A DNA stretch of 64,000 nucleotides from Rhabdothermincola salaria (GTDB lineage Bacteria; Actinomycetota; Acidimicrobiia; Acidimicrobiales; Acidimicrobilacustridaceae): positions 1,320,168 through 1,384,167 of the forward strand of contig NZ_JAJQXW010000001.1 in NCBI RefSeq assembly GCF_021246445.1, written 5' to 3'. Position numbers and translations under genes: made by a program. The notes below the pieces were generated by a model that searched no databases, was not told the origin of the DNA, and saw nothing but the letters and a program-made list of their open reading frames with translations. The first letter of the stretch is position 1, and each line of letters begins with the position of its first letter. Shown piece by piece: positions 1-64,000 of this stretch.

Positions 1-67
1 TGGCCTCCAGGAACTGACGGACGATGTTGCGGAGCTCTTCCTGCTCCTCGGAAAAGGCGAAGTTCAT
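1..67 (-). CDS. Acyl-CoA dehydrogenase family protein, N-terminus only (runs off window edge)
   Basis: Reverse strand reads MNFAFSEEQEELRNIVRQFLEA, a typical acyl-CoA dehydrogenase N-terminus. Confidence 0.75.
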   Translation of the reverse strand, partial: MNFAFSEEQEELRNIVRQFLEA

Positions 68-111
68 GGGCCGGGACGCTACGAGGCGGCGCGCCGGGCT
101 GCAAACCATCT

Positions 112-121
112 TGTGTACACA
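112..121. promoter_or_regulatory. Palindrome TGTGTACACA, probable TA autoregulatory operator
   Basis: Perfect 10-bp palindrome 16 nt upstream of the antitoxin start. Confidence 0.5.
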
Positions 122-137
122 CGCGTCCACATCTACG

Positions 138-413
138 GTGGGTGCCGTGCAGATCGGCGTGCGAGAGCTCCGGGCCAACCTCGCCGGCCTCGTGCGACGG
201 GCCCAGGCGGGCGAGGCCATCGTGGTGACCGTCTCGGGTCGACCGGCGGCGGTGCTCGGACCTGTCGGCGGCGGCCACGAGGTCGGGCTCGACGACCTCG
301 TGGCCATGGGCGCGGTGCGGGCACCGCGGGCCCGCACGGGGCGGCCGGACGTGGCCCGCACTCCCCTGCCGGTCGACACCCGGTCCGACATCGAGCTGCG
401 CAAGGTCCGCTGA
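138..413 (+). CDS. Phd/YefM family antitoxin
   Basis: IGVRELRANLAGLVRRAQAGEAIVVTVSGRPAAVL signature; directly upstream of a PIN toxin; start GTG 138 or 147. Confidence 0.85.
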   Translation: MGAVQIGVRELRANLAGLVRRAQAGEAIVVTVSGRPAAVLGPVGGGHEVGLDDLVAMGAVRAPRARTGRPDVARTPLPVDTRSDIELRKVR

Positions 414-416
414 ACC

Positions 417-830
417 GTGGCGCTGGCCATCGACTCGAGCGCCCTGGTGAAGCGCTACGTGGACGAACCGGAGAGCGCCGCGGTCACCGCGCTGATGGAC
501 GCCGAGGCCCAGTGGTTCGCCTCGGACCTCGTGCGGTGCGAGACCACGATCCTGCTGGCCCGTCTGGCCACGAGCGCTCGCCAAGCCGAAGACCTCACCG
601 CCCGTTTCTACGCCGACTGGGACGCCTTCCACGTGGTGCCCGTCGACGAACGCTGCCTCTCACGCGCCGCCGAGATCGGCGCCGACTTCGGCCTGCGGGT
701 GGTCGACGCCATCCACCTGGCCGCCGCCACCCGGCTCCCCCGCCCCGTGCGCCTCTTGACCCTCGACCCTCGCCAGGTGCTGGCGGCGGTGGCCCTCGAC
801 CTCGAACCGGTACCCACGCCCGAGGACTGA
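417..830 (+). CDS. vapC: VapC family PIN-domain toxin
   Basis: DSSALVKRY, DAIHLAAA and LTLD PIN motifs; 137 aa. Confidence 0.88.
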   Translation: MALAIDSSALVKRYVDEPESAAVTALMDAEAQWFASDLVRCETTILLARLATSARQAEDLTARFYADWDAFHVVPVDERCLSRAAEIGADFGLRVVDAIHLAAATRLPRPVRLLTLDPRQVLAAVALDLEPVPTPED

Positions 831-890
831 CACCTCGGCGGCCGGGCGGACCCGGGTGCGAACAGGGCCCGGAGACGAGAGGATGGTCCC

Positions 891-1496
891 ATGACGCTGC
901 TGCTCTCCGACACCGGCTGGGAGCTCCACAACGTGGTGGTGGGGCCCGTCGACAACAACGTGTACGTGCTGCGCTGCACCGAGACGGGCGACGCGCTGCT
1001 CATCGACGCCGCCAACGAGCACGACCGCCTGCTCGACCTGTGCCGCACCCTCGAGGTGCGCACCGTGGTGGAGACCCACGGCCACTGGGACCACATCCAG
1101 GCCATCCCCGAGATCCGCGACGCCGGCTACGAGGTCGGCGTGACCGCGGCCGACGCCGGGATGCTGCCCAGCTACGACTACCTGCTCGAGGACGACACCG
1201 TGTTCGACGTGGGCCGTCTGAAGCTGCGCACCATCCTCACGCCGGGCCACACGCCGGGTTCGATCTGCTTCAAGGTCGAGGGCACCCCCCTGCTCTTCAC
1301 CGGCGACACCCTGTTCCCGGGCGGGCCGGGCAACACCAGCTTCGAGCACAGCGACTTCGACACGATCATCGAGTCGATCGACCGGCGTCTCTTCACCCTC
1401 CCCGAGGACCTCATCGTCCTGCCCGGCCACGGCGACCGCACCACGATCGGCACCGAACGGCCTCACCTGCAGGAGTGGGTCGACCGGGGCTGGTGA
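891..1496 (+). CDS. MBL-fold metallo-hydrolase (glyoxalase II-like)
   Basis: THGHWDH, TPGHTPGS, FTGDTLF, PGHG motifs. Confidence 0.9.
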   Translation: MTLLLSDTGWELHNVVVGPVDNNVYVLRCTETGDALLIDAANEHDRLLDLCRTLEVRTVVETHGHWDHIQAIPEIRDAGYEVGVTAADAGMLPSYDYLLEDDTVFDVGRLKLRTILTPGHTPGSICFKVEGTPLLFTGDTLFPGGPGNTSFEHSDFDTIIESIDRRLFTLPEDLIVLPGHGDRTTIGTERPHLQEWVDRGW

Positions 1497-1602
1497 GCCG
1501 ACAGCTCTTCGCCGCCGAACCTCTGGTTCGGTGTCGCCGCTCGGTCGAGGTGAACGACACCTAGGATCGCCGTCCGTGCCTGTTCCTCGACGAGCTGCTC
1601 GC

Positions 1603-2478
1603 ATGCTGCGCGCGCTGCTGGTGGCCTCGACGGTCTTGATCGCCTCGGCGTGCGGGACCTCGGGCTCAGCTCAGGTCGAGGCGCCGGGGAGCGACCGCTC
1701 CCTGGTGCACCCCGATGAGCTCTGTGACGAGGCACTCGAGAGCGACGACACGGTGCTCGTCACGGCTGCCCACGTCGTCACCGACGGGCGACTCGGCGCG
1801 CTGTGCTTCGGCGAACCCGACGACACCCTCGTCGAGGCGTGGGACGAGCTCGTCGCCATCACCCCACCCGGTCAGCTCTCCGACCTCGCCGTCGTCGTCG
1901 GCTTCGTCGCGGACGAAGACGACGACAGCCAGACCCTCGCCTTCGTGAACGCCTTGGACTCGGAGGGCCTGGCGTTCCAGATGTCGATCAACCTGCCCGC
2001 CTTCGACGCCGACCGCGACGAGGCGTCGCTCACCCTGGCCCACGAGTTCACACACGTGTTCACGCAGACCCCCGACCAGCTCGACCGTTCGGTGGCCGAT
2101 CCTGCTGCCTGTGAGACCCACTTCAACGGAGACGGCTGCTATCGGCCGGGATCGCTCATGGCGGCGTGGATCGAGGAGTTCTGGTCGGACGAGGAGCTCG
2201 CCACGGTGGATGTCGACGCCGACCCGTACCCGGAAGACGGCGACGACCGCTGCGACGTCGACGACAGCTTCTTCGGCTCCTACGCGGCCACCAACCCCGA
2301 GGAGGACTTCGCCGAGGCGTTCAGCGCCTTCGTCTACCGGGTCGCGCCGCTCACCGCGGGACAGCGGACCAAGCTCGACTGGCTGGCCGGCCAGGCCGGA
2401 CTGGCGGAGTTCCGATCTCAGGCCCTCGACGCCGGTCTCGGGCCGCTCGAGAACACCTTCGAGGTCTGCGGGTCCTGA
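1603..2478 (+). CDS. Putative lipoprotein zinc metallopeptidase (zincin-like)
   Basis: Signal peptide with lipobox IASAC; HEFTH (HExxH) and YAATNPEEDFAE; start 1576 or 1603. Confidence 0.65.
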   Translation: MLRALLVASTVLIASACGTSGSAQVEAPGSDRSLVHPDELCDEALESDDTVLVTAAHVVTDGRLGALCFGEPDDTLVEAWDELVAITPPGQLSDLAVVVGFVADEDDDSQTLAFVNALDSEGLAFQMSINLPAFDADRDEASLTLAHEFTHVFTQTPDQLDRSVADPAACETHFNGDGCYRPGSLMAAWIEEFWSDEELATVDVDADPYPEDGDDRCDVDDSFFGSYAATNPEEDFAEAFSAFVYRVAPLTAGQRTKLDWLAGQAGLAEFRSQALDAGLGPLENTFEVCGS

Positions 2479-2520
2479 TCCCGGGGAGGGCCGCCACGCT
2501 CGGGGCGAGCCGACCGGCGG

Positions 2521-2550
2521 CGGAATTTCTCCTACGGCGATAGTGCGAAT
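2521..2550 (+). promoter_or_regulatory. Conserved suf upstream dyad motif, copy 1
   Basis: CGGAATTTCTCCTACGGCGATAGTGCGAAT; 28/30 identical to the copy at 8007-8036. Confidence 0.8.
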
Positions 2551-2575
2551 GCGGGGGGCCGCCTAGACTGGCCTC

Positions 2576-3321
<746 letters not shown>

Positions 3322-3331
<10 letters not shown>

Positions 3332-4572
3332 CCATCTCCGATCCCCTCGACACCGCCGTCGTCAAGGCCGACTTCCCCCTGCTGTCCCGCTCGGTGCACG
3401 GCAAGCCCATCGTCTACCTCGACTCGGCAGCCACCGCCCAGAAGCCGACCTTGGTGCTCGACGCCATGGACGCGTACTACCGGTCCATCAACGCCAACGT
3501 GCACCGCGGCGTGTACGCCATCGCCGAGGACGCCACCAACGCCATGGAGGGCGCCCGCGAGAAGGTGCGCCGCTTCATCGGAGCGCCGTCGGTCAACGAG
3601 ATCGTCTTCACCAAGAACGCCACCGAGTCGCTGAACCTGGTCGCCCAATCGTGGGGCCGGGCCAACCTGGCCGAGGGCGACGTGGTGGTGCTCACCCACA
3701 TGGAGCACCACGCCGACATCGTCCCCTGGCAGATGCTCGCCGCCGAGAAGGGTCTCGAGCTGCGCTGGATCCCCCTCGACGCCCAGGGCCGCCTCGACCT
3801 CACCGACCTCGACCGTCTCCTCGACGGCGCCAAGGTCCTCGGCGTCACCGCCATGTCCAACGTGCTCGGCACGCTGACCCCGATACCCCTCCTCACCGCC
3901 GCCGCCCGCGCCGCCGGCGCCATCAGCGTCGTCGACGCCTGCCAGTCGGTGCCCCACACCCCCACCGACGTGACCGCCATGGGCGCCGACTTCGTGGCCT
4001 TCTCCGGCCACAAGATGGTGGGCCCCACCGGCATCGGCGTGCTCTGGGGTCGCCTCGAGCTGCTCGAGGCCATGCCCCCCTTCCTCGGCGGCGGCGAGAT
4101 GATCCGCGACGTGCGCCTCGACGGCTTCACCACCAACGAGGTGCCCTGGAAGTTCGAGGCGGGCACCCCGCCGATCGCCGAGATCGTCGGCCTCGGTGCC
4201 GCGGTCGACTACCTCGAGGGTCTGGGCATGAGCGCCGTGCGCGAGCACGAGATCGCCCTCACGACCTACGCCCTGGCCACCTTCGCCGAGCGCTTCGGCG
4301 ACGACCTCGTCGTGCACGGGCCACCGGATCCCGCCGAGCGTGGGGGCGTGTTCAGCTTCGCCTACAAGGACCTGCACCCCCACGACATCTCCCAGGTCCT
4401 CGACCAGCACGCCGTGTGCGTCCGGGCCGGACACCACTGCGCCAAGCCGCTCATGCGCCTGATGGGCGTGGGGGCCACGGCGCGGGCGTCGGTGTACGTC
4501 TACAACGACACCACCGACATCGACGCCCTGTGCGACGCCCTCGACGCCGCCGGCGACTTCTTCGCCTGGTGA
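3322..4572 (+). CDS. sufS: Cysteine desulfurase SufS
   Basis: YLDSAATAQKP, SGHKM (PLP lysine), RAGHHCA. Confidence 0.95.
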
Positions 4573-4659
4573 TCGTCCCGGCCGGGAACCCTCGGCCCGG
4601 TCCGACGCCCGCCTAGCCTGTCCCCCGCCCCCTCGACCATCCGCCAGGAAGTGCCCTCG

Positions 4660-5160
4660 ATGCCCGGCCTCGAAGACCTGTACCGCGAGATCATCCTCGA
4701 CCACTACCGCAACCCCCGGAACCGGGGCGAGCTCGAGTCGCCGCCCGCCCATCGGGTGGAGGGGTTCAACCCTCTGTGTGGCGACGAGATCGTCGTGTAC
4801 CTCGACGTGGCCGACGACGGCACCGTCGACGACATCAAGATCTCGGGTCAGGGGTGCTCGATCAGCCAGTCGTCGGCGTCGATGATGTCAGCCGCGGTGA
4901 AGGGCAAGACCGTCGAGGAGATCCGTGACCTGACCCGGGCCTTCAAGGCCATGATGTCGGTGCACGAGAGCTCGCTCGAGGGGGCCGAGGGCACCGACGC
5001 CGCCACCGGCGAGACCACCGATGTGCCCGACGTGAAGCTGGGCGACCTCGAGGCGCTGCGCGGCGTGGTCAAGTTCCCGGTGCGCATCAAGTGCGCCACC
5101 CTGGCGTGGAACACCCTCGGCCAGGGCCTCGACGAGTCCGCGGCCGGCGAGGACGCCTGA
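4660..5160 (+). CDS. sufU: SUF system sulfur-transfer protein SufU
   Basis: LYREIILDHY, NPLCGD, GCSIS, RIKCATL. Confidence 0.93.
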   Translation: MPGLEDLYREIILDHYRNPRNRGELESPPAHRVEGFNPLCGDEIVVYLDVADDGTVDDIKISGQGCSISQSSASMMSAAVKGKTVEEIRDLTRAFKAMMSVHESSLEGAEGTDAATGETTDVPDVKLGDLEALRGVVKFPVRIKCATLAWNTLGQGLDESAAGEDA

Positions 5161-5197
5161 GGCGGCGCAGGACCGAGCGCCACGCCAGCCGGGCCGA

Positions 5198-5491
5198 TCA
5201 GCCCGATGCGGCCTCGTCCGCCCTCCGGGCCAACTCGAAGCACTCCGGGGTGAGTCCGCCGGCGTCGTGGTTGACGATGTCGATCACGACGCGGTTCCAG
5301 CTGTTGGACCAGTCCGGGTGGTGATCGAGCTTCTCCGCCACCAACGCCACGCGGGTCATGAAGCCGAAGGCCTCGACGAAGTCGGCGAACTCGAGCTCGC
5401 GGTGCAGACGACCGTCGACGACCTCCCACTCCGGGCGCTCCCGGAGCTGGGCGTCGACCTCGGCGGACGTGAGCGGGGTGGATCGGGCCAT
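5198..5491 (-). CDS. Pterin-4-alpha-carbinolamine dehydratase
   Basis: FADFVEAFGFMTRVALVAEKLDHHPDW and HDAGGLT motifs. Confidence 0.9.
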   Translation of the reverse strand: MARSTPLTSAEVDAQLRERPEWEVVDGRLHRELEFADFVEAFGFMTRVALVAEKLDHHPDWSNSWNRVVIDIVNHDAGGLTPECFELARRADEAASG

Positions 5492-5526
5492 GAGACGACC
5501 TCCTGGCGGTCGGTGTCGCGGATCGG

Positions 5527-6372
5527 TCAGGCCAGCGGATCGGCGAAGGGGTCGTCGAACATGCCACCGGGGCCGCCCGCTCCTGGGTGCATCGAGGGGT
5601 CGAGGACCCGGGCCTTGGGGACTGCGTCCGCCATCTCGGCCTCCTCCTCCTGGTACTCGGCGTAGCCGGTGCGCTCGAGCTCGTCGGCCAGCTCGGGACC
5701 GCCCGTGGCGATGATCCGCCCCTTGACCAGCACGTGCACGACATCGGGCTTCAGCTCGTCGAGCAGCCGCTTGTAGTGGGTGATGGCCAGCACGCCGAGG
5801 CCGAACTCCTCGGTGGCCGCCTCGACCCGTCGGGCGCACGCCCGCAGGGCGTCGACGTCGAGGCCGGAGTCGAGCTCGTCGAGCACGGCGAAGCGGGGCT
5901 TGAGCACCGCCAGCTGCAAGGTCTCGTTGCGCTTCTTCTCGCCGCCGGAGAGGTCGACGTTGAGCGCCCGGGTGTGCAGGCGCTCGGCGAAGCCGATGCG
6001 TTCGGCCTCGGCGGCGATCTCGGCCGGCACGACCGAGACGTCGTGCCCGGCGGCACCGCGCGACTCCATGAGCAGGTCCTGGAGACTCACGCCGGGCACC
6101 TCGACGGGGTACTGCATGGCCAGGAAGAGGCCGGCCTGGGCTCGCTTCCAGGTGGGCAGACCGAGCAGGTCGACGCCGCCGACGGTGACCGAGCCACCGG
6201 TCACGGTGTAGCCGGGCTTGCCCATGAGCACGTGCGACAGGGTGGACTTCCCCGAGCCGTTGGGTCCCATGACGGCGTGCACTTCACCGGCGCGCACGAC
6301 GAGGTCGATGCCGTTGAGGATCGGCTTGCCGTCGACCTCGGCGGTGAGGTTCTCGATACGGAGCTCTGCCAT
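5527..6372 (-). CDS. sufC: Fe-S cluster assembly ATPase SufC (copy 2, extended C-terminus)
   Basis: GPNGSGKST, FLAMQYP, LSGGEKKRNE, LDELDSGLD, ITHY. Confidence 0.93.
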   Translation of the reverse strand: MAELRIENLTAEVDGKPILNGIDLVVRAGEVHAVMGPNGSGKSTLSHVLMGKPGYTVTGGSVTVGGVDLLGLPTWKRAQAGLFLAMQYPVEVPGVSLQDLLMESRGAAGHDVSVVPAEIAAEAERIGFAERLHTRALNVDLSGGEKKRNETLQLAVLKPRFAVLDELDSGLDVDALRACARRVEAATEEFGLGVLAITHYKRLLDELKPDVVHVLVKGRIIATGGPELADELERTGYAEYQEEEAEMADAVPKARVLDPSMHPGAGGPGGMFDDPFADPLA

Positions 6373-6373
6373 G

Positions 6374-6688
6374 TCAGTCGATCTCCACGAAGACGTCGTC
6401 ACCGTCGACGGTGACGGTGTAGGTGGGCGTGGGCTTGGTGGCGGGCATCGAGCTGGGCTCGCCGGTGACGAGCGAGAAGCAGCTGCCGTGCTTCCAGCAC
6501 TCGATCTCCAGGCGGTCCGGGTCGACGTCGCCCTCGGCGAGCGAGATGTCCTGGTGGGTGCACCGGTCGCCGATGACGTACCAGTCGTCGCCCAGGCGGA
6601 CCACGGCGAGGCGGTGGCCGGCCACGTCGATGCGGCGGGCCTCGCCGTCGGGGACGTCGGTGACCGAGCAGAGGCGCTGGGCGCTCAT
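6374..6688 (-). CDS. Rieske-type [2Fe-2S] ferredoxin
   Basis: CTHQ...CWKHGSCF Rieske motif; usual position between sufD and sufC. Confidence 0.92.
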   Translation of the reverse strand: MSAQRLCSVTDVPDGEARRIDVAGHRLAVVRLGDDWYVIGDRCTHQDISLAEGDVDPDRLEIECWKHGSCFSLVTGEPSSMPATKPTPTYTVTVDGDDVFVEID

Positions 6689-7956
6689 GGCTGCTCCCGC
6701 CGGTCCAGGCGAGCCTCGATGGCGGCCTCGATGAGGGGTCGCACACCCGGCACCGGGAACTGCTCGAGGACCTCGTCGAAGAACCCGGCCACGATCAAGC
6801 GGTCGGCGATCTCGGTGGGCACGCCCCGGCTCTCGAGGTAGAAGCGCTGTTCCTCGTCGATGGGCCCGACGGTGGACGCATGGCTGCAGTGCACGTCGTT
6901 GTTCTCGATCTCGAGGTTGGGCACGGACTCCGCCCAGGCGTCCTCGGAGAGCTTGATGTTGCGGTTGGTCTGGAAGGCGTTGGTGCCCCGCGCCTCCTTC
7001 TCCACCCTGATGCGCCCGGTGTACACCGAGCGGGATTGGTCGCCCACGACGCCCTTGAACAGCAGGTTCGAGGTGGTGTCGGGGGCCACGTGGTCCTGGA
7101 AGGTGCGAAAGTCGAGTGTCTGGCTCCGTTCGCCGAAGTACACGGCCTGGAGGTTGCCGGTGGCTCCCCTGCCGACGAGCCCGCAGTCGGTGCGCACCCG
7201 GGCGTAGTCGCCACCGAGGCCGGCGTGCGAGCCGGTCAGCGTGGCGTCGGCGTCGGCCCGCCCCACCTGGGAGGTGATCTGCCAGACGCGTCCGGTGCGG
7301 TCCTGCACCTCGCCGTAGGACAGGCGGGCCGCCCGGGCCACGTCGAGCTCGACCACCGGGGCCACGAAGGCCGCCACGTCCTCGGACCCCTGCCACACGA
7401 CCACCTTGGCCTCGGCGTCCTCGCCGACGCGGACGACGAGCCGGGGGAACACCGCCGCGCCGTCCTGGTCGACCCAGTCGGCGATGACGATCGGCACATC
7501 GACGGTGAGCCCCCGCGGCACCGACACGAGCAGCGGCTCGGCCGTGCAGGCGTCGTTGAGCGCGGCGAACACGTCGATGGGATGCTCGGCGACCGCACCC
7601 AGAGCAGCCTCGGCGTCGGGGCCGTCGACCAACGGGCCCACATAGAGGCCCTTGGCCTCCCACGCGGGGTCGAGGTCGGCGCGGACGACGAAGCCGTTGC
7701 GCACCACGACGGTGGCGGCCCGATCGGGGACGGCGTCGAGCACGGCGGTCACCCCGGCCGGCGTGGCCGGGGCGGGGCTGTCGGTGGCCAGCTCCCACTG
7801 GTCGAGGTCGAGGTCGGCGATGCGGCTGTAGCGCCAGACCTCCTCCTCGGTGGACGGGAGAGTGGCGTCTCCCAGGAGTTCGACGGTGCGAGCCCGGCGC
7901 TCGTTCAGCCAGGCGGGGCCGCGGAGCTCGCGGGCGGCGGACGTCAGGCGGTTCAG
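6685..7956 (-). CDS. sufD: Fe-S cluster assembly protein SufD (probable CTG start at 7956)
   Basis: PNLEIENNDVHCSHASTVG and FYLESRG; frame open upstream of 7752 through LPSTEEEVWRYSRI; GAGGT SD 6 nt before CTG. Confidence 0.9.
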   Translation of the reverse strand: MNRLTSAARELRGPAWLNERRARTVELLGDATLPSTEEEVWRYSRIADLDLDQWELATDSPAPATPAGVTAVLDAVPDRAATVVVRNGFVVRADLDPAWEAKGLYVGPLVDGPDAEAALGAVAEHPIDVFAALNDACTAEPLLVSVPRGLTVDVPIVIADWVDQDGAAVFPRLVVRVGEDAEAKVVVWQGSEDVAAFVAPVVELDVARAARLSYGEVQDRTGRVWQITSQVGRADADATLTGSHAGLGGDYARVRTDCGLVGRGATGNLQAVYFGERSQTLDFRTFQDHVAPDTTSNLLFKGVVGDQSRSVYTGRIRVEKEARGTNAFQTNRNIKLSEDAWAESVPNLEIENNDVHCSHASTVGPIDEEQRFYLESRGVPTEIADRLIVAGFFDEVLEQFPVPGVRPLIEAAIEARLDRREQP

Positions 7957-8006
7957 GGCGATACCTCGGCGAAGGGGCGCTGGGGGCGCCGGCGGGCTGG
8001 GAACGA

Positions 8007-8036
8007 ATTCACACTACCGCCGTAGGAGAAATTCCG
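8007..8036 (-). promoter_or_regulatory. Conserved suf upstream dyad motif, copy 2
   Basis: Reverse complement CGGAATTTCTCCTACGGCGGTAGTGTGAAT upstream of sufD; contains TAGTGT -10-like hexamer. Confidence 0.8.
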
Positions 8037-8068
8037 GCCAGCCCGGACCGAGATCGGCGCCGCCAGGT

Positions 8069-8419
8069 TCAGCGGTCTCGGCGGAACCGGCCGAACAGGC
8101 GGGCCAGGCCCTTGCGCGATCCACGGGCCCGTTCCGCTTCCACCTCGGCGAGCACCGTGGGCCCGACGGCGTTCACGATGTCCTCGGCCGCGTCGAGCAG
8201 GGCCCCGATGTCCTCACCGACGGGTTCCGGGGGCGTGGCCGGGGTGACCAGGGTGCCGTGTCGCCAGTCCACGTCGACGAGGCGCGGCTCGTACTTGGCG
8301 CAGTTCGACGGGCACCGCCACGGTGCCTCGGGGGCCAGATCGAGGTTGCACTTCCGGACGGTGTCACCAGTCGCGTACGTCCGGCTCTCGAACTGCTTGC
8401 ACTCCTCACGCATGGGCAT
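8069..8419 (-). CDS. Hypothetical protein with C-X16-C-X11-C-X3-C motif
   Basis: 116-aa ORF with coding-like codon usage between sufB and sufD. Confidence 0.8.
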   Translation of the reverse strand: MPMREECKQFESRTYATGDTVRKCNLDLAPEAPWRCPSNCAKYEPRLVDVDWRHGTLVTPATPPEPVGEDIGALLDAAEDIVNAVGPTVLAEVEAERARGSRKGLARLFGRFRRDR

Positions 8420-8475
8420 GGGTCGAGTCTGCCTCGCGGACGAGCGTCGTAGATGTCAGGCGTCGGGGACCGGCG

Positions 8476-9879
8476 TCAGCCGACCGAGCCCTCCATCTGC
8501 AGCTCGATGAGGCGGCTCCACTCGACCGCGTACTCCATCGGGAGCGTGCGGGTGACGGGCTCGATGAAGCCGTTGACCACCATGCCCATGGCTTGCTCCT
8601 CGGAGAGGCCGCGGCTCATCAGGTAGAAGAGCTGCTCGTCGGCCACCTTGGACACCGTGGCCTCGTGGCCGACGATGGCGTCGCGAGAACCGACCTCCAT
8701 GTAGGGGAAGGTGTCCGAGACGGAATCGTCGTCGAGGATGAGGGCGTCGCACTGCACGTGGCTCTTGCACCCGTAGGCGTCGTCCTCCACCCGCACGAGC
8801 CCTCGGTACGAGGTGCGGCCGCCGTCCTTGGAGATGGACTTGGAGACGATCTTGGAGGTCGTCTCGGGCGCGGCGTGCACCATCTTGGCGCCGGCGTCCT
8901 GGTGCATGCCGTGGCCGGCGTAGGCCACCGACAGGACCTCACCGGAGGCCTTGGGCCCGACCATGTAGACCGCCGGGTACTTCATGGTGAGGCGACTGCC
9001 GATGTTTCCGTCGATCCACTCCATGTGGCCCTCGGTCTCGACCCGGGCCCGCTTGGTCACCAGGTTGAAGACGTTGTTCGACCAGTTCTGGATGGTCGTG
9101 TAGGTGACCCGGGCGCTGGGCTTCACGACGATCTCGACCACTGCGGAGTGCAGGGAGTCCGTGGTGTAGGTGGGTGCCGAGCACCCCTCGATGTAGTGCA
9201 CCGAGCTGCCCTCGTCGGCGATGATGAGAGTGCGTTCGAACTGGCCCATGTTCTCGGCGTTGATGCGGAAGTAGGCCTGCAGCGGCATCTCGACGTGCAC
9301 GCCGGGCGGCACGTAGATGAACGACCCACCGGACCACACCGCCGAGTTCAACGCCGCGAACTTGTTGTCGTTCTTGGGGATCACGGTGCCGAAGTAGGCC
9401 CGCACGATCTCGGGGTACTCGCGCAGCGCGGTGTCCATGTCGGTGAAGATGACGCCCTGGGCCTCGAGGTCCTCGCGGTTCTTGTGGTACACGACCTCGG
9501 ACTCGTACTGGGCGGTGACCCCGGCCAGGTACTTGCGCTCGGCCTCGGGGATGCCCAGCTTCTCGTAGGTCTGCTTGACCGAATCGGGCAGCTCGTCCCA
9601 CGCGTCGACCTGATGGTCGGTGGGCTTGATGTAGTAGAAGATGTCGTCGAAGTAGATCTCCGACATGTCGCCGCCCCAGTTGGGCATCGGGCGCCGCAGG
9701 AAGTGCTGGTAGGACTTCATGCGGTAGTCGCGCATCCAGTCCGGTTCGCCCTTCATCCACGACATCTCGCGGATGATGTCCTCGGTCAGCCCCTTCTTGG
9801 GCTTGAAGACGTAGTCCTCTTCGTCGGACCAACCCAGCTTGTAGCGGCCGAGGTCGAGATCGAGATCGGTGGTGGCCAT
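8476..9879 (-). CDS. sufB: Fe-S cluster assembly protein SufB
   Basis: [37 protein letters not shown]. Confidence 0.97.
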
Positions 9880-9936
9880 GCGGGCTCGCTCCTGGGATCG
9901 AGGGGGCGGGAGGACGGGGACGTACCCGACACCCGA

Positions 9937-9963
9937 GAATTTCTCCTATGGCGATAGTAACAA
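9937..9963. promoter_or_regulatory. Conserved suf upstream dyad motif, copy 3, overlapping the putative sufB -10 box
   Basis: GAATTTCTCCTATGGCGATAGTAACAA; minus strand reads TACTAT at 9954-9959. Confidence 0.75.
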
Positions 9964-10066
9964 ACCCCGGGGCCGGGACCACCAGTCCGGCGGGGATTTT
10001 CCCGGCATCCCCCGTGCAATCTCCGCGTGGCGGCGGGGAGAGCCCCGTCCGGCGGCGCGGTCGAAC

Positions 10067-10948
10067 TCAGCCGAGCAGGGCGGGGGCCAGACGACGCCAC
10101 TCGTCCATGGGGATGGCCGTGGGCTCGGCCGGCAGGACCTGGACGCAGACGTGGTCGGCACCGGCGGCGTGGTGGGCCGCCACCCGTTCGGCGATGGCGG
10201 CTTCGTCGCCCCAGGCCACGATGGCGTCGACCAGGGCGTCGCTGCCCCCGTCGGCGAAGTCGTCGTCGGTCCAGCCGAACCGCTTCAGGTTGTTGGTGTA
10301 GTTCGGCAGGGTGAGGTACATCGACATGTGGCCCCGGGCGATCTCGCGGGCCTTGGCGGGGTCCGTCTCCAGCACCGCCGCCTGCTCCGGGTAGAGCTTG
10401 GCGTCGGGACCCATCTGCTCGCGGGCGAAGGCCGTGTGCTCCACCGGGATGAAGTAGGGGTGGGCCCCGTCGGTGCGCTCGGCGGCTAGGGCGAGCATCC
10501 TGGGACCGAGCGCGGCGAGGACCCGGTGGGTGTCGGTGGTGGGCGGCGAAGCGGTGAACATGCCGTTGTCCATGGCCTCGAGGTAGGCCTGCATCGCCGA
10601 GAACGGGCGCGAGTAGTCGTGGCCCCGGAGGCCCTCCACCATCACCTGATGGCTCACCCCGAGCCCCATGAGGAAGCGATCGGGGAAGGCCTCGGTGATG
10701 GTGTGCAGCGCCGAGTTGGCGTTGAGGGCGTCGCGGGCCCAGATCGAGGCGATGCCGGTGGCGATGACGATGCGCTCGGTGCCCGAGAGCAAGAGAGTGG
10801 AGTTGACGAACGACTCCCGCCCCACCATCTCGGGGATCCAGATGGCCCCGTACCCGAGCTCCTCGATCTCGGCGGCCACCTCCTGGCTCTGCGCCGAGGG
10901 CACCTGGTCGAGCTGGTACTGCCACAGTCCTACGCGTCCGAGATCCAT
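10067..10948 (-). CDS. LLM-class (probably F420-dependent) oxidoreductase
   Basis: EELGYGAIW, ATGIASIW, GLGVSH, LAALGPRML, GADHVCVQ. Confidence 0.88.
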   Translation of the reverse strand: MDLGRVGLWQYQLDQVPSAQSQEVAAEIEELGYGAIWIPEMVGRESFVNSTLLLSGTERIVIATGIASIWARDALNANSALHTITEAFPDRFLMGLGVSHQVMVEGLRGHDYSRPFSAMQAYLEAMDNGMFTASPPTTDTHRVLAALGPRMLALAAERTDGAHPYFIPVEHTAFAREQMGPDAKLYPEQAAVLETDPAKAREIARGHMSMYLTLPNYTNNLKRFGWTDDDFADGGSDALVDAIVAWGDEAAIAERVAAHHAAGADHVCVQVLPAEPTAIPMDEWRRLAPALLG

Positions 10949-11026
10949 GCCCCGACCCTACGCAACCAGCGCCGCACCGAGGGGATGGCCCGCGACCGCG
11001 GGATCCCCGTGCCTACACTCGAGGAC

Positions 11027-11536
11027 GTGAGTCTGGCGCCCCCACCCCCACCGCCGCCGCCGGTGCGCGACGACGACCGTGCCGATGTCGACACCGCCGG
11101 CGTGGGCACCGTTGCGCCGGGTGGCGTGTCGTGGTGGAGGATCGGCGCGCTCGGTGCCACCGCCCTGGCCGGGTGCGCCTACGTGGCCCTCTACGACCCC
11201 AACAGCTCCTCGTCGCTCTACCCGGCGTGCCCCTTCTTGGCCGTCACCGGCCTCGACTGCCCGGGCTGCGGCATCACCCGGGCGCTGCACGCCCTGGTCA
11301 CCGGCAACCCCCTGCAGGCGCTCGACCACAACGCCCTGTTCGTGCTGGCGCTGCCCTTCTTGCTCTTCTGGGCCGTGCGCAGCCTCCTGTTCGGGACCCA
11401 GCCCCGGAACCGGGCTCCCACGTGGCGCTGGACGCCCACCATGACGTGGGCGGCCGTCACGCTGGTGGGCGGGTTCTGGGTGATCCGCAACCTGCCGTGG
11501 TCGCCGTTCGACTGGTTGGCGTCCGGGTTGCTCTGA
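11027..11536 (+). CDS. DUF2752-like membrane protein
   Basis: CPFLAVTGLDCPGCGITRA motif, hydrophobic helices, C-terminal IRNLP. Confidence 0.85.
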   Translation: MSLAPPPPPPPPVRDDDRADVDTAGVGTVAPGGVSWWRIGALGATALAGCAYVALYDPNSSSSLYPACPFLAVTGLDCPGCGITRALHALVTGNPLQALDHNALFVLALPFLLFWAVRSLLFGTQPRNRAPTWRWTPTMTWAAVTLVGGFWVIRNLPWSPFDWLASGLL

Positions 11537-11545
11537 GCCCACACC

Positions 11546-11590
11546 GCTCCGGCGCCGACGCTCGTGGTGCGAGCGCCGCCGAACCGGAGC
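11546..11590. terminator. Hairpin between convergent genes
   Basis: GCTCCGG...CCGGAGC outer and CGCTCG-TGGTG-CGAGCG inner stems; no U-tract. Confidence 0.45.
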
Positions 11591-11615
11591 ACCTCGGACC
11601 GAACGATGCGAGCGC

Positions 11616-12134
11616 TCAGTCGAGACGACGCAGCTCGGCCCTGTAGCGCTGGCCCTTCTTCACGTAGTCGCCGGCGGCGTAGAGGATGCCGTCGAGCTTG
11701 CCAGTGCCCTCGCGCAGCTTGGCGGGCACGCCGAGGGCCATCATCCCGGTGGGGACCTCCATGCGATCGGGCACGACTGCGTTGGAGCCGACCAGGGCCC
11801 CCGAACGCACGATGGCCTCGTGCAGCACCACCGAGCCGTTGCCGACCAGCGCGGCGTCCTCGATGGTGCACCCCTCGAGGTGGACGATGTGGCCGATCAC
11901 GCAGTCGTCGCCCACCAGGGTGGGGCGGGTGGGGATGCAGTGCACCACCGAGCCGTCCTGGATGGACGTGCGCGCCCCGATCACGATCCCCCCGTTGTCG
12001 CCCCGAAGGACCGAACAGGGCCAGATCGTGGACTCCGCGCCGATCTCGACGTCGCCGATGACGACGGCGTCGGGGTGCACGAACGCCGACGGGTGGATGC
12101 GGGGTTCGACGTCGCCGAGGGCGTAGATCGCCAT
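11616..12134 (-). CDS. Gamma-carbonic anhydrase family protein
   Basis: IHPSAFVHPDAVVIGDV, LRGD, IQDGSVVH hexapeptide repeats. Confidence 0.9.
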   Translation of the reverse strand: MAIYALGDVEPRIHPSAFVHPDAVVIGDVEIGAESTIWPCSVLRGDNGGIVIGARTSIQDGSVVHCIPTRPTLVGDDCVIGHIVHLEGCTIEDAALVGNGSVVLHEAIVRSGALVGSNAVVPDRMEVPTGMMALGVPAKLREGTGKLDGILYAAGDYVKKGQRYRAELRRLD

Positions 12135-12142
12135 TGGGCGAT

Positions 12143-12637
12143 CTAGATGGTGTAGCGGCCGTAGCCGCCACGGAAGAACAGCAGCGGCCCGCCCTCGTGG
12201 CGCACCTCGAGGTCGTGCACGGCCCCGATGACGACGTAGTGGTCGCCGGCCTCGACGACGTCGGCCACGGTGCAGTCGACGTAGGCGAGGACCCCGTCGA
12301 TGATGGGCGAACCGTTGCCCGACTTCCGCCAACCGACCTCGGCGAACTTGTCGGCGGCGCTCGACGCGAAGACCCGGCAGACGTCCTCTTGGTCCTCGGC
12401 CAGGATGTTGACGCAGAAGGCACCGGACTGCTGGATCTTGGGCCACGTGCTCGACTGCTTCCCCGGGCAGAACAGCACCTGCGGGGGCTCGAGCGACAGC
12501 GAGGCGAACGATCCGACGGCGAGGCCGACCGGCGTGTCCTCGTACATCGAGGAGATGACCGTCACCCCGGTCGGGAAGTGCCCGAGGACCTGACGGAACT
12601 TGGCCGAATCGAAGCTGGGGACGTGTTCTGGGCTCAC
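12143..12637 (-). CDS. Flavin reductase family protein
   Basis: FRQVLGHFPTGVTVI, SFASLSLEPP, AGDH. Confidence 0.92.
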   Translation of the reverse strand: MSPEHVPSFDSAKFRQVLGHFPTGVTVISSMYEDTPVGLAVGSFASLSLEPPQVLFCPGKQSSTWPKIQQSGAFCVNILAEDQEDVCRVFASSAADKFAEVGWRKSGNGSPIIDGVLAYVDCTVADVVEAGDHYVVIGAVHDLEVRHEGGPLLFFRGGYGRYTI

Positions 12638-12649
12638 AAGGAGGCGAGT

Positions 12650-13504
12650 CTAGGCCCCCACCGATGCCCGCTCGACGGAGACGGTGAGCCCCTCGGCGGC
12701 GGCGAACACCTTCGGGACCCCCCGTTCGCGCGCCCTCTCGGCTGCGGCGAGCTCCAGCAGATCGACGCTCTCGTCGTCGTGGCCGGGGTCGTGGTGGAAC
12801 AGCGCCAGCGCCCGCACGCCCGCCTCCGCCGCCACGTGCACGGCGTAGTCGACGGTGCAGTGGCCCCAGTGCGCCCGCAGGACGAACTCGTCGGGCGTGT
12901 ACTGGGCGTCGTGGATCAAGAGGTCGGCACCCTGGCACAGCGAGAGCACGGCCGGAGCGATGTGGCTGGGGTCGTCGACCGGCTGTTGGTGGTCGCTGAT
13001 GTAGACGACGGCGACGCCGTCACGCTCGATGCGGTACCCGAACGTCTCGCCGGTGTGGGGCACCAGGGCGGCGGTGACCGACGCCCCGGCGATCTGGTGG
13101 GTGCCGGCCGGGAGGGTGACGAACACGATGTCGCCGGAGAGCTCGTGGGCCCGTACCGGGAAGAACGGCGGGGCCATGAGCTGGTCGAAGGCCTCACCGA
13201 AGCTGCGGGAGCCGTCGGCCGGACCGTAGACGGTCAGCTCGGCCCCCGGCGAGAGCAGCGGAGGGCAGAAGGGCAGGCCCTGGACGTGGTCCCAGTGCAG
13301 GTGGGTGACGAGGGCGTGGGCCCGCATCATCTCGCCCTCGGCCTGGTCGAGACCGAAGAAGCGCAGACCGGTGCCCAGGTCGAGCAGGATCGGATCGGCA
13401 CCGGGAGCCCGCAGCACCACGCAGGACGTGTTGCCGCCGTACCGACGGTTCTCGTCGCACGAGCAGGGAGTGGAACCTCGGACTCCGTAGAACGTCACGT
13501 CCAA
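12650..13504 (-). CDS. MBL-fold metallo-hydrolase (GVRGS/YGGNTSC/WGH subfamily)
   Basis: FYGVRGSTP, YGGNTSC, THLHWDHVQG, HDAQY, WGH, FHHDP; TTG start with GGGGAG SD. Confidence 0.88.
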   Translation of the reverse strand: MDVTFYGVRGSTPCSCDENRRYGGNTSCVVLRAPGADPILLDLGTGLRFFGLDQAEGEMMRAHALVTHLHWDHVQGLPFCPPLLSPGAELTVYGPADGSRSFGEAFDQLMAPPFFPVRAHELSGDIVFVTLPAGTHQIAGASVTAALVPHTGETFGYRIERDGVAVVYISDHQQPVDDPSHIAPAVLSLCQGADLLIHDAQYTPDEFVLRAHWGHCTVDYAVHVAAEAGVRALALFHHDPGHDDESVDLLELAAAERARERGVPKVFAAAEGLTVSVERASVGA

Positions 13505-13570
13505 ACGAGTAACTCCCCCTCGCGAGTGCCCGGCCGAGGGTAAACCACCGTGTCGAGCGCGTGAACCCCG

Positions 13571-13586
13571 AGTGACAAGTCTCACA
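13571..13586. promoter_or_regulatory. CRP/GlxR-type binding site
   Basis: AGTGA-CAAGTC-TCACA matches 9/10 of TGTGA-N6-TCACA in a divergent intergenic region. Confidence 0.65.
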
Positions 13587-13705
13587 TCGACTCCGGGACC
13601 GGTAGCTTCGCGCACCATGCAGGGGGACACGATCCGCACCGGACGAGCCGGGGGCGCCGGCGGCCACCCCAGGGGCACCCGCGCCGGGCGCGAGAGGGAG
13701 CCAGG

Positions 13706-15184
13706 ATGAGCGACGACGCACCAGCCGCCGTCTCGGCGGAGACGACCCCGCCGGACCTGCCCGACGACGGCCTGGTGGTGGTCGTCAAGCGGGACTGCCC
13801 CACCTGCCTGCTGGTCGTCCCCGTCCTCGAGCAGTTGGCCGACGACGGGGAGCTCACCGTGCTCGTCCAGGACGACACCGAGCCCTTCGCCCATCTCCCC
13901 CGCTGCTCGGCCGACGACGACCTCGACGTCTCGTGGGCGCTGCAGGTGACCACCGTGCCGACCCTCGTGCGGCGCCAGGGCGGTCAGGAGGTGGCCCGCA
14001 CCGAGGGGTGGCTCCGCGAGGAGTGGCAGGGCCTCACCGGGCGGTCGGACCTCGGCCCGCAGCTCCCCGACTTCCGTCCGGGGTGCGGCTCGCTCAGCGA
14101 GGAGCCCGCCCGATGGGCTCGTCTCCAGGTCCGCCACGAGGGCGGCCGGCTCCGCTCCCGCCGCATCCAGATCTCCGCCCTCGACGACGAGATGGAGTCG
14201 CTGTTCGAGCGGGGCTTCACCGATGGCCTCCCCGTGGTGCCACCCACGCCCGAGCGCGTGCTGCGCATGCTCGACGCCACCTCCCGGTCGCCCGACGACC
14301 TGGTGGCCGTGGTACCACCCGACCTGGTGGAGTGCACGGTCGAGAAGGTGGCGATCAACGCGGTGATGGCGGGCTGCAAGCCCGAGTACCTCCCCGTGGT
14401 GCTGACCGCCGTCGAAGCGGCCTGCACCGACGAGTTCAACATCCACGGGGTCCTGGCCACGACCTGGTTCGCCGGGCCGCTCGTGGTCGTCAACGGCCCG
14501 ATGGCGCGAGCCATCGGCATGAACAGCGGCATCAACGCGCTCGGCCAGGGCAACCGGGCCAACGCCACCATCGGGCGAGCCCTGCAGCTGGTGATCCGCA
14601 ACGTGGGCGGCGGCCGGCCGGGCGGCATCGATCGGGCCACGCTCGGCAACCCCGGCAAGTACACCTTCTGCTTCGCCGAGGACGAGGAGGGGTCCCCCTG
14701 GGAGTCCCTGGCCACCGAACGCGGCGTCGCCGAGGACCGCTCGGCGGTCACGCTCTTCGCCGCCGAGGGCGTGCGCGGGCTCGCCGACCAGGACTCCCGC
14801 ACCCCGGAATCGCTGGCCCGCACGTTCGCCGCCTGCCTGCGCACCGTGGCCCACCCCCGGGCCCTCGTCGCCTTCGACGCCATGGTGGTCGTGAGCCCGG
14901 AGCACGGTCGGGTCTTCGCCGAGGCCGGGTGGAGCAAGGCCCGCCTGCACCGGGAGCTCGCCGAGCTGTTGATGACCGACACCGACTCCGTCCTCAAGGG
15001 CCTCGACGGCATGGCCCCGGGCCTCGACCCCTCCCTCGCCGGCCTCCGGCTGCCCAAGTTCCGCGACGGCGGGCTGCTCATCACCTACGCCGGCGGCGGG
15101 GCGGGCATGTTCAGTGCCATCATCGGCTCCTGGGCCTCTGGCGCCATCGGCAGCCAACCCGTCACCTTGGAGGTGCGTCCGTGA
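13706..15184 (+). CDS. Thioredoxin-like domain fused to the uncharacterised UGSC-associated domain
   Basis: N-terminal KRDCPTC; PGCGS; GFTDGLPVVPPT, AINAVMAGC and GNRANATIGRA; stop overlaps next start. Confidence 0.8.
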   Translation: MSDDAPAAVSAETTPPDLPDDGLVVVVKRDCPTCLLVVPVLEQLADDGELTVLVQDDTEPFAHLPRCSADDDLDVSWALQVTTVPTLVRRQGGQEVARTEGWLREEWQGLTGRSDLGPQLPDFRPGCGSLSEEPARWARLQVRHEGGRLRSRRIQISALDDEMESLFERGFTDGLPVVPPTPERVLRMLDATSRSPDDLVAVVPPDLVECTVEKVAINAVMAGCKPEYLPVVLTAVEAACTDEFNIHGVLATTWFAGPLVVVNGPMARAIGMNSGINALGQGNRANATIGRALQLVIRNVGGGRPGGIDRATLGNPGKYTFCFAEDEEGSPWESLATERGVAEDRSAVTLFAAEGVRGLADQDSRTPESLARTFAACLRTVAHPRALVAFDAMVVVSPEHGRVFAEAGWSKARLHRELAELLMTDTDSVLKGLDGMAPGLDPSLAGLRLPKFRDGGLLITYAGGGAGMFSAIIGSWASGAIGSQPVTLEVRP

Positions 15185-15714
15185 CCGACCACGAGGGACT
15201 GACCGTGCTCGACCCCACCGGCGAGCTCCGGCCCACCCCGCGGGAGCGGGCCCCGCGGGTCGCCTCCCTCGAGGGTCGCCGAGTGGGCCTGCTCGACATC
15301 ACCAAGGCACGCGGCGACGTCTTCCTCGATCGGGTCGAGGAGCACCTGGCCCGCCGGGGGGCGGTGGTGAGCCGCTACCGCAAGCCCACCTTCACCAAGC
15401 CGGCGCCCGTCGACCTGCGCCAGGAGATCGCCATGCAGTGCGAGGTGGTCATCGAGGCGCTCGCCGACTGAGGGAGCTGCACGTCGTGCAGTGTGCACGA
15501 CATCGTGGATCTCGAGAGCCGGGGCGTGGTGGGCGTGTTCGTCGCCTCCACCGAGTTCGTCGACGCCGCCGCCACCCAGTCGTCGGCCCGGGGGGCCGAC
15601 CCGGCTGCGGTCTTCGTCGCCCATCCCATCCAGGACCGCACCGACGACGAGATCCGGGCCCTGGCCGACGACGCCGTCGACGCCATCGTGGCCGCCCTCA
15701 CCACCGAGTCCTGA
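15181..15714 (+). CDS. UGSC-family selenoprotein (Sec at TGA 15469-15471; 177 aa)
   Basis: Reads EALAD-U-GSCTSCSVHD straight through the TGA; two listed ORFs are in one frame; hairpin follows. Confidence 0.85.
15480..15507 (+). promoter_or_regulatory. Putative bacterial SECIS hairpin
   Basis: GTCGTGCA-GTG-TGCACGAC perfect 8-bp stem (15483-15501); loop starts with G and is separated from the UGA by 19 nt. Confidence 0.7.
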
Positions 15715-15788
15715 CCGGCCCGGCCCTCCCGGGCCGCCCGGGCGGCGACGCGGACGCCGAGGGATCGGCGACCCGGTGTGGCTCTGCG

Positions 15789-16730
15789 CTACGACGGCAG
15801 GGTGAGACGCCCGTCGGCGGTGAAGGTCGCCAGGCGATCTCGCACCAACGACTCGGCGGCGCGGGTCGCCGAGTCGTCGGTCCACTCGTGGGACGCAGCG
15901 GAGCCGTCGGCGGGGCCGACATCGGCCTCGGTGTCGGCTCGACCGTCGCAGAGGGCCCGCCACTGCGACGGGTCGGGCCGCTGACCGGCCCGCAGGGCGT
16001 CGAGCAGGCGGGCCCGACCCTGGCGGAACGACCCCTCGAAGCGGCTCTGGGGCCGGCTGACCGCATGGGAGCCGAGCGCGGGGTCGGGGTCGGGACGGCC
16101 GGCCTGCCACCACCGGCAGGTCGACGCGACCGGGCAGCGTTCGCAGGCCGGCGACCGCTTGGTGCACACGGTGGCGCCGAGGTCGAGGAGGGCCTGGTTC
16201 CACTGCCAGCCCTCCCCTTCGGGCACCAGCTCGTCGGCGGCCGCCTGGGCCTGGCGGGCGGTGAGCGCCGTCCCGGCCGTGCGGGCCAGGATGCGACCCA
16301 CGTTGGTGTCCACCACGGCGACGTCGCGCTCGAAGGCGAAGGCCAACACTGCCCGAGCCGTGTAGGGCCCGACCCCCGGGAGAGCCAGGAGGGCGGGGAG
16401 GTCGTCGGGGAAGGTGCCGTCGTGGTCGTCGAGCACGGCGGCGGCACACCCGTGGAGGGCCACCGCCCGGCGGTTGTAGCCGAGCCCGGCCCATTCCTCG
16501 ACGACCGCGCCCGACCCGGCGGCGACGCAGCTCTCGACGTCGGGGAAGCGGTCCAGGAAGCGGCGCCAACGGGGCACCACCCGATCGACCTGGGTCTGTT
16601 GCAGCATCACCTCGCTGACCAGCACGGCCCAGGGGTCCCGGGTGCGACGCCATGGGAGGTCGCGGCGGGTGGCCTCCCACCAGCCGAGGACCTCGTGGCT
16701 CGCCTCGGCCTGCGACCGACTCCCGCTCAT
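15789..16730 (-). CDS. mutY: A/G-specific adenine glycosylase (short MutY-like)
   Basis: VSEVMLQQTQV, WAGLGYNRRA, LPGVGPYTA, VDTNV, C-X6-C-X2-C-X5-C. Confidence 0.9.
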   Translation of the reverse strand: MSGSRSQAEASHEVLGWWEATRRDLPWRRTRDPWAVLVSEVMLQQTQVDRVVPRWRRFLDRFPDVESCVAAGSGAVVEEWAGLGYNRRAVALHGCAAAVLDDHDGTFPDDLPALLALPGVGPYTARAVLAFAFERDVAVVDTNVGRILARTAGTALTARQAQAAADELVPEGEGWQWNQALLDLGATVCTKRSPACERCPVASTCRWWQAGRPDPDPALGSHAVSRPQSRFEGSFRQGRARLLDALRAGQRPDPSQWRALCDGRADTEADVGPADGSAASHEWTDDSATRAAESLVRDRLATFTADGRLTLPS

Positions 16731-16810
16731 GGCCACGAGTGTGGCCCAGACCGCCGGTCCGACGGCTCGGACCGACGGCTCGGGCCGACCGCGGCCGCTC
16801 GTCTCGGCGC

Positions 16811-17326
16811 CTACTCGTCGGCGAAGACGTCGTCGCCGTAGGGCAGGCCGCGCGCGGGGGCGAACGCCCGCTTCCAGACGATGATCTTGCGCCGGAAGAA
16901 GCAGACCTCTTCGGAGCGCTGGTTGATGCCCTTGGTCTCGACGGTGACGATCCCGCGCTCGCCGTCGGAGGTCTCCTTCTTGGCCAGCACCTTGGTGACG
17001 GCGTAGATGGTGTCGCCGTGGAACGTGGGCTTGGCGTGCTTGAGCGTCTCGACCTCGAGGTTGGCGATGGCGGCTCCGCTCACGTCGGGCACGCTCATGC
17101 CCAACACCAGCGAGTACACGAGGTTGCCGACCACCAGCGGCTTGCCCACCGGGGACTCGTTCTCCGCATACCAGTTGTTGGTGTGCGTGGGGTGGTGGTT
17201 CATGGTGATCATGCAGAAGAGGTGGTCGTCGGCCTCGGTGATGGTCTTGCCGGGCCAGTGGCGGTACACGTCGCCGACCTCGAAGTCCTCGAAGTGACGG
17301 CCGAAGGGACGATCGATCACGGTCAC
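16811..17326 (-). CDS. MaoC-family dehydratase, probable mesaconyl-CoA hydratase
   Basis: FGRHFEDFEVGDVYRHWPGKTITEADDHLFC; GAGGAG SD before GTG; context with mcd and mcl. Confidence 0.8.
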   Translation of the reverse strand: MTVIDRPFGRHFEDFEVGDVYRHWPGKTITEADDHLFCMITMNHHPTHTNNWYAENESPVGKPLVVGNLVYSLVLGMSVPDVSGAAIANLEVETLKHAKPTFHGDTIYAVTKVLAKKETSDGERGIVTVETKGINQRSEEVCFFRRKIIVWKRAFAPARGLPYGDDVFADE

Positions 17327-17400
17327 GGCAGGCTCCTCACGACAAGGCGGAGGCCGTCCGCCGCGGGAGGCGGCGAAGGCTCCGCACGATCTCGTCGTCC

Positions 17401-17419
17401 AACCTACCCCTGAGTAACC
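17401..17419. promoter_or_regulatory. Shared motif AACCTACCC-N2-GRGTAACC, copy 1 (divergent maoC/mcd promoters)
   Basis: 16/19 identical to 22025-22043; includes -10-like hexamers on both strands. Confidence 0.6.
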
Positions 17420-17426
17420 TCGGGGG

Positions 17427-19040
17427 ATGACCGTGATCGACCCGGACCTCACCGCCGCCGCAGCCGTCACCGAGACCGCCCACGGCATCGTCGAGACCTG
17501 CACCCGCCACCTGGCCGCGGCCGGCGACCCGGACGCCCACCAGGTCGTCACCTACGACCTGGCCCACGCCGCCGCTGCCGTCGAGACGGGCCGGGCCATG
17601 CTCACCTACGGGGCCAAGGGCGACCTCGAGGCCCGCATCGCCTGCGCGTTCGTGGCCGACGCGGTCGCCGAGCTGGCGCCCAAGCTCTTCGGTCGCGAGG
17701 CGCAGTGGGGCATCGAACCGGGAGCGCTCGACGGCACCCGTGACTTCGTGGCGGCCTATCGGGCCCCGGAGTTCCTGGCCGCGCTGGCCGACACCGCCGG
17801 ACCCCGCCACCTCGACAGCGACTTCGAGATGGTGCAGGACACGTTCCGGCGCTTCGCCACCGAGAAGATCGCCCCTGTCGCCGAGCACATCCATCGCGAG
17901 AACGCCGACATCCCCGAGGACCTCATCGAGGGCCTGGCCGAGATGGGTGGCTTCGGGTTGTCCGTACCGGTCGAGTACGACGGCTTCTCCGAGGGTGGCG
18001 AGAGCGAGTACATCGGCATGGTCGTGGCCACCGAGGAGCTGTCCAAGGCGTCGCTCGGGGCCGGCGGGTCGCTCATCACCCGCCCCGAGATCCTCACCCG
18101 GGCCCTGCTGGCCGGCGGCACCGAGGCCCAGAAGGCCCACTGGCTGCCCAAGCTGGCCTCCGCCGAGGTCATGGCCGCCGTCGCCGTCACCGAGCCCGAC
18201 TACGGCTCCGACGTCGCCGGCGTGAAGTGCACCGCCACCCCCACCGAGGGAGGCTGGCTGCTCAACGGGGTGAAGACCTGGTGCACGTTCGGCGCCCGCG
18301 CCGACGTGCTCATGCTGCTGGCCCGCACCAACCCCGACAAGTCCCTCACCCACAAGGGTCTGTCGATGTTCGTGGTGCCCAAGCCGCGCGGCGAGGGCCA
18401 CGGCTTCGCGTTCGCCCAGGAGGCCGGCGCCGACGGCGGGGCCCCCGGCGGCGGGAAGATGGAGGGTCGGGCCATCGACACCATCGGCTACCGGGGCATG
18501 CACTCCTACGAGATCGCCCTCGAGGACTGGTTCGTGGCGGCCGACAACCAGGTCGGCGGCGACGACGGCCTGGGCAAGGGCTTCTACTACCAGATGGCCG
18601 GCTTCGAGAACGGCCGGCTGCAGACCGCCGCCCGTGCCGTCGGGGTCATGCAGGCCGCCTACGAGGACGCCCACCAGTACGCCCTCGACCGCGTCGTCTT
18701 CGGCCAGCCCATCGCCGAGTACCAGCTCACGCGGGCCAAGCTCGGTCGCATGGTGGTGCTCATCCAGGCCGGTCGCCAGTTCGGCTACGAGGTGGCCAGG
18801 CTCATGGCCGAGGGCCGCGGCCAGCTCGAAGCGTCGATGGTGAAGGCGTACGTCTGCAAGGCCGCCGAGTGGGTCACCCGTGAGGCCATGCAGATCCACG
18901 GTGGCTTCGGCTATGCCGAGGAGTACCCGGTGAGCCGGTACTTCGTCGACGCCCGCGTGCTGTCCATCTTCGAAGGGGCCGACGAGACCCTGTGCCTCAA
19001 GGTGATCGCCCGTCGCATGATGGACAACGCCAAGAGCTGA
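17427..19040 (+). CDS. Acyl-CoA dehydrogenase, probable (2S)-methylsuccinyl-CoA dehydrogenase
   Basis: 537 aa with N-terminal extension; GSLITRPEI, TEPDYGSD, IGYRGM, IFEGA. Confidence 0.8.
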   Translation: MTVIDPDLTAAAAVTETAHGIVETCTRHLAAAGDPDAHQVVTYDLAHAAAAVETGRAMLTYGAKGDLEARIACAFVADAVAELAPKLFGREAQWGIEPGALDGTRDFVAAYRAPEFLAALADTAGPRHLDSDFEMVQDTFRRFATEKIAPVAEHIHRENADIPEDLIEGLAEMGGFGLSVPVEYDGFSEGGESEYIGMVVATEELSKASLGAGGSLITRPEILTRALLAGGTEAQKAHWLPKLASAEVMAAVAVTEPDYGSDVAGVKCTATPTEGGWLLNGVKTWCTFGARADVLMLLARTNPDKSLTHKGLSMFVVPKPRGEGHGFAFAQEAGADGGAPGGGKMEGRAIDTIGYRGMHSYEIALEDWFVAADNQVGGDDGLGKGFYYQMAGFENGRLQTAARAVGVMQAAYEDAHQYALDRVVFGQPIAEYQLTRAKLGRMVVLIQAGRQFGYEVARLMAEGRGQLEASMVKAYVCKAAEWVTREAMQIHGGFGYAEEYPVSRYFVDARVLSIFEGADETLCLKVIARRMMDNAKS

Positions 19041-19167
19041 CACCCCGGCGCGCCGCACACCCCGACCCTTCGACAGACGCGCCGGCGCTCTGCGACGCCG
19101 TGTCGGGTTCTACGAGCCCCCTGAACGGGTAGCGACTCTCGCACATCCACACCCGAGGGGCTCCACG

Positions 19168-19995
19168 ATGCCGAGCGTCACCGACACCGTCCGTCATGGC
19201 TCACCCGGCCGTGGTGACTGGAAGGAGACGCTCGGCCGCGTCGGCCTGGTCGGCAAGGGGGTGGTCTTCGCCGTCATCGGCGTCCTGGCCATCCAGCTAG
19301 CCCTCGGGGATGCATCGGGTGACACCACCAAGAACGGCGCCATCGAGTGGGTCGGCGCCCAGCCCCTCGGCAAGTTCCTGCTGGTGGCCCTCACCATCGC
19401 CCTCTTCGCGCTGGCCGCCTGGCGGCTGCTCGATGCGCTGACCGGCGACCCGGTGGAGGGATCCGAGCCCAAGGACCGCGCCAAGTTCGCCGTCCTCGGC
19501 CTGCTCTACCTGTCGCTGGCCACCGCCGCCCTCTCCGCCACCATCGCCAACTGGAACGACGCCGGTCAGACGTCGCAGGGCGGCGGCACCGAGACCCGCC
19601 AGCAGGCCACCGCCGTGGTGCTCGACTGGCCGGCCGGGCGGTGGATCGTGGCCCTCATCGGGCTCGCCATCATCGGCTTCGCCGCCTACCAGGTGAAGAA
19701 GTACGTCATCGACATGCAGTTCCTCGAGCGCGTCGACGTCGGCGAGGAGAGTTGGATCGCCTCCGCCGGCCGCTGGGGCTATCTGGCCCGGGCCATCGTC
19801 CTGGCCATGGTCGGCGTCTTCTTCATCCAGGCCGGCCTCACCTACGACGCCAGCGAGGCCGAGGGCCTCTCTGCGGCCCTGCAGAGTCTGTCCGGCGAGG
19901 GCTGGGGCCAGTTCGTGCTGTGGGTGGTGGCCCTCGGCCTGCTGGCGTTCGGCGTCTTCACCGTCGCCGAGGCCAAGCACCGCAAGGCGGCCTGA
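19168..19995 (+). CDS. DUF1206-like membrane protein
   Basis: Three repeated hydrophobic units (GRVGLVGKG, GRWIVAL, GRWGYLAR). Confidence 0.82.
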   Translation: MPSVTDTVRHGSPGRGDWKETLGRVGLVGKGVVFAVIGVLAIQLALGDASGDTTKNGAIEWVGAQPLGKFLLVALTIALFALAAWRLLDALTGDPVEGSEPKDRAKFAVLGLLYLSLATAALSATIANWNDAGQTSQGGGTETRQQATAVVLDWPAGRWIVALIGLAIIGFAAYQVKKYVIDMQFLERVDVGEESWIASAGRWGYLARAIVLAMVGVFFIQAGLTYDASEAEGLSAALQSLSGEGWGQFVLWVVALGLLAFGVFTVAEAKHRKAA

Positions 19996-20036
19996 GACCG
20001 GTCCCCTCCCCGCCACCGGCCCTGGATCGCCGTCGG

Positions 20037-20915
20037 TCAGCCCGGCTGGCGAGCAGCGATGGCCTCGGCCTGGGCGAGGACCCGGCGGGCCTCGTCGACG
20101 TGCAGGTTCTCGATCATGCGGCCGTTCACCGTGACCACGCCACGACCGGCGGCGGTGGCTTCCTCGAAGGCGGCGATGATCTCGCCAGCCGACTCGATCT
20201 CGGCGGCCGTGGGGGCGAACGCCTCGTTGCAGGGCTCCACCTGGCTGGGGTGGATGAGCGTCTTGCCGTCGAACCCGAACTGGCGCCCCTGCGCGCACTC
20301 GGCGGCGAAGCCCTCGGCGTCGGCGATGTCGTTGTAGACGCCGTCGAGGATCACCTTGTCCGCCATGCGGGCCGCGAGGAGGCAGGCCTGCAGCCCGTGG
20401 CGCAGCGGCTCTCGCCCGGGCACGTGCTGGGCCCGGAGCTCCTTGACCAGGTCGTTGGTGCCCATGACCACCACGGCGAGGCGGTCGTGGGCCCCGACGA
20501 TCTCGGCGGCGTGCAGCACCGCGACCGGGGTCTCGAGCATGGCCCACAGCGCGGTGCGCTCCGGGGCCCCGGCGGCCTCCAGCGCCGCCACCAGCGTGCG
20601 CACCTCGTCGGCGGAGTTCACCTTGGGCACCAGCACGGCGTCGGGCCCGGCGGCTGCCGCGGCGGCGATGTCGGCCTCGTGCCACTGCGTCCCGATGCCG
20701 TTGACCCGGATGGCGAGCTCCTTGGAGCCGTACGCCCCCGACTGCACGGCGGCGCACACCCGATCGCGGGCGTCGGGCTTGGCGTCGGGTGCCACCGCGT
20801 CCTCGAGGTCGAGGATCAGGGCGTCGGCGGGGATGGTCTTGGCCTTCTCGAGGGCGCGCTCGTTGGCTCCGGGCATGTAGAGCACGGACCGGCGGGGACG
20901 GAGGTCGTCGGACAT
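20037..20915 (-). CDS. CitE/HpcH family CoA-ester lyase, probable malyl-CoA thioesterase (Mcl2-like)
   Basis: RPRRSVLYMPGANERALEKA, DLEDAVAP, MGTNDL, GFDGKTLIHP. Confidence 0.82.
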   Translation of the reverse strand: MSDDLRPRRSVLYMPGANERALEKAKTIPADALILDLEDAVAPDAKPDARDRVCAAVQSGAYGSKELAIRVNGIGTQWHEADIAAAAAAGPDAVLVPKVNSADEVRTLVAALEAAGAPERTALWAMLETPVAVLHAAEIVGAHDRLAVVVMGTNDLVKELRAQHVPGREPLRHGLQACLLAARMADKVILDGVYNDIADAEGFAAECAQGRQFGFDGKTLIHPSQVEPCNEAFAPTAAEIESAGEIIAAFEEATAAGRGVVTVNGRMIENLHVDEARRVLAQAEAIAARQPG

Positions 20916-20968
20916 CGGGGCTCCTGACGGGATGGGTCGGGGCGGGGTCGGGGCGGGAACGGGTCGGG

Positions 20969-22018
20969 TCAGAACCCGTACGCCGCGGCCAGCTCGGGAT
21001 CGTCGGCGGCGAGCGCTTCGGCCAACTCGACCATCACCTTGCACTGCTTGACGGAGGCGTCGTCCTCCATCTTGCCGTCGAGCATGAGGGCACCCGTGCC
21101 GTCGCCCATGGCGTCGATCACCCGCTTGGCGTGGGCGACGTCGGCGGGGTCGGGCGAGAAGACCTTCTTGGCGATGCCGATCTGCACCGGGTGCAGGCTC
21201 CACGCCCCCACGCACCCGAGCAGGAACGCGTTGCGGAACTGGTCCTCGCAGGCCACGACGTCGGCGATGTCGCCGAACGGGCCGTAGTAGGGCAGGATCC
21301 CGTTGGCGGCACAGGCGTCGACCATGCGGGCGATCGTGTAGTGCCAGAGGTCCTGCTGGTAGATCCTGCGGTCGCCTTCGATGTCGCCGTCGACCGGGTC
21401 CTGGCGCACCAGGTAGCCAGGGTGGCCGCCGCCGACCCGGGTGGTCTTCATGCGGCGGTTGGCGGCGAGGTCCGCGGGCCCGAGCGACAGGCCCTGCATG
21501 CGGGGGCTGGCGGCGCAGATCTCCTCGACGTTGGCCACCCCGCGCGCCGTCTCCAGGATGGCGTGCACCAGGATCGGCCGATCGAGCCCGGCTCGGGCCT
21601 CGAGCTGGGCCAGCAGACGATCCACGTAGTGGATGTCCTCGGGCCCCTCGACCTTGGGGATCATGACCACGTCGAGCTTGTCGCCCACCTCGAGCACCGC
21701 TGCGGTGAGGTCGTCGAGGCACCAGGGCGAGTCGAGGGAGTTGACGCGGGTCCAGAACTGGGTGCGGCCGAGCTCGACCGTCCGACCGACCTCCACCAGC
21801 CCGGCCCGGGCCGCCTCCTTGGCGTCGGCGGGGATGGCGTCTTCGAGGTTGGCCAGCAACACGTCGACGGTGGGGGCGATCTCGGGGAGCTTGGCCACCA
21901 CCTTCTCGAGGTGCGGGGGGAAGAAGTGGATCATCCGTGACGGCTTGACCGGGATCTCCCGCAGCGGCTCGGGTGCGCCCACGGCGAGGGGACGGAAGAA
22001 GTCCTTGGGGTTCCGCAT
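20969..22018 (-). CDS. mcl: L-malyl-CoA/beta-methylmalyl-CoA lyase
   Basis: [46 protein letters not shown]. Confidence 0.85.
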
Positions 22019-22024
22019 ACGCGA

Positions 22025-22043
22025 AACCTACCCTCGGGTAACC
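22025..22043. promoter_or_regulatory. Shared motif copy 2 upstream of mcl
   Basis: AACCTACCCTCGGGTAACC, perfect TACCC/GGGTA arms overlapping TAGGTT -10. Confidence 0.6.
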
Positions 22044-22062
22044 CGATCCGGCGAACGTCGGG

Positions 22063-22842
22063 TCAGGCCCCGCCCAGCTCCTTCACCTGGTAGCCGCTGC
22101 GCTGGCGCAGGAGCAGCTCGGCCGCCAGGTCGAGCACCCGGCGGGCCGCCTCGTCGGGCGCCACGCCGTCGGCGTGGATGTTGGACACGAGGTTGCGGTC
22201 CGCATCGGTGTGGCCGGGGCGGGGCCGGAAGGCGAGGTAGGCCGACAGGCTCTCGGCGATGGCCAGACCGGGCCGCTCGCCGACGAGCAGCACGACGACC
22301 TCGGGATCCAGGGCCGCACCGATGTCGTTGAGCAGGCCCACCCGGCAGTGGCGGACGAAGAACGGCCGCCCCACGCTCCAGCCCCGGGCCGCGGCGCCGT
22401 CGAGGAGCCCCGGGAGCAGGACCGGCACCTGGGCGTGCACCGCTCGGGCGGAGAGGCCGTCACCGACCACGACCTGCACGTCGACGCCGGTGGGGCACTC
22501 GGCCCGGAGGTGCTCGGCCTCGCCGTCGGCCAGGCGGCGGCCGAGATCGGGGCGGGCGAGGTGCTCCGCCGGCGACGAGGCACCCGAGCGCACCTCGAAC
22601 AGGCCGACGCGCTCGACCAGCGGCGCCATCACCTCGTCGTCGAGGGCGATCCGCTCGTGGAGCGCGTCGCGAGCGGCGGCGTGGTCGGCGCGGAGGCGGA
22701 GGTGGGTCGAGGTGCGGTAGGAGGTGCCGGCCCGGCCGAGCAGCACCCGGGCGGGCGTGACGCCGGGGACCTCGACCCCGTCGAGCACCTCGAAGGCCCC
22801 GGGGACGTCGGATCCCTCCGCCGGCTCGAGCTCGCCGCTCAC
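22063..22842 (-). CDS. eutC: Ethanolamine ammonia-lyase light chain
   Basis: TPARVLLGRAG, ADHAAARDA, RPDLGRRL, DGLS, LVGERPGL, DADRNLVSNI. Confidence 0.93.
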   Translation of the reverse strand: MSGELEPAEGSDVPGAFEVLDGVEVPGVTPARVLLGRAGTSYRTSTHLRLRADHAAARDALHERIALDDEVMAPLVERVGLFEVRSGASSPAEHLARPDLGRRLADGEAEHLRAECPTGVDVQVVVGDGLSARAVHAQVPVLLPGLLDGAAARGWSVGRPFFVRHCRVGLLNDIGAALDPEVVVLLVGERPGLAIAESLSAYLAFRPRPGHTDADRNLVSNIHADGVAPDEAARRVLDLAAELLLRQRSGYQVKELGGA

Positions 22843-24239
22843 GCGCCGATCTCCCGCACGGCGGCCGCCAGCAGGGCCATCGACCCCGGCCCGTCGGCCG
22901 TGGCCTCGGTGAGGCGACCCGCCCGCATCACGCCCACCGACTCCAACCACGCCTCGAACTCGGGCGCGGGCCGGAGGTCGAGCAGCTCGCGCACTCCGGC
23001 CGCGTCGTGGTAGCTGGTCGACTGGTAGTTGAGCATCACGTCGTCGGAGCCCGGCACGCCCATCACGTAGTTGCAGCCCGCGGTGGCCAGCAGGACCAGC
23101 AGCTGGTCGGTGGTGTCCTGGTCGGCCTCGACGTGGTTCGTGTAGCAGACGTCGCAGCCCATGGGCAGGCCCAGGAGCTTGCCGACGAAGTGGTCCTCGA
23201 GCCCGGCTCGGATGATCTGGCGACCGTCGGCGAGGTACTCCGGGCCGATGAAGCCCACCACCGAGTTCACGAGGAACGGGTCGAAGGCGCGGGCCACGCC
23301 GTAGGCGCGGGCCTCGCAGGTGAGCTGGTCGACACCGTGGTCGGCGCCCGCCGACAGCGAGCTCCCCTGCCCGGTCTCGAAGTACATGACCTGCTCGCCG
23401 AGGAAGCCACCACGTTCGCGGTGGTGGGCCACGACGGCGTCGCGCCCCTCGGCCAGCACCGACAGCGACACGCCGTAGCTGTCGTTGGTGGCCGTGGTGC
23501 CGCCGATGCTCTGGAACAGCAGGTCGACCGGGGCCCCTCGGTCGAGGGCGGCGAGCTGGGTGGTGACGTGGGCCAGCACGCACGTCTGGGTGGGGGCGCC
23601 CGTCCGCTCGAGCAGGGCGGCGAGGGCCCGCTCGAGACCGGCCACGACCTCCACCGAGTCGCCGGCCGGGTTCACCCCGATGACGGCGTCGCCGCAGCCG
23701 AACAGCAGGCCGTCGGCGGCGGAGAGGAGCACGCCACCCAGGTCGTCGCTGGGGTGGTTGGGCTGCACCCGCACGCCGAACACGCCCGGCCCACCCATGG
23801 TGTTGCGGCAGCGGGTGACGACCCGGAGCGGCGCCGCCCCCTGGATGAGGTCGCGGGTCCCCATGAGCTTGGCCACCGCGGCGCCCACCTCGGGCGTGAT
23901 GCCTCGGTGCAGACCGGCCGCCCACTCGTCGGCGAAGCCCGGCCCCAGGATGCGCTCGCGCAGCTCGCCGACGGTGAGCCCGGCGATCGTGGCCTGCTGG
24001 TCGCGATCGAGGCGGTCGAGGACCAGCGCGGTGACGTCGTCCTCGACGAGCGGGGTGCCCACGATCTCGGCCACCGCCACGTCGGCCAGCGCCCACTGGG
24101 CGGCGACCCGTTCGCGCTCCGAGCGGGCTCCCACCCCGGCCAGGGCGTCGCCGGCCTTCGGGGCACCGGCCCGCCCGAGGAGCTCTCGCAGGTCACTGAA
24201 GGTGAACGTCTCGCCCCGAAGCGTGGAGCGGTAGGTCAT
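22839..24239 (-). CDS. eutB: Ethanolamine ammonia-lyase heavy chain
   Basis: RVQPNHPSDD, GDAVIGVNP, MYFETGQGS, VGFIGPEYL, MGCDVCYTNH. Confidence 0.95.
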   Translation of the reverse strand: MTYRSTLRGETFTFSDLRELLGRAGAPKAGDALAGVGARSERERVAAQWALADVAVAEIVGTPLVEDDVTALVLDRLDRDQQATIAGLTVGELRERILGPGFADEWAAGLHRGITPEVGAAVAKLMGTRDLIQGAAPLRVVTRCRNTMGGPGVFGVRVQPNHPSDDLGGVLLSAADGLLFGCGDAVIGVNPAGDSVEVVAGLERALAALLERTGAPTQTCVLAHVTTQLAALDRGAPVDLLFQSIGGTTATNDSYGVSLSVLAEGRDAVVAHHRERGGFLGEQVMYFETGQGSSLSAGADHGVDQLTCEARAYGVARAFDPFLVNSVVGFIGPEYLADGRQIIRAGLEDHFVGKLLGLPMGCDVCYTNHVEADQDTTDQLLVLLATAGCNYVMGVPGSDDVMLNYQSTSYHDAAGVRELLDLRPAPEFEAWLESVGVMRAGRLTEATADGPGSMALLAAAVREIGA

Positions 24240-25435
24240 GCCGCGGCGGCGGCCAGATCGGCGGGGACCAGTTGCTCGGTGAGCAGGGTGGCGAAGCGCG
24301 ACGGGTCGCCGGCCACGTAGCGCCGGCACAGCGGCAGGCCCTCGACGTAGCAGGAGATGTAGGCCCGCCAGGTGGGTGAGGTCAGGAACTCGACGGCCTT
24401 CTCGGCCCGGTTGCGCGGGAGCAGGGCCCAGCGTTCGGCGTAGGCGACGGCATCGTCGACCGACGCCCCCTCCTCGTGGAGCCGCCAGGCCACGTTGGCT
24501 CGCACCGCGTTGAGCGCCTCGCCGGCCTGGGCCACGGCGGCCACGACCTCGGGGTCATAGGCGATCCCGAGGGGGCGCAGGTGGGCGGCCACCTCCTGTT
24601 CGGGGTGCTCCCCCATGACCACCTCGAGCGCCAGGTCGGCGAGCCCTTCGGCCAGCAGGCACTGTGGGGTGCCCACCAGGAAGATGGTCTCCTCCTGCCA
24701 TCCACGCTGACGCACCAACCCCGCTTCCTTGCGGGAGTGCTCGGTGTGGTGGCCCGGGTAGGCCTCGTGGGCCACCAGGTGGGCCAGGCTCGGCGAGAGC
24801 ACCGGCAGGTCGGTGTTGATGGCCACCCGGCTGCGTAGCCCACCCAGGTAGTAGTTGAACCCGGACCACGGTTGGTCGCGGGCCAGCTCCCACTCGACGT
24901 GCTCGCCTTCGGGGAGGCCGAACCGGGCGTCGGTGCGCTCGCGCAGATCGTCGGCCAGGGAGTGCAGGGCGGCCGGCAACGTGTCGACGGGCACGGCCTG
25001 GGACTCGCGCCAGGCGATGTAGCGGTCTCGCAGCGGGCCCGACCCGGGCAGCGCGTCGTCGAGGCGGGCGTGGGCGGCGCCGAAGACCTCGGTGTCGACC
25101 GGTGCCGGTCGGACGCCGTAGCACCACTCGACCTCGTCGGCATACCCGATGGGCTCCCCGGCCAGCTTGCGCGCACTGGTGTGCAGGCCCACGATCTGGG
25201 CTCGCAGCCATCGGCGACGCCCGGCATCGAGGTCGGGCTCACCGACCCCGGCGTCGAGGTCGACCAACAGGTCGGCCGCCTCGCGCACCAACCCCGCCGG
25301 CGGGGTGACCGCCTCGCGGGCCACTCGCTCGGCCAGGGCGGGCGGTCCGTAGTAGGCGTCGACGAACCCGTCGACGTGACGGCCCAGCGCCAGCCCCAGG
25401 ACGAGGTAGCGCTCGACGAGCGACGAGTCCGACAC
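24236..25435 (-). CDS. Hypothetical protein, DUF885-like putative metallopeptidase
   Basis: HEAYPGHH plus downstream EGLA; ATGA overlap with eutB. Confidence 0.7.
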   Translation of the reverse strand: MSDSSLVERYLVLGLALGRHVDGFVDAYYGPPALAERVAREAVTPPAGLVREAADLLVDLDAGVGEPDLDAGRRRWLRAQIVGLHTSARKLAGEPIGYADEVEWCYGVRPAPVDTEVFGAAHARLDDALPGSGPLRDRYIAWRESQAVPVDTLPAALHSLADDLRERTDARFGLPEGEHVEWELARDQPWSGFNYYLGGLRSRVAINTDLPVLSPSLAHLVAHEAYPGHHTEHSRKEAGLVRQRGWQEETIFLVGTPQCLLAEGLADLALEVVMGEHPEQEVAAHLRPLGIAYDPEVVAAVAQAGEALNAVRANVAWRLHEEGASVDDAVAYAERWALLPRNRAEKAVEFLTSPTWRAYISCYVEGLPLCRRYVAGDPSRFATLLTEQLVPADLAAAAA

Positions 25436-25444
25436 GGGGTGGCT

Positions 25445-26131
25445 CTACGCCAGGTTCTCGCGCAGGAACACGGTGGTCTGCTCCCACGTCTGCGCCGACA
25501 TCTCGGGGTCGTGAACCTCGGGTCGGGTGTCGTTGAAGAAGGCGTGGTCGACGCCGGGATGGATGATGAGCTCGGCGGCCTTGCCGTGCTCGCGGAGGCG
25601 TTCCTCGAGCTGGCGGACCTGGTCGGGGCCGAACATGGCGTCCTGCTCGGCGAAGTGGCCGAGGATGGCGCAGTCGATGCGTGACCAGTCGGGCTGCAGG
25701 TTGGGCCAGGGGATGACGCCGTAGTAGGGGACGGCCGCCCCGATGGCGTCGGGGCGGGCGCAGGCGAGCGCGAGGGCCAGGCCTCCCCCCATGCAGAAGC
25801 CGACGACCCCGACCTGGTCGGAGGTGACGGCGTCGAGGCTGCGGAGGTGGTCGACGGCGCCGCTCATGTCCTTGACCGCCTGGTCGAGGTTGAGCGCCAT
25901 CATGAGCTTGCCGGCCTCGTCGGGCTCGGTGGTGCTCTCGCCGTGGTAGAGGTCCGGCGCCAGGGCGACGAAGCCGGCCGCGGCGAAGCGGTCGCACACG
26001 TCGCGGATGTGCGGGACCAGGCCCCACCACTCCTGGATCACCACCACACCGGGGCCGGAGCCACCGACCGGCACCGCCAGGTAGCCGTCCGTCTCGTGGC
26101 CGTTGGTCGGGAAGGAGACGAGTTCACCCAT
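25445..26131 (-). CDS. Dienelactone hydrolase family protein
   Basis: VIQEWWGL, GFCMGG, HAFFND. Confidence 0.92.
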   Translation of the reverse strand: MGELVSFPTNGHETDGYLAVPVGGSGPGVVVIQEWWGLVPHIRDVCDRFAAAGFVALAPDLYHGESTTEPDEAGKLMMALNLDQAVKDMSGAVDHLRSLDAVTSDQVGVVGFCMGGGLALALACARPDAIGAAVPYYGVIPWPNLQPDWSRIDCAILGHFAEQDAMFGPDQVRQLEERLREHGKAAELIIHPGVDHAFFNDTRPEVHDPEMSAQTWEQTTVFLRENLA

Positions 26132-26149
26132 GCCGCGACCCTATCGACC

Positions 26150-26265
26150 CCCTGCCCCCACTGCCCCGACCGCCCCAGCTGCCCCGACCGCCCCCCCCCC
26201 CCGCGGCTTCTTGTATGAGATCAGCGCACTCCACCGCGACGATTCCATGCAAGAACGGGTGGGGA
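26150..26265. repeat. C-rich tandem repeats, C12 tract and imperfect inverted repeat
   Basis: CTGCCCCGACCGCCCC twice; 12 C at 26191-26202; TTCTTGTATG...CATGCAAGAA at 26208-26255. Confidence 0.6.
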
Positions 26266-26332
26266 GGTCGACTCGACGGCTACGAGCGGCGGATCGGAGG
26301 CGTCGTGCTCGACGGTTGCGAGCACCGAGGGC

Positions 26333-27136
26333 TCAGAGGATGTCGCCCTTGAAGAGCTCGGGGGCGACGGGGCAGTCGGTGCGACGGAGGGCCTCGGCGA
26401 CCTCGAGGGGCCCGGTGGGCCCGACGATCCGGTCGACGAGATCGAGGGGGACCACTTCGTCGTCGTCGTCCCACGGTTCGGCCGAGACGATGCGAGCGCG
26501 CAACGGCTCCCACATGCGCTCGGGGAGCAGGCGCCCCACCCCGGCCACCAGCCACACCGGGACGCCGGCCGCCCGGGCCACGGCCGCCGCCGCCCGCGAT
26601 CCGCTGGGGGCCAGCAGCTCCCGGGGGGACACGACCGCCGCCTCGAGCAGGACGAGGTCGGCCTCGGCCACCGCCGCACCCAGCCCGGCGACGGGGACGT
26701 CGACCACGTCGACCTCGGCGTGGGCGAGGCGCCGGACCAACCCCGAGCCCTCGGACGCCACGTCGACCACCAGCACCTCGACGTCGCCTCGGCGGGGCAG
26801 GGCCGCGCCCGCGGTCTCGGGCCAGCCCAGCACGACGACCGAGGCGTCGTCGGGCAGCGCGTTGGCCAATGCGGCCGCCGTGCGATCGTCCTCGAGGTCG
26901 CGCAACGCGGCGCGGATCTCGGCCACCGGGTCGCCCGCGGTGAGGACCCGGGCGCACAACCACACCAGGGCGCCGGAGCGCGGCTGGCGCGACACCATGC
27001 GCCGGCAGGCCGTGACCAGCCCCTGGGGGTCGTGGGCGAAGGCGCCCAGGGCCCGAGCCGTCTCGGCGACGACGAGGTCCTGGGGCGCACCGGTGGCGCG
27101 GGCCACGTGCCGGAGCCGCTCGACGGGATGCATCAC
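26333..27136 (-). CDS. Hypothetical protein, distant eIF-2B/MtnA-like fold
   Basis: ADLVLLEAAVV...GSRAAAAVARAAGVPVWLV resembles IF-2B C-terminal domain; weak. Confidence 0.55.
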   Translation of the reverse strand: MMHPVERLRHVARATGAPQDLVVAETARALGAFAHDPQGLVTACRRMVSRQPRSGALVWLCARVLTAGDPVAEIRAALRDLEDDRTAAALANALPDDASVVVLGWPETAGAALPRRGDVEVLVVDVASEGSGLVRRLAHAEVDVVDVPVAGLGAAVAEADLVLLEAAVVSPRELLAPSGSRAAAAVARAAGVPVWLVAGVGRLLPERMWEPLRARIVSAEPWDDDDEVVPLDLVDRIVGPTGPLEVAEALRRTDCPVAPELFKGDIL

Positions 27137-27165
27137 CGCTGACGCTAACCGGCGGCGAGACCGTC

Positions 27166-27609
27166 CTACAGGCCGGGCTTCCAGATCATCAGGTAGAGGG
27201 TGACCACGAGGATCAGGTGCGTCACCCCGGTGCCGGCCATCACGATCTTGCGGGCGTTGGCGTCACCGTTGCCGAAGGCCTTGATGGCCGGTCGGGTGAC
27301 GAAGAGCATCACGGCGAGCACCACGAGCCAGAGCAGGGCAGAGGTCATGAGCCAGGGCTGGGCCACCCGATAGACCCTGTCGCTCATCCCGGCCAGCCCG
27401 AAGCCCAGCAGGCCGGCCACCCCGAGGAAGGGCAGCGAGAGCCGAACGATGGCCATCTCGAGCGCCTCGGCGGCGGCACGGTCGCCGTTGGCGGTGAGGC
27501 GCACCAGCACCGGGGTGAGCCACGCCGGCGCGAACCCCACGAACATCCCGAGCACGTGCAGCAACAACACGATGTTGTAGCCGGTGTCTCCGACGGCGGC
27601 GAACAGCAC
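27166..27609 (-). CDS. Four-helix membrane protein (DUF2269-like)
   Basis: LLLHVL...LMIWKPG; four hydrophobic segments. Confidence 0.7.
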   Translation of the reverse strand: MLFAAVGDTGYNIVLLLHVLGMFVGFAPAWLTPVLVRLTANGDRAAAEALEMAIVRLSLPFLGVAGLLGFGLAGMSDRVYRVAQPWLMTSALLWLVVLAVMLFVTRPAIKAFGNGDANARKIVMAGTGVTHLILVVTLYLMIWKPGL

Positions 27610-27752
27610 GGATCTCTCCCAGGGTCTCGACGGTGAGGACGCGCCGAAGGTAGCGCCCGCGCCGGCCCCGACCCTCATCCACGACCTCGGCTCGGGGCCA
27701 CCCCCGGCCCCATTTCACGGCGTCGTGGTGGGGCGCGCTACCTTTCGGGGCC

Positions 27753-28235
27753 GTGATCACCGACGTCCCCGCCGACCTCGAGCTCGCGTCCCTCACCGGC
27801 TCGAGCCGCCCGATCAGCGAGTGGACCACCACCTTCCATCTGGCGGTCGTGGCCCTCGATCCCTTCACCCTCGAGAGCTCGTGGATCCTGCCTCCGGCGA
27901 TCCGCATCCTCTCGCGCTACAAGGAAGCCGACGTGCGGTGCGCCTTCCTGGTGGCCGGCACGCCCGACGAAGCCCGCCGGTTCCTCGGGCCGTTGGCCTC
28001 GGAGTACCTGGTCTTCACCGATCCCGACCGCACTGCGGTGAAGGGCCTCGGCTGTGCCACCCTCCCCGCCTTCGTGCACGTGAACCAGCACCACCAGGTC
28101 GAGACGGCGGCCGAGGGCTGGAACCCCGAGGAGTGGCGGACCGTGGCCGAGAACCTCTCGGACCGCATGGACTGGACCGTCCCCCTCGTGCCGGACGTGG
28201 GCGACCCGAGCCCCTTCCACGGCACGCCCGTCTGA
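27753..28235 (+). CDS. Hypothetical protein, possible thioredoxin-like fold without CxxC
   Basis: VFTDPDRTAVKGLGCATLPAFVHV resembles redoxin cis-Pro region. Confidence 0.6.
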   Translation: MITDVPADLELASLTGSSRPISEWTTTFHLAVVALDPFTLESSWILPPAIRILSRYKEADVRCAFLVAGTPDEARRFLGPLASEYLVFTDPDRTAVKGLGCATLPAFVHVNQHHQVETAAEGWNPEEWRTVAENLSDRMDWTVPLVPDVGDPSPFHGTPV

Positions 28236-28284
28236 GCCGCCTCCCTGCGAGGTCGGCCCAGCCGGTGGGGTCGAGGCCCCGGGT

Positions 28285-29742
28285 TCAGCGCTGCACGCCG
28301 CCCTTGGTCATGGACAGCACGTCGAGGGCACGGTCGAGCTCCTCCTCGGTCATGAGGCCGGTCTCGAGGGCCAGCTCACGGATCGAGCGGCCGGTGCTCA
28401 CCGACACCTTCACCAGCTCGGCGGCTGCCTCGTAGCCGATGAAGGGGTTCAACGAGGTGCCGAGCGACGGCGAGGACTCGGCGTAGTCCCGGCAGCGCTC
28501 CTCGTCGGCCTCGATGCCGTCGATGCAGCGTTCGGCGAAGAGTCGGCTCACGTTGGCCAGCAGGCGGATCGACTCCAGCACGTTGCGGGCCATCATCGGC
28601 ATGTACACGTTCAGCTCGAAGTTGCCCTGAGAACCGCCGAAGGCCACGGCGGCGTCGTTTCCGATCACCTGGGCGGCGACCTGGGTGACCGCCTCGGGCA
28701 GCACCGGGTTGACCTTGCCCGGCATGATCGACGAGCCGGGTTGGAGGTCGGGCAGGCGGATCTCGGCCAGACCCGTGCGGGGCCCCGACGCCATCCAGCG
28801 CACGTCGTTGGCGATCTTGGTGAGGGCCACCGCCGCCACCCGCAGCTGGCCGGAGGCCTCGACCAGCGCGTCACGGGCGCCCTGCGAGGCGAAGTGGTCG
28901 GAGGCCTCCGAGAGCGGCAGGCCGGTGCGCTCCCGCAACGTCTCGATGACCTTGGGGGCGAAGCGACGCGGCGCGTTGATCCCCGTTCCGACGGCGGTGC
29001 CGCCGAGGGGGAGCTCCCCCAGGCGGGGCAGCACGTCGTGGAGGCGGGCCACGCACTGCTCCACCTGGGTGGCGTACCCCCCGAACTCCTGGCCCAGGGT
29101 GACCGGGGTGGCGTCCATGAGGTGGGTGCGGCCGGACTTCACCACGGTTCGGAAGCGACGGGCCCGCCGACGCAGCGAGGCCTCGAGCTGGGTGAGGGCG
29201 GGGATCAGCTCGAAGGCGATGGCCTCCGACGCGGCCAGGTGCACGGCGCTGGGGAACACGTCGTTGGAGCTCTGCGAGGCGTTCACGTGGTCGTTGGGGT
29301 GAACCTCGGCGGCGCCGCCCAGGTGCTGTGAGGCGAGGGTGGCGATGACCTCGTTGGCGTTCATGTTCGACGACGTGCCCGACCCTGTCTGGAAGACGTC
29401 GACCGGGAACTCGTCGTCCCAGCGACCCTCGGCCACCTCATCGGCGGCCGCGGCGATGGCCTCGCCCATGCGGCGGTCGACCGCCGGCACGTCGCGCAGC
29501 GAGGCGTTCACCGGTCCGGCTGCGCCCTTGACCAGGGCCAGGGCCCGGATCAGCGCCCGATCGATGGGCTGGCCCGAGATGGGGAAGTTCTCGACGGCCC
29601 GCTGGGTCTGGGCCCGGTAGAGCGCACCGGCGGGCACCAGGACCTCGCCCATCGAGTCGTGCTCGACCCGGTGGGTCGGGCGGTCGGGCAGGTCGTCGCC
29701 CGGCGAATCGCCGGTTTCGGGCAGGCGGGTCTCGTCGCTCAT
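28285..29742 (-). CDS. fumC: Class II fumarate hydratase
   Basis: [33 protein letters not shown]. Confidence 0.95.
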
Positions 29743-29751
29743 GCGGCGAAC

Positions 29752-31530
29752 CTACCCAGGCCCTCCCGTGAGCGACGTCGCGGTGGTCGGCGTGGTCGGC
29801 GCTCCGTCGACGGGGTCGTCGGTCCGACCGGCGTCGCCGGCGCGCTCTGCGGTGTCGGTCGTGGCCGTCGGGTCGAGCCAGATCTGGGCGAGGGCGACGG
29901 TCACACCGTCCTGTCCGAGGCCGCGCCCGCCTCCGGGGAGCTCCCAGCTGGTGACGTCGCGCACGCCGGGCACGAAGGCCACGCCCTGGCGCAGCTGCAC
30001 CAGGAAGAGCCAGGGCACGTCGTTGAACAGCTGCTCCTGGACGATGCGGTAGGCCTCCACCTGGGCGGCCACGTCGGCGGTGGCCCGCGCTTCATCGAAC
30101 GACTCGGTGACGACCGGGTTGACGTAGCGCGTGAGGTTGGGGTTCACGAGGGGCTGCTCACCCGGGAGGCCCCGGAACTCAGGCTCGTAGAGGTCCGGGT
30201 GGGCGGCCACGAACCCGATGGTGATGGCGGCCTGGTACTGGCCCCGGGCGAGGCGGTCGGCGAGCTCGGCGTCGGTGACGGGGACGAGCGTCACCGAGAT
30301 GTCGACCTCGGCGAGCTGCCGGCGCCACAGGCGGGCCGTGTCGCCCAGCAAGGGGTCGGGCGGGACCAGCAACTCGACCGCCAACGGCTCCCCCGCCTCC
30401 TCGGCGTAGGTGGCGGCCTCCCCCCGGGATCGAGGGCCGTCGGGAACGGGCAGGGGCAGGTCGGAGAACCACGGAGAGGGGTCGCTGATCAGGCTGCGGG
30501 CCAAGGTGCCCTCGCCGTCGAGCACGTCGTCGACCATCTCGTCTCGATCGGTGGCCAGACCGACGGCCCGACGGGCACTGATGCGGTCGAAGGGGGCCTG
30601 GGCGGTGTTGAGGGCGATGGCCACCTTGGGCGACTCGGCGTTGCGATCCTCGACCACGGTCACGGTGTCGCGGCGCGCGGCCCGGTCGAGGCGAACGAGC
30701 TGATCGGGACGGTCCGCCGCCACCAGATCGGCCTCGCCGGCGATGACCGCCGCCACGCGCTCCATCGGATCGACCAGCACCGGGAAGGCCACCGCATCGA
30801 GCCGCGGCAACCCGGCCTGCCAGTAGAAGTCGTTGGCCACCAAGACGATGCCGCCCTGGGCCGCGTCGGTGGCGACGGTCGCCTCGTCGGCCCGAGGCAT
30901 CCGGAACGGACCCGTGCCGACCGGGAGGGCTCCCCCACCGACCAGCGTGGCCGGCGAGGCCACGTAGCCGACCTGGGTGGCCAGCGTCTCGGCGAAGGTG
31001 GACCACGGCCCCGACATCGCGACCTCGACCGTCAACGACGACGGCGTGCTCACCGACACCACGGGGGCGAGGAGGTCGGCTCCGACCACCGACGCCCGCT
31101 GGGCCTCCAGGTTGGCGGCCACGGCCGAGGCGTCGAGCGGGGTGCCGTCGTGGAAGAGGACGCCCCGCCGCAGACGGATGGTCCACGTGGTGAAGTCGTC
31201 GTTGGGTTCGAGGGCCTCGACCAGCTGCCCCACTGCGGAGCCGTTGGCGTCGTAGACGACGAGGCGGTCGTAGAGCCCGCGCGCCACCTGGGCCGCGGAG
31301 CTGTCCCACACCTGGGCCGCAGGGCTCCAGTCGAGCGGCAGAGGTCCGCTGGCCACCCGGAGCACCCCGCCCTCGACGGGCACGACCGGCTCGTCGGTCG
31401 GGACGGGGGGAGGTGGAACGACGGGCGGATCGGCCGTCCCGCCGTCGGTGCAGGCACCGACGAACACCACCACGGCCAGCACCCAGGCCAGCCACCGGAC
31501 CGTCGCCCGCCCAGAGCGCCTCGGGGTCAC
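29752..31530 (-). CDS. ABC transporter substrate-binding lipoprotein (family 5), orphan
   Basis: Lipobox VGAC; LRRGVLFHDGTPLDA, PVGTGPF; no permease nearby. Confidence 0.85.
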   Translation of the reverse strand: MTPRRSGRATVRWLAWVLAVVVFVGACTDGGTADPPVVPPPPVPTDEPVVPVEGGVLRVASGPLPLDWSPAAQVWDSSAAQVARGLYDRLVVYDANGSAVGQLVEALEPNDDFTTWTIRLRRGVLFHDGTPLDASAVAANLEAQRASVVGADLLAPVVSVSTPSSLTVEVAMSGPWSTFAETLATQVGYVASPATLVGGGALPVGTGPFRMPRADEATVATDAAQGGIVLVANDFYWQAGLPRLDAVAFPVLVDPMERVAAVIAGEADLVAADRPDQLVRLDRAARRDTVTVVEDRNAESPKVAIALNTAQAPFDRISARRAVGLATDRDEMVDDVLDGEGTLARSLISDPSPWFSDLPLPVPDGPRSRGEAATYAEEAGEPLAVELLVPPDPLLGDTARLWRRQLAEVDISVTLVPVTDAELADRLARGQYQAAITIGFVAAHPDLYEPEFRGLPGEQPLVNPNLTRYVNPVVTESFDEARATADVAAQVEAYRIVQEQLFNDVPWLFLVQLRQGVAFVPGVRDVTSWELPGGGRGLGQDGVTVALAQIWLDPTATTDTAERAGDAGRTDDPVDGAPTTPTTATSLTGGPG

Positions 31531-32297
31531 CGAGCCGTCCAACCACCATCGACGGGAAGGGTGTGGCCGGTCACGTAGGCACTGGCGTCGGACGCCAGGA
31601 ACAGCAGGGCGCCGTCGAGCTCATGAGGCTCACCACCGCGGCCGATCGGTGTGTTGCGTTCGACGAAGCGAACCGAACCCGGATCGGTGAACATCACCTC
31701 GGCCATCTCGGTGCGGAACCAGCCCGGCGCCAGCGCGTTCACCCGCACCCCACGTCGGACCCACTCGGATCCGAGCTGACGGGTCAGCCCCACGACCGCG
31801 TGCTTGGAGGCCACGTAGCTGGCCTCGTTGATCGGGGTGGAGGCCACCAGGCCGAGGATGGAGCTCACGTTGACGATCGACCCCCGACCGGCCTCCAGCA
31901 TCGGACGCGCGGCCAGCTGCGAGAGCCGGTAGACGGAGTCGACGTTGACGTCCATCACCCAGCGATAGTGCTCGACGGTCTCCTCCTCGGCCCGCATGGG
32001 GTCGGAGACGCCGGCGTTGTTCACCAAGACGTCGATGCGACCGTGGGCATCCATGGCGGTCGCCACCAGCCGTTCGAGGTCGGCTTCGACGCTGACGTCG
32101 GTGGGCACCGCTATCGATCCGGGCAGGTCGGCGGCGAGCGCCTCGAGGCGGTCGGCCCGCCGGGCGGCGAGCACCACCCGGGCGCCAGCCGCGTGCAGCA
32201 CGCGGGCGAAGCGATCGCCGAGGCCGCTCGAGGCCCCGGTGACGATGGCGACACGGTCGTCGAGGCGGAACAGGTCGGAGAGATCGAGATCGGACAC
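31527..32297 (-). CDS. SDR family oxidoreductase
   Basis: TGASSGLG, NNAG, YVASK, VDGG. Confidence 0.93.
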   Translation of the reverse strand: MSDLDLSDLFRLDDRVAIVTGASSGLGDRFARVLHAAGARVVLAARRADRLEALAADLPGSIAVPTDVSVEADLERLVATAMDAHGRIDVLVNNAGVSDPMRAEEETVEHYRWVMDVNVDSVYRLSQLAARPMLEAGRGSIVNVSSILGLVASTPINEASYVASKHAVVGLTRQLGSEWVRRGVRVNALAPGWFRTEMAEVMFTDPGSVRFVERNTPIGRGGEPHELDGALLFLASDASAYVTGHTLPVDGGWTAR

Positions 32298-32360
32298 GGT
32301 CGACGACCGTACTCGCCCGTCCCCCTGCCCCGGACCTCACCGCCATGGCAGGATCGCCCG

Positions 32361-33287
32361 ATGACCACCGCCTCGACCACCACCCGCCGCGGCACCAAGG
32401 TGCGCATCGGGGTGGGGCTGGGCACGGCCACGACCGCAGTCAGCGGCCCCGGCTTCGGCCCCCTCGTCGACCGCCTCGAGGCGCTGCGCTTCGACAGCCT
32501 ATGGCTCTCGGAACGGATCAGCGGCCCCGCCCCCGATCCTCTCGTGGCCCTCGCCGTGGCCGCCGGACGGACCGAGCGCTTGAAGCTGGGCACGTCCGTG
32601 CTCGTCGTCCCCGGCCGCAACCCGGTGCTGTTGGCCAAGGAGATGGCCTCGCTCGACGTGCTGTCCCAGGGACGGTTCCTCCCCGCCGTGGGGCTGGGGG
32701 CGGTCGACCCCGTCGAACAGCAGGCCTTCGGGGTCCGGCGCGAGGAGCGCGGCCGACGCCTCGACGAGGCCCTCGAGCTGATGCGGCGCCTCTGGTCCGG
32801 TGAGCCCGTCGACCACCAGGGCGACTTCTACGAGGTGCAGGGGGTCCGTGTCCTGCCCCGGCCTCACCAGGACACGCTCGACGTGTGGCTCGGAGGCATC
32901 GCCCCGAGCGAGTTGCGCCGCGTCGGACGCATCGGCGACGGCTGGCTGCCGTCGTTCTGCACACCCGAGGACGTGATCGAGGGGATCGCCGTGATCGAGG
33001 AGGCCGCGACCGCCGCCGGGCGGACGTCCGACCCCGAGCACTACGGGGTGCTTCTGGCGTATTGCGACGGACCGGTGCCGCCGCGCATCGCCGAGCTGGT
33101 CGCCCGCCGACGTCCCGGTCTCGATCCCCGCCGGGTGGTGCCGGACTTCTCCCAGCTGTCGGGCCTCGTCAACGACTTCATCGCGGCCGGGGCCACCAAG
33201 TTCGTGGCCATGCCGCTCGGCGACGCCGACGACTGGGATGCCGAGCTGGGGCGCCTCGCCGATGCCCTGCTCCCGCTCGAGACCTGA
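32361..33287 (+). CDS. LLM-class flavin/F420-dependent oxidoreductase
   Basis: FDSLWLSE, RLKLGTSV, LAKEMASLD, GDGWLPS. Confidence 0.88.
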   Translation: MTTASTTTRRGTKVRIGVGLGTATTAVSGPGFGPLVDRLEALRFDSLWLSERISGPAPDPLVALAVAAGRTERLKLGTSVLVVPGRNPVLLAKEMASLDVLSQGRFLPAVGLGAVDPVEQQAFGVRREERGRRLDEALELMRRLWSGEPVDHQGDFYEVQGVRVLPRPHQDTLDVWLGGIAPSELRRVGRIGDGWLPSFCTPEDVIEGIAVIEEAATAAGRTSDPEHYGVLLAYCDGPVPPRIAELVARRRPGLDPRRVVPDFSQLSGLVNDFIAAGATKFVAMPLGDADDWDAELGRLADALLPLET

Positions 33288-33318
33288 CCCGACGCTCGCG
33301 GCGGGGCCGACGCGACGC

Positions 33319-33771
33319 TCAGGCCGGATCCATGACGAAGGCCATCAGTTCGACCCGGGTGCCGTCGGGGTCGGCCAGGAAGAGCAGCTCGGTGCGACCC
33401 CCGGGGAAGGGGATGACCGTGCGGGTGGACTCCAGGACGGTGCAGCCCAGCTCGACGAGGCGAGCCTCGACCGGGGCGATCTCGTCGACCGTGACGGAGA
33501 GATGGGTGATCCCGAGCTGGTTGCGCTGGGTCGAGGGCGTGCCCTCGACCGGAGGGCTGACCCATCCCAGCAGCTCGATCTTGAAGCCGTCGCGGGCGAT
33601 CATCTGCGAGACCAGCTCGACGCCGTGCGGCACCTCCAGTGTGTCGGCGACCTCGTCGCCGATGTCGTAACGCTCCGCCGGCTCGAAGCCGAGACCGTCG
33701 CAGTAGATGCGCATGGACCGGTCGAGGTCGGACACGCACAGGCCGATGTGGGAAACCGAGATCTGAGCCAT
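33319..33771 (-). CDS. VOC/glyoxalase family protein
   Basis: SHIGLCVSDLDRS, IELL, THLS, DPDGTRVEL. Confidence 0.9.
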   Translation of the reverse strand: MAQISVSHIGLCVSDLDRSMRIYCDGLGFEPAERYDIGDEVADTLEVPHGVELVSQMIARDGFKIELLGWVSPPVEGTPSTQRNQLGITHLSVTVDEIAPVEARLVELGCTVLESTRTVIPFPGGRTELLFLADPDGTRVELMAFVMDPA

Positions 33772-33879
33772 CGGGGCACCCTACGACGCCCACACGAAGC
33801 CAGTCAGTGCTGGGGTCACGCTCGCGGTCACCGACAGCAGCCCAGCACCATCACCAGGCTGCGAGAGCGATCCTCACGG

Positions 33880-34002
33880 TCAGTACTCGGCGTCGAGGTC
33901 GTCGACCTCGGTGGCCTCGTAGGCCCGACGGCGTCGCTGCAGGCTCAGCCAGGCCCCCACCACGACGAGGGCCAACAGGGCGAAGATCAACGTGAGCAGC
34001 AC
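33880..34002 (-). CDS. Putative 40-aa single-pass membrane protein (below ORF track cut-off)
   Basis: MLLTLIFALLALVVVGAWLSLQRRRRAYEATEVDDLDAEY; essentially all third positions G/C. Confidence 0.6.
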   Translation of the reverse strand: MLLTLIFALLALVVVGAWLSLQRRRRAYEATEVDDLDAEY

Positions 34003-34039
34003 CCGCCCAGCATCGCAGACCCGCGGGGCGACCTCTCGT

Positions 34040-34594
34040 TCAGCTCACCATCTCGATCTCGGCCACCACCACCGGCGACGACTCGACGGTGCAGTCGGCG
34101 ACGACCTGGTCGCCGCCACTGGAGAAGGTGAACCGGTAGTCGACGTCGACGAAGGCGATGGTGACCGTGCCCGGTCCGGTGGTGTCGATGATGTGGTCGA
34201 ACGTCTCGAACGGCACGGTCGTCCCGACCGGATAGTCGGCGGGGCCCTGGTCGAACTGGACCGTTCCGGGCGATGCGACGGGCCCGGTGATCTCGTAGGT
34301 GCTGGTGATCACGAGGTCGTAGACCGTGATGCTCGCCGGCGAGAGACCGGGCATCTCGAGCTGCACGCTCACGGGGACGTCGACGCCGGCCAGGGCGGTC
34401 TCCGGGGCGGTGACGGTGACGATGCCGATCTGCTCGCTCACCACCGGGGACTGAGGATCGAACACGCAGGTGAAGTCCACCTGCGTGGAGTTGGTGACGG
34501 GTGGACCGCATGCCGAGGCCAGCAGCGCCGCGGCCCCGACCACGACCAGCGATGGGAAGCGGGATCGGCGTGCCCGCGAACGTCCTCGACTCAT
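34040..34594 (-). CDS. Hypothetical lipoprotein, beta-rich
   Basis: AGGAGGAG SD; basic N-region, lipobox LASAC; two further Cys; start 34594 or 34600. Confidence 0.7.
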   Translation of the reverse strand: MSRGRSRARRSRFPSLVVVGAAALLASACGPPVTNSTQVDFTCVFDPQSPVVSEQIGIVTVTAPETALAGVDVPVSVQLEMPGLSPASITVYDLVITSTYEITGPVASPGTVQFDQGPADYPVGTTVPFETFDHIIDTTGPGTVTIAFVDVDYRFTFSSGGDQVVADCTVESSPVVVAEIEMVS

Positions 34595-34687
34595 CGTCAA
34601 CACGCTCCTCCTGCGACGACCGGGAAGGGGCTCAGACCTGGTCGGCTCGGTGCCGACGCGGCGACCCGTCCACGGGGCGACCATGGT

Positions 34688-37234
34688 TCACGACGGTTCG
34701 GACGTTACGCCGATCTGTGCCGGTTGTGAACCCCCACGGTCCTCGACGAGGACGAGGCCGACCACAGCCAGGTCGTCGTCGCGACGGCGACCGGCGAGGA
34801 GGCCTTCGACCGTGTGGGAGAGCACTTCGTCCGCAGGCGATGCAGGGCCAGATGCCAACACCGCACAGACGCGTTCGAGGCCGACGTCGATGATCTCGCC
34901 GCGCCGCTCCACGAGACCGTCGGTGAACAGGACCATCACGTCGCCCCGTTCGAGACCGACCCCGGAGGTCTCGTAGGACACCGACCGACGGACACCGAGG
35001 GGCAGCCCCACGACCTGGTCGAGGGTCGCGGCGCGGTCGCCCCGACGCAGCAGCGGCGGGTAGTGGCCGGCGGAGGCCCATCGGGCCGAGCGCTGGTCCT
35101 CGGAGATGACCATGTAGCTGCACGTCACGAAGGGTCGGTCGTCGCCCTCGGCGGCGATGGCCCCGTTGGCCCGACGCAGCACCTCGTCCGGCTCGAGCCC
35201 CTCGAGGGCGAGGGCTCGCACCACGTTGCGCACCTGCACCATGGTGCGGGCGGCCTCGTCTCCGTGTCCGGCGACATCGGCCACGACCACGCCCACGTCT
35301 CCACAGGAGGGCAGCGAGAAGACGTCGTACCAATCGCCCCCGACGGGCATCTCGGCCCGCGCCGGCTCGTAGCGCACGGCGATGTCGAGCCCGTCCACCC
35401 GGGGGAGCTCGTCGGGCAGGCAGGCCGCTTGGAGGAGCTCCACGGCCATGCGGGTCCTCTCCTGCTCCGATCGGGCCTGGCGCAGCTCGCGCTCGGCCAG
35501 CACGGCCGACGTCTCGTCGCGGGCCGCCGCCAGGTACCCGTCCTCGAACGGGACGACCTGCAACGTCCACCACCCGTCGATCGGCCGTCCCTCCGCCGTG
35601 GTGCCCTCGTAGCGCTGCCGCTCGAGCACCAGGGGCTCCTGGCGATCGACCACGGCCCGGAACGCGTCGAACAAGCCGAGCTCCACCCAGCCGGGATAGA
35701 GCTCCAGGACCCGCTGTCCGATCAACTCGGGCGCAGAGCGGCCGGCACCGTCGGCGGTGCCGGCGTTCATGTACTCGACGGTGAAGTCCACGATGTCGCC
35801 GGCCTCGTCGCGGATCGGACGGCAGATGGTGACCTGGTCGAGGAGGGCATCGAGGGCTCGCCGGAACTGGTCCCGGTGGAGCCGCTCGCGCAGGCGCATG
35901 TTCTCGATCGCCGCACCCACGCGCTCGCCGACCACCTGGGCGAGCGCCACGTCGTCGTGGGTGAAGGGACGGCTCCCGGCGACGTTCACGAAGAGGATGG
36001 CGCCCAGCACCCCGTGGCCGGCCTCGACGGGGACGGTGATCGCGCTGTGCAGCCGGAGCTCGCGGGCCACCTCTTTGGCCCCCTCCGGGGCATCGAGCCC
36101 ATCGATGAACGACTCGTCCAACTCGGCGATGAACTCCGTCCCTCCCCCTCTGAGCACGGCCGCGACTCCACCGGTCGCATCGGGGTCGTAGGGGTAGCGG
36201 ACCTGGAGCTCCTGAGCGAGCGCCACCATCTCCGGGTCGACGTGGGCGACCTCGACGACCGGCGGCTCGTCGTCCTCCTCGGGCATCACGGTGACCGAGC
36301 ACCAGTCACCCAGGCGACGGACGGCCGAGAACGCCACGTTGGTCATGAGGGACCGCTCGTCGGTCGCGCTGTCGATCGCGTCGTTGAGGTGCACGAGGAA
36401 CTCGAGTCGCTCGGCATTGAGGCGCTCGGCCGCGGCGGCGCCCTCGAGGGCGTCGAGCGCCCGGCGCAGCTCCTCGGTGGCGAGGACCCGCTCGGTGACG
36501 TCGGCCGCGCAGCCGATGGTGCCCGTGACCGTGCCGGCGTCATCGACGGTGACGGCGCCGCGACCCTCCAGCCAGCGCACGGTCCCGTCCGGCCACACCG
36601 CTCGGTGGTTCACGACGTAGGAGCCACGCGAGGCGATGGCCTGGTCGACGGCGGCGAGCGACTGCGCCCGGTCGTCGGGGTGGAGACGCTCGACCCAGCC
36701 CTCGAAGGTGCCGTCGAACGCCCCGTGGTCGAGACCGAAGAGCTCCTCGAGACGGGGGCTCCACTGGGTGCGGCCCGTCGCCCGGTCCCACCGCCAGGTG
36801 CCGAGCCCGCCGGCATCGAGCGCCAGCCGGAGCCGGTCGGCGAGCTCGCCCAGACGCCGGGCGACGCCCTGGCGTTCGCGCAGGTCCTCGAACGCCCAGA
36901 TCCACCAGCCCTCCTCGGAACCCTCCTTCGGCAGCGGCCGCTCGTAGAGGAGGACCTTGACCGACGATCCGTCACGGTGGGCGAGGGTGGCGACCCCCTG
37001 CCACGGGAGGCCGGCGATGGCCGAGCGCAGGACCTCCTCGGCCATGTCCCGGTCGGCGAAGGGCACCACCACGTCGGTGCAGAACCGGCCGACCACGTCG
37101 TCCTCGGACCACCCGAGCAACTCGCGGGCCGAGCGGTTCCACAACCTCAGGATCCCTGCGGCATCGGTGACCGCCACCCCTCGTGGCAGCGCGTCGATGG
37201 CCGCTCTGAGAGGGAGCAGCTCGTGGCCAGCCAT
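34688..37234 (-). CDS. PAS/GAF sensor-containing SpoIIE (PP2C) phosphatase
   Basis: PAS repeats (LHPDDR, DGTVRW), GAF, VGGDWYD, ADVAGHG, SAGH, FTDGLVE, DDLA. Confidence 0.9.
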   Translation of the reverse strand: MAGHELLPLRAAIDALPRGVAVTDAAGILRLWNRSARELLGWSEDDVVGRFCTDVVVPFADRDMAEEVLRSAIAGLPWQGVATLAHRDGSSVKVLLYERPLPKEGSEEGWWIWAFEDLRERQGVARRLGELADRLRLALDAGGLGTWRWDRATGRTQWSPRLEELFGLDHGAFDGTFEGWVERLHPDDRAQSLAAVDQAIASRGSYVVNHRAVWPDGTVRWLEGRGAVTVDDAGTVTGTIGCAADVTERVLATEELRRALDALEGAAAAERLNAERLEFLVHLNDAIDSATDERSLMTNVAFSAVRRLGDWCSVTVMPEEDDEPPVVEVAHVDPEMVALAQELQVRYPYDPDATGGVAAVLRGGGTEFIAELDESFIDGLDAPEGAKEVARELRLHSAITVPVEAGHGVLGAILFVNVAGSRPFTHDDVALAQVVGERVGAAIENMRLRERLHRDQFRRALDALLDQVTICRPIRDEAGDIVDFTVEYMNAGTADGAGRSAPELIGQRVLELYPGWVELGLFDAFRAVVDRQEPLVLERQRYEGTTAEGRPIDGWWTLQVVPFEDGYLAAARDETSAVLAERELRQARSEQERTRMAVELLQAACLPDELPRVDGLDIAVRYEPARAEMPVGGDWYDVFSLPSCGDVGVVVADVAGHGDEAARTMVQVRNVVRALALEGLEPDEVLRRANGAIAAEGDDRPFVTCSYMVISEDQRSARWASAGHYPPLLRRGDRAATLDQVVGLPLGVRRSVSYETSGVGLERGDVMVLFTDGLVERRGEIIDVGLERVCAVLASGPASPADEVLSHTVEGLLAGRRRDDDLAVVGLVLVEDRGGSQPAQIGVTSEPS

Positions 37235-37446
37235 CGACGGGGACATTACGCCCGAGGCCCCCAGGCTGCCCACCGATCGCCGCCGCCCGAGCACGCTCGG
37301 TAGCCGTGCGCCCGGTTGGGCGGGCTCCTGGTCACGGGCGGGCGCGGCGACATGGTGCGCGGCGCCGACCCCAGGGGCTCGATCCTGCTCGCCCGCGACA
37401 GCCGCCTCCACTGACCACGACGAGCCTCGACGAGGTCGAGACGACG

Positions 37447-37532
37447 TGCCCGGGGCGGGGTTCGAACCCGCACGCCCCGTGAGGGGCTGGGGGGTTTAAG
37501 CCCCCTGCGTCTGCCAGTTCCGCCACCCGGGC
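37447..37532 (-). tRNA. tRNA-Leu (anticodon TAA)
   Basis: GCCCGGG/CCCGGGC acceptor stem, GGGGG-CTTAAAC-CCCCC anticodon arm, long variable arm, GGTTCGAAC T-loop; CCA not encoded. Confidence 0.95.
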
Positions 37533-37577
37533 CGGTGGCCTCACGGTAGCCAGGGCCCCACCCGCGAGCGCAGGCAG

Positions 37578-38048
37578 TCAGGCCACCCGACGACCGGGCA
37601 CCACCCGGAGCGGGGGCCGCCCCGGGCGACGCTGGTCGGGCGCCGGGAGGGGGCGGCGGGCGGCGAAGCGTCGGGGAGGAGCCTCCCGCCCGTCCGAGGC
37701 GGCCACCTCTTCGGCGTGACGACGGGAACGGGCCACGCTGTCACGGGTGCGCTGCGCCTCGACCTCCACCGCCGCCCACAGCGCGGTGCGCGCCCGGTCG
37801 GCATCGGGACCGACGAGGCGATTGGCGGCCACCACACCTTCGATCATGTCCGCCACCACCGCCGACCACGGACGTTCACGTAGCCGTACCGACACGGTGG
37901 CGCCCCCGGAGCGATGACGTCGAAGCGAACGATCGGCCCCCTCGAGTCGGGGTGGGCTGCGGAACGAGGGCACGTCGAGACCCCGGCGGCGGGCGACCTG
38001 GCCCAGCACTCGGGCAGCGGCGGCGAACCGCACGGACGTGGCTTGCAT
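37578..38048 (-). CDS. Hypothetical protein
   Basis: MQATSVRFAAAARVL...PSFRSPPR...ADMIEGVVAAN; start 38048 or 38057. Confidence 0.65.
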   Translation of the reverse strand: MQATSVRFAAAARVLGQVARRRGLDVPSFRSPPRLEGADRSLRRHRSGGATVSVRLRERPWSAVVADMIEGVVAANRLVGPDADRARTALWAAVEVEAQRTRDSVARSRRHAEEVAASDGREAPPRRFAARRPLPAPDQRRPGRPPLRVVPGRRVA

Positions 38049-38171
38049 GCCTCCCATCCTCCCCACCGCCTGTGACACTCCCCCGGTGGCCCACCCCGGG
38101 GTCGGCCGAGCGGCCGGCTCCCGGCGGGGCTCATCACCCGGGATGTCGTCGACCCTCCGTACCATCCTCGG

Positions 38172-39143
38172 GTGACCTCCCTCGAGCCTCCGCCCCTCAA
38201 CCCGGCCCAGCGCGACCTGCTCGACCTGCTCGGCGCCCCCGCCGAGGCCCGCCCGGTGTTCGACGCCGGCCTGCGCCACGAGCTGCGCGCCGAGCTCGAG
38301 GAGGGCCTGGCACCGGTGGCCGAGGAGCTGGGCCCGGACGACTCGCTGTGGGTGGCCAAGCACACGCTGACCAGCGTGCACGGGTGCGAGGGCCGTCACC
38401 TGGCCGAGAAGGCGGGCGACTTCGCCTGGAGCCCGGCGCTGGCTCGCGGTGCGGTGGTCCACAAGGCGGTGGAGCTCTCGGTGCACTGGCGGGGCGAGCT
38501 GATCCCGCTCGACCTGGTCGACGAGGCCATGGCCCGGTTGGCCAACGACGACAAGTCGATCTCCGATTGGCTGCGCACCTGCACCGAGAGCGATCGGGCC
38601 GAGCTGCGATCGGTCGCCGGCGAGCGGGTGACCTCCTTCCTCGAGTGCTTCCCCCCGTTGTCGTCGCGCTGGGTCCCCGTCACCGAGGGCCGCCTCCGCG
38701 CCGACCTGCTCGGCGGCAAGGTGGTGCTGCAGGGTCGCACCGACCTCACGCTCGGCCGGGCCGACGGCACCCGGGCCGGCAAGGTCGTGGTCGACCTGAA
38801 GACCGGCGGCTTCTCCCCCGCGCACACCGACGACCTGCGCTTCTACGCCCTCGTCGACACCCTGCGCATCGGCACGCCGCCCCGTCTCATCGCCTCGTAC
38901 TATCTCGACCAGGCCCGGGCCCAGCCCGAAGCCGTCACCGAGCACGTGCTGCGCGCCGCCGTGGCCCGCACCATCGACGGGGTCCGCAAGCTCCACGAGC
39001 TCGAGGGGGGTCGCGCCCCGGAGCTGCGGCCGGGCCCGCCGTGTCGCTGGTGCCCCGTGCTGGCCTCCTGCGCCACCGGTCGGGAACACCTGGGCGACGA
39101 CGCCGATGACGAGCGCTGGGACGACGCAGACGACGAGATCTGA
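38172..39143 (+). CDS. PD-(D/E)XK nuclease family protein (RecB/Cas4-like fold)
   Basis: RGAVVHKAVE, GRTDL, VVDLKTG, C-terminal CRWCPVLASC plus N-terminal Cys. Confidence 0.85.
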   Translation: MTSLEPPPLNPAQRDLLDLLGAPAEARPVFDAGLRHELRAELEEGLAPVAEELGPDDSLWVAKHTLTSVHGCEGRHLAEKAGDFAWSPALARGAVVHKAVELSVHWRGELIPLDLVDEAMARLANDDKSISDWLRTCTESDRAELRSVAGERVTSFLECFPPLSSRWVPVTEGRLRADLLGGKVVLQGRTDLTLGRADGTRAGKVVVDLKTGGFSPAHTDDLRFYALVDTLRIGTPPRLIASYYLDQARAQPEAVTEHVLRAAVARTIDGVRKLHELEGGRAPELRPGPPCRWCPVLASCATGREHLGDDADDERWDDADDEI

Positions 39144-39195
39144 CCGCAGCCGGGCCCAGGCCTCACGGGACCCGGGTGCTCGAGCGAGGGACCGC

Positions 39196-40581
39196 TCAGC
39201 GCCCTTCGACGGCGGCCTCGACGGCCTCGCTCTCGGCCACATCGAGCTGCAGCTCCCCCTCGTGGACCCGGTCGTGGTCGGGGACGTCGTCCATGTGGAC
39301 GAAGAGGTCCGTGGCGAAGCGCAGGACGAAGAAGACGCCGAGGAACAACACGCCCGCCCCGGCCACCGTCCACTGCGGTCCGATGACGTCGATCAGGGCG
39401 CCCTGGACCAGCGAGCCGATGGGCATGGCCAGGGTGAGCGACATCACGTAGAGGGCGAGCACCCGGCCTCGCATGAGCTCGGTGACCTGCATCTGGATGG
39501 TGGTGTTGAGCGTCGAGGAGATGCCCAGGTATCCCGCCCCCGACACCAGCAGGGCCGCGGCACCCACCGCGTAGACGGGGGCCGCACCGACCGCCACGAG
39601 GGCGGCGCCGTAGCCGACCATGGCCAGCGACACCATGGACCCGCGGCGCTGGCGGGACCCCCAGCCCGCCCACACCGGAGCGGAGAGGATGGATCCGATG
39701 CCGATGCACGCCGCCAGCACGCCGTAGGCGCCGTCGCCGACGTCGTACACCTCCTGGGCGAACACCACGACCAGGTTGAACAGCGGCCCGCCGAGGAGCC
39801 CCAGGGCGAAGACGACGGCCAGCGACGCCACGATGCCCCGCTGGGTGCGCACGTAGCGCATGGCGGTCCACATCTCGGCCAGGACCCGTGGTCGACCCTG
39901 GGACGGGGGACGTTCGATGCGGGGCACCTTCACGAGGACGAGACCGCCCACGATGGCGAAGAACGACACCGCGTTGACGAAGAAGGCCCACGAGGGCCCG
40001 GCGGTGGCGATGACCAGGCCGCCGAGCGCGGGCCCGAACGCTCGGGCCGCGTTGAACTGGGCGGAGTTCAAGGTGACCGCGTTGAGCAGGAGGCGACGCG
40101 GCACCAGCGACGGGACGAACGCCTGCCACGACGCCACCGTGATGCCCGCCACGCACGACACGGCGGTGACCAGGACGATCAGGACCCCCACGGACCGCAC
40201 CCCCGCGGCCCAGGTGAGCCACAGTCCGGCGGTCAGCAGGCCCTGCAGGCCGGCGCCGATGGCCAAGACCCTGCGCCGGTCGAAGCGGTCGGCCACCGAG
40301 CCCGCCATGGGGCCCAGCAAGACCATCGGGAGCAGCATCATGAAGGCGGTGAACCCCAGCCAGGCCCCGCTGCCGGTGAGCTGGAAGACCACGAAGGGCA
40401 CGGCCACGTTCTGGAGCCACTGGCCGGTCTGGGACACCAGCGACGCCGTCCACATCACCGCGAAGTTCCGCTCTCGGAAGGAGGCGAACGCCGAGATCCG
40501 CTCGGCCGTCGATGCGTCGTCGGGCGACGCGGCTGGTGTCGCCCGAGCCGGAGCGGGGGCGGGCTCCGGGGCGTGGTCCAT
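39196..40581 (-). CDS. MFS transporter
   Basis: GSVADRFDRRR motif A; about 12 hydrophobic segments; MRGRV. Confidence 0.9.
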   Translation of the reverse strand: MDHAPEPAPAPARATPAASPDDASTAERISAFASFRERNFAVMWTASLVSQTGQWLQNVAVPFVVFQLTGSGAWLGFTAFMMLLPMVLLGPMAGSVADRFDRRRVLAIGAGLQGLLTAGLWLTWAAGVRSVGVLIVLVTAVSCVAGITVASWQAFVPSLVPRRLLLNAVTLNSAQFNAARAFGPALGGLVIATAGPSWAFFVNAVSFFAIVGGLVLVKVPRIERPPSQGRPRVLAEMWTAMRYVRTQRGIVASLAVVFALGLLGGPLFNLVVVFAQEVYDVGDGAYGVLAACIGIGSILSAPVWAGWGSRQRRGSMVSLAMVGYGAALVAVGAAPVYAVGAAALLVSGAGYLGISSTLNTTIQMQVTELMRGRVLALYVMSLTLAMPIGSLVQGALIDVIGPQWTVAGAGVLFLGVFFVLRFATDLFVHMDDVPDHDRVHEGELQLDVAESEAVEAAVEGR

Positions 40582-40664
40582 GGCGATCGACCTTACCGGC
40601 GCGCTCGTCGAACCATCGAAGCCACCGGACGCCCTCGCGCCGCCTCACGAGGGGCGCCCGGACG

Positions 40665-41255
40665 TCAGTCCAGCCACTCCCGGCCGAGCTCGAGCCGCCG
40701 CTCGTCCCACTCCTCGGCGGTGATGGCGTAGCGCACGTGGTCCTCCCACTCGCCGTTGATCTCGAGGTAGCGCACGGCGACGCCCTCCTCGCGTATGGCG
40801 AGCTTCTCCACCACGCGCCGACTGGCGGCGTTGCGGGGGATGATGGCGATCTGGATGCGATGGAGGCGCAGCTCCTCGAAGGCGAAGCGGGCCACCACCA
40901 CCAGCGCCTCGGGGGTGTAGCCCTGGCCCGCGTGGGCCTCGTCGATCCAGTAGCCCACGTACGCGCTCTGGAACGGTCCCCGCTGGATGGACGACAGGTT
41001 GATCTCCCCGGCGAACGACCCGTCGACGAAGACCCCGAAGCCGTACCCCGCGCCGAGCTGGCGCTCGCGTTGGCGCGCCGAGCAGCGCACCGCGAACGCG
41101 TCGCGATCCTCGACGACGTCGGGCTGCCCCGGAACCCGGGTGGGCTCCCAACGGGTGAGCCACTCCTCGTTGCGGCGACGGACCTCGCGCCACGAGGGGA
41201 AGTCCGAGACCACGAGGGGGCGCAGGAGCACTCGCCGGCCGAACAGGGTGGTCAC
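40665..41255 (-). CDS. RimJ/RimL family GNAT acetyltransferase
   Basis: VGYWIDEAHAGQGY, PRNAASRRVVEK, YLEINGEWEDH. Confidence 0.9.
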   Translation of the reverse strand: MTTLFGRRVLLRPLVVSDFPSWREVRRRNEEWLTRWEPTRVPGQPDVVEDRDAFAVRCSARQRERQLGAGYGFGVFVDGSFAGEINLSSIQRGPFQSAYVGYWIDEAHAGQGYTPEALVVVARFAFEELRLHRIQIAIIPRNAASRRVVEKLAIREEGVAVRYLEINGEWEDHVRYAITAEEWDERRLELGREWLD

Positions 41256-41368
41256 GGGCGGCGATCCTACCCATGAGGGGTGATGGTCGAGCCGCCCCCG
41301 GTCGCCGCCGGGACGGCGTTCGGTCCGCGGTTCCGACGGGGGCAGGCCCGCGCCGGGCGTGGCCGAGC

Positions 41369-42280
41369 TCACCCGGCGATCGACATGGCCAGACCGTCGA
41401 GGATGTCGGCCTCGGAGACCAGTACCTCGCCGATGGCGAAGCGCCGCATGACCGTGACCAGCACGCACAGGCCACCGACGATGACGTCGGCCCGCTGGGC
41501 TTCGAGGCCCGGGTTGTGCACGCGGTCGGCCAGCGCCTCGGTGGCGAGCGTGCGAAAGACGTCCTCGGCTGCGTCCTTGGTGAGACGGAAGTGATGGATC
41601 CGGTCGCGGTCGTAGGCGGCCAGGCCCATCTCGACCGCCGCCGCGGTGGACACGGTTCCGGCCAACCCCACGAAGGTGCGCGTGTCGGAGAAGTCGGGCA
41701 GCTCGCGCAGCACGTCGTCGAGGTGGATGTCGATCACCGAGATGGCCTGGCTGAGCTCGGTGGCCGTGGGGGGATCGTGGTGCAACCACGCCTCGGTCAT
41801 GCGCACGCAGCCCATGTCGGTGGAGATCGCCCCCTCCGCCTGCCGGTGCCCGTAGACGAACTCGGTGGATCCTCCGCCGATGTCGAACACGAGGAACGGC
41901 CCTTGGGCGGGGTCGAGGTCGGCGGTGGCCCCGAGGAAGGAGAGCCGGCCCTCCTCGTCGCCGGTCAACAGCTCGGGTCGGGCGCCGACGATCTCGCCGG
42001 CCGCAGCGAAGAAGTCCTCGCGGTTGGCGGCGTCGCGCGCCGCCGACGTGGCGGCCATCCGGACCCGTTCGACGCCGAAGCGGTCCATCACCCCGCGGTA
42101 CTCGCGCAACACGTCGAGGGTGCGCTCGACAGCCGCCGGGTCGAGGCGTCCGGTGGCACCGACGCCCTGACCGAGGCGGGTGATGCGCATGAGCCGCTCG
42201 AGGGTGGTGGTGCCGTCCTGGCTGACGAGGAGGCGGACCGAGTTGGTGCCGCAGTCGATGGCGGCGACCGGGGCGCTCAT
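41369..42280 (-). CDS. ppx: Ppx/GppA family exopolyphosphatase
   Basis: AIDCGTNSVRL, ATSAARDA, DIGGGSTE, SEADILDG. Confidence 0.92.
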   Translation of the reverse strand: MSAPVAAIDCGTNSVRLLVSQDGTTTLERLMRITRLGQGVGATGRLDPAAVERTLDVLREYRGVMDRFGVERVRMAATSAARDAANREDFFAAAGEIVGARPELLTGDEEGRLSFLGATADLDPAQGPFLVFDIGGGSTEFVYGHRQAEGAISTDMGCVRMTEAWLHHDPPTATELSQAISVIDIHLDDVLRELPDFSDTRTFVGLAGTVSTAAAVEMGLAAYDRDRIHHFRLTKDAAEDVFRTLATEALADRVHNPGLEAQRADVIVGGLCVLVTVMRRFAIGEVLVSEADILDGLAMSIAG

Positions 42281-42765
42281 GAGGTGATCCTCCCGGGGGC
42301 ATCGGCGGGCATGAGGTCGGTGTCGAGGAGTTGCTCGTGCACCCACGCTCCCACCGGGTCGGCACCGCCGGCCAACCAGTGGGCGTAGTGGGCGTGGAGG
42401 CACTTCACGCCGCGGCGGGTGCCCCCGACCCCGCCGAAGGGCTTCGGGCCCTCGTAGCCCGTCGGGAGGTCGCCGTCGCGCTCCGCGGCGTGGGCGGCGT
42501 GGGCTCGGGCGATCGCCTCTGCGTCGAGCTCGGCTTCGGCCCGGCGCACCCCGCCATGGGACTCGAGCGTGCCGATCGCCGCCCGTAGGCCGGAGTGAAC
42601 CAGCCAGTGGCGGGTGGGCATGGGAGTGCCGTCGTCGAGCAAGGGCGCGTTGCGCAGCACCGCGGGGTCGCCGGACACCGTGCGCACGACGACGTCGAAG
42701 TCGCCCCGTGGGATCCGGCCGAGGAGCACGGCGACGCGCTCGCGGTCGGCCGGAGACGCGGTCAC
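42277..42765 (-). CDS. DUF501 domain protein
   Basis: DDGTPMPT, GVGGTRRGVKCLHAHYAH; coupled to ppx. Confidence 0.88.
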   Translation of the reverse strand: MTASPADRERVAVLLGRIPRGDFDVVVRTVSGDPAVLRNAPLLDDGTPMPTRHWLVHSGLRAAIGTLESHGGVRRAEAELDAEAIARAHAAHAAERDGDLPTGYEGPKPFGGVGGTRRGVKCLHAHYAHWLAGGADPVGAWVHEQLLDTDLMPADAPGRITS

Positions 42766-43568
42766 CGCCGGCGGCGAAGGAGGCGCCACACCACCACCGC
42801 GGCGATGGTGAGGCCGAGCAGCGGGACCAACCGCTTGAGCATCGGCGAGCCGGCGTGCTCGAGCAGGTCGATCGCCTCGGGCTCGGGGGCCTCGACGCGG
42901 CGGACTCCGCCGGGACGGCCGGTGGCCCCCTCGGCGTCGGACTCGGCGGCCTCGGCGGCCACCGCCGCTTGCTGGTCGACGATGCCCGCGGCGTCCTCGG
43001 ACTCGGCGACGGCGGCCTCGCCCGCAGCCGCTTCGACCGCGGCGTCGTCGGCCGCGGCCTCGACCGCCGCCAGGTCGGCTGCGACCCCCGCCTGCTCGCC
43101 GGCGCCACCCTCGGTGTCGTCGAGGTCGACGAGGACGGTCGTCTCGAGGTTGTCGACGAACTGCGTGAGCAACTTGGCGCTGACGTCGGCCAGAACACCA
43201 CGGCCGAACTGGGCGACCTTGCCGGTGACGGTGAGATCGGTGGTCACCTCGACGTGCGTGCCGCCGTCGGCTTCGGTGAGCACCGCCGTGATGGTGGCGT
43301 TGGCGTTGCCCGCCCCCCGGGTGTCGCGCCCGGTGGCGTCGAGCACGGCTCGGTGGTTGGCCTCGTCGAGCTCGGCGAAGGTGGCCTTGCCCTTGTACTG
43401 GGCGGTGATGGGGCCGACCTTCACCTTCACGATGCCCCGGTACTCGTCGCCCTCGACCTCCTGGAGCTGCGCGCCGGGAAGGCACGGAGCGATCCGCTCG
43501 ACGTCGGTGAGCACTGCCCAGGCCTGATCGACCGGCACACTCACGTCGAAGGTGTTGATCAGCTCCAT
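42762..43568 (-). CDS. CoxG/SRPBCC family protein with acidic linker and C-terminal membrane anchor
   Basis: AWAVLTDVERIAPCLPGA, VKVKVGPI, TGKVAQFGRG. Confidence 0.88.
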   Translation of the reverse strand: MELINTFDVSVPVDQAWAVLTDVERIAPCLPGAQLQEVEGDEYRGIVKVKVGPITAQYKGKATFAELDEANHRAVLDATGRDTRGAGNANATITAVLTEADGGTHVEVTTDLTVTGKVAQFGRGVLADVSAKLLTQFVDNLETTVLVDLDDTEGGAGEQAGVAADLAAVEAAADDAAVEAAAGEAAVAESEDAAGIVDQQAAVAAEAAESDAEGATGRPGGVRRVEAPEPEAIDLLEHAGSPMLKRLVPLLGLTIAAVVVWRLLRRRR

Positions 43569-44140
43569 CGGTCGAGATCCTCCACTGTGTCGATGTCGAG
43601 CGCGTCGCCCGGGCACGCTACCTCGCCGACGAGTTCGGGCCTCCCACGCATGAGCGTCCGCGCGCCCTCGTCGCCGGTCTGGGCCAGCAGGGGCCACACC
43701 TCGCGGTCGAGGCGGACGGGGTTGCCGCGCTGACCGCCGTAGGTGGCGGCGGCGATGGGTCGTCCCACGTCCTCGGTGGCCACGAGCCGCCAGGCGTCGG
43801 CGCCGACGAAGGGCTGGTCGGCCAGGCCCACGACGAGGGCGTCGAATCCCCCGACGGTGGCGGCGTGGACGGCCACCGCCAGCGACGTCGCCTGCCCCTC
43901 GGCCCACCTCGGGTTGTCGAGCACGACCACCCCGCCGGGAAGCGCCCCGGTGAGGTCCGCCGCGCCGGTCACGACGAACACCGCCGCGAACACCTCGGCG
44001 CCGACGGCCGCCTCCACCGCGTGGGTCACCAGGGCCCGACCGCGCAGCGTCGCCAACTGCTTGGGTCCGCCCTCGAACCGGCTGGAGCCGCCGGCGGCGA
44101 GCACGGCGGCCGCCACCAGCGGCGCGTCGACGTCGGCCAT
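43559..44140 (-). CDS. Molybdenum cofactor cytidylyltransferase-like (MocA family)
   Basis: VLAAGGSSRF, PKQL, LADQP, GNPV, GDEGAR, DIDT. Confidence 0.88.
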   Translation of the reverse strand: MADVDAPLVAAAVLAAGGSSRFEGGPKQLATLRGRALVTHAVEAAVGAEVFAAVFVVTGAADLTGALPGGVVVLDNPRWAEGQATSLAVAVHAATVGGFDALVVGLADQPFVGADAWRLVATEDVGRPIAAATYGGQRGNPVRLDREVWPLLAQTGDEGARTLMRGRPELVGEVACPGDALDIDTVEDLDRWS

Positions 44141-44192
44141 CGACCCAGTCAACCAGCGTGGTGGCCGGGGCGGGGTCGATAGGGTGCGGCCC

Positions 44193-44639
44193 ATGGCCCC
44201 CCTCACCCCGCCCAACATCATCGCGTCGGTGATCCTCGCCGAGTCGGCCCAGGTGGCCGAGGGCAAGCTGTTCCTCCTCGGAGGTGGGCTCGCCATCCTC
44301 CCCGCCCAGCCCAAGCCCATCTCGCTGGCTCTGCTGTTGCAGGTGCCGTGGGATCGGGCCGAGGAGCGCCTCGACTGGGTGTGCGAGCTCCTCGACGAAG
44401 ACGGCGTGCCCGTCCTCGTGGGCGAGCGTCCGGTGATGGTCAACGGCCAGTTCCAGGCCGGTCGGCCGGCCCAGTGGCCCGAGGGGGCACCGCTCAGCGT
44501 GCCCATCGCGATCAACTTCTCCGCCCTCCCGCTGCAGGCCGGCCGCCGCTACACCTGGCGCCTGGTCATCGACGGGTCCACCGAGCCCGAGTGGCAGACC
44601 AGCTTCTCGGTGGCCAACCCTCCGGAGCGCCCGGCCTGA
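44193..44639 (+). CDS. Hypothetical protein (DUF6941-like)
   Basis: [31 protein letters not shown]. Confidence 0.7.
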
Positions 44640-44722
44640 GCCACGCGTCGGGGAGGCCGCCAGCCGGGCCACCGGTCAACAGGTACTGTGCCGGGGGAAT
44701 CGCCGCAGAATCGAGGGGGACG

Positions 44723-45219
<497 letters not shown>

Positions 45220-45223
<4 letters not shown>

Positions 45224-46044
45224 TCCCCGCCGCCTTCGACTACCAGCGCGCCGACTCCGCCGACGAGGCCATCTCACTGCTCACCGAGCACGGCGACGAG
45301 GCCAAGCTGCTGGCCGGCGGCCACTCGCTGCTGCCGCTCATGAAGCTCCGCCTGGCCGCCCCTTCGGTGCTGGTCGACGTCGGACGCCTCGACGACCTGC
45401 GCTACGTGCGCGACGAGGGCGACCACGTGGCCATCGGGGCCCTCACCCGCCATCGCGACCTCGAGACCGACGCCCTCCTGGCCACCGAGGTGCCGCTGCT
45501 GGCCCACGCCGCCGGCGAGGTGGGTGACCCGCAGGTCCGGCATCGGGGCACCTTCGGGGGCTCTCTCGCCCACGCCGATCCGGCATCGGACCTCCCGGCC
45601 GTGCTGTTGGCTCTCGGGGGCACGCTCGTCGCCCGCGGCCCCGGCGGCGAGCGCACCATCGCCGCCGGCGACTTCTTCGAGGGGTTCCTCGAGTCGGCCC
45701 TGGCCCCCGACGAGCTCCTCACCGAGATCCGCGTGCCCAAGTGCCCCGGCGCCGGCTGGTCGTTCCAGAAGTTCAACCGCCGGGCCCAGGACTGGGCCAT
45801 CGTCGGGGTGGCGGCCGTGGTCGGCGACTCCGTCACCGGCGTCGGGCTGGTCAACATGGGTTCCACCCCGCTCTACGCCGCCGGTGTCGTCGACGCGCTC
45901 GGCCAGGGTGCCGACGCCGCCTCCGCCGCCGACCGGGCGACCGAGGGCACCGAGGCCCAAGCCGACAACAACGCGAGCGTCGAGTACCGCGAGCACCTCG
46001 CCCGCGTCCTCACCCGCCGCGCCCTCGAAGCCTGCGGCCGATAA
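45220..46044 (+). CDS. Molybdoenzyme medium (FAD) subunit, CoxM-like
   Basis: [39 protein letters not shown]. Confidence 0.93.
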
Positions 46045-46050
46045 CACTCA

Positions 46051-46433
46051 GCTCCGGTCGGCAAGCCGCGACATCTTGCTCCGGTCGGCAAGCCTCCCTC
46101 CGCCGCCTTCGGCGAAGCGCGTGGCCTGTCTGAGGCTCCGTCGCTGGCGCTCCTCCGCCTGTTGCGAGTCGGCTGACGGCCTGCGCCAGCAACTCGGGGC
46201 CGAGCGGGTTCCGGGGGGTGGCCCGCACCACCGGTTCTGACGCGCGCACGGGAGCGAGTGCGGCTCGGCGGCCGGCGCCGGCGATCGACGAAGGGTTCGT
46301 CGACCACTGCCCGAGCTCGACGAAGCTGCCGCTGCGAGCGACCGAGCACGTCAGGTTCTGGTGCGGGACAGGACCCGCCGGGACCCCGAGGACCCGAACA
46401 GGCGGTGCGTGGGGTCCGGGGGTGGCCCGCACC
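46051..46433. repeat. Cluster of short REP-like repeats and hairpins
   Basis: GCTCCGGTCGGCAAGCC at 46051-46067 and 46078-46094; TCCGGGGG(G)TGGCCCGCACC at 46210-46229 and 46415-46433; TCGACGAA-GGG-TTCGTCGA at 46285-46303. Confidence 0.65.
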
Positions 46434-46466
46434 GCGGCCCGACGAGCTCGCGAGGGGGGCCCCGTG

Positions 46467-47252
46467 TCAGTGGATCGGGCCGGTGGTGGTGCGCAGGCTG
46501 GAGGAGGGACGACCGGTGCGGGTGGCGATGATCTCGGCCACGATGGCCACCGCCGTCTCCTCGGGGGTGCGGGCCCCGAGGTCGAGGCCGATCGGGGCGT
46601 GCAACCGGGCGTCGACCGCCGCCATGTCGGCTCCCTCGGCCTCCAAGCGGTCGAGGCGCTCGGCACACGTGCGGCGGCTGCCCATGGCACCGAGGTAGCC
46701 GACGTCGGTGGTGAGGGCGGCGAGGATGGCCGGCACGTCGAACTTGTGGTCGTGGGTCAGCACGCACACCGCGTCGCGCGGGCCGAGCCGCTCCCCCACC
46801 CGGTCCAAGAGGCGGTGGGGCCAGTCGACCACGACCTCGTCGGCGTCGGGGAAGCGCCGCTCGGTGGCGAACACCTCGCGGGCGTCGCACACCGTCACCC
46901 GGTAGCCGAGGACCTTGGCCACCTTCACCAGGGCGCCGGTGAAGTCGACCGCCCCGAACACGAGCATCTGCGGGGGCGGGGCGAAGCTCTCGACGAACAC
47001 GGCCACGGCCTGCTCGCGGGCCTCGCCGTGCGGGCCGTAGTGGCGCACGCTGGTGCGACCGGACTCGAGCTCGCCGAGGGCGTCGCGCACGACGACCCGG
47101 TCGAGGTCGGGGTCACCCAGGGTGCCCATGGCCTCCACGCCCTCGCCGACGAGGATCTTGGCCCCGGTACCGGGACCCTCGATGACGGTGGCCAGCACCA
47201 CCGGACGCTGGTCGGCGACGGCATCGCGCCAGGTGTCGTAGAGGGATGCCAT
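46467..47252 (-). CDS. XdhC/CoxI family accessory protein, C-terminal part
   Basis: VFGAVDF, LTHDHKFD, YLGAMGSR, HAPIGLDLGARTPEETAVAIVAE. Confidence 0.9.
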   Translation of the reverse strand: MASLYDTWRDAVADQRPVVLATVIEGPGTGAKILVGEGVEAMGTLGDPDLDRVVVRDALGELESGRTSVRHYGPHGEAREQAVAVFVESFAPPPQMLVFGAVDFTGALVKVAKVLGYRVTVCDAREVFATERRFPDADEVVVDWPHRLLDRVGERLGPRDAVCVLTHDHKFDVPAILAALTTDVGYLGAMGSRRTCAERLDRLEAEGADMAAVDARLHAPIGLDLGARTPEETAVAIVAEIIATRTGRPSSSLRTTTGPIH

Positions 47253-47263
47253 CGTCGAGCCGA

Positions 47264-47584
47264 CTACCAGTCCAGCGGTTCGAGGAAGAGGTGGACCGTG
47301 CCGCCGCAGGTGAGCCCGACGGCGAAGGCCTCGTCGTCGCTGTAGCCGAAGGTGACCAGCCGGGCCTCGCCGCTGTCGTGCACCTCGAGGGCCTCGGACA
47401 CGACGGCGCCTTCGACGCAGCCGCCCGACACCGAGCCGGCCACCTCGCCGTCGTCGGCCACGGCCATGGCCGCCCCGGGCAGCCGAGGACCGGAGCCCTC
47501 GATGTCGACCACGCGGGCCACCACGATGCGGCGACCGTCGGCTCGCCACCGTTCGATGTCGGGGATGAGTTCCTTCACCGGCAC
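47264..47584 (-). CDS. XdhC/CoxI family accessory protein, N-terminal part
   Basis: GSGPRLPGAAM, GSVSGGCVE, VGLTCGG. Confidence 0.9.
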   Translation of the reverse strand: MPVKELIPDIERWRADGRRIVVARVVDIEGSGPRLPGAAMAVADDGEVAGSVSGGCVEGAVVSEALEVHDSGEARLVTFGYSDDEAFAVGLTCGGTVHLFLEPLDW

Positions 47585-47606
47585 TGCTCGCGGTCTGGTC
47601 GGGGGG

Positions 47607-48731
47607 TCACCGGGCGATCACCCGGGCCAGCTCCTCGAGGGCATCCACGGAGTGGCCCTCGACGAAGTCGTCGACGAACGGTAGCGCCGCGGCCATGCCC
47701 TGCGCGAGGGGGGCGTACTCAGGTGAGGCCTTCAGGGGGTTCACCCACACCACCCGGTGCGCCACCCGGGACAGGCGAGCCATCTGCTCGGCCAGCTCGG
47801 CGGGGTCACCCCGGTCCCAGCCGTCGGAGAGGATCACCACGGTGGCGCCCCGGGCCATGCCCCGCACCCCCCAGGCGTCGTTGAAGGCCTGCAGGCCCTC
47901 CCCCAGCCGGGTGCCGCCGGACCAGTCGGGCACGGCCGCCGCGGCCCTGGTCAGCGCCGCGTCGGGGTCGCGGGTGGTGAGCTCCCGGGTGAGGCGGGTG
48001 AGTCGGGTGCCGAGGGTGAAGACCTCGACCCGCGTGCGTCCGCTCACGGCCGCGTGGGCGAAGCGCAGCAGGGCCCGGCTGTAGGTCTCCATGGAACCGC
48101 TGACGTCGAGCAGCACCACGATGCGCCGGGGTCGGGTGCGGCGTTCCAGCGTGCGGCGTTGCAGCGGCTCTCCCCCGGTGCGCAGGGCGGCGCCCACGGT
48201 CCGACGCAGGTCCGGGTGCCCCCGAGGGCGGCGGCTCGGGCGCAGCCGGCGGGACCGTCGGGCGGCGCCCAGCAGCCTCAGGTCGGCCATCAACCGCCGG
48301 GCCTCGGCCAGCTCGGCCTCGTCGTAGTCGGCGAAGTCCTTGGCCCGCAACACCTCGTGGGCGCTGAAGCGCAGGGCCTGCACCGCCCCGGCGTCGTCCG
48401 CCGCTGGTGGCGGGGTCCCGTCACCGCCGTCGTCCTCGTCGTCGGTGACCAACGTCGTCGGGACGACCGGCTCGTCGCGGTCCGGCCCGGCCTCGCCGCC
48501 CAGCCACCACCGGGCGAACACGGCGTCATGGGTGGCCGTCTGCTCGGGGCCGGTGAGCAGGGTGGCCCGGCCCGCCCAGTACAGCTCGTCGAGGCTGCCC
48601 CCGAGCTCGGCCAGGGCCCGCAGGTACGACACGGCGGCCGTGACCGGCACCGCCACACCGGCGCCGCGCAGGGCGGCCACGAAGCCGAGGGCGGTCTCCT
48701 CGGCGGTGGCCGGTGCCGGCGCAGAGGTCAT
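47607..48731 (-). CDS. CoxE-like VWA domain protein
   Basis: DVSGSM, WSGGTRLG, ILSDGWDRGD, WVNPL. Confidence 0.9.
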   Translation of the reverse strand: MTSAPAPATAEETALGFVAALRGAGVAVPVTAAVSYLRALAELGGSLDELYWAGRATLLTGPEQTATHDAVFARWWLGGEAGPDRDEPVVPTTLVTDDEDDGGDGTPPPAADDAGAVQALRFSAHEVLRAKDFADYDEAELAEARRLMADLRLLGAARRSRRLRPSRRPRGHPDLRRTVGAALRTGGEPLQRRTLERRTRPRRIVVLLDVSGSMETYSRALLRFAHAAVSGRTRVEVFTLGTRLTRLTRELTTRDPDAALTRAAAAVPDWSGGTRLGEGLQAFNDAWGVRGMARGATVVILSDGWDRGDPAELAEQMARLSRVAHRVVWVNPLKASPEYAPLAQGMAAALPFVDDFVEGHSVDALEELARVIAR

Positions 48732-49657
48732 GCCCGGGCCAGGGCGGCGGTGACCAGCTCCTCGAGGCCGTGGCGACGGGTGCGCTCCGCGTCCTCGCGG
48801 TACTTGAGCACGGCCCCGAGGGTGACCGACACGGTGCCGGCGTCGAGGTCGTGGTGTCCGAGGAGGGCGAGGGCCTGCGCCCAGTCGATCGTCTCGGCCA
48901 CACCGGGCGGCTTGTACAGGCCGAGCTCCCGCAACGCTTCGGTGGCCGCCGCCACCTGGCGGGCCAGGGCCTCGGGCACCTCGGGGGCCCGGGAGCGCAC
49001 GATGGCCACCTCGCGCTCGAAGTCGGGGTGCTCCACCCAGTGGTAGAGGCACCGGCGCTTGAGGGCGTCGTGGACGTCGCGGGTGCGGTTGGAGGTGATG
49101 ACCACCACGGGCGGCACCTCGGCGGTGAACGTGCCCAACTCGGGGACGGTCACCGAGAAGTCGGCCAGCACCTCGAGCAGGAAGGCCTCGAACTCGTCGT
49201 CGGCCCGGTCGACCTCGTCGACGAGCAGCACCGGGGCGGGACCGTCGGCCGCCGCGGTGATGGCCTGCAGCAGGGGGCGGGCGACGAGGAAGCGCTCGCT
49301 GTAGAGCTCGTGCTCGAGTTGGTCGGCGTCGACGTCGCTGCGAGCGGTCTCGGCCGCCCGCAGGTGCAGCAGCTGACGGGAGTAGTCCCACTCGTAGAGG
49401 GCCTGGGAGGCGTCGATGCCCTCGTAGCACTGCAGGCGCAGGAGGGGGCCGCCGGTCCAGGCGCTGAGCACCTTGGCCACCTCGGTCTTGCCGACGCCGG
49501 CCTCGCCCTCGAGCAGGAGCGGTCGGTGCAGGCGCAGCGCCAGGAAGACGGCGGTGGCCAACCCCTCGTCGGGCAGGTAGCCGTGGGCCTCGAGCGCGGC
49601 GGCGACCTCGTCGACGGAGGTCGGGGCGGGCAGCGGGGCAGGGGTCACGGGGGTCAC
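48728..49657 (-). CDS. MoxR/CoxD-like AAA+ ATPase
   Basis: GEAGVGKT, RLQCYEG, VDEVDR, SNRTRDVHDALKRRC. Confidence 0.92.
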   Translation of the reverse strand: MTPVTPAPLPAPTSVDEVAAALEAHGYLPDEGLATAVFLALRLHRPLLLEGEAGVGKTEVAKVLSAWTGGPLLRLQCYEGIDASQALYEWDYSRQLLHLRAAETARSDVDADQLEHELYSERFLVARPLLQAITAAADGPAPVLLVDEVDRADDEFEAFLLEVLADFSVTVPELGTFTAEVPPVVVITSNRTRDVHDALKRRCLYHWVEHPDFEREVAIVRSRAPEVPEALARQVAAATEALRELGLYKPPGVAETIDWAQALALLGHHDLDAGTVSVTLGAVLKYREDAERTRRHGLEELVTAALARA

Positions 49658-49682
49658 CGTAGGAGTCGCGGGCGAGCGGGGT

Positions 49683-49841
49683 TCAGCTCAGGACGAGCCA
49701 GTAGAAGCCGCCACCGCCGACCACGACCACCAGGGCCACGGCCACGAGGGTCCACTTGGCCGAGCTCTGCCACCTGGTCTCGGGCGCCGCCGGGTCGCGG
49801 CGGCGCTTGTCGAGGTGCTCGGGGCGCAGCGGCTCGGTCAT
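49683..49841 (-). CDS. Small (52 aa) single-pass membrane protein
   Basis: ATGA overlap with large-subunit stop; C-terminal hydrophobic helix. Confidence 0.65.
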   Translation of the reverse strand: MTEPLRPEHLDKRRRDPAAPETRWQSSAKWTLVAVALVVVVGGGGFYWLVLS

Positions 49842-52153
49842 GCGCCGCCGTCCCGGATGGCTCGCCACACCCGCTCGGCGTCGAGGGGCATGTCGAGGTG
49901 CTCGACCCCGTAGGGCGACAAGGCGTCGATCACCGCGCTCTGCACGGCGGGCGTCGAGCCGATGGTGCCGGACTCGCCGATGCCCTTGGCCCCCAGCGGG
50001 TTGACCGGAGTGGGGGTCTCCATGGGCACGAGCTCGAAGCTGGGCAGCTCGGCGGCCGACACGAACGCGTAGTCGGCCAGGTTGGCGGTCTGGGGGTTGC
50101 CGTCGTCGTCGTAGAGGACGGCTTCGTAGAGCGCCTGGGCCACGCCCTGGGCGATGCCCCCGTGGCGCTGGCCCTCGACGATCAGCGGGTTGAGCATGCG
50201 GCCGGCGTCGTCGCAGGCCACGATGCGATCGAGGGTGACCTCGCCGGTCTCGGTGTCGACCTCGACGACGGCGAGGTGCGCACCGAACGGGAACGTCGCC
50301 TTGTCCGCGGTGTGGGTGAGGGCTGCTTCGAGCGGTTGGCCGGTGGGGCCCTCACCCATGGGCGCGGTGAGGTCGCCCGCCGCGCCCACGTCGGCCCACG
50401 ACCGGGTGACGCTCGGCGTACCGGCCACGTGGAAGACGCCGCGGTCGACGTCGAGGACCACGTCGGCGACGGCCGCCTCGAGCAGGTCGGCGGCGACCTC
50501 GCGCGCCTTGTCGACGACGATCTCGGTGGCCTTCCAGACGGCGGTGCCGCCCAGCTGCAACGAGCGCGACCCGAACGTGCCGGTGCCCTCGGCCACCCGG
50601 TCGGTGTCGCCGGCCACCACCTCGATGCGATCCATGTCGACGCCGGTGGCGTCGTGGACGAGCATGGCCCACGACGTGGAGTGGCCCTGGCCGTGAGCCG
50701 AGGTCCCGGTGTGCACCACGACGGAACCGTCGGGGCGCACGTGCACCTTGGCGTACTCGCCCTGGGTGCCGGCAGGACCGGCGGTGATCTCGACGTAGAT
50801 GCTCACCCCGATGCCCATCTGCACGCGGTCGCCGCGCTCCCGGCGGCCCTTCTGCTCGGCTCGGAGGCCGGCGTAGTCGGCGGCGTCGAGGATGCGGTCG
50901 AGCGCCCCGGCGTAGTCGCCGACGTCGTACTCGGCGCCGGTGGGGGTGGTGAACGGGAAGGCGTCCGCGGCGATGAGGTTGCGGCGGCGCACGTCGGCGG
51001 GATCCATGCCGATCTCGGCGGCGAAGAGGTCGATGGCGCGCTCGACGGCCGCGGTGGCCTCGGGGCGACCGGCGCCGCGGTAGGCCTCGACCGGCGTGGT
51101 GTTGGTGACCACGCTCTTGACGTTGCACTCGACCTTGGCGATGTCGTAGACGCCCGGGGCCATGGTGCGGGTCATGAAGGGCAGGAAGGCGCCCATGCCC
51201 GGGTAGGCCCCGGCGTCCTGCACGACGCTCAGGCGATAGGCCTCGACGGTGCCGTCACGCCGCCCGCCGATCTCGATGCTGTGGTGCTGGCCCCGGCCAT
51301 GGGGCATCGACACCATCGACTCGCTGCGGGTCTCGGCCCAGCGGATGGGGCGGCCGAGCCGGCGCGAGATCCAGGGCAGCAGGGCCTCATCGGCCTGCAG
51401 GTTGATCTTGGCCCCGAAGCCGCCACCGACGGCGGGCGCGATGACGTGGACCTGCTCGGGCTCGAGGCCGTACATGCCGGCCAGCTTGTTGCGGGCCCCG
51501 TGGGGAGCCTGGGTGGAGACGTACGCCACCAGCCGCCCGTCGTGCCAGGTGGTGGCCACCGCACGGGGCTCGAGCGGGCACACCGCCACGCGCTGGTTGA
51601 CCAGGTCACGGCGGACGACGACCTCGCAGCCGTCGAAGAGGTCGTCGGTCGTGCCGAAGTCGACGCCCAGCGCGGTGTTGGTGCCGTGCTCGGGGAACAG
51701 CAGCAGCTCGTCGGTGGCGGCGGCGAGGGGATCGACGAGGGTCTCGAGGGGATCGACGTCGACGATGACCAGCTCGGCGGCGTCCTCGGCGGCCTCCTTG
51801 GTCTCGGCGATGACCACGGCCACGGCCTCCCCGACGAAGCGGACGACGTCGGTGGCCAGCCAGGGCCGGGCCAGCCCGTCGGGGATCATGCCGGGGATGG
51901 GCACGGGGAAGGGGGCGAGGTCGCCGGCCGCCGCGATGTCGGCGGCGGTGTAGACGGCCACCACGCCCGGCGCCTCCCGGGCCTCGGAGGCATCGACCTC
52001 GACGAGCCGAGCATGGGCGATCGTGGAGCGCACGAACTGGGCGTGCAGGGCCCCCTCGAGGAGCGGCTCGTCGAGGTCGGCCGTGTAGACGCCGCCCGTG
52101 GTCAGGAAGACCGGGTCCTCCCGCCTCGCCACCCGCGTTCCCATCACGCTCAT
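49838..52153 (-). CDS. Xanthine dehydrogenase family molybdopterin subunit (form II CoxL-like)
   Basis: VGGGFGAK, AYRGAGR, HGQGH, GAKGIGESG. Confidence 0.92.
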   Translation of the reverse strand: MSVMGTRVARREDPVFLTTGGVYTADLDEPLLEGALHAQFVRSTIAHARLVEVDASEAREAPGVVAVYTAADIAAAGDLAPFPVPIPGMIPDGLARPWLATDVVRFVGEAVAVVIAETKEAAEDAAELVIVDVDPLETLVDPLAAATDELLLFPEHGTNTALGVDFGTTDDLFDGCEVVVRRDLVNQRVAVCPLEPRAVATTWHDGRLVAYVSTQAPHGARNKLAGMYGLEPEQVHVIAPAVGGGFGAKINLQADEALLPWISRRLGRPIRWAETRSESMVSMPHGRGQHHSIEIGGRRDGTVEAYRLSVVQDAGAYPGMGAFLPFMTRTMAPGVYDIAKVECNVKSVVTNTTPVEAYRGAGRPEATAAVERAIDLFAAEIGMDPADVRRRNLIAADAFPFTTPTGAEYDVGDYAGALDRILDAADYAGLRAEQKGRRERGDRVQMGIGVSIYVEITAGPAGTQGEYAKVHVRPDGSVVVHTGTSAHGQGHSTSWAMLVHDATGVDMDRIEVVAGDTDRVAEGTGTFGSRSLQLGGTAVWKATEIVVDKAREVAADLLEAAVADVVLDVDRGVFHVAGTPSVTRSWADVGAAGDLTAPMGEGPTGQPLEAALTHTADKATFPFGAHLAVVEVDTETGEVTLDRIVACDDAGRMLNPLIVEGQRHGGIAQGVAQALYEAVLYDDDGNPQTANLADYAFVSAAELPSFELVPMETPTPVNPLGAKGIGESGTIGSTPAVQSAVIDALSPYGVEHLDMPLDAERVWRAIRDGGA

Positions 52154-52250
52154 CGTTCTGCTCCCCCTGGGCCGTCCGCGACGTACGTCAGGCACGCTAC
52201 CGCTTGCCCGTCGGGGCGGGTGTCGCCGCACCCCTCTTCGGCGTCGGGGG

Positions 52251-54754
<2,504 letters not shown>

Positions 54755-56128
54755 TCAGCCGCCCGTGGCCTGCTCGGCCCCGCGCACCTCGTCGCGGTAC
54801 CGCGACGAGGCGACGCGCAGGGCGTTCTCGGGATCGATGCCGGCCGAACGGGCGAGGTCCACGAGGGCGAACAGGGCGGCGCCGACGGCCTCCTCGCCGG
54901 GGTCGGCGGCGGCCGTCGCGGTGGCCTCGGCCAGGCCGGGCGGGGCCACCACCGAGGCGAGGTCGAGCCCGCTCTCGGCCAGGGTCGCCGCCTTCTTCTG
55001 CACCTTGGTGGCGTGGAGGAGGGCGGGCAGGGCGTCGGGGATGCCGTCGAAGACGCTCTCGCGCTGCTTCTCGGCCTTCTTGAGCTGCTCCCAGTTGCGC
55101 ACCACGTCGTCGGGACCGCCGACCACGACGTCGCCGAACACGTGGGGGTGCCGCGACCACAGCTTGTCGTGGATGGTGGCGGCCACGTCGGCCAGGGTGA
55201 AGTGCCCCTCCTCCTCGGCCAGCCGGCTGTGGAACAGCACCTGGAACATGAGGTCGCCCAGCTCCTCCTCGAGGTGCTCGAAACCGGTGCCGGCCTCCAC
55301 GTCGAGATGGTCGATGGCCTCGAGGACCTCGTAGGCCTCCTCGAGCAGGTGGCGGCGCAGGGACTCGTGGGTCTGCTGGCGATCCCACGGGCAGCCGACG
55401 CGGAGGTCGGCCACCAGCTGCACCAGCCGGGCCATCTCCCGTGAGACGGGGGCGGCCAGCTCGGGGATCCACAGGGAGGTGAGGTGGTCCGGCTCGACGA
55501 CCCGGTCGAGGTCGTGCCAGGCCACGGTGCGGATCGACTCGTCCGCCAGCCCGAGGCGTTGGAGGACGACGACGGTGGTGTCCGGGCCCACGGCCGGCGT
55601 GGGACCGGCGTCGAGGACCAACTTCACCTCCGAGAGCACGTCGACCGAATCGCACTGGCCCACCAGCAGCGGTCCGCGCTCGCCGGCGGCTTCGACGGCG
55701 AAGCGGTGTCCGTCGACGACGCGGGCCCCGGCGGCGAAGGGGTCGACGCCGAGGCGGACCCAGGCCAGATCGAGGAACGAGAGCGCCGGCACCACGTCGG
55801 TGCGCACCCGGGGGTCGGCCACGAGCGCCTCGACGGTGCGCTCGGCCACGACCGGCGAGCCGGGCACGCCGTAGAGCACCGTGCCGTGGTCGCCGGCGGC
55901 GGCCACCAGCCGCTCGACGATGGTCGTGTACACCTCGTCGAGCGTGGCGGCATCGTCGTAGACGTCGTCGAAAGAGGTGGCGTCGAGCACCAGGCGGGCC
56001 GACGGGTGCCGCTCGGTGCGCAGGAAGCGGATCGGGTGGGCCTCGATCTCGGCGAGCGTGCCCCCGGTGACCAGGTCGGGGCCGCCCGGCCCCAGTCCGA
56101 CGACGACGACGCGGGGCGTGACGCTCAC
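54755..56128 (-). CDS. mazG: Tetrapyrrole methylase-like/MazG fusion (YabN-type)
   Basis: VVGLGPG and YGVPGSP N-domain; CPWDRQQTH, EEAYE, EELGD, RHPHVF. Confidence 0.9.
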   Translation of the reverse strand: MSVTPRVVVVGLGPGGPDLVTGGTLAEIEAHPIRFLRTERHPSARLVLDATSFDDVYDDAATLDEVYTTIVERLVAAAGDHGTVLYGVPGSPVVAERTVEALVADPRVRTDVVPALSFLDLAWVRLGVDPFAAGARVVDGHRFAVEAAGERGPLLVGQCDSVDVLSEVKLVLDAGPTPAVGPDTTVVVLQRLGLADESIRTVAWHDLDRVVEPDHLTSLWIPELAAPVSREMARLVQLVADLRVGCPWDRQQTHESLRRHLLEEAYEVLEAIDHLDVEAGTGFEHLEEELGDLMFQVLFHSRLAEEEGHFTLADVAATIHDKLWSRHPHVFGDVVVGGPDDVVRNWEQLKKAEKQRESVFDGIPDALPALLHATKVQKKAATLAESGLDLASVVAPPGLAEATATAAADPGEEAVGAALFALVDLARSAGIDPENALRVASSRYRDEVRGAEQATGG

Positions 56129-56135
56129 CGGGTCG

Positions 56136-57224
56136 CTACCCCTCGGCCGGGAAGAGGCCCTCGGGGAGGCCGTCGAGGCCCTCGAGGTCGGGCGTGGGCA
56201 TCGGCGGGGGCTGGGCCCCGGCCGGCGGCAGCACCTGGCCGGACTCGGCGTCCCACCGACCCCACTTGGGGTCGACGCTCACGTCGGCGTCGGTGAGGAG
56301 CCCGGCGAGGGCGTCGCCGATGATGGCCTGTCCGTTCTGCTGCACGGCGCGGGCCAACTGGCTGCGGGCGTCCTCGAACGACACCTCACCGCGGGCGGTG
56401 ACGAGGATCAGGTGGTACCCGAAGCTGGTGCGCACCGGCTCGCTCACCTCGCCGATCGGCTGGGACCACACGACCTCGTCGAACTCGGCCACGTAGGTGC
56501 CCTCGGGAGCGCAGCCCAGCTCGCCGCCCGCTGAGGCGCTGCCGGGGTCGTCGGAGAACTCGGCGGCCAGGGCCCCGAAGTCATCGGTGCCGTCGAGCTG
56601 CCCGGCGATGGTCTCGATCTCGGCCAGCGCCTCGGCGAACTGCGCCTCGGTGGGTTCGGCGGAGCCGTCGCCGGCCTGGACCAGGATGTGGTTGGCGCAG
56701 GCCCGGTCCTCCTGGGTCTGGGCCTCGTAGAGCTCACGGAGCCCTTCGTCGCTGGCGGCCCGGTCGAGGATGTCGGCCCCGAGGACCAGGAAGCTGGCAT
56801 AGCCGCTCACGAGGTCTTGGCGGTTGGAGTCGGGGAGCTCGTCGAGCACGGCGAGGCCGGCCGGATCGGCGGTGCTGCCACCACCCTGGCCACCGGTGGG
56901 CGAGAACTGGAAGCTGAGCTGCACCTCGGCGTTGCGCAGGTCGGTCTCGCTGACCTCGAGGCCACGCTGGGCGACCTCGGCGGACGCCACCCGGAACAGC
57001 ACCTGGGCGTTGAGCAGCTGGGCGGCCAGGGCGGTGGACCACCCGTTGCCCACCTCGCCCTCGGGGGTGAGGGCGTCGAGCTGGTCGACGAGCGCTTCCT
57101 CGGAGAGGCTCCACCCCTCCACGGTGAGGGCCTTCGGCGTGACCGAGGAACACGAGGCCCCGACCAGAGCGGCGGCCAGGACCAGGGCGAGCAGGGCGAG
57201 AGAGCTGCGAGCGTTCGTCTTCAC
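56136..57224 (-). CDS. Parvulin-type peptidylprolyl isomerase lipoprotein (PrsA/SurA-like)
   Basis: Lipobox GASC; HILV, FGALAAEFSDDPGS, GGELG, FGYHLI. Confidence 0.88.
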   Translation of the reverse strand: MKTNARSSLALLALVLAAALVGASCSSVTPKALTVEGWSLSEEALVDQLDALTPEGEVGNGWSTALAAQLLNAQVLFRVASAEVAQRGLEVSETDLRNAEVQLSFQFSPTGGQGGGSTADPAGLAVLDELPDSNRQDLVSGYASFLVLGADILDRAASDEGLRELYEAQTQEDRACANHILVQAGDGSAEPTEAQFAEALAEIETIAGQLDGTDDFGALAAEFSDDPGSASAGGELGCAPEGTYVAEFDEVVWSQPIGEVSEPVRTSFGYHLILVTARGEVSFEDARSQLARAVQQNGQAIIGDALAGLLTDADVSVDPKWGRWDAESGQVLPPAGAQPPPMPTPDLEGLDGLPEGLFPAEG

Positions 57225-57232
57225 AAGGTCGC

Positions 57233-60200
57233 TCACACTACCGAAGGGGTCTTGTCCGGCGAAGTCGACACCTCGGCGGGTACGAGGTCGGCGAGGGCAG
57301 CCACGATCTCCCCCGCCGCGCCCGCCGCGGTCTTCACCGCGAGCAGGACCTGCTCGACCGCCGGCTTGATCACCGTGCCCTTGTAGAGGCGCTCGACGCG
57401 CACCGACTTCGACGCGGGAAGGGTGAGCGGGAACAGGCGGGCCACATACTTGGGTCCCCCGAAGCCGGGGCCCTTGGTGACCACGACCTCGCGGATGCCG
57501 GTGCGCACGCACTCGGCACGGAGGCGGGCCACCTCGAGCAGGGCCTCGGCGGCAGCCGGAAGCGGCCCGTAGCGGTCCTCCCACTCGGACCGGATGTCGT
57601 CGACCTCGGCTTCGGTGGTGACACCGGCCAGGCGCCGATAGGCCTCGAGTCGCAGCTCCTCGCGCTCGACGTACTGGCGCGGGAGGTTGGCGTCGAACGG
57701 CAGCTCGATCTTGATCTCGGCCGGCTCACGGGGCGTCTCGCCCTTCAACTCGGCCACGGCCTCGGTGACCATCTGGCAGTACAGGTCGTAGCCGACCGCG
57801 GCGATGTGTCCGCTCTGCCCGGTGCCCAACAGGTTGCCCGCACCGCGGATCTCGAGGTCGCGCATGGCGATCTTGAACCCCGACCCCAGCTCGGTGGCCT
57901 CGCCGATGGTCTTGAGCCGTTCGTAGGCCTCCTCGGTGAGGGAGCGGTCCGGCGGGAAGAACAGGTAGGCGTAGGCCCGCTGCCCCGAGCGACCCACCCG
58001 CCCCCGCAGCTGGTGGAGCTGGCCGAGGCCGAGCAGGTCGGCGCGGTCGACCACCAGGGTGTTCACCGTGGGCATGTCGATGCCCGACTCGATGATGGTG
58101 GTGCAGACCAGGACGTCGAACTCGCCTTCCCAGAAGTCGAGGACGACCTTCTCGAGCGTGCCTTCGTCCATCTGGCCGTGGGCCACGGCGATGCGGGCCT
58201 CGGGCACCAGCTCTCGCAGCTGCGCGGCCACCCGCTCGATGTCCTGCACCCGGTTGTGCACGAAGAACACCTGGCCCTCGCGCAGCAGCTCCCGTCGCAG
58301 CGACTCGGCGATGGCCCGCTCGTCCTGCTCACCGACGTAGGTGAGGATGGGCTGGCGCTCGCTGGGGGGCGTGTTGAGCAGCGTGAGGTCGCGGATGCCG
58401 GTGAGGCTCATCTCCAGGGTGCGGGGGATGGGTGTGGCCGACAGGGTGAGCACGTCGACGCCCACCTTGAGGTTCTTGATGGACTCCTTGTGGTTGACGC
58501 CGAAGCGCTGCTCCTCGTCGACCACCAGCAGTCCGAGGTCCTTGAACCGCAGGTCGGGGGCCAGGAGTCGATGGGTGCCGATGACCAGGTCGACGTCGCC
58601 GCTGGCGAGGCCCTCGACGACCTTCTTGGCCTGGGCGTTGGTGAGGAACCGGCTGAGCACCTCGACCCGGATCGGGTAGCTGGCGAACCGTTCGGCGAAG
58701 GTGGTGAAGTGCTGTTGGGCCAGCAGGGTGGTGGGCACCAACACCGCGGTCTGCTTGCCGTCCTGGATGGCCTTGAAGACCGCCCGGATGGCGACCTCGG
58801 TCTTGCCGAACCCGACGTCGCCGCAGACGAGGCGGTCCATGGGGGCGTCGGCCTCCATGTCGGCCTTGACCTCGGTGATGGCCTTGAGCTGGTCGGGGGT
58901 CGGCTCGAAGGGGAAGGACTCCTCGAGCTCGCGCTGCCATGGCGTGTCCGACCCGAAGGCGTGCCCGGGGGCCGTCACCCGCTTCTGGTAGAGCACCACC
59001 AGCTCCTGGGCGATCTCGGTGACCGCGGCCCGGACCTTGGCCTTGCTCTTCTGCCACTCACCGCCGCCCAACCGGCTGAGGCTGGGCGAGTCGCCGCCGG
59101 TGTAGTGGCGCACGGCGTCGATCTGGTCCGACGGCACGTAGAGCTTGTCGTCGCCGCGGTACTCGAGGAGCAGGTAGTCGCGCTCGACGCCCCCGATGGC
59201 CCGCTTGACCATGCCGCCGTAACGGGCCACGCCGTGCTGGAAGTGCACCACGTGATCGCCGACCTTGAGGTCGTCGAAGTAGCCCTGGGCGGCCGCCTTG
59301 CGGGGCTTGGCCCGCCGGTGGGCCCGGCGCCGGCCGGTGACGTCGGCCTCGGCCAGCACGGCCAGGCGCACCGACGGCAACAGGAACCCTCGCTCGATGG
59401 GAGCGACGACGACGTGGCCCCCGGCGACGGTGAGGTCGGCGACGCCCCGCTCGTCGAGGTCGAGGTGGATGCCCTGCTCCCCCAGCAGCGACACCAGCCG
59501 GGCACCGGAACCGGCGCCGTCGGCCGCCACCACCACGCGGTAGTCGTCGTCGAGGAGCTCACGGAGCTGGCGCACGAGGCCCTCGCCGTCGCCCACGACC
59601 GGGTTCCAGCCGGCCGCCGCCACGGTGGCCACGTCGGGTCCCTCGGGGGCGGTGGTCACGGTCCACGAGGGAGCCGTGGTGCGCACGAGGAGCCGCTCGA
59701 ACGGCAGGTGGAGCCGGGGGAACGGCGACCGGTGGGTGTCGGCGCGATGGCCGGCGGAGGGCGTGTCCTCGGCCGACGTGCCCGCCCCTTCGCCGCCCGC
59801 GGCCTGGTCGGCCTCGTCGGCATCGGCGCCCGGCACCGGACCGTCGTCGAGGGCCCCCCAGGTGCGGGCCAGGGTGACGGCGAGGTCGTCCTCCTCGGCG
59901 AGGATGTCACCGGCGCGGTCGCGCATGCGTCGGGGCTCGAACAACAGCACCTGGGCGTCGTCGTCGAGCAGGTCGAAGAGCACCTCGGCGTCGTCGCTGT
60001 CGCGGCCGTCGGCGACCAACCAGGGCAGCCACGACTCCATGCCGTCGAAGGTCTGGCCCTCGGCCAGGCGCTCCCATTGCTCGCGTCCCCACGGCTCGGC
60101 GGCGATGAGCTTCTCGGCCCGGGCCCTGACCTCGGCGGTGGGCAGCAGCTCGCGGCACGGGAACAGCTCGACCTCGGCCAGGTCGACCGTGGAGCGCTGA

Positions 60201-60826
60201 TCGGCGGGCGAGAACTCGGTGAGGCGGTCGACCTCGTCACCCCAGAGATCGATGCGTACCGGGGCGTCGGCCGTGCTCGGGTAGACGTCGACGATGGAGC
60301 CTCGCACCGCGACCTCGCCGCGGTGCTCCACCTGGTACTCGCGGCGGTAGCCGAACGCGACCAGCTCCTCGACGAGCTCGGTGGGGTCGACCCGGTCGCC
60401 GGCGCCGACCACGATGGGCTCGACGTCGGCCACGTGGGGACCGAGGCGCTGGACCAGCGCCCGGACCGGGGCCACCACGACCCGCGGGGCCCGCTGCGGG
60501 TCGCGGAGGTGCCACAGGGTGCGCAACCGCCGGCCCATGGTGTCGGTGTTGGGGCTGACCCGCTCGAAGGGCAGGGTCTCCCAGGCGGGGAACAGGTCGA
60601 CCTCGTCGGGACCGAGGAAGGCCACCAGGTCGTTGGTGAGACGCTCCGCCTCGCCGGAGGTGGGCACTGCCACCACGATGGGTTGACGGTCGGAGCGGTG
60701 GGCCAGGCCGGCCACCACCACGGCCCGGGCCGGTTCGGGGACGGCCAGGACGGCATCGCGACGGCCCATGACCTCAGTGAGGCCGGGCTCGTCGGCGAGG
60801 AGCGGGGGGAGATCGGAGAGCGCCAT
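57233..60826 (-). CDS. mfd: Transcription-repair coupling factor
   Basis: WETLPFE, GDVGFGKT, DEEQRFG, SATPIPRTL, QLRGRVGR. Confidence 0.97.
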   Translation of the reverse strand: MALSDLPPLLADEPGLTEVMGRRDAVLAVPEPARAVVVAGLAHRSDRQPIVVAVPTSGEAERLTNDLVAFLGPDEVDLFPAWETLPFERVSPNTDTMGRRLRTLWHLRDPQRAPRVVVAPVRALVQRLGPHVADVEPIVVGAGDRVDPTELVEELVAFGYRREYQVEHRGEVAVRGSIVDVYPSTADAPVRIDLWGDEVDRLTEFSPADQRSTVDLAEVELFPCRELLPTAEVRARAEKLIAAEPWGREQWERLAEGQTFDGMESWLPWLVADGRDSDDAEVLFDLLDDDAQVLLFEPRRMRDRAGDILAEEDDLAVTLARTWGALDDGPVPGADADEADQAAGGEGAGTSAEDTPSAGHRADTHRSPFPRLHLPFERLLVRTTAPSWTVTTAPEGPDVATVAAAGWNPVVGDGEGLVRQLRELLDDDYRVVVAADGAGSGARLVSLLGEQGIHLDLDERGVADLTVAGGHVVVAPIERGFLLPSVRLAVLAEADVTGRRRAHRRAKPRKAAAQGYFDDLKVGDHVVHFQHGVARYGGMVKRAIGGVERDYLLLEYRGDDKLYVPSDQIDAVRHYTGGDSPSLSRLGGGEWQKSKAKVRAAVTEIAQELVVLYQKRVTAPGHAFGSDTPWQRELEESFPFEPTPDQLKAITEVKADMEADAPMDRLVCGDVGFGKTEVAIRAVFKAIQDGKQTAVLVPTTLLAQQHFTTFAERFASYPIRVEVLSRFLTNAQAKKVVEGLASGDVDLVIGTHRLLAPDLRFKDLGLLVVDEEQRFGVNHKESIKNLKVGVDVLTLSATPIPRTLEMSLTGIRDLTLLNTPPSERQPILTYVGEQDERAIAESLRRELLREGQVFFVHNRVQDIERVAAQLRELVPEARIAVAHGQMDEGTLEKVVLDFWEGEFDVLVCTTIIESGIDMPTVNTLVVDRADLLGLGQLHQLRGRVGRSGQRAYAYLFFPPDRSLTEEAYERLKTIGEATELGSGFKIAMRDLEIRGAGNLLGTGQSGHIAAVGYDLYCQMVTEAVAELKGETPREPAEIKIELPFDANLPRQYVEREELRLEAYRRLAGVTTEAEVDDIRSEWEDRYGPLPAAAEALLEVARLRAECVRTGIREVVVTKGPGFGGPKYVARLFPLTLPASKSVRVERLYKGTVIKPAVEQVLLAVKTAAGAAGEIVAALADLVPAEVSTSPDKTPSVV

Positions 60827-60890
60827 GAGGACCTCGGAGGCTACCGGCCGCGGCACCCGGCCGGAGCGGGCGGCGAACGTGTCAGTTGCC

Positions 60891-61511
60891 TCAGCGCCGT
60901 CGGGTGTTGACCTGGTTCATGGCCGCCTCGGGACCCTCGGCGAGGATCAGCTCCACGGCGTCGGCGGCTTCCTGCACGGCGATGTCGAGCTCGGTGCGCT
61001 CGGACTTGCCGACCCGCTTGAGCACGTGGTCGGCTCCTTGCTCCTTGCTCGGTGGCTTGCCCACGCCGATGCGCACCCGCACGAAATCGGCGGTGTGGAG
61101 GTGGGCCTTGATCGACCGCAATCCGTTGTGGCCGGCGAGCCCGCCGCCCACCTTGACCTTGACCTGCCCCAGCGGGAGGTCGAGCTCGTCGTGGACGACG
61201 ACGAGCGCCTGGGGGTCCTCGATGCCGTGGCGGCGCACGAGCGGACCGACGGCATCACCCGACAGGTTCATGTAGGTCAGCGGCTGGGCCAGCGTCACGC
61301 GCCGGCCGTCGATGCGCACCTCGGCCACCAGGGAGTTCTCGCGCCCGCCCTTCAGCGAGCCGGCGTGGCGCTGGGCCAGCAGCTCGATCACGTCGAAGCC
61401 GACGTTGTGGCGGGTGTGGGCGTACTCCTTGCCGGGGTTGCCGAGCCCCACGACCAACAGGTCGGCCGGGGTCCCGCGGCGAGCGTGCTCACGCCGTCTG
61501 CCGAAGGCCAT
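60891..61511 (-). CDS. pth: Peptidyl-tRNA hydrolase
   Basis: VGLGNPG, TRHNVGF, YMNLSG, HDELD, GHNGLRS. Confidence 0.96.
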   Translation of the reverse strand: MAFGRRREHARRGTPADLLVVGLGNPGKEYAHTRHNVGFDVIELLAQRHAGSLKGGRENSLVAEVRIDGRRVTLAQPLTYMNLSGDAVGPLVRRHGIEDPQALVVVHDELDLPLGQVKVKVGGGLAGHNGLRSIKAHLHTADFVRVRIGVGKPPSKEQGADHVLKRVGKSERTELDIAVQEAADAVELILAEGPEAAMNQVNTRRR

Positions 61512-61579
61512 GGTCGTCGCGCGCTCCCGGTTCGGTGGCGGCCGCCCCGTCCCTCAGCCGAGGGCCGCGGCGGCGAGGA

Positions 61580-62266
61580 TCACTCGCTGTCGCCCTCGGA
61601 CTCGGACTCGTCCGACGCCTCGGCCCCTTCGGCGCCCTCGGCCTCGTAGCCCGTGCCCTCCTCGTCGAAGGCGGCGTCGCTGGGATCGACGCCGGCATCG
61701 ATGAGGGTGGTGAAGCGGGTGCCCACGCCGACGACGACGGGGGCCTCCGGGTCGAGATCGGTGGAGACGCCCCGGGGCAGCTCCACGTCGGCGACGGTGA
61801 TGACCCCACCGATGGTGAGGTCGGTGACGTCGATCTCGAACTGGGTCGGGATGTCGGCCGGCTTGGCGTTGACCGTGAAGGTCTTGAGGGTCTGGTCGAC
61901 GATGCCGCGACGGTCCTCGACGTCCTTGGCGAAGCCGGTGAGGAGGATGGGCACGTCGACGGAGGTCTCGGCGTCGCGGTCGAGGCGGAGGAAGTCGACG
62001 TGTAGGACGTCGCGCCGCACCGGGTCGCGCTGCATGTCCTTGACCAGGGTGAGCTCGGTCTCGCCGTCGATCTCGAGGTCGATGAGGGCGTTGAGGCCGG
62101 CATCGGTGGTGAGCACCCGGCGCAGCTCGGTCCACTCCACGGCGACGGCGACGGCGTCACGCCCCAGCCCGTAGACGACGCCGGGGACCTTGCCCTCGTT
62201 GCGGAGACGGCCGGACGTGCGCGAGCCGAGCTCGCGACCGGTGGTGGCGGTGAGGGTGAGTTCCAT
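61580..62266 (-). CDS. rplY: 50S ribosomal protein L25/Ctc
   Basis: RLRNEGKVPGVVYG, HVDF, acidic C-terminal tail. Confidence 0.95.
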   Translation of the reverse strand: MELTLTATTGRELGSRTSGRLRNEGKVPGVVYGLGRDAVAVAVEWTELRRVLTTDAGLNALIDLEIDGETELTLVKDMQRDPVRRDVLHVDFLRLDRDAETSVDVPILLTGFAKDVEDRRGIVDQTLKTFTVNAKPADIPTQFEIDVTDLTIGGVITVADVELPRGVSTDLDPEAPVVVGVGTRFTTLIDAGVDPSDAAFDEEGTGYEAEGAEGAEASDESESEGDSE

Positions 62267-62412
62267 GGTCTGTCAGGTGCTCCTGGGGCGGCGGCCGGTG
62301 CGCGCGCCGGCGGGTGGCGGAAGAACGGCAGGCAATCCTACCGGGGGCCGGCCGAACCCGGGAAATCCTCCGGCGACCGTGCCCGCGGGCCGAGGGCGTG
62401 CCGCCCCCGAGG

Positions 62413-63393
62413 TCAGGACTGGTTGGCTCCCCCGAAGATCTCCGAGACGGAGGTGTCCTCGAAGACGGCGTCGATCGCGTCGGCAATCACGCTGGCCACG
62501 GACAGCACCTCGATCTTGTCGAGCTGCTTCTCCGACGGCAGGGGCAGGGTGTTGGTGACGATGACGCGGGTGATCACCGAGTTCTTGAGCCGGTCGATGG
62601 CCGGGCCCGAGAGCACCCCGTGGGTGCAGGCGGCGTGGACCTCGGCGGCACCGTGCTCCATGAGCTGCTCGGCGGCGGCGACGATGGTGCCGCCGGTGTC
62701 GATCATGTCGTCGATGAGCACGCACGTGCGCCCCTGCACCTCGCCCACGACGTCGCGGGCCTCGACCGCGTTCTTCTGTCCCTTCACCCGGCGCTTGTGC
62801 ACGATGGCGAGGTCGGCGTGCAAGGAGTTGGCGTAGCGCTCGGCCACCTTCACCCGGCCGGCGTCCGGCGACACCACCACCAGGTCGTCGCCCAGGCTGC
62901 GCATGTGCTCGACGAGCACGGGCATGGCGGTGAGGTGGTCGACGGGGCCGTCGAAGAAGCCCTGGATCTGCCCCGAGTGCAGGTCGACGCTGATGAGGCG
63001 CTTGGCGCCGGCCGACTTGAACATGTTGGCGACGAGCTTGGCGGTGATCGGCTCTCGTCCCTCGGACTTGCGGTCCTGGCGGCCGTATCCGTAGAAGGGC
63101 GCGACTGCAGTGATCCGCTTGGCCGAGGCCCGCTGGGCGGCATCGACCATGATCAGCTGCTCCATGAGGGCGTCGTTCACCGACATGGTGTCGGTGCCGA
63201 CGTGGCTCTGGATGATGAACACGTCGGTGCCCCGCACGGACTCACCGAAGCGGCAGTGCAGCTCGCCGTTGGCGAAGCGACCCAGGTTGGCGTCACCGAG
63301 CTCCACCCCCAGCTGCTCGGCGATCTCGGTCGCCAGAGGGAGATTCGCCCGCCCCGACACGAGGTGCAGGCGCTTCTTGGTGACCAACTCCAT
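62413..63393 (-). CDS. prs: Ribose-phosphate pyrophosphokinase
   Basis: YGYGRQDRK, DLHSGQIQGFF, VSPDAG, IDDMIDTGGT. Confidence 0.97.
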   Translation of the reverse strand: MELVTKKRLHLVSGRANLPLATEIAEQLGVELGDANLGRFANGELHCRFGESVRGTDVFIIQSHVGTDTMSVNDALMEQLIMVDAAQRASAKRITAVAPFYGYGRQDRKSEGREPITAKLVANMFKSAGAKRLISVDLHSGQIQGFFDGPVDHLTAMPVLVEHMRSLGDDLVVVSPDAGRVKVAERYANSLHADLAIVHKRRVKGQKNAVEARDVVGEVQGRTCVLIDDMIDTGGTIVAAAEQLMEHGAAEVHAACTHGVLSGPAIDRLKNSVITRVIVTNTLPLPSEKQLDKIEVLSVASVIADAIDAVFEDTSVSEIFGGANQS

Positions 63394-63429
63394 GTGCTTC
63401 CCCTGGGGTGGGTGGCGGATGCCCCGGCG

Positions 63430-64000
63430 CTACTGGGCCGGGTCGGCGAGAGTCGCAGTGTAGAACGGCCCCGTGCGCACGCCGTCGGGCACCCGGCTGC
63501 CCGCATCCAGGGCGGCGAAGGGACCGACCACGGTGCCCTCACCGATCTCGGCGTCTCGCCCGACGGTGTGCTCGACCACCGAGGCGGCGCCCACGACGCA
63601 GTCGACGAGGCGGGTGTCGGGGCCGATCTCGGCCCCCGAGCCGATGACGCACCGTCCTTGCAGCATGGTGCCGGGGAACAAGGTGACGTCGGTGGCCAGC
63701 TCGACGGTGGCGTCGACGTAGGTGCGCTCGGGATCGAGCATGGTGACCCCCTTGCGCAGCCAGGCCTCGTTGGTGCGCCGGCGCAGCTCGGCCTCGGCCG
63801 TCGAGAGCTGGACGCGGTCGTTCACCCCCTGGGTGTCGGCTGCGTCGTCGGCCGCGACGGCGGCGACCTGGTAGCCGGCGGCGGCGAGGACCCCGACCAC
63901 GTCGGTGAGGTAGTACTCGCCCTGGACGTTCTCGGGGCTGAGCCGGCGCAGGGCCGGGGCCAACAGGCTGGCCCGGAAGCAATAGATCGAGGTGTTGACC
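63430..64000 (-). CDS. glmU: GlmU-like protein, 3' part (5' end outside window), C-terminally short
   Basis: VNTSIYCF, NVQGEYYLTD, GVNDRVQL, GVTMLDP, hexapeptide repeats; upstream of prs. Confidence 0.88.
   Translation of the reverse strand, partial: VNTSIYCFRASLLAPALRRLSPENVQGEYYLTDVVGVLAAAGYQVAAVAADDAADTQGVNDRVQLSTAEAELRRRTNEAWLRKGVTMLDPERTYVDATVELATDVTLFPGTMLQGRCVIGSGAEIGPDTRLVDCVVGAASVVEHTVGRDAEIGEGTVVGPFAALDAGSRVPDGVRTGPFYTATLADPAQ

Follow-up and report, generated by a model that had tools for sequence, protein, structure and literature searches.

A UGSC-family selenoprotein and its near-constant upstream partner, probably one selenium-dependent redox enzyme

In the window, the whole 64,000-nucleotide stretch of Rhabdothermincola salaria DNA that was analysed, a selenoprotein gene of the UGSC family overlaps the end of a gene for a 492-aa protein. 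This upstream protein is a near-constant partner of UGSC, and together the two probably form a single selenium-dependent redox enzyme. The UGSC family has been known since 2005-2008, and its sequence makes the window gene a member of this catalogued family. The whole is best explained, and is likely to be explained, by two overlapping genes that encode two subunits of a single thioredoxin-fed Sec/thiol redox enzyme. With a constant partner domain and a predicted interface in which Sec takes part, what was an orphan selenoprotein becomes a defined system of two proteins. The pairing also flags a very large protein family (the large domain of the partner) that has no Pfam or NCBIfam model. The features of the pair are as follows.

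13706..15184, + strand: large-subunit gene, 492 aa, from ATG 13706 to the TGA stop at 15182-15184 (ORF list)
13742..14044, + strand: thioredoxin (Trx)-fold domain, residues ~13-113 (structure matches)
13796-13807, + strand: CPTC, residues 31-34, within the Trx-fold domain
14078..14092, + strand: PGCGS linker motif, residues 125-129, with Cys127 (aligned Trx-fused partners)
14153..15181, + strand: unnamed ~340-aa domain, residues ~150-492 (conserved columns; own fold model)
14222..14248, + strand: DGLPVVPPT, residues 173-181, a motif of the ~340-aa domain
14375..14377, + strand: Cys codon of AGC224 (C224 kept in 65/66)
14669..14671, + strand: codon of C322 (kept in 63/66)
15169..15173, + strand: ribosome-binding site GGAGG, 7 nt 5' of GTG 15181 (read from the sequence)
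15181..15714, + strand: UGSC-family selenoprotein gene, 177 aa, with a GTG start and a TGA stop at 15712-15714 (NF041046 and PF24696 matches)
15469..15471, + strand: TGA, almost certainly the selenocysteine codon (TGA column in relatives; Cys forms; Sec machinery)
15483..15501, + strand: SECIS-like hairpin (MFE fold; pairing conserved in 71 sequences)

The UGSC frame reads ...EALAD, TGA (15469-15471) and GSCTSCSVHD..., and stays open until 15712-15714, so that U is residue 97 of the motif U97-G-S-C100-T-S-C103. Its GTG start shares four bases (GTGA) with the stop of the upstream gene. This is the most frequent junction type among the related loci (25 of 72), in a count that took the first start in each case, a crude rule by which many of the other loci are over-extended. 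The table-11 ORF list breaks the UGSC gene in two, with one piece that ends at 15471 and a second, of 73 aa, at 15493-15714. The first-pass annotation had read these pieces as one gene split in two by TGA, running from GTG 15181 to 15714 with 177 aa and U at residue 97, and overlapping at its start the stop of a 492-aa gene that holds CPTC, PGCGS and DGLPVVPPT. All of these coordinates are borne out, and a single HMM match runs across the TGA with each of two models. NF041046 scores 155.9 bits against a cut-off of 125 (protein residues 31-174, profile positions 1-147 of 147), and PF24696 scores 150.6 bits against a cut-off of 25 (residues 8-174, profile positions 1-171 of 172). Since one match covers the TGA, read-through is more than a chance property of the frame. 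The same annotation had called the selenoprotein 'hidden', which is true for the table-11 ORF caller but not beyond it, as curated models of the family exist in both NCBIfam and Pfam. Nothing distinguishes the window protein at family level from the 'UGSC-containing protein' of the Sargasso Sea and GOS surveys: the HMMs are above cut-off, U-G-S-C stands at the family column, and Sec forms are dominant. A promoter and terminator scan of 13300-16000 found neither.

The TGA at 15469-15471 is almost certainly a genuine selenocysteine codon, and the gene a genuine selenoprotein. TGA occupies the Sec column in all 71 related loci that cover it. The alignment of homologues proposed at the first reading shows Cys at this column in 8 of 13 aligned full-length sequences from the databases, and TGA-truncated homologues also align there, with conservation on both sides of the Cys/TGA column. 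The proposed genome search for selA, selB, selD and tRNA-Sec found all four, with curated cut-offs exceeded by selD (364.8 bits), selA (402.8 bits) and selB (260.2 bits), and with a tRNA-Sec scoring 70.6 bits (gathering score 47) that ARAGORN calls SeC(tca). Among UGSC variants only U/C-x-x-C is constant, the third Cys being missing in CGSCTAY, CGSCSAS and UGSCTTG. Elsewhere in the same genome there is a second pair, which lacks Trx and in which Cys replaces Sec (CGSCTAY). In one fused lineage (L112) the motif of the UGSC-family domain reads MGTS, without Sec or Cys, and a redox role of the Sec/Cys position is therefore not universal.

A conserved downstream stem-loop is expected of a bacterial selenoprotein gene, and the window sequence has one, a putative SECIS. 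An 8-bp stem (15483-15490 paired with 15494-15501) encloses a GUG loop; the stem begins 11 nt after the UGA and the loop 19 nt after, and a weaker lower stem lengthens the hairpin to 15472-15513. Its single-sequence energy is not significant in G+C-rich DNA (MFE z-score 0.12). Across 71 distinct sequences, 95.4% of the cells in the stem are paired, and sliding the partner column lowers this to 4-57%. Three pairs have changed on both sides in a compensatory manner, and the observed pairing was reached by none of 500 shuffles. Moreover, third codon positions are at least 90% conserved within the stem and variable upstream. Rfam, searched with nt 15300-15700 at E<=10, returned chance-level matches only and no SECIS-type family.

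The association of UGSC with its partner extends well beyond this genome. UGSC lies directly downstream of the partner domain in 72 of 80 related loci, with hosts in Actinomycetota, Pseudomonadota, Myxococcota, Acidobacteriota, Nitrospirales, Chloroflexota and others. Four of the eight unpaired loci are cut by contig ends, so that an adjacent UGSC is missing from 4 of the 76 loci with room for it. In a phylum sample of 201 genomes, the ~340-aa domain was found in 14 genomes at 18 loci, and a UGSC-like gene was adjacent at 16 of these and adjacent or fused at 17; L112 is the member of this sample in which the large domain is fused with a Pfam-positive UGSC domain. The two also exist as fused proteins, in either order, with UGSC preceding the domain in P0358, P0379 and 13 post-TGA fragments (three of the 13 below the Pfam cut-off), and following it in P0302, P0339 and P0355. 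The other modules found fused to the large domain are all of the thiol-disulfide type, namely Trx-like, AhpC-TSA/Redoxin and FTR catalytic subunit (PF02943, 76.3 bits). Clustering of the neighbours of the 80 loci, in which clusters are inflated by spurious ORFs of high-G+C DNA, gave no widely conserved neighbour beyond the pair and no clue to a substrate. The most frequent were flavin reductase (13 loci) and alpha/beta hydrolase (9), followed by MutY-like glycosylase, CoA-transferase and selA (8 each). In all eight selA loci (e.g. L050) selA is directly after the pair, with selB following it in six, and in some betaproteobacteria selA and selB belong to the same gene string as the pair.

The 492-aa protein consists of a Trx-fold domain with CPTC, a linker with an invariant Cys and the unnamed ~340-aa domain, and its AF2 model has a pLDDT of 94.3 and a pTM of 0.90. 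Fold searches with the full-length model gave matches to the Trx domain only. The best VIA-align match of this domain is 6z7o_A (Z 9.8, rmsd 2.2, 91 aligned, model range 13-128), ResA/CcmG/DsbE-like chains follow at Z 9.4-9.7, and Foldseek matched thioredoxins at E ~6e-4. A fused thioredoxin-like domain had been claimed from the letters, and the fold with its CxxC agrees with this. The domain resembles Trx and the TlpA-ResA-CcmG oxidoreductases in fold (Z 9.4-9.8) and in CPTC, but it is not a canonical thioredoxin, remaining below all sequence-model cut-offs (TIGR01068, 17.5 vs 96.8 bits; TraF PF13728, 21.4 vs 23). The names 'TraF' and 'thioredoxin' carried by database relatives stem from the Trx-fold domain only, and the label 'TraF conjugal transfer protein' was rejected as a sub-threshold Trx-fold match. 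Of 66 aligned sequences, 64 retain C31 and 64 retain C34. Cys127 of the linker is present in all 66 aligned Trx-fused partners and missing where the domain stands alone, as those forms begin later. Being fused to the 340-aa domain, the Trx fold is a dedicated module rather than a free thioredoxin.

The large subunit belongs to a family with at least 5,879 representatives of 50%-identity clusters at E<=1e-3. Invariant or near-invariant columns of its ~340-aa domain are DGLPVVPPT, AGC224, RAN 284-286, GR291, C322, E325/E327 and H400, and include the enzyme-like invariant polar residues D173, R284, N286, R291, E325, E327 and H400. No Pfam or NCBIfam family matched the domain even at E<=1 to 10, NCBIfam gave no match for its stand-alone members, and a precomputed Pfam domain was found in none of at least 8000 near-length homologues of the 492-aa protein. 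Lenient Pfam scans of UGSC and the large domain returned noise only (DUF116, E 0.028; SDA1_HEAT, E 0.14). Sequence-profile searches of the PDB with both families gave nothing below E 0.3. In the ESM Atlas the large domain found unnamed clusters of its own family only, and a Cys-form UGSC had neither a usable match nor a stored model. Folded alone, the large domain is modelled with a pLDDT of 88.8 and a pTM of 0.89, and a VIA search with it (best Z 5.4, none as high as 8) yielded no clear solved structural relative. The best-ranked Foldseek match is the class I fumarate hydratase 5l2r_A (E 3.3e-4, TM 0.27, rmsd 16), and VIA lists matches of the same type over ~170 residues (6mso_A, Z 4.7; 7xky_A, Z 4.6). 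Although class I (Fe-S) fumarate hydratase/tartrate dehydratase thus ranks best by structure, the matches differ in having a TM of 0.27, an rmsd of 5-16 A and 8-10% identity, with scores in the tool's background range, and no sequence-profile link to class I fumarate hydratase was found. The likeness is read here as a common sub-arrangement rather than as homology.

A physical two-subunit complex of UGSC and the large partner is very probable. Adjacency of the genes, their fusions in either order and the co-fold proposed at the first reading all support the claim of two subunits made there. The co-fold was run on the partner and a Cys-form stand-in (P0122, 68% identical to the Sec-form UGSC of the window) and passed its controls. 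The ipSAE was 0.80 (median of three runs) versus 0.00 for the best control, a mark that 58 of 80 solved complexes attain, as do 2 of 110 mismatched pairs; these counts apply only approximately, since custom alignments were used. The runs have at least 94% of contacts in common, with a partner pLDDT of at least 89 and an interface of 129-130 contacts. Such a pass is unlikely to reflect a memorised structure, as neither protein has a solved relative by sequence. In the predicted interface the best-conserved motifs of the two proteins meet: PPT 179-182 of the partner is placed opposite UGSC residues equivalent to residues 8-10 of the UGSC protein encoded in the window, beside the invariant D-P-T. 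The interface takes in residues 95-97 and 99-101 of UGSC (the Sec-equivalent Cys and CxxC) and, on the partner, residues 179-182, 204-221 and 295-310. The Trx-fold domain is outside the predicted UGSC interface, all contacts being at partner residues >=149.

With somewhat less assurance, the pair may be regarded as a thiol/selenol-driven reductase, a chemistry judged a little better than evenly supported. In the proposed mechanism, SelB and tRNA-Sec would decode UGA 15469 as selenocysteine, guided by the hairpin at 15483-15501. Substrate would be held on the large domain near Cys224/Cys322, and Sec97 would attack or reduce it, leaving a Sec97-Cys100 selenenylsulfide. This would be re-reduced through thiol-disulfide exchange with the fused Trx-fold domain (C31/C34), possibly with the linker Cys127 as a relay between the Trx-fold domain and Sec97-Cys100, and the Trx-fold domain would be recharged by the thioredoxin reductase of the cell. 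The exact order of the relay is tentative and rather doubtful. The logic would be that of selenoprotein B in the D-proline and glycine reductases. PrdB and GrdB/F/H are small Sec subunits with U-x-x-C after a beta-strand, which work with a larger, separately encoded, substrate-binding subunit (PrdA, GrdE), and the cycles of the D-proline and glycine/sarcosine/betaine reductases are closed by thioredoxin-type reductants. By analogy, the window pair would match this arrangement in having a small Sec subunit with U-x-x-C and a larger partner, but it differs in that no evidence of a pyruvoyl group was found and in that the hosts are mostly aerobes. The C-terminal 340 aa of the partner had no Pfam match at E<=10, the PrdA/GrdE proprotein family included, and three UGSC proteins had no GRDB (PF07355) match at E<=10. 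Short GRDB-family proteins of Actinomycetota read ...LTP-U-PLC..., then IE..GIPTV, which by eye aligns without gaps, in U-to-U register, with ...LAD-U-GSC...LE.RG.V.V. of UGSC. In hhalign, 83 UGSC and 20 short GRDB-family sequences gave a weak match (E 0.0025, probability 12%, 85 columns), and the UGSC profile had no match with one GRDB-like sequence. UGSC may work like protein B on this analogy, and its membership of GRDB is not established.

Other readings of the locus were weighed against a two-subunit redox enzyme. If TGA 15469 were a true stop, a 96-aa protein would be made, perhaps with a separate 73-aa protein from GTG 15493, and no Sec would be inserted. The table-11 ORF list gives precisely these pieces, the hairpin energy is no better than that of shuffles, and public gene calls hold many ~97-106-aa 'proteins' ending ...EALAD. 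This is nevertheless barely credible in the face of the HMM match across the TGA, Cys-form homologues that are continuous through the column, the invariant TGA with coding conservation on both sides, the conserved hairpin and the full Sec machinery of the genome. A free UGSC, as a Trx-like selenoprotein that counts the upstream protein among several clients, reduces it transiently and forms no stable complex with it, would accord with the published view of a probable redox protein of Trx-like fold, as given in the available text of PMC2398784, and with the four loci that have the partner without an adjacent UGSC. It is very unlikely given the fusions in both orders and a large predicted interface that passes its controls and is built from the most conserved motifs of both proteins.

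Two further readings keep the pair together and change its chemistry. The linked pair might not reduce an external substrate at all, but handle selenium or sulfur (e.g. feeding SelD) or form an antioxidant or peroxidase-type system, in line with selA and selB next to some pairs, with AhpC-TSA/Redoxin-type N-terminal domains in some members and with catabolic neighbours that are not conserved. This was judged unlikely: selA-selB would lie next to the pair just as well if UGSC were a main selenoprotein of the genomes concerned, generic TlpA/ResA-like Trx-fold reductants, the closest matches by structure here, are hit by AhpC-TSA/Redoxin models too, and the large domain has enzyme-like invariant polar residues. 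Alternatively, the large domain could be a non-redox enzyme (such as a hydro-lyase or an isomerase, perhaps with a metal or Fe-S cluster at the interface), with UGSC as a structural or catalytic-nucleophile subunit. The class I (Fe-S) fumarate hydratases are its best, though weak, fold matches by Foldseek and VIA, the U-x-x-C-x-x-C spacing is like that of cluster-binding motifs, and one fused lineage has no Sec or Cys in its UGSC domain. However, the third Cys is not kept across UGSC variants, all accessory domains fused to the family are thiol-disulfide modules, and the fold matches score lower than the tool itself asks for before a common fold is to be trusted, making a non-redox enzyme quite unlikely.

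The two-subunit redox enzyme may have a wider bearing. Under the broadest proposal, on which opinion is evenly poised, UGSC is not a free Trx-like protein but the Sec small subunit of a widespread two-subunit enzyme whose large-subunit fold has no solved relative, and Trx- or ferredoxin-fed reduction by it would largely account for the retention of Sec machinery in many aerobic bacteria of fresh water, soil and the sea. The first-pass annotation had described UGSC as a selenoprotein family predicted by computation, for which it knew no assigned function, in agreement with the available text of PMC2398784 and PMC13188914; the latter, a 2026 review, still lists it without function in the portion available. 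A full-text literature search found no functional study of UGSC. The near-obligate pairing with the large domain is not described in the available parts of PMC2398784 and PMC13188914, although a 'UGSC/Unknown_1 fusion' is mentioned (Fig. S1A of PMC2398784), the match of Unknown_1 to the large domain being unconfirmed. According to the available text of PMC2398784, UGSC is among the most abundant selenoprotein families of aquatic metagenomes and the top family in several non-marine samples, and the GOS data hold 255 Sec versus 21 Cys UGSC sequences.

The UGSC gene and the gene for its larger partner occupy adjoining positions in the window, with the following features.

13706 (ATG) to 15182-15184 (TGA), + strand: partner ORF, a 492-aa frame read from the sequence
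15169-15173, + strand: GGAGG, preceding GTG 15181
15181 (GTG) to 15712-15714 (TGA), + strand: UGSC ORF, 177 aa, U being residue 97
15469-15471, + strand: in-frame TGA, in the context ...IEALAD-TGA-GSCTSCSVHD...

GTG 15181 forms a four-base overlap (GTGA) with the stop codon of the partner, which carries the motifs CPTC (residues 31-34), PGCGS (125-129) and DGLPVVPPT (173-181). Both the 177-aa frame, with U97 at the in-frame TGA, and the overlap of its start with the stop of the 492-aa gene had been described in the first-pass annotation, and were the same on re-reading the sequence. An 835-aa ORF at 12650-15157 (-), antisense through the partner gene, was rejected as a high-G+C artefact.

With the TGA read through, the UGSC protein matches the NCBIfam model NF041046, ‘UGSC family (seleno)protein’, at 155.9 bits (cut-off 125) and the Pfam model PF24696 at 150.6 bits, and one single match spans the TGA in both. 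In the organism's own genome, an assembly of 3.9 Mb in 7 contigs with 97.8% completeness, there are genes scoring above curated cut-offs for selD (364.8 bits), selA (402.8 bits) and, adjoining selA, selB (260.2 bits), as well as a tRNA-Sec (Rfam RF01852, 70.6 bits; called by ARAGORN as SeC with anticodon tca). Thus, all four components of the Sec machinery for which the first-pass annotation had proposed a genome search are present. Database searching returned 1,702 UGSC relatives, many of which are gene calls of 97-109 aa covering only approximately half of the query, with a few of full length; the four short calls that were aligned all terminate exactly at ...EALAD. The expectation of Cys or Sec at the TGA column in homologues was borne out, with TGA in 71/71 of the loci that cover this column (from a set of 80 related genomic loci) and Cys in 8 of 13 aligned full-length relatives, the remainder having W or R (three) or being garbled sequences (two). 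Judged from these sequence comparisons, the UGSC gene is a genuine selenoprotein gene and an added member of a catalogued family without an assigned function. The first-pass annotation had described the family in the same terms; the catalogued models match, and no experimental work on UGSC was found in the passages located by full-text literature searching (passages on the family are in PMC2398784, PMC13188914, PMC5029168 and PMC9312934).

A putative recoding hairpin lies within 62 nt from the UGA, with an upper stem of 8 bp (15483-15490 with 15494-15501) and a GUG loop beginning 19 nt past the UGA. Its folding energy does not surpass that of shuffles (z 0.12), as might be expected because the DNA is so G+C-rich, and comparative support for the hairpin is stronger than folding-energy support. 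Standard pairs are present in 95.4% of stem cells across 71 distinct sequences, a level reached by 0/500 shuffles, and sliding the 3' partner by 1-3 columns reduces stem pairing to 4-57%. Moreover, both sides have changed in three stem pairs (G-C to A-U, C-G to U-A), and third codon positions are at least 90% conserved within the stem and variable in the ten codons upstream. No Rfam model matched the element.

The proposed reading of the two proteins as subunits of one obligate selenoenzyme, whose large subunit has a fold without a clear solved counterpart, is well supported by comparative evidence. Partner homologues with 54-76% identity occur in Pseudonocardia lutea and in MAGs that bear the labels Acidimicrobiia, Alpha-, Beta-, Gamma- and Deltaproteobacteria, Myxococcota, Acidobacteria, Nitrospirales, Chloroflexota and Spirochaetales, among others. 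UGSC lies directly 3' of the partner in 72/80 loci. Four of the eight misses are on contigs that stop 177 nt or less from the partner gene, and the very end of one such contig shows the first 32 UGSC residues; the other four (L046, L067, L077 and L084) have no UGSC although 1 kb or more of sequence is available downstream. The four-base overlap seen in the window is the commonest junction (25/72 loci), as counted with a crude first-start rule under which many of the others come out too long. In an even sample of the window's phylum, the large domain occurs in 14/201 genomes at 18 loci, with an adjacent UGSC-like gene at 16 of these, the motifs being U/C-GSC-TSC, CGSCTAY, CGSCSAS, UGSCTTG, CGSCSTR and U-DGC or U-PGC. 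The other two loci, L112 and L113, belong to one genus and have a long open frame. Counted from its first start codon, the L112 frame has 572 aa, and its N-terminus matches the Pfam UGSC model (30.5 bits, cut-off 25).

L112:1453-3171, - strand: fusion of UGSC domain and large domain, 572 aa (Pfam), with M-G-T-S for U/C-G-S-C and both conserved cysteines of the large domain kept

L113 probably holds the same fusion. One fused lineage has lost Sec/Cys at the UGSC motif, which counts against a redox role of this position in every member. An FAD-dependent oxidoreductase-like gene adjoins the L112 fusion. The organism's own genome (G000) also contains a paralogous pair.

G000:C2 ~720540-722159 (locus L100 ~2041-3660), - strand: stand-alone large domain, then a UGSC-like gene after 3 nt

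This large domain is without a Trx domain and is 44% identical over residues 163-411, and its UGSC-like companion has Cys at the Sec position and has lost the third Cys (AAD-C-GSC-TAY). Next in the same orientation comes an SDR-type gene. A second UGSC copy, which runs into the contig end, is present in an Acidobacteria MAG ~3 kb downstream of the first (L022:8856-9197).

Natural fusions were sought by Pfam scanning of 58 family representatives, although 48 of these were picked for length (at least 409 aa), so that fusion fractions do not represent the family as a whole. The order UGSC-then-domain is found in two complete fusions (P0358 and P0379) and in 13 ORFs opening with the post-TGA half of UGSC, 3/13 being below the Pfam cut-off, and the reverse order in three proteins ending in the pre-TGA half (P0339 and P0355, and P0302 by NCBIfam). 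The other N-terminal modules are without exception thiol-disulfide devices, namely AhpC-TSA/Redoxin-type modules (six above cut-off, two below) and, in P0294, a ferredoxin:thioredoxin reductase catalytic chain (PF02943, 76.3 bits). A ‘UGSC/Unknown_1 fusion’ is mentioned in a passage of the GOS paper (PMC2398784), and Unknown_1 is not equated here with the large domain. Five proteins of 709-741 aa (P0298, P0299, P0322, P0341 and P0367) have a tandem double large domain with no Pfam match.

The first ~113 residues of the partner have a thioredoxin fold, with VIA-align Z scores of 9.8 to thioredoxin 6z7o_A (rmsd 2.2, 91 aligned) and 9.4-9.7 to ResA/CcmG/DsbE-type reductants, and a Foldseek E of ~6e-4 to thioredoxins. 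Sequence models for this part fall below cut-off (TIGR01068, 17.5 vs 96.8 bits; TraF, 21.4 vs 23 bits), which accounts for the names ‘thioredoxin’ and ‘TraF’ on database relatives. Among 66 Trx-fused partners, C31 and C34 are each kept in 64, C127 in all 66, C224 in 65 and C322 in 63. For the other ~340 residues, neither Pfam nor NCBIfam gave a match, even with E relaxed to ≤1 to 10; a PDB sequence-profile search with the large-domain family was likewise empty, and the ESM Atlas yielded unnamed clusters only. The partner belongs to a very large family, with at least 8000 near-length homologues; 5,879 representatives of 50%-identity clusters match it at E≤1e-3, and 1,480 of them reach E≤1e-30. 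AlphaFold models of the full-length partner (pLDDT 94.3, pTM 0.90) and of the large domain alone (pLDDT 88.8, pTM 0.89) are confident, yet no solved structure is clearly related to the modelled large domain: the top Foldseek match, class I fumarate hydratase, has an E of 3.3e-4 but a TM of 0.27 and rmsd of 16 Å, and VIA-align against 48,161 chains gave a top Z of 5.4, with none reaching 8. The invariant or near-invariant residues, D173-G-L-P, P179-P-T181, A222-G-C224, G264-P, N273, R284-A-N286, G290-R291, C322, E325, E327, W332 and H400, look like an enzyme active site.

Co-folding, which the first-pass annotation had suggested for the two proteins, predicted binding. The 492-aa protein (50-row alignment) was folded with a natural Cys-form UGSC homologue as stand-in, P0122 (68% identical, 11-row alignment), giving ipSAE values of 0.78, 0.80 and 0.80, against 0.00 for the top of three controls, and the verdict ‘supports binding’. 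In the calibration of the method, this mark is reached by 58/80 solved complexes and 2/110 mismatched pairs, counts that are only roughly valid here because our own alignments were supplied. At least 94% of contacts are common to the runs, with partner pLDDT at least 89. Confident partner contacts are all on the large domain (residues 149-158, 179-182, 204-221, 242-253, 295-310 and 477-483), with none between the Trx domain and UGSC. On UGSC (P0122 numbering; window = +2) they involve residues 3-14, including the invariant D-P-T, 67-72 (K-P-T), and 95-97 and 99-101, the last two stretches covering the Sec-equivalent Cys, G-S and the second CxxC cysteine. Contacts are tightest between the partner PPT motif (179-182) and UGSC 6-8 (window 8-10), adjoining the invariant D-P-T, so that each family would contribute its most conserved motif to the interface. 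Memory of a known complex is unlikely to explain the result, since sequence searches gave no solved relative for either family, although the co-fold is a model and not a measurement.

In the proposed cycle, the large domain would bind substrate and Sec97, backed by Cys100, would attack or reduce it, and would finish in the selenenylsulfide form. This bond would be re-reduced by the Trx-fold domain, possibly via the invariant linker Cys127, with the cell's thioredoxin reductase recharging that domain; in relatives, the re-reducing role may fall to a ferredoxin:thioredoxin-reductase-like or Redoxin-like module. Selenoprotein B of D-proline and glycine reductases follows the same logic. That UGSC has no contact with the Trx domain in the co-fold counts against the proposed relay. 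The organism's own genome has a short GRDB-family candidate selenoprotein, reading ...VVVLTPV-U-PLC-TRTVCVL... through an in-frame TGA.

G000:C1:775525-775953 and onward (L119 ~1501-2100, TGA ~1936-1938): short GRDB-family candidate, PF07355 24.4 bits

PF07355 matches occur in 32/201 phylum-sample genomes, a tally that includes the unpublished genome G148, which underlies no other claim, and similar U-P-x-C genes were read in other genomes of the sample (n=20). Aligning a profile of 20 GRDB-family proteins with one of 83 UGSC sequences, hhalign matched 85 columns around the Sec motif (E 0.0025, probability 12% only) and placed the two Sec positions three residues apart; by eye, the sequences can be read in U-to-U register without a gap through IE..GIPTV / LE.RG.V.V. 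UGSC gave no match to the GRDB Pfam model at E≤10, nor did the large partner match PrdA/GrdE-type families. It is thus plausible that the UGSC system acts like protein B, although membership of that family is not established.

The gene neighbourhood gives no pointer to a substrate, which counts against the enzyme reading. Neighbours vary among the 80 loci, and the commonest are alpha/beta hydrolase (9/80), family III CoA-transferase (8/80), MutY-like glycosylase (8/80) and flavin reductase (13/80; PF01613, 161 bits), the recurrence of which may reflect synteny common to relatives rather than a functional link. Directly 3' of the pair, selA is found in 8/80 loci, with selB next in six of these; the loci of such clusters are mostly Betaproteobacteria MAGs.

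L050:5974-7389 and 7335-9284, same strand as the pair: selA (524 bits) then selB, directly downstream of the pair

Within the window, the homologue of this flavin reductase is a flavin-reductase-like gene (164 aa, 12143-12637, -), which runs opposite to the pair and is ~1 kb upstream of it. Translations read by eye resemble an MBL-fold hydrolase with an HxHxDH motif (12650-13480, -), a MutY/HhH-GPD glycosylase (15789-16736, -), a MaoC-type dehydratase (16811-17551, -) and an acyl-CoA dehydrogenase (17427-19040, +).
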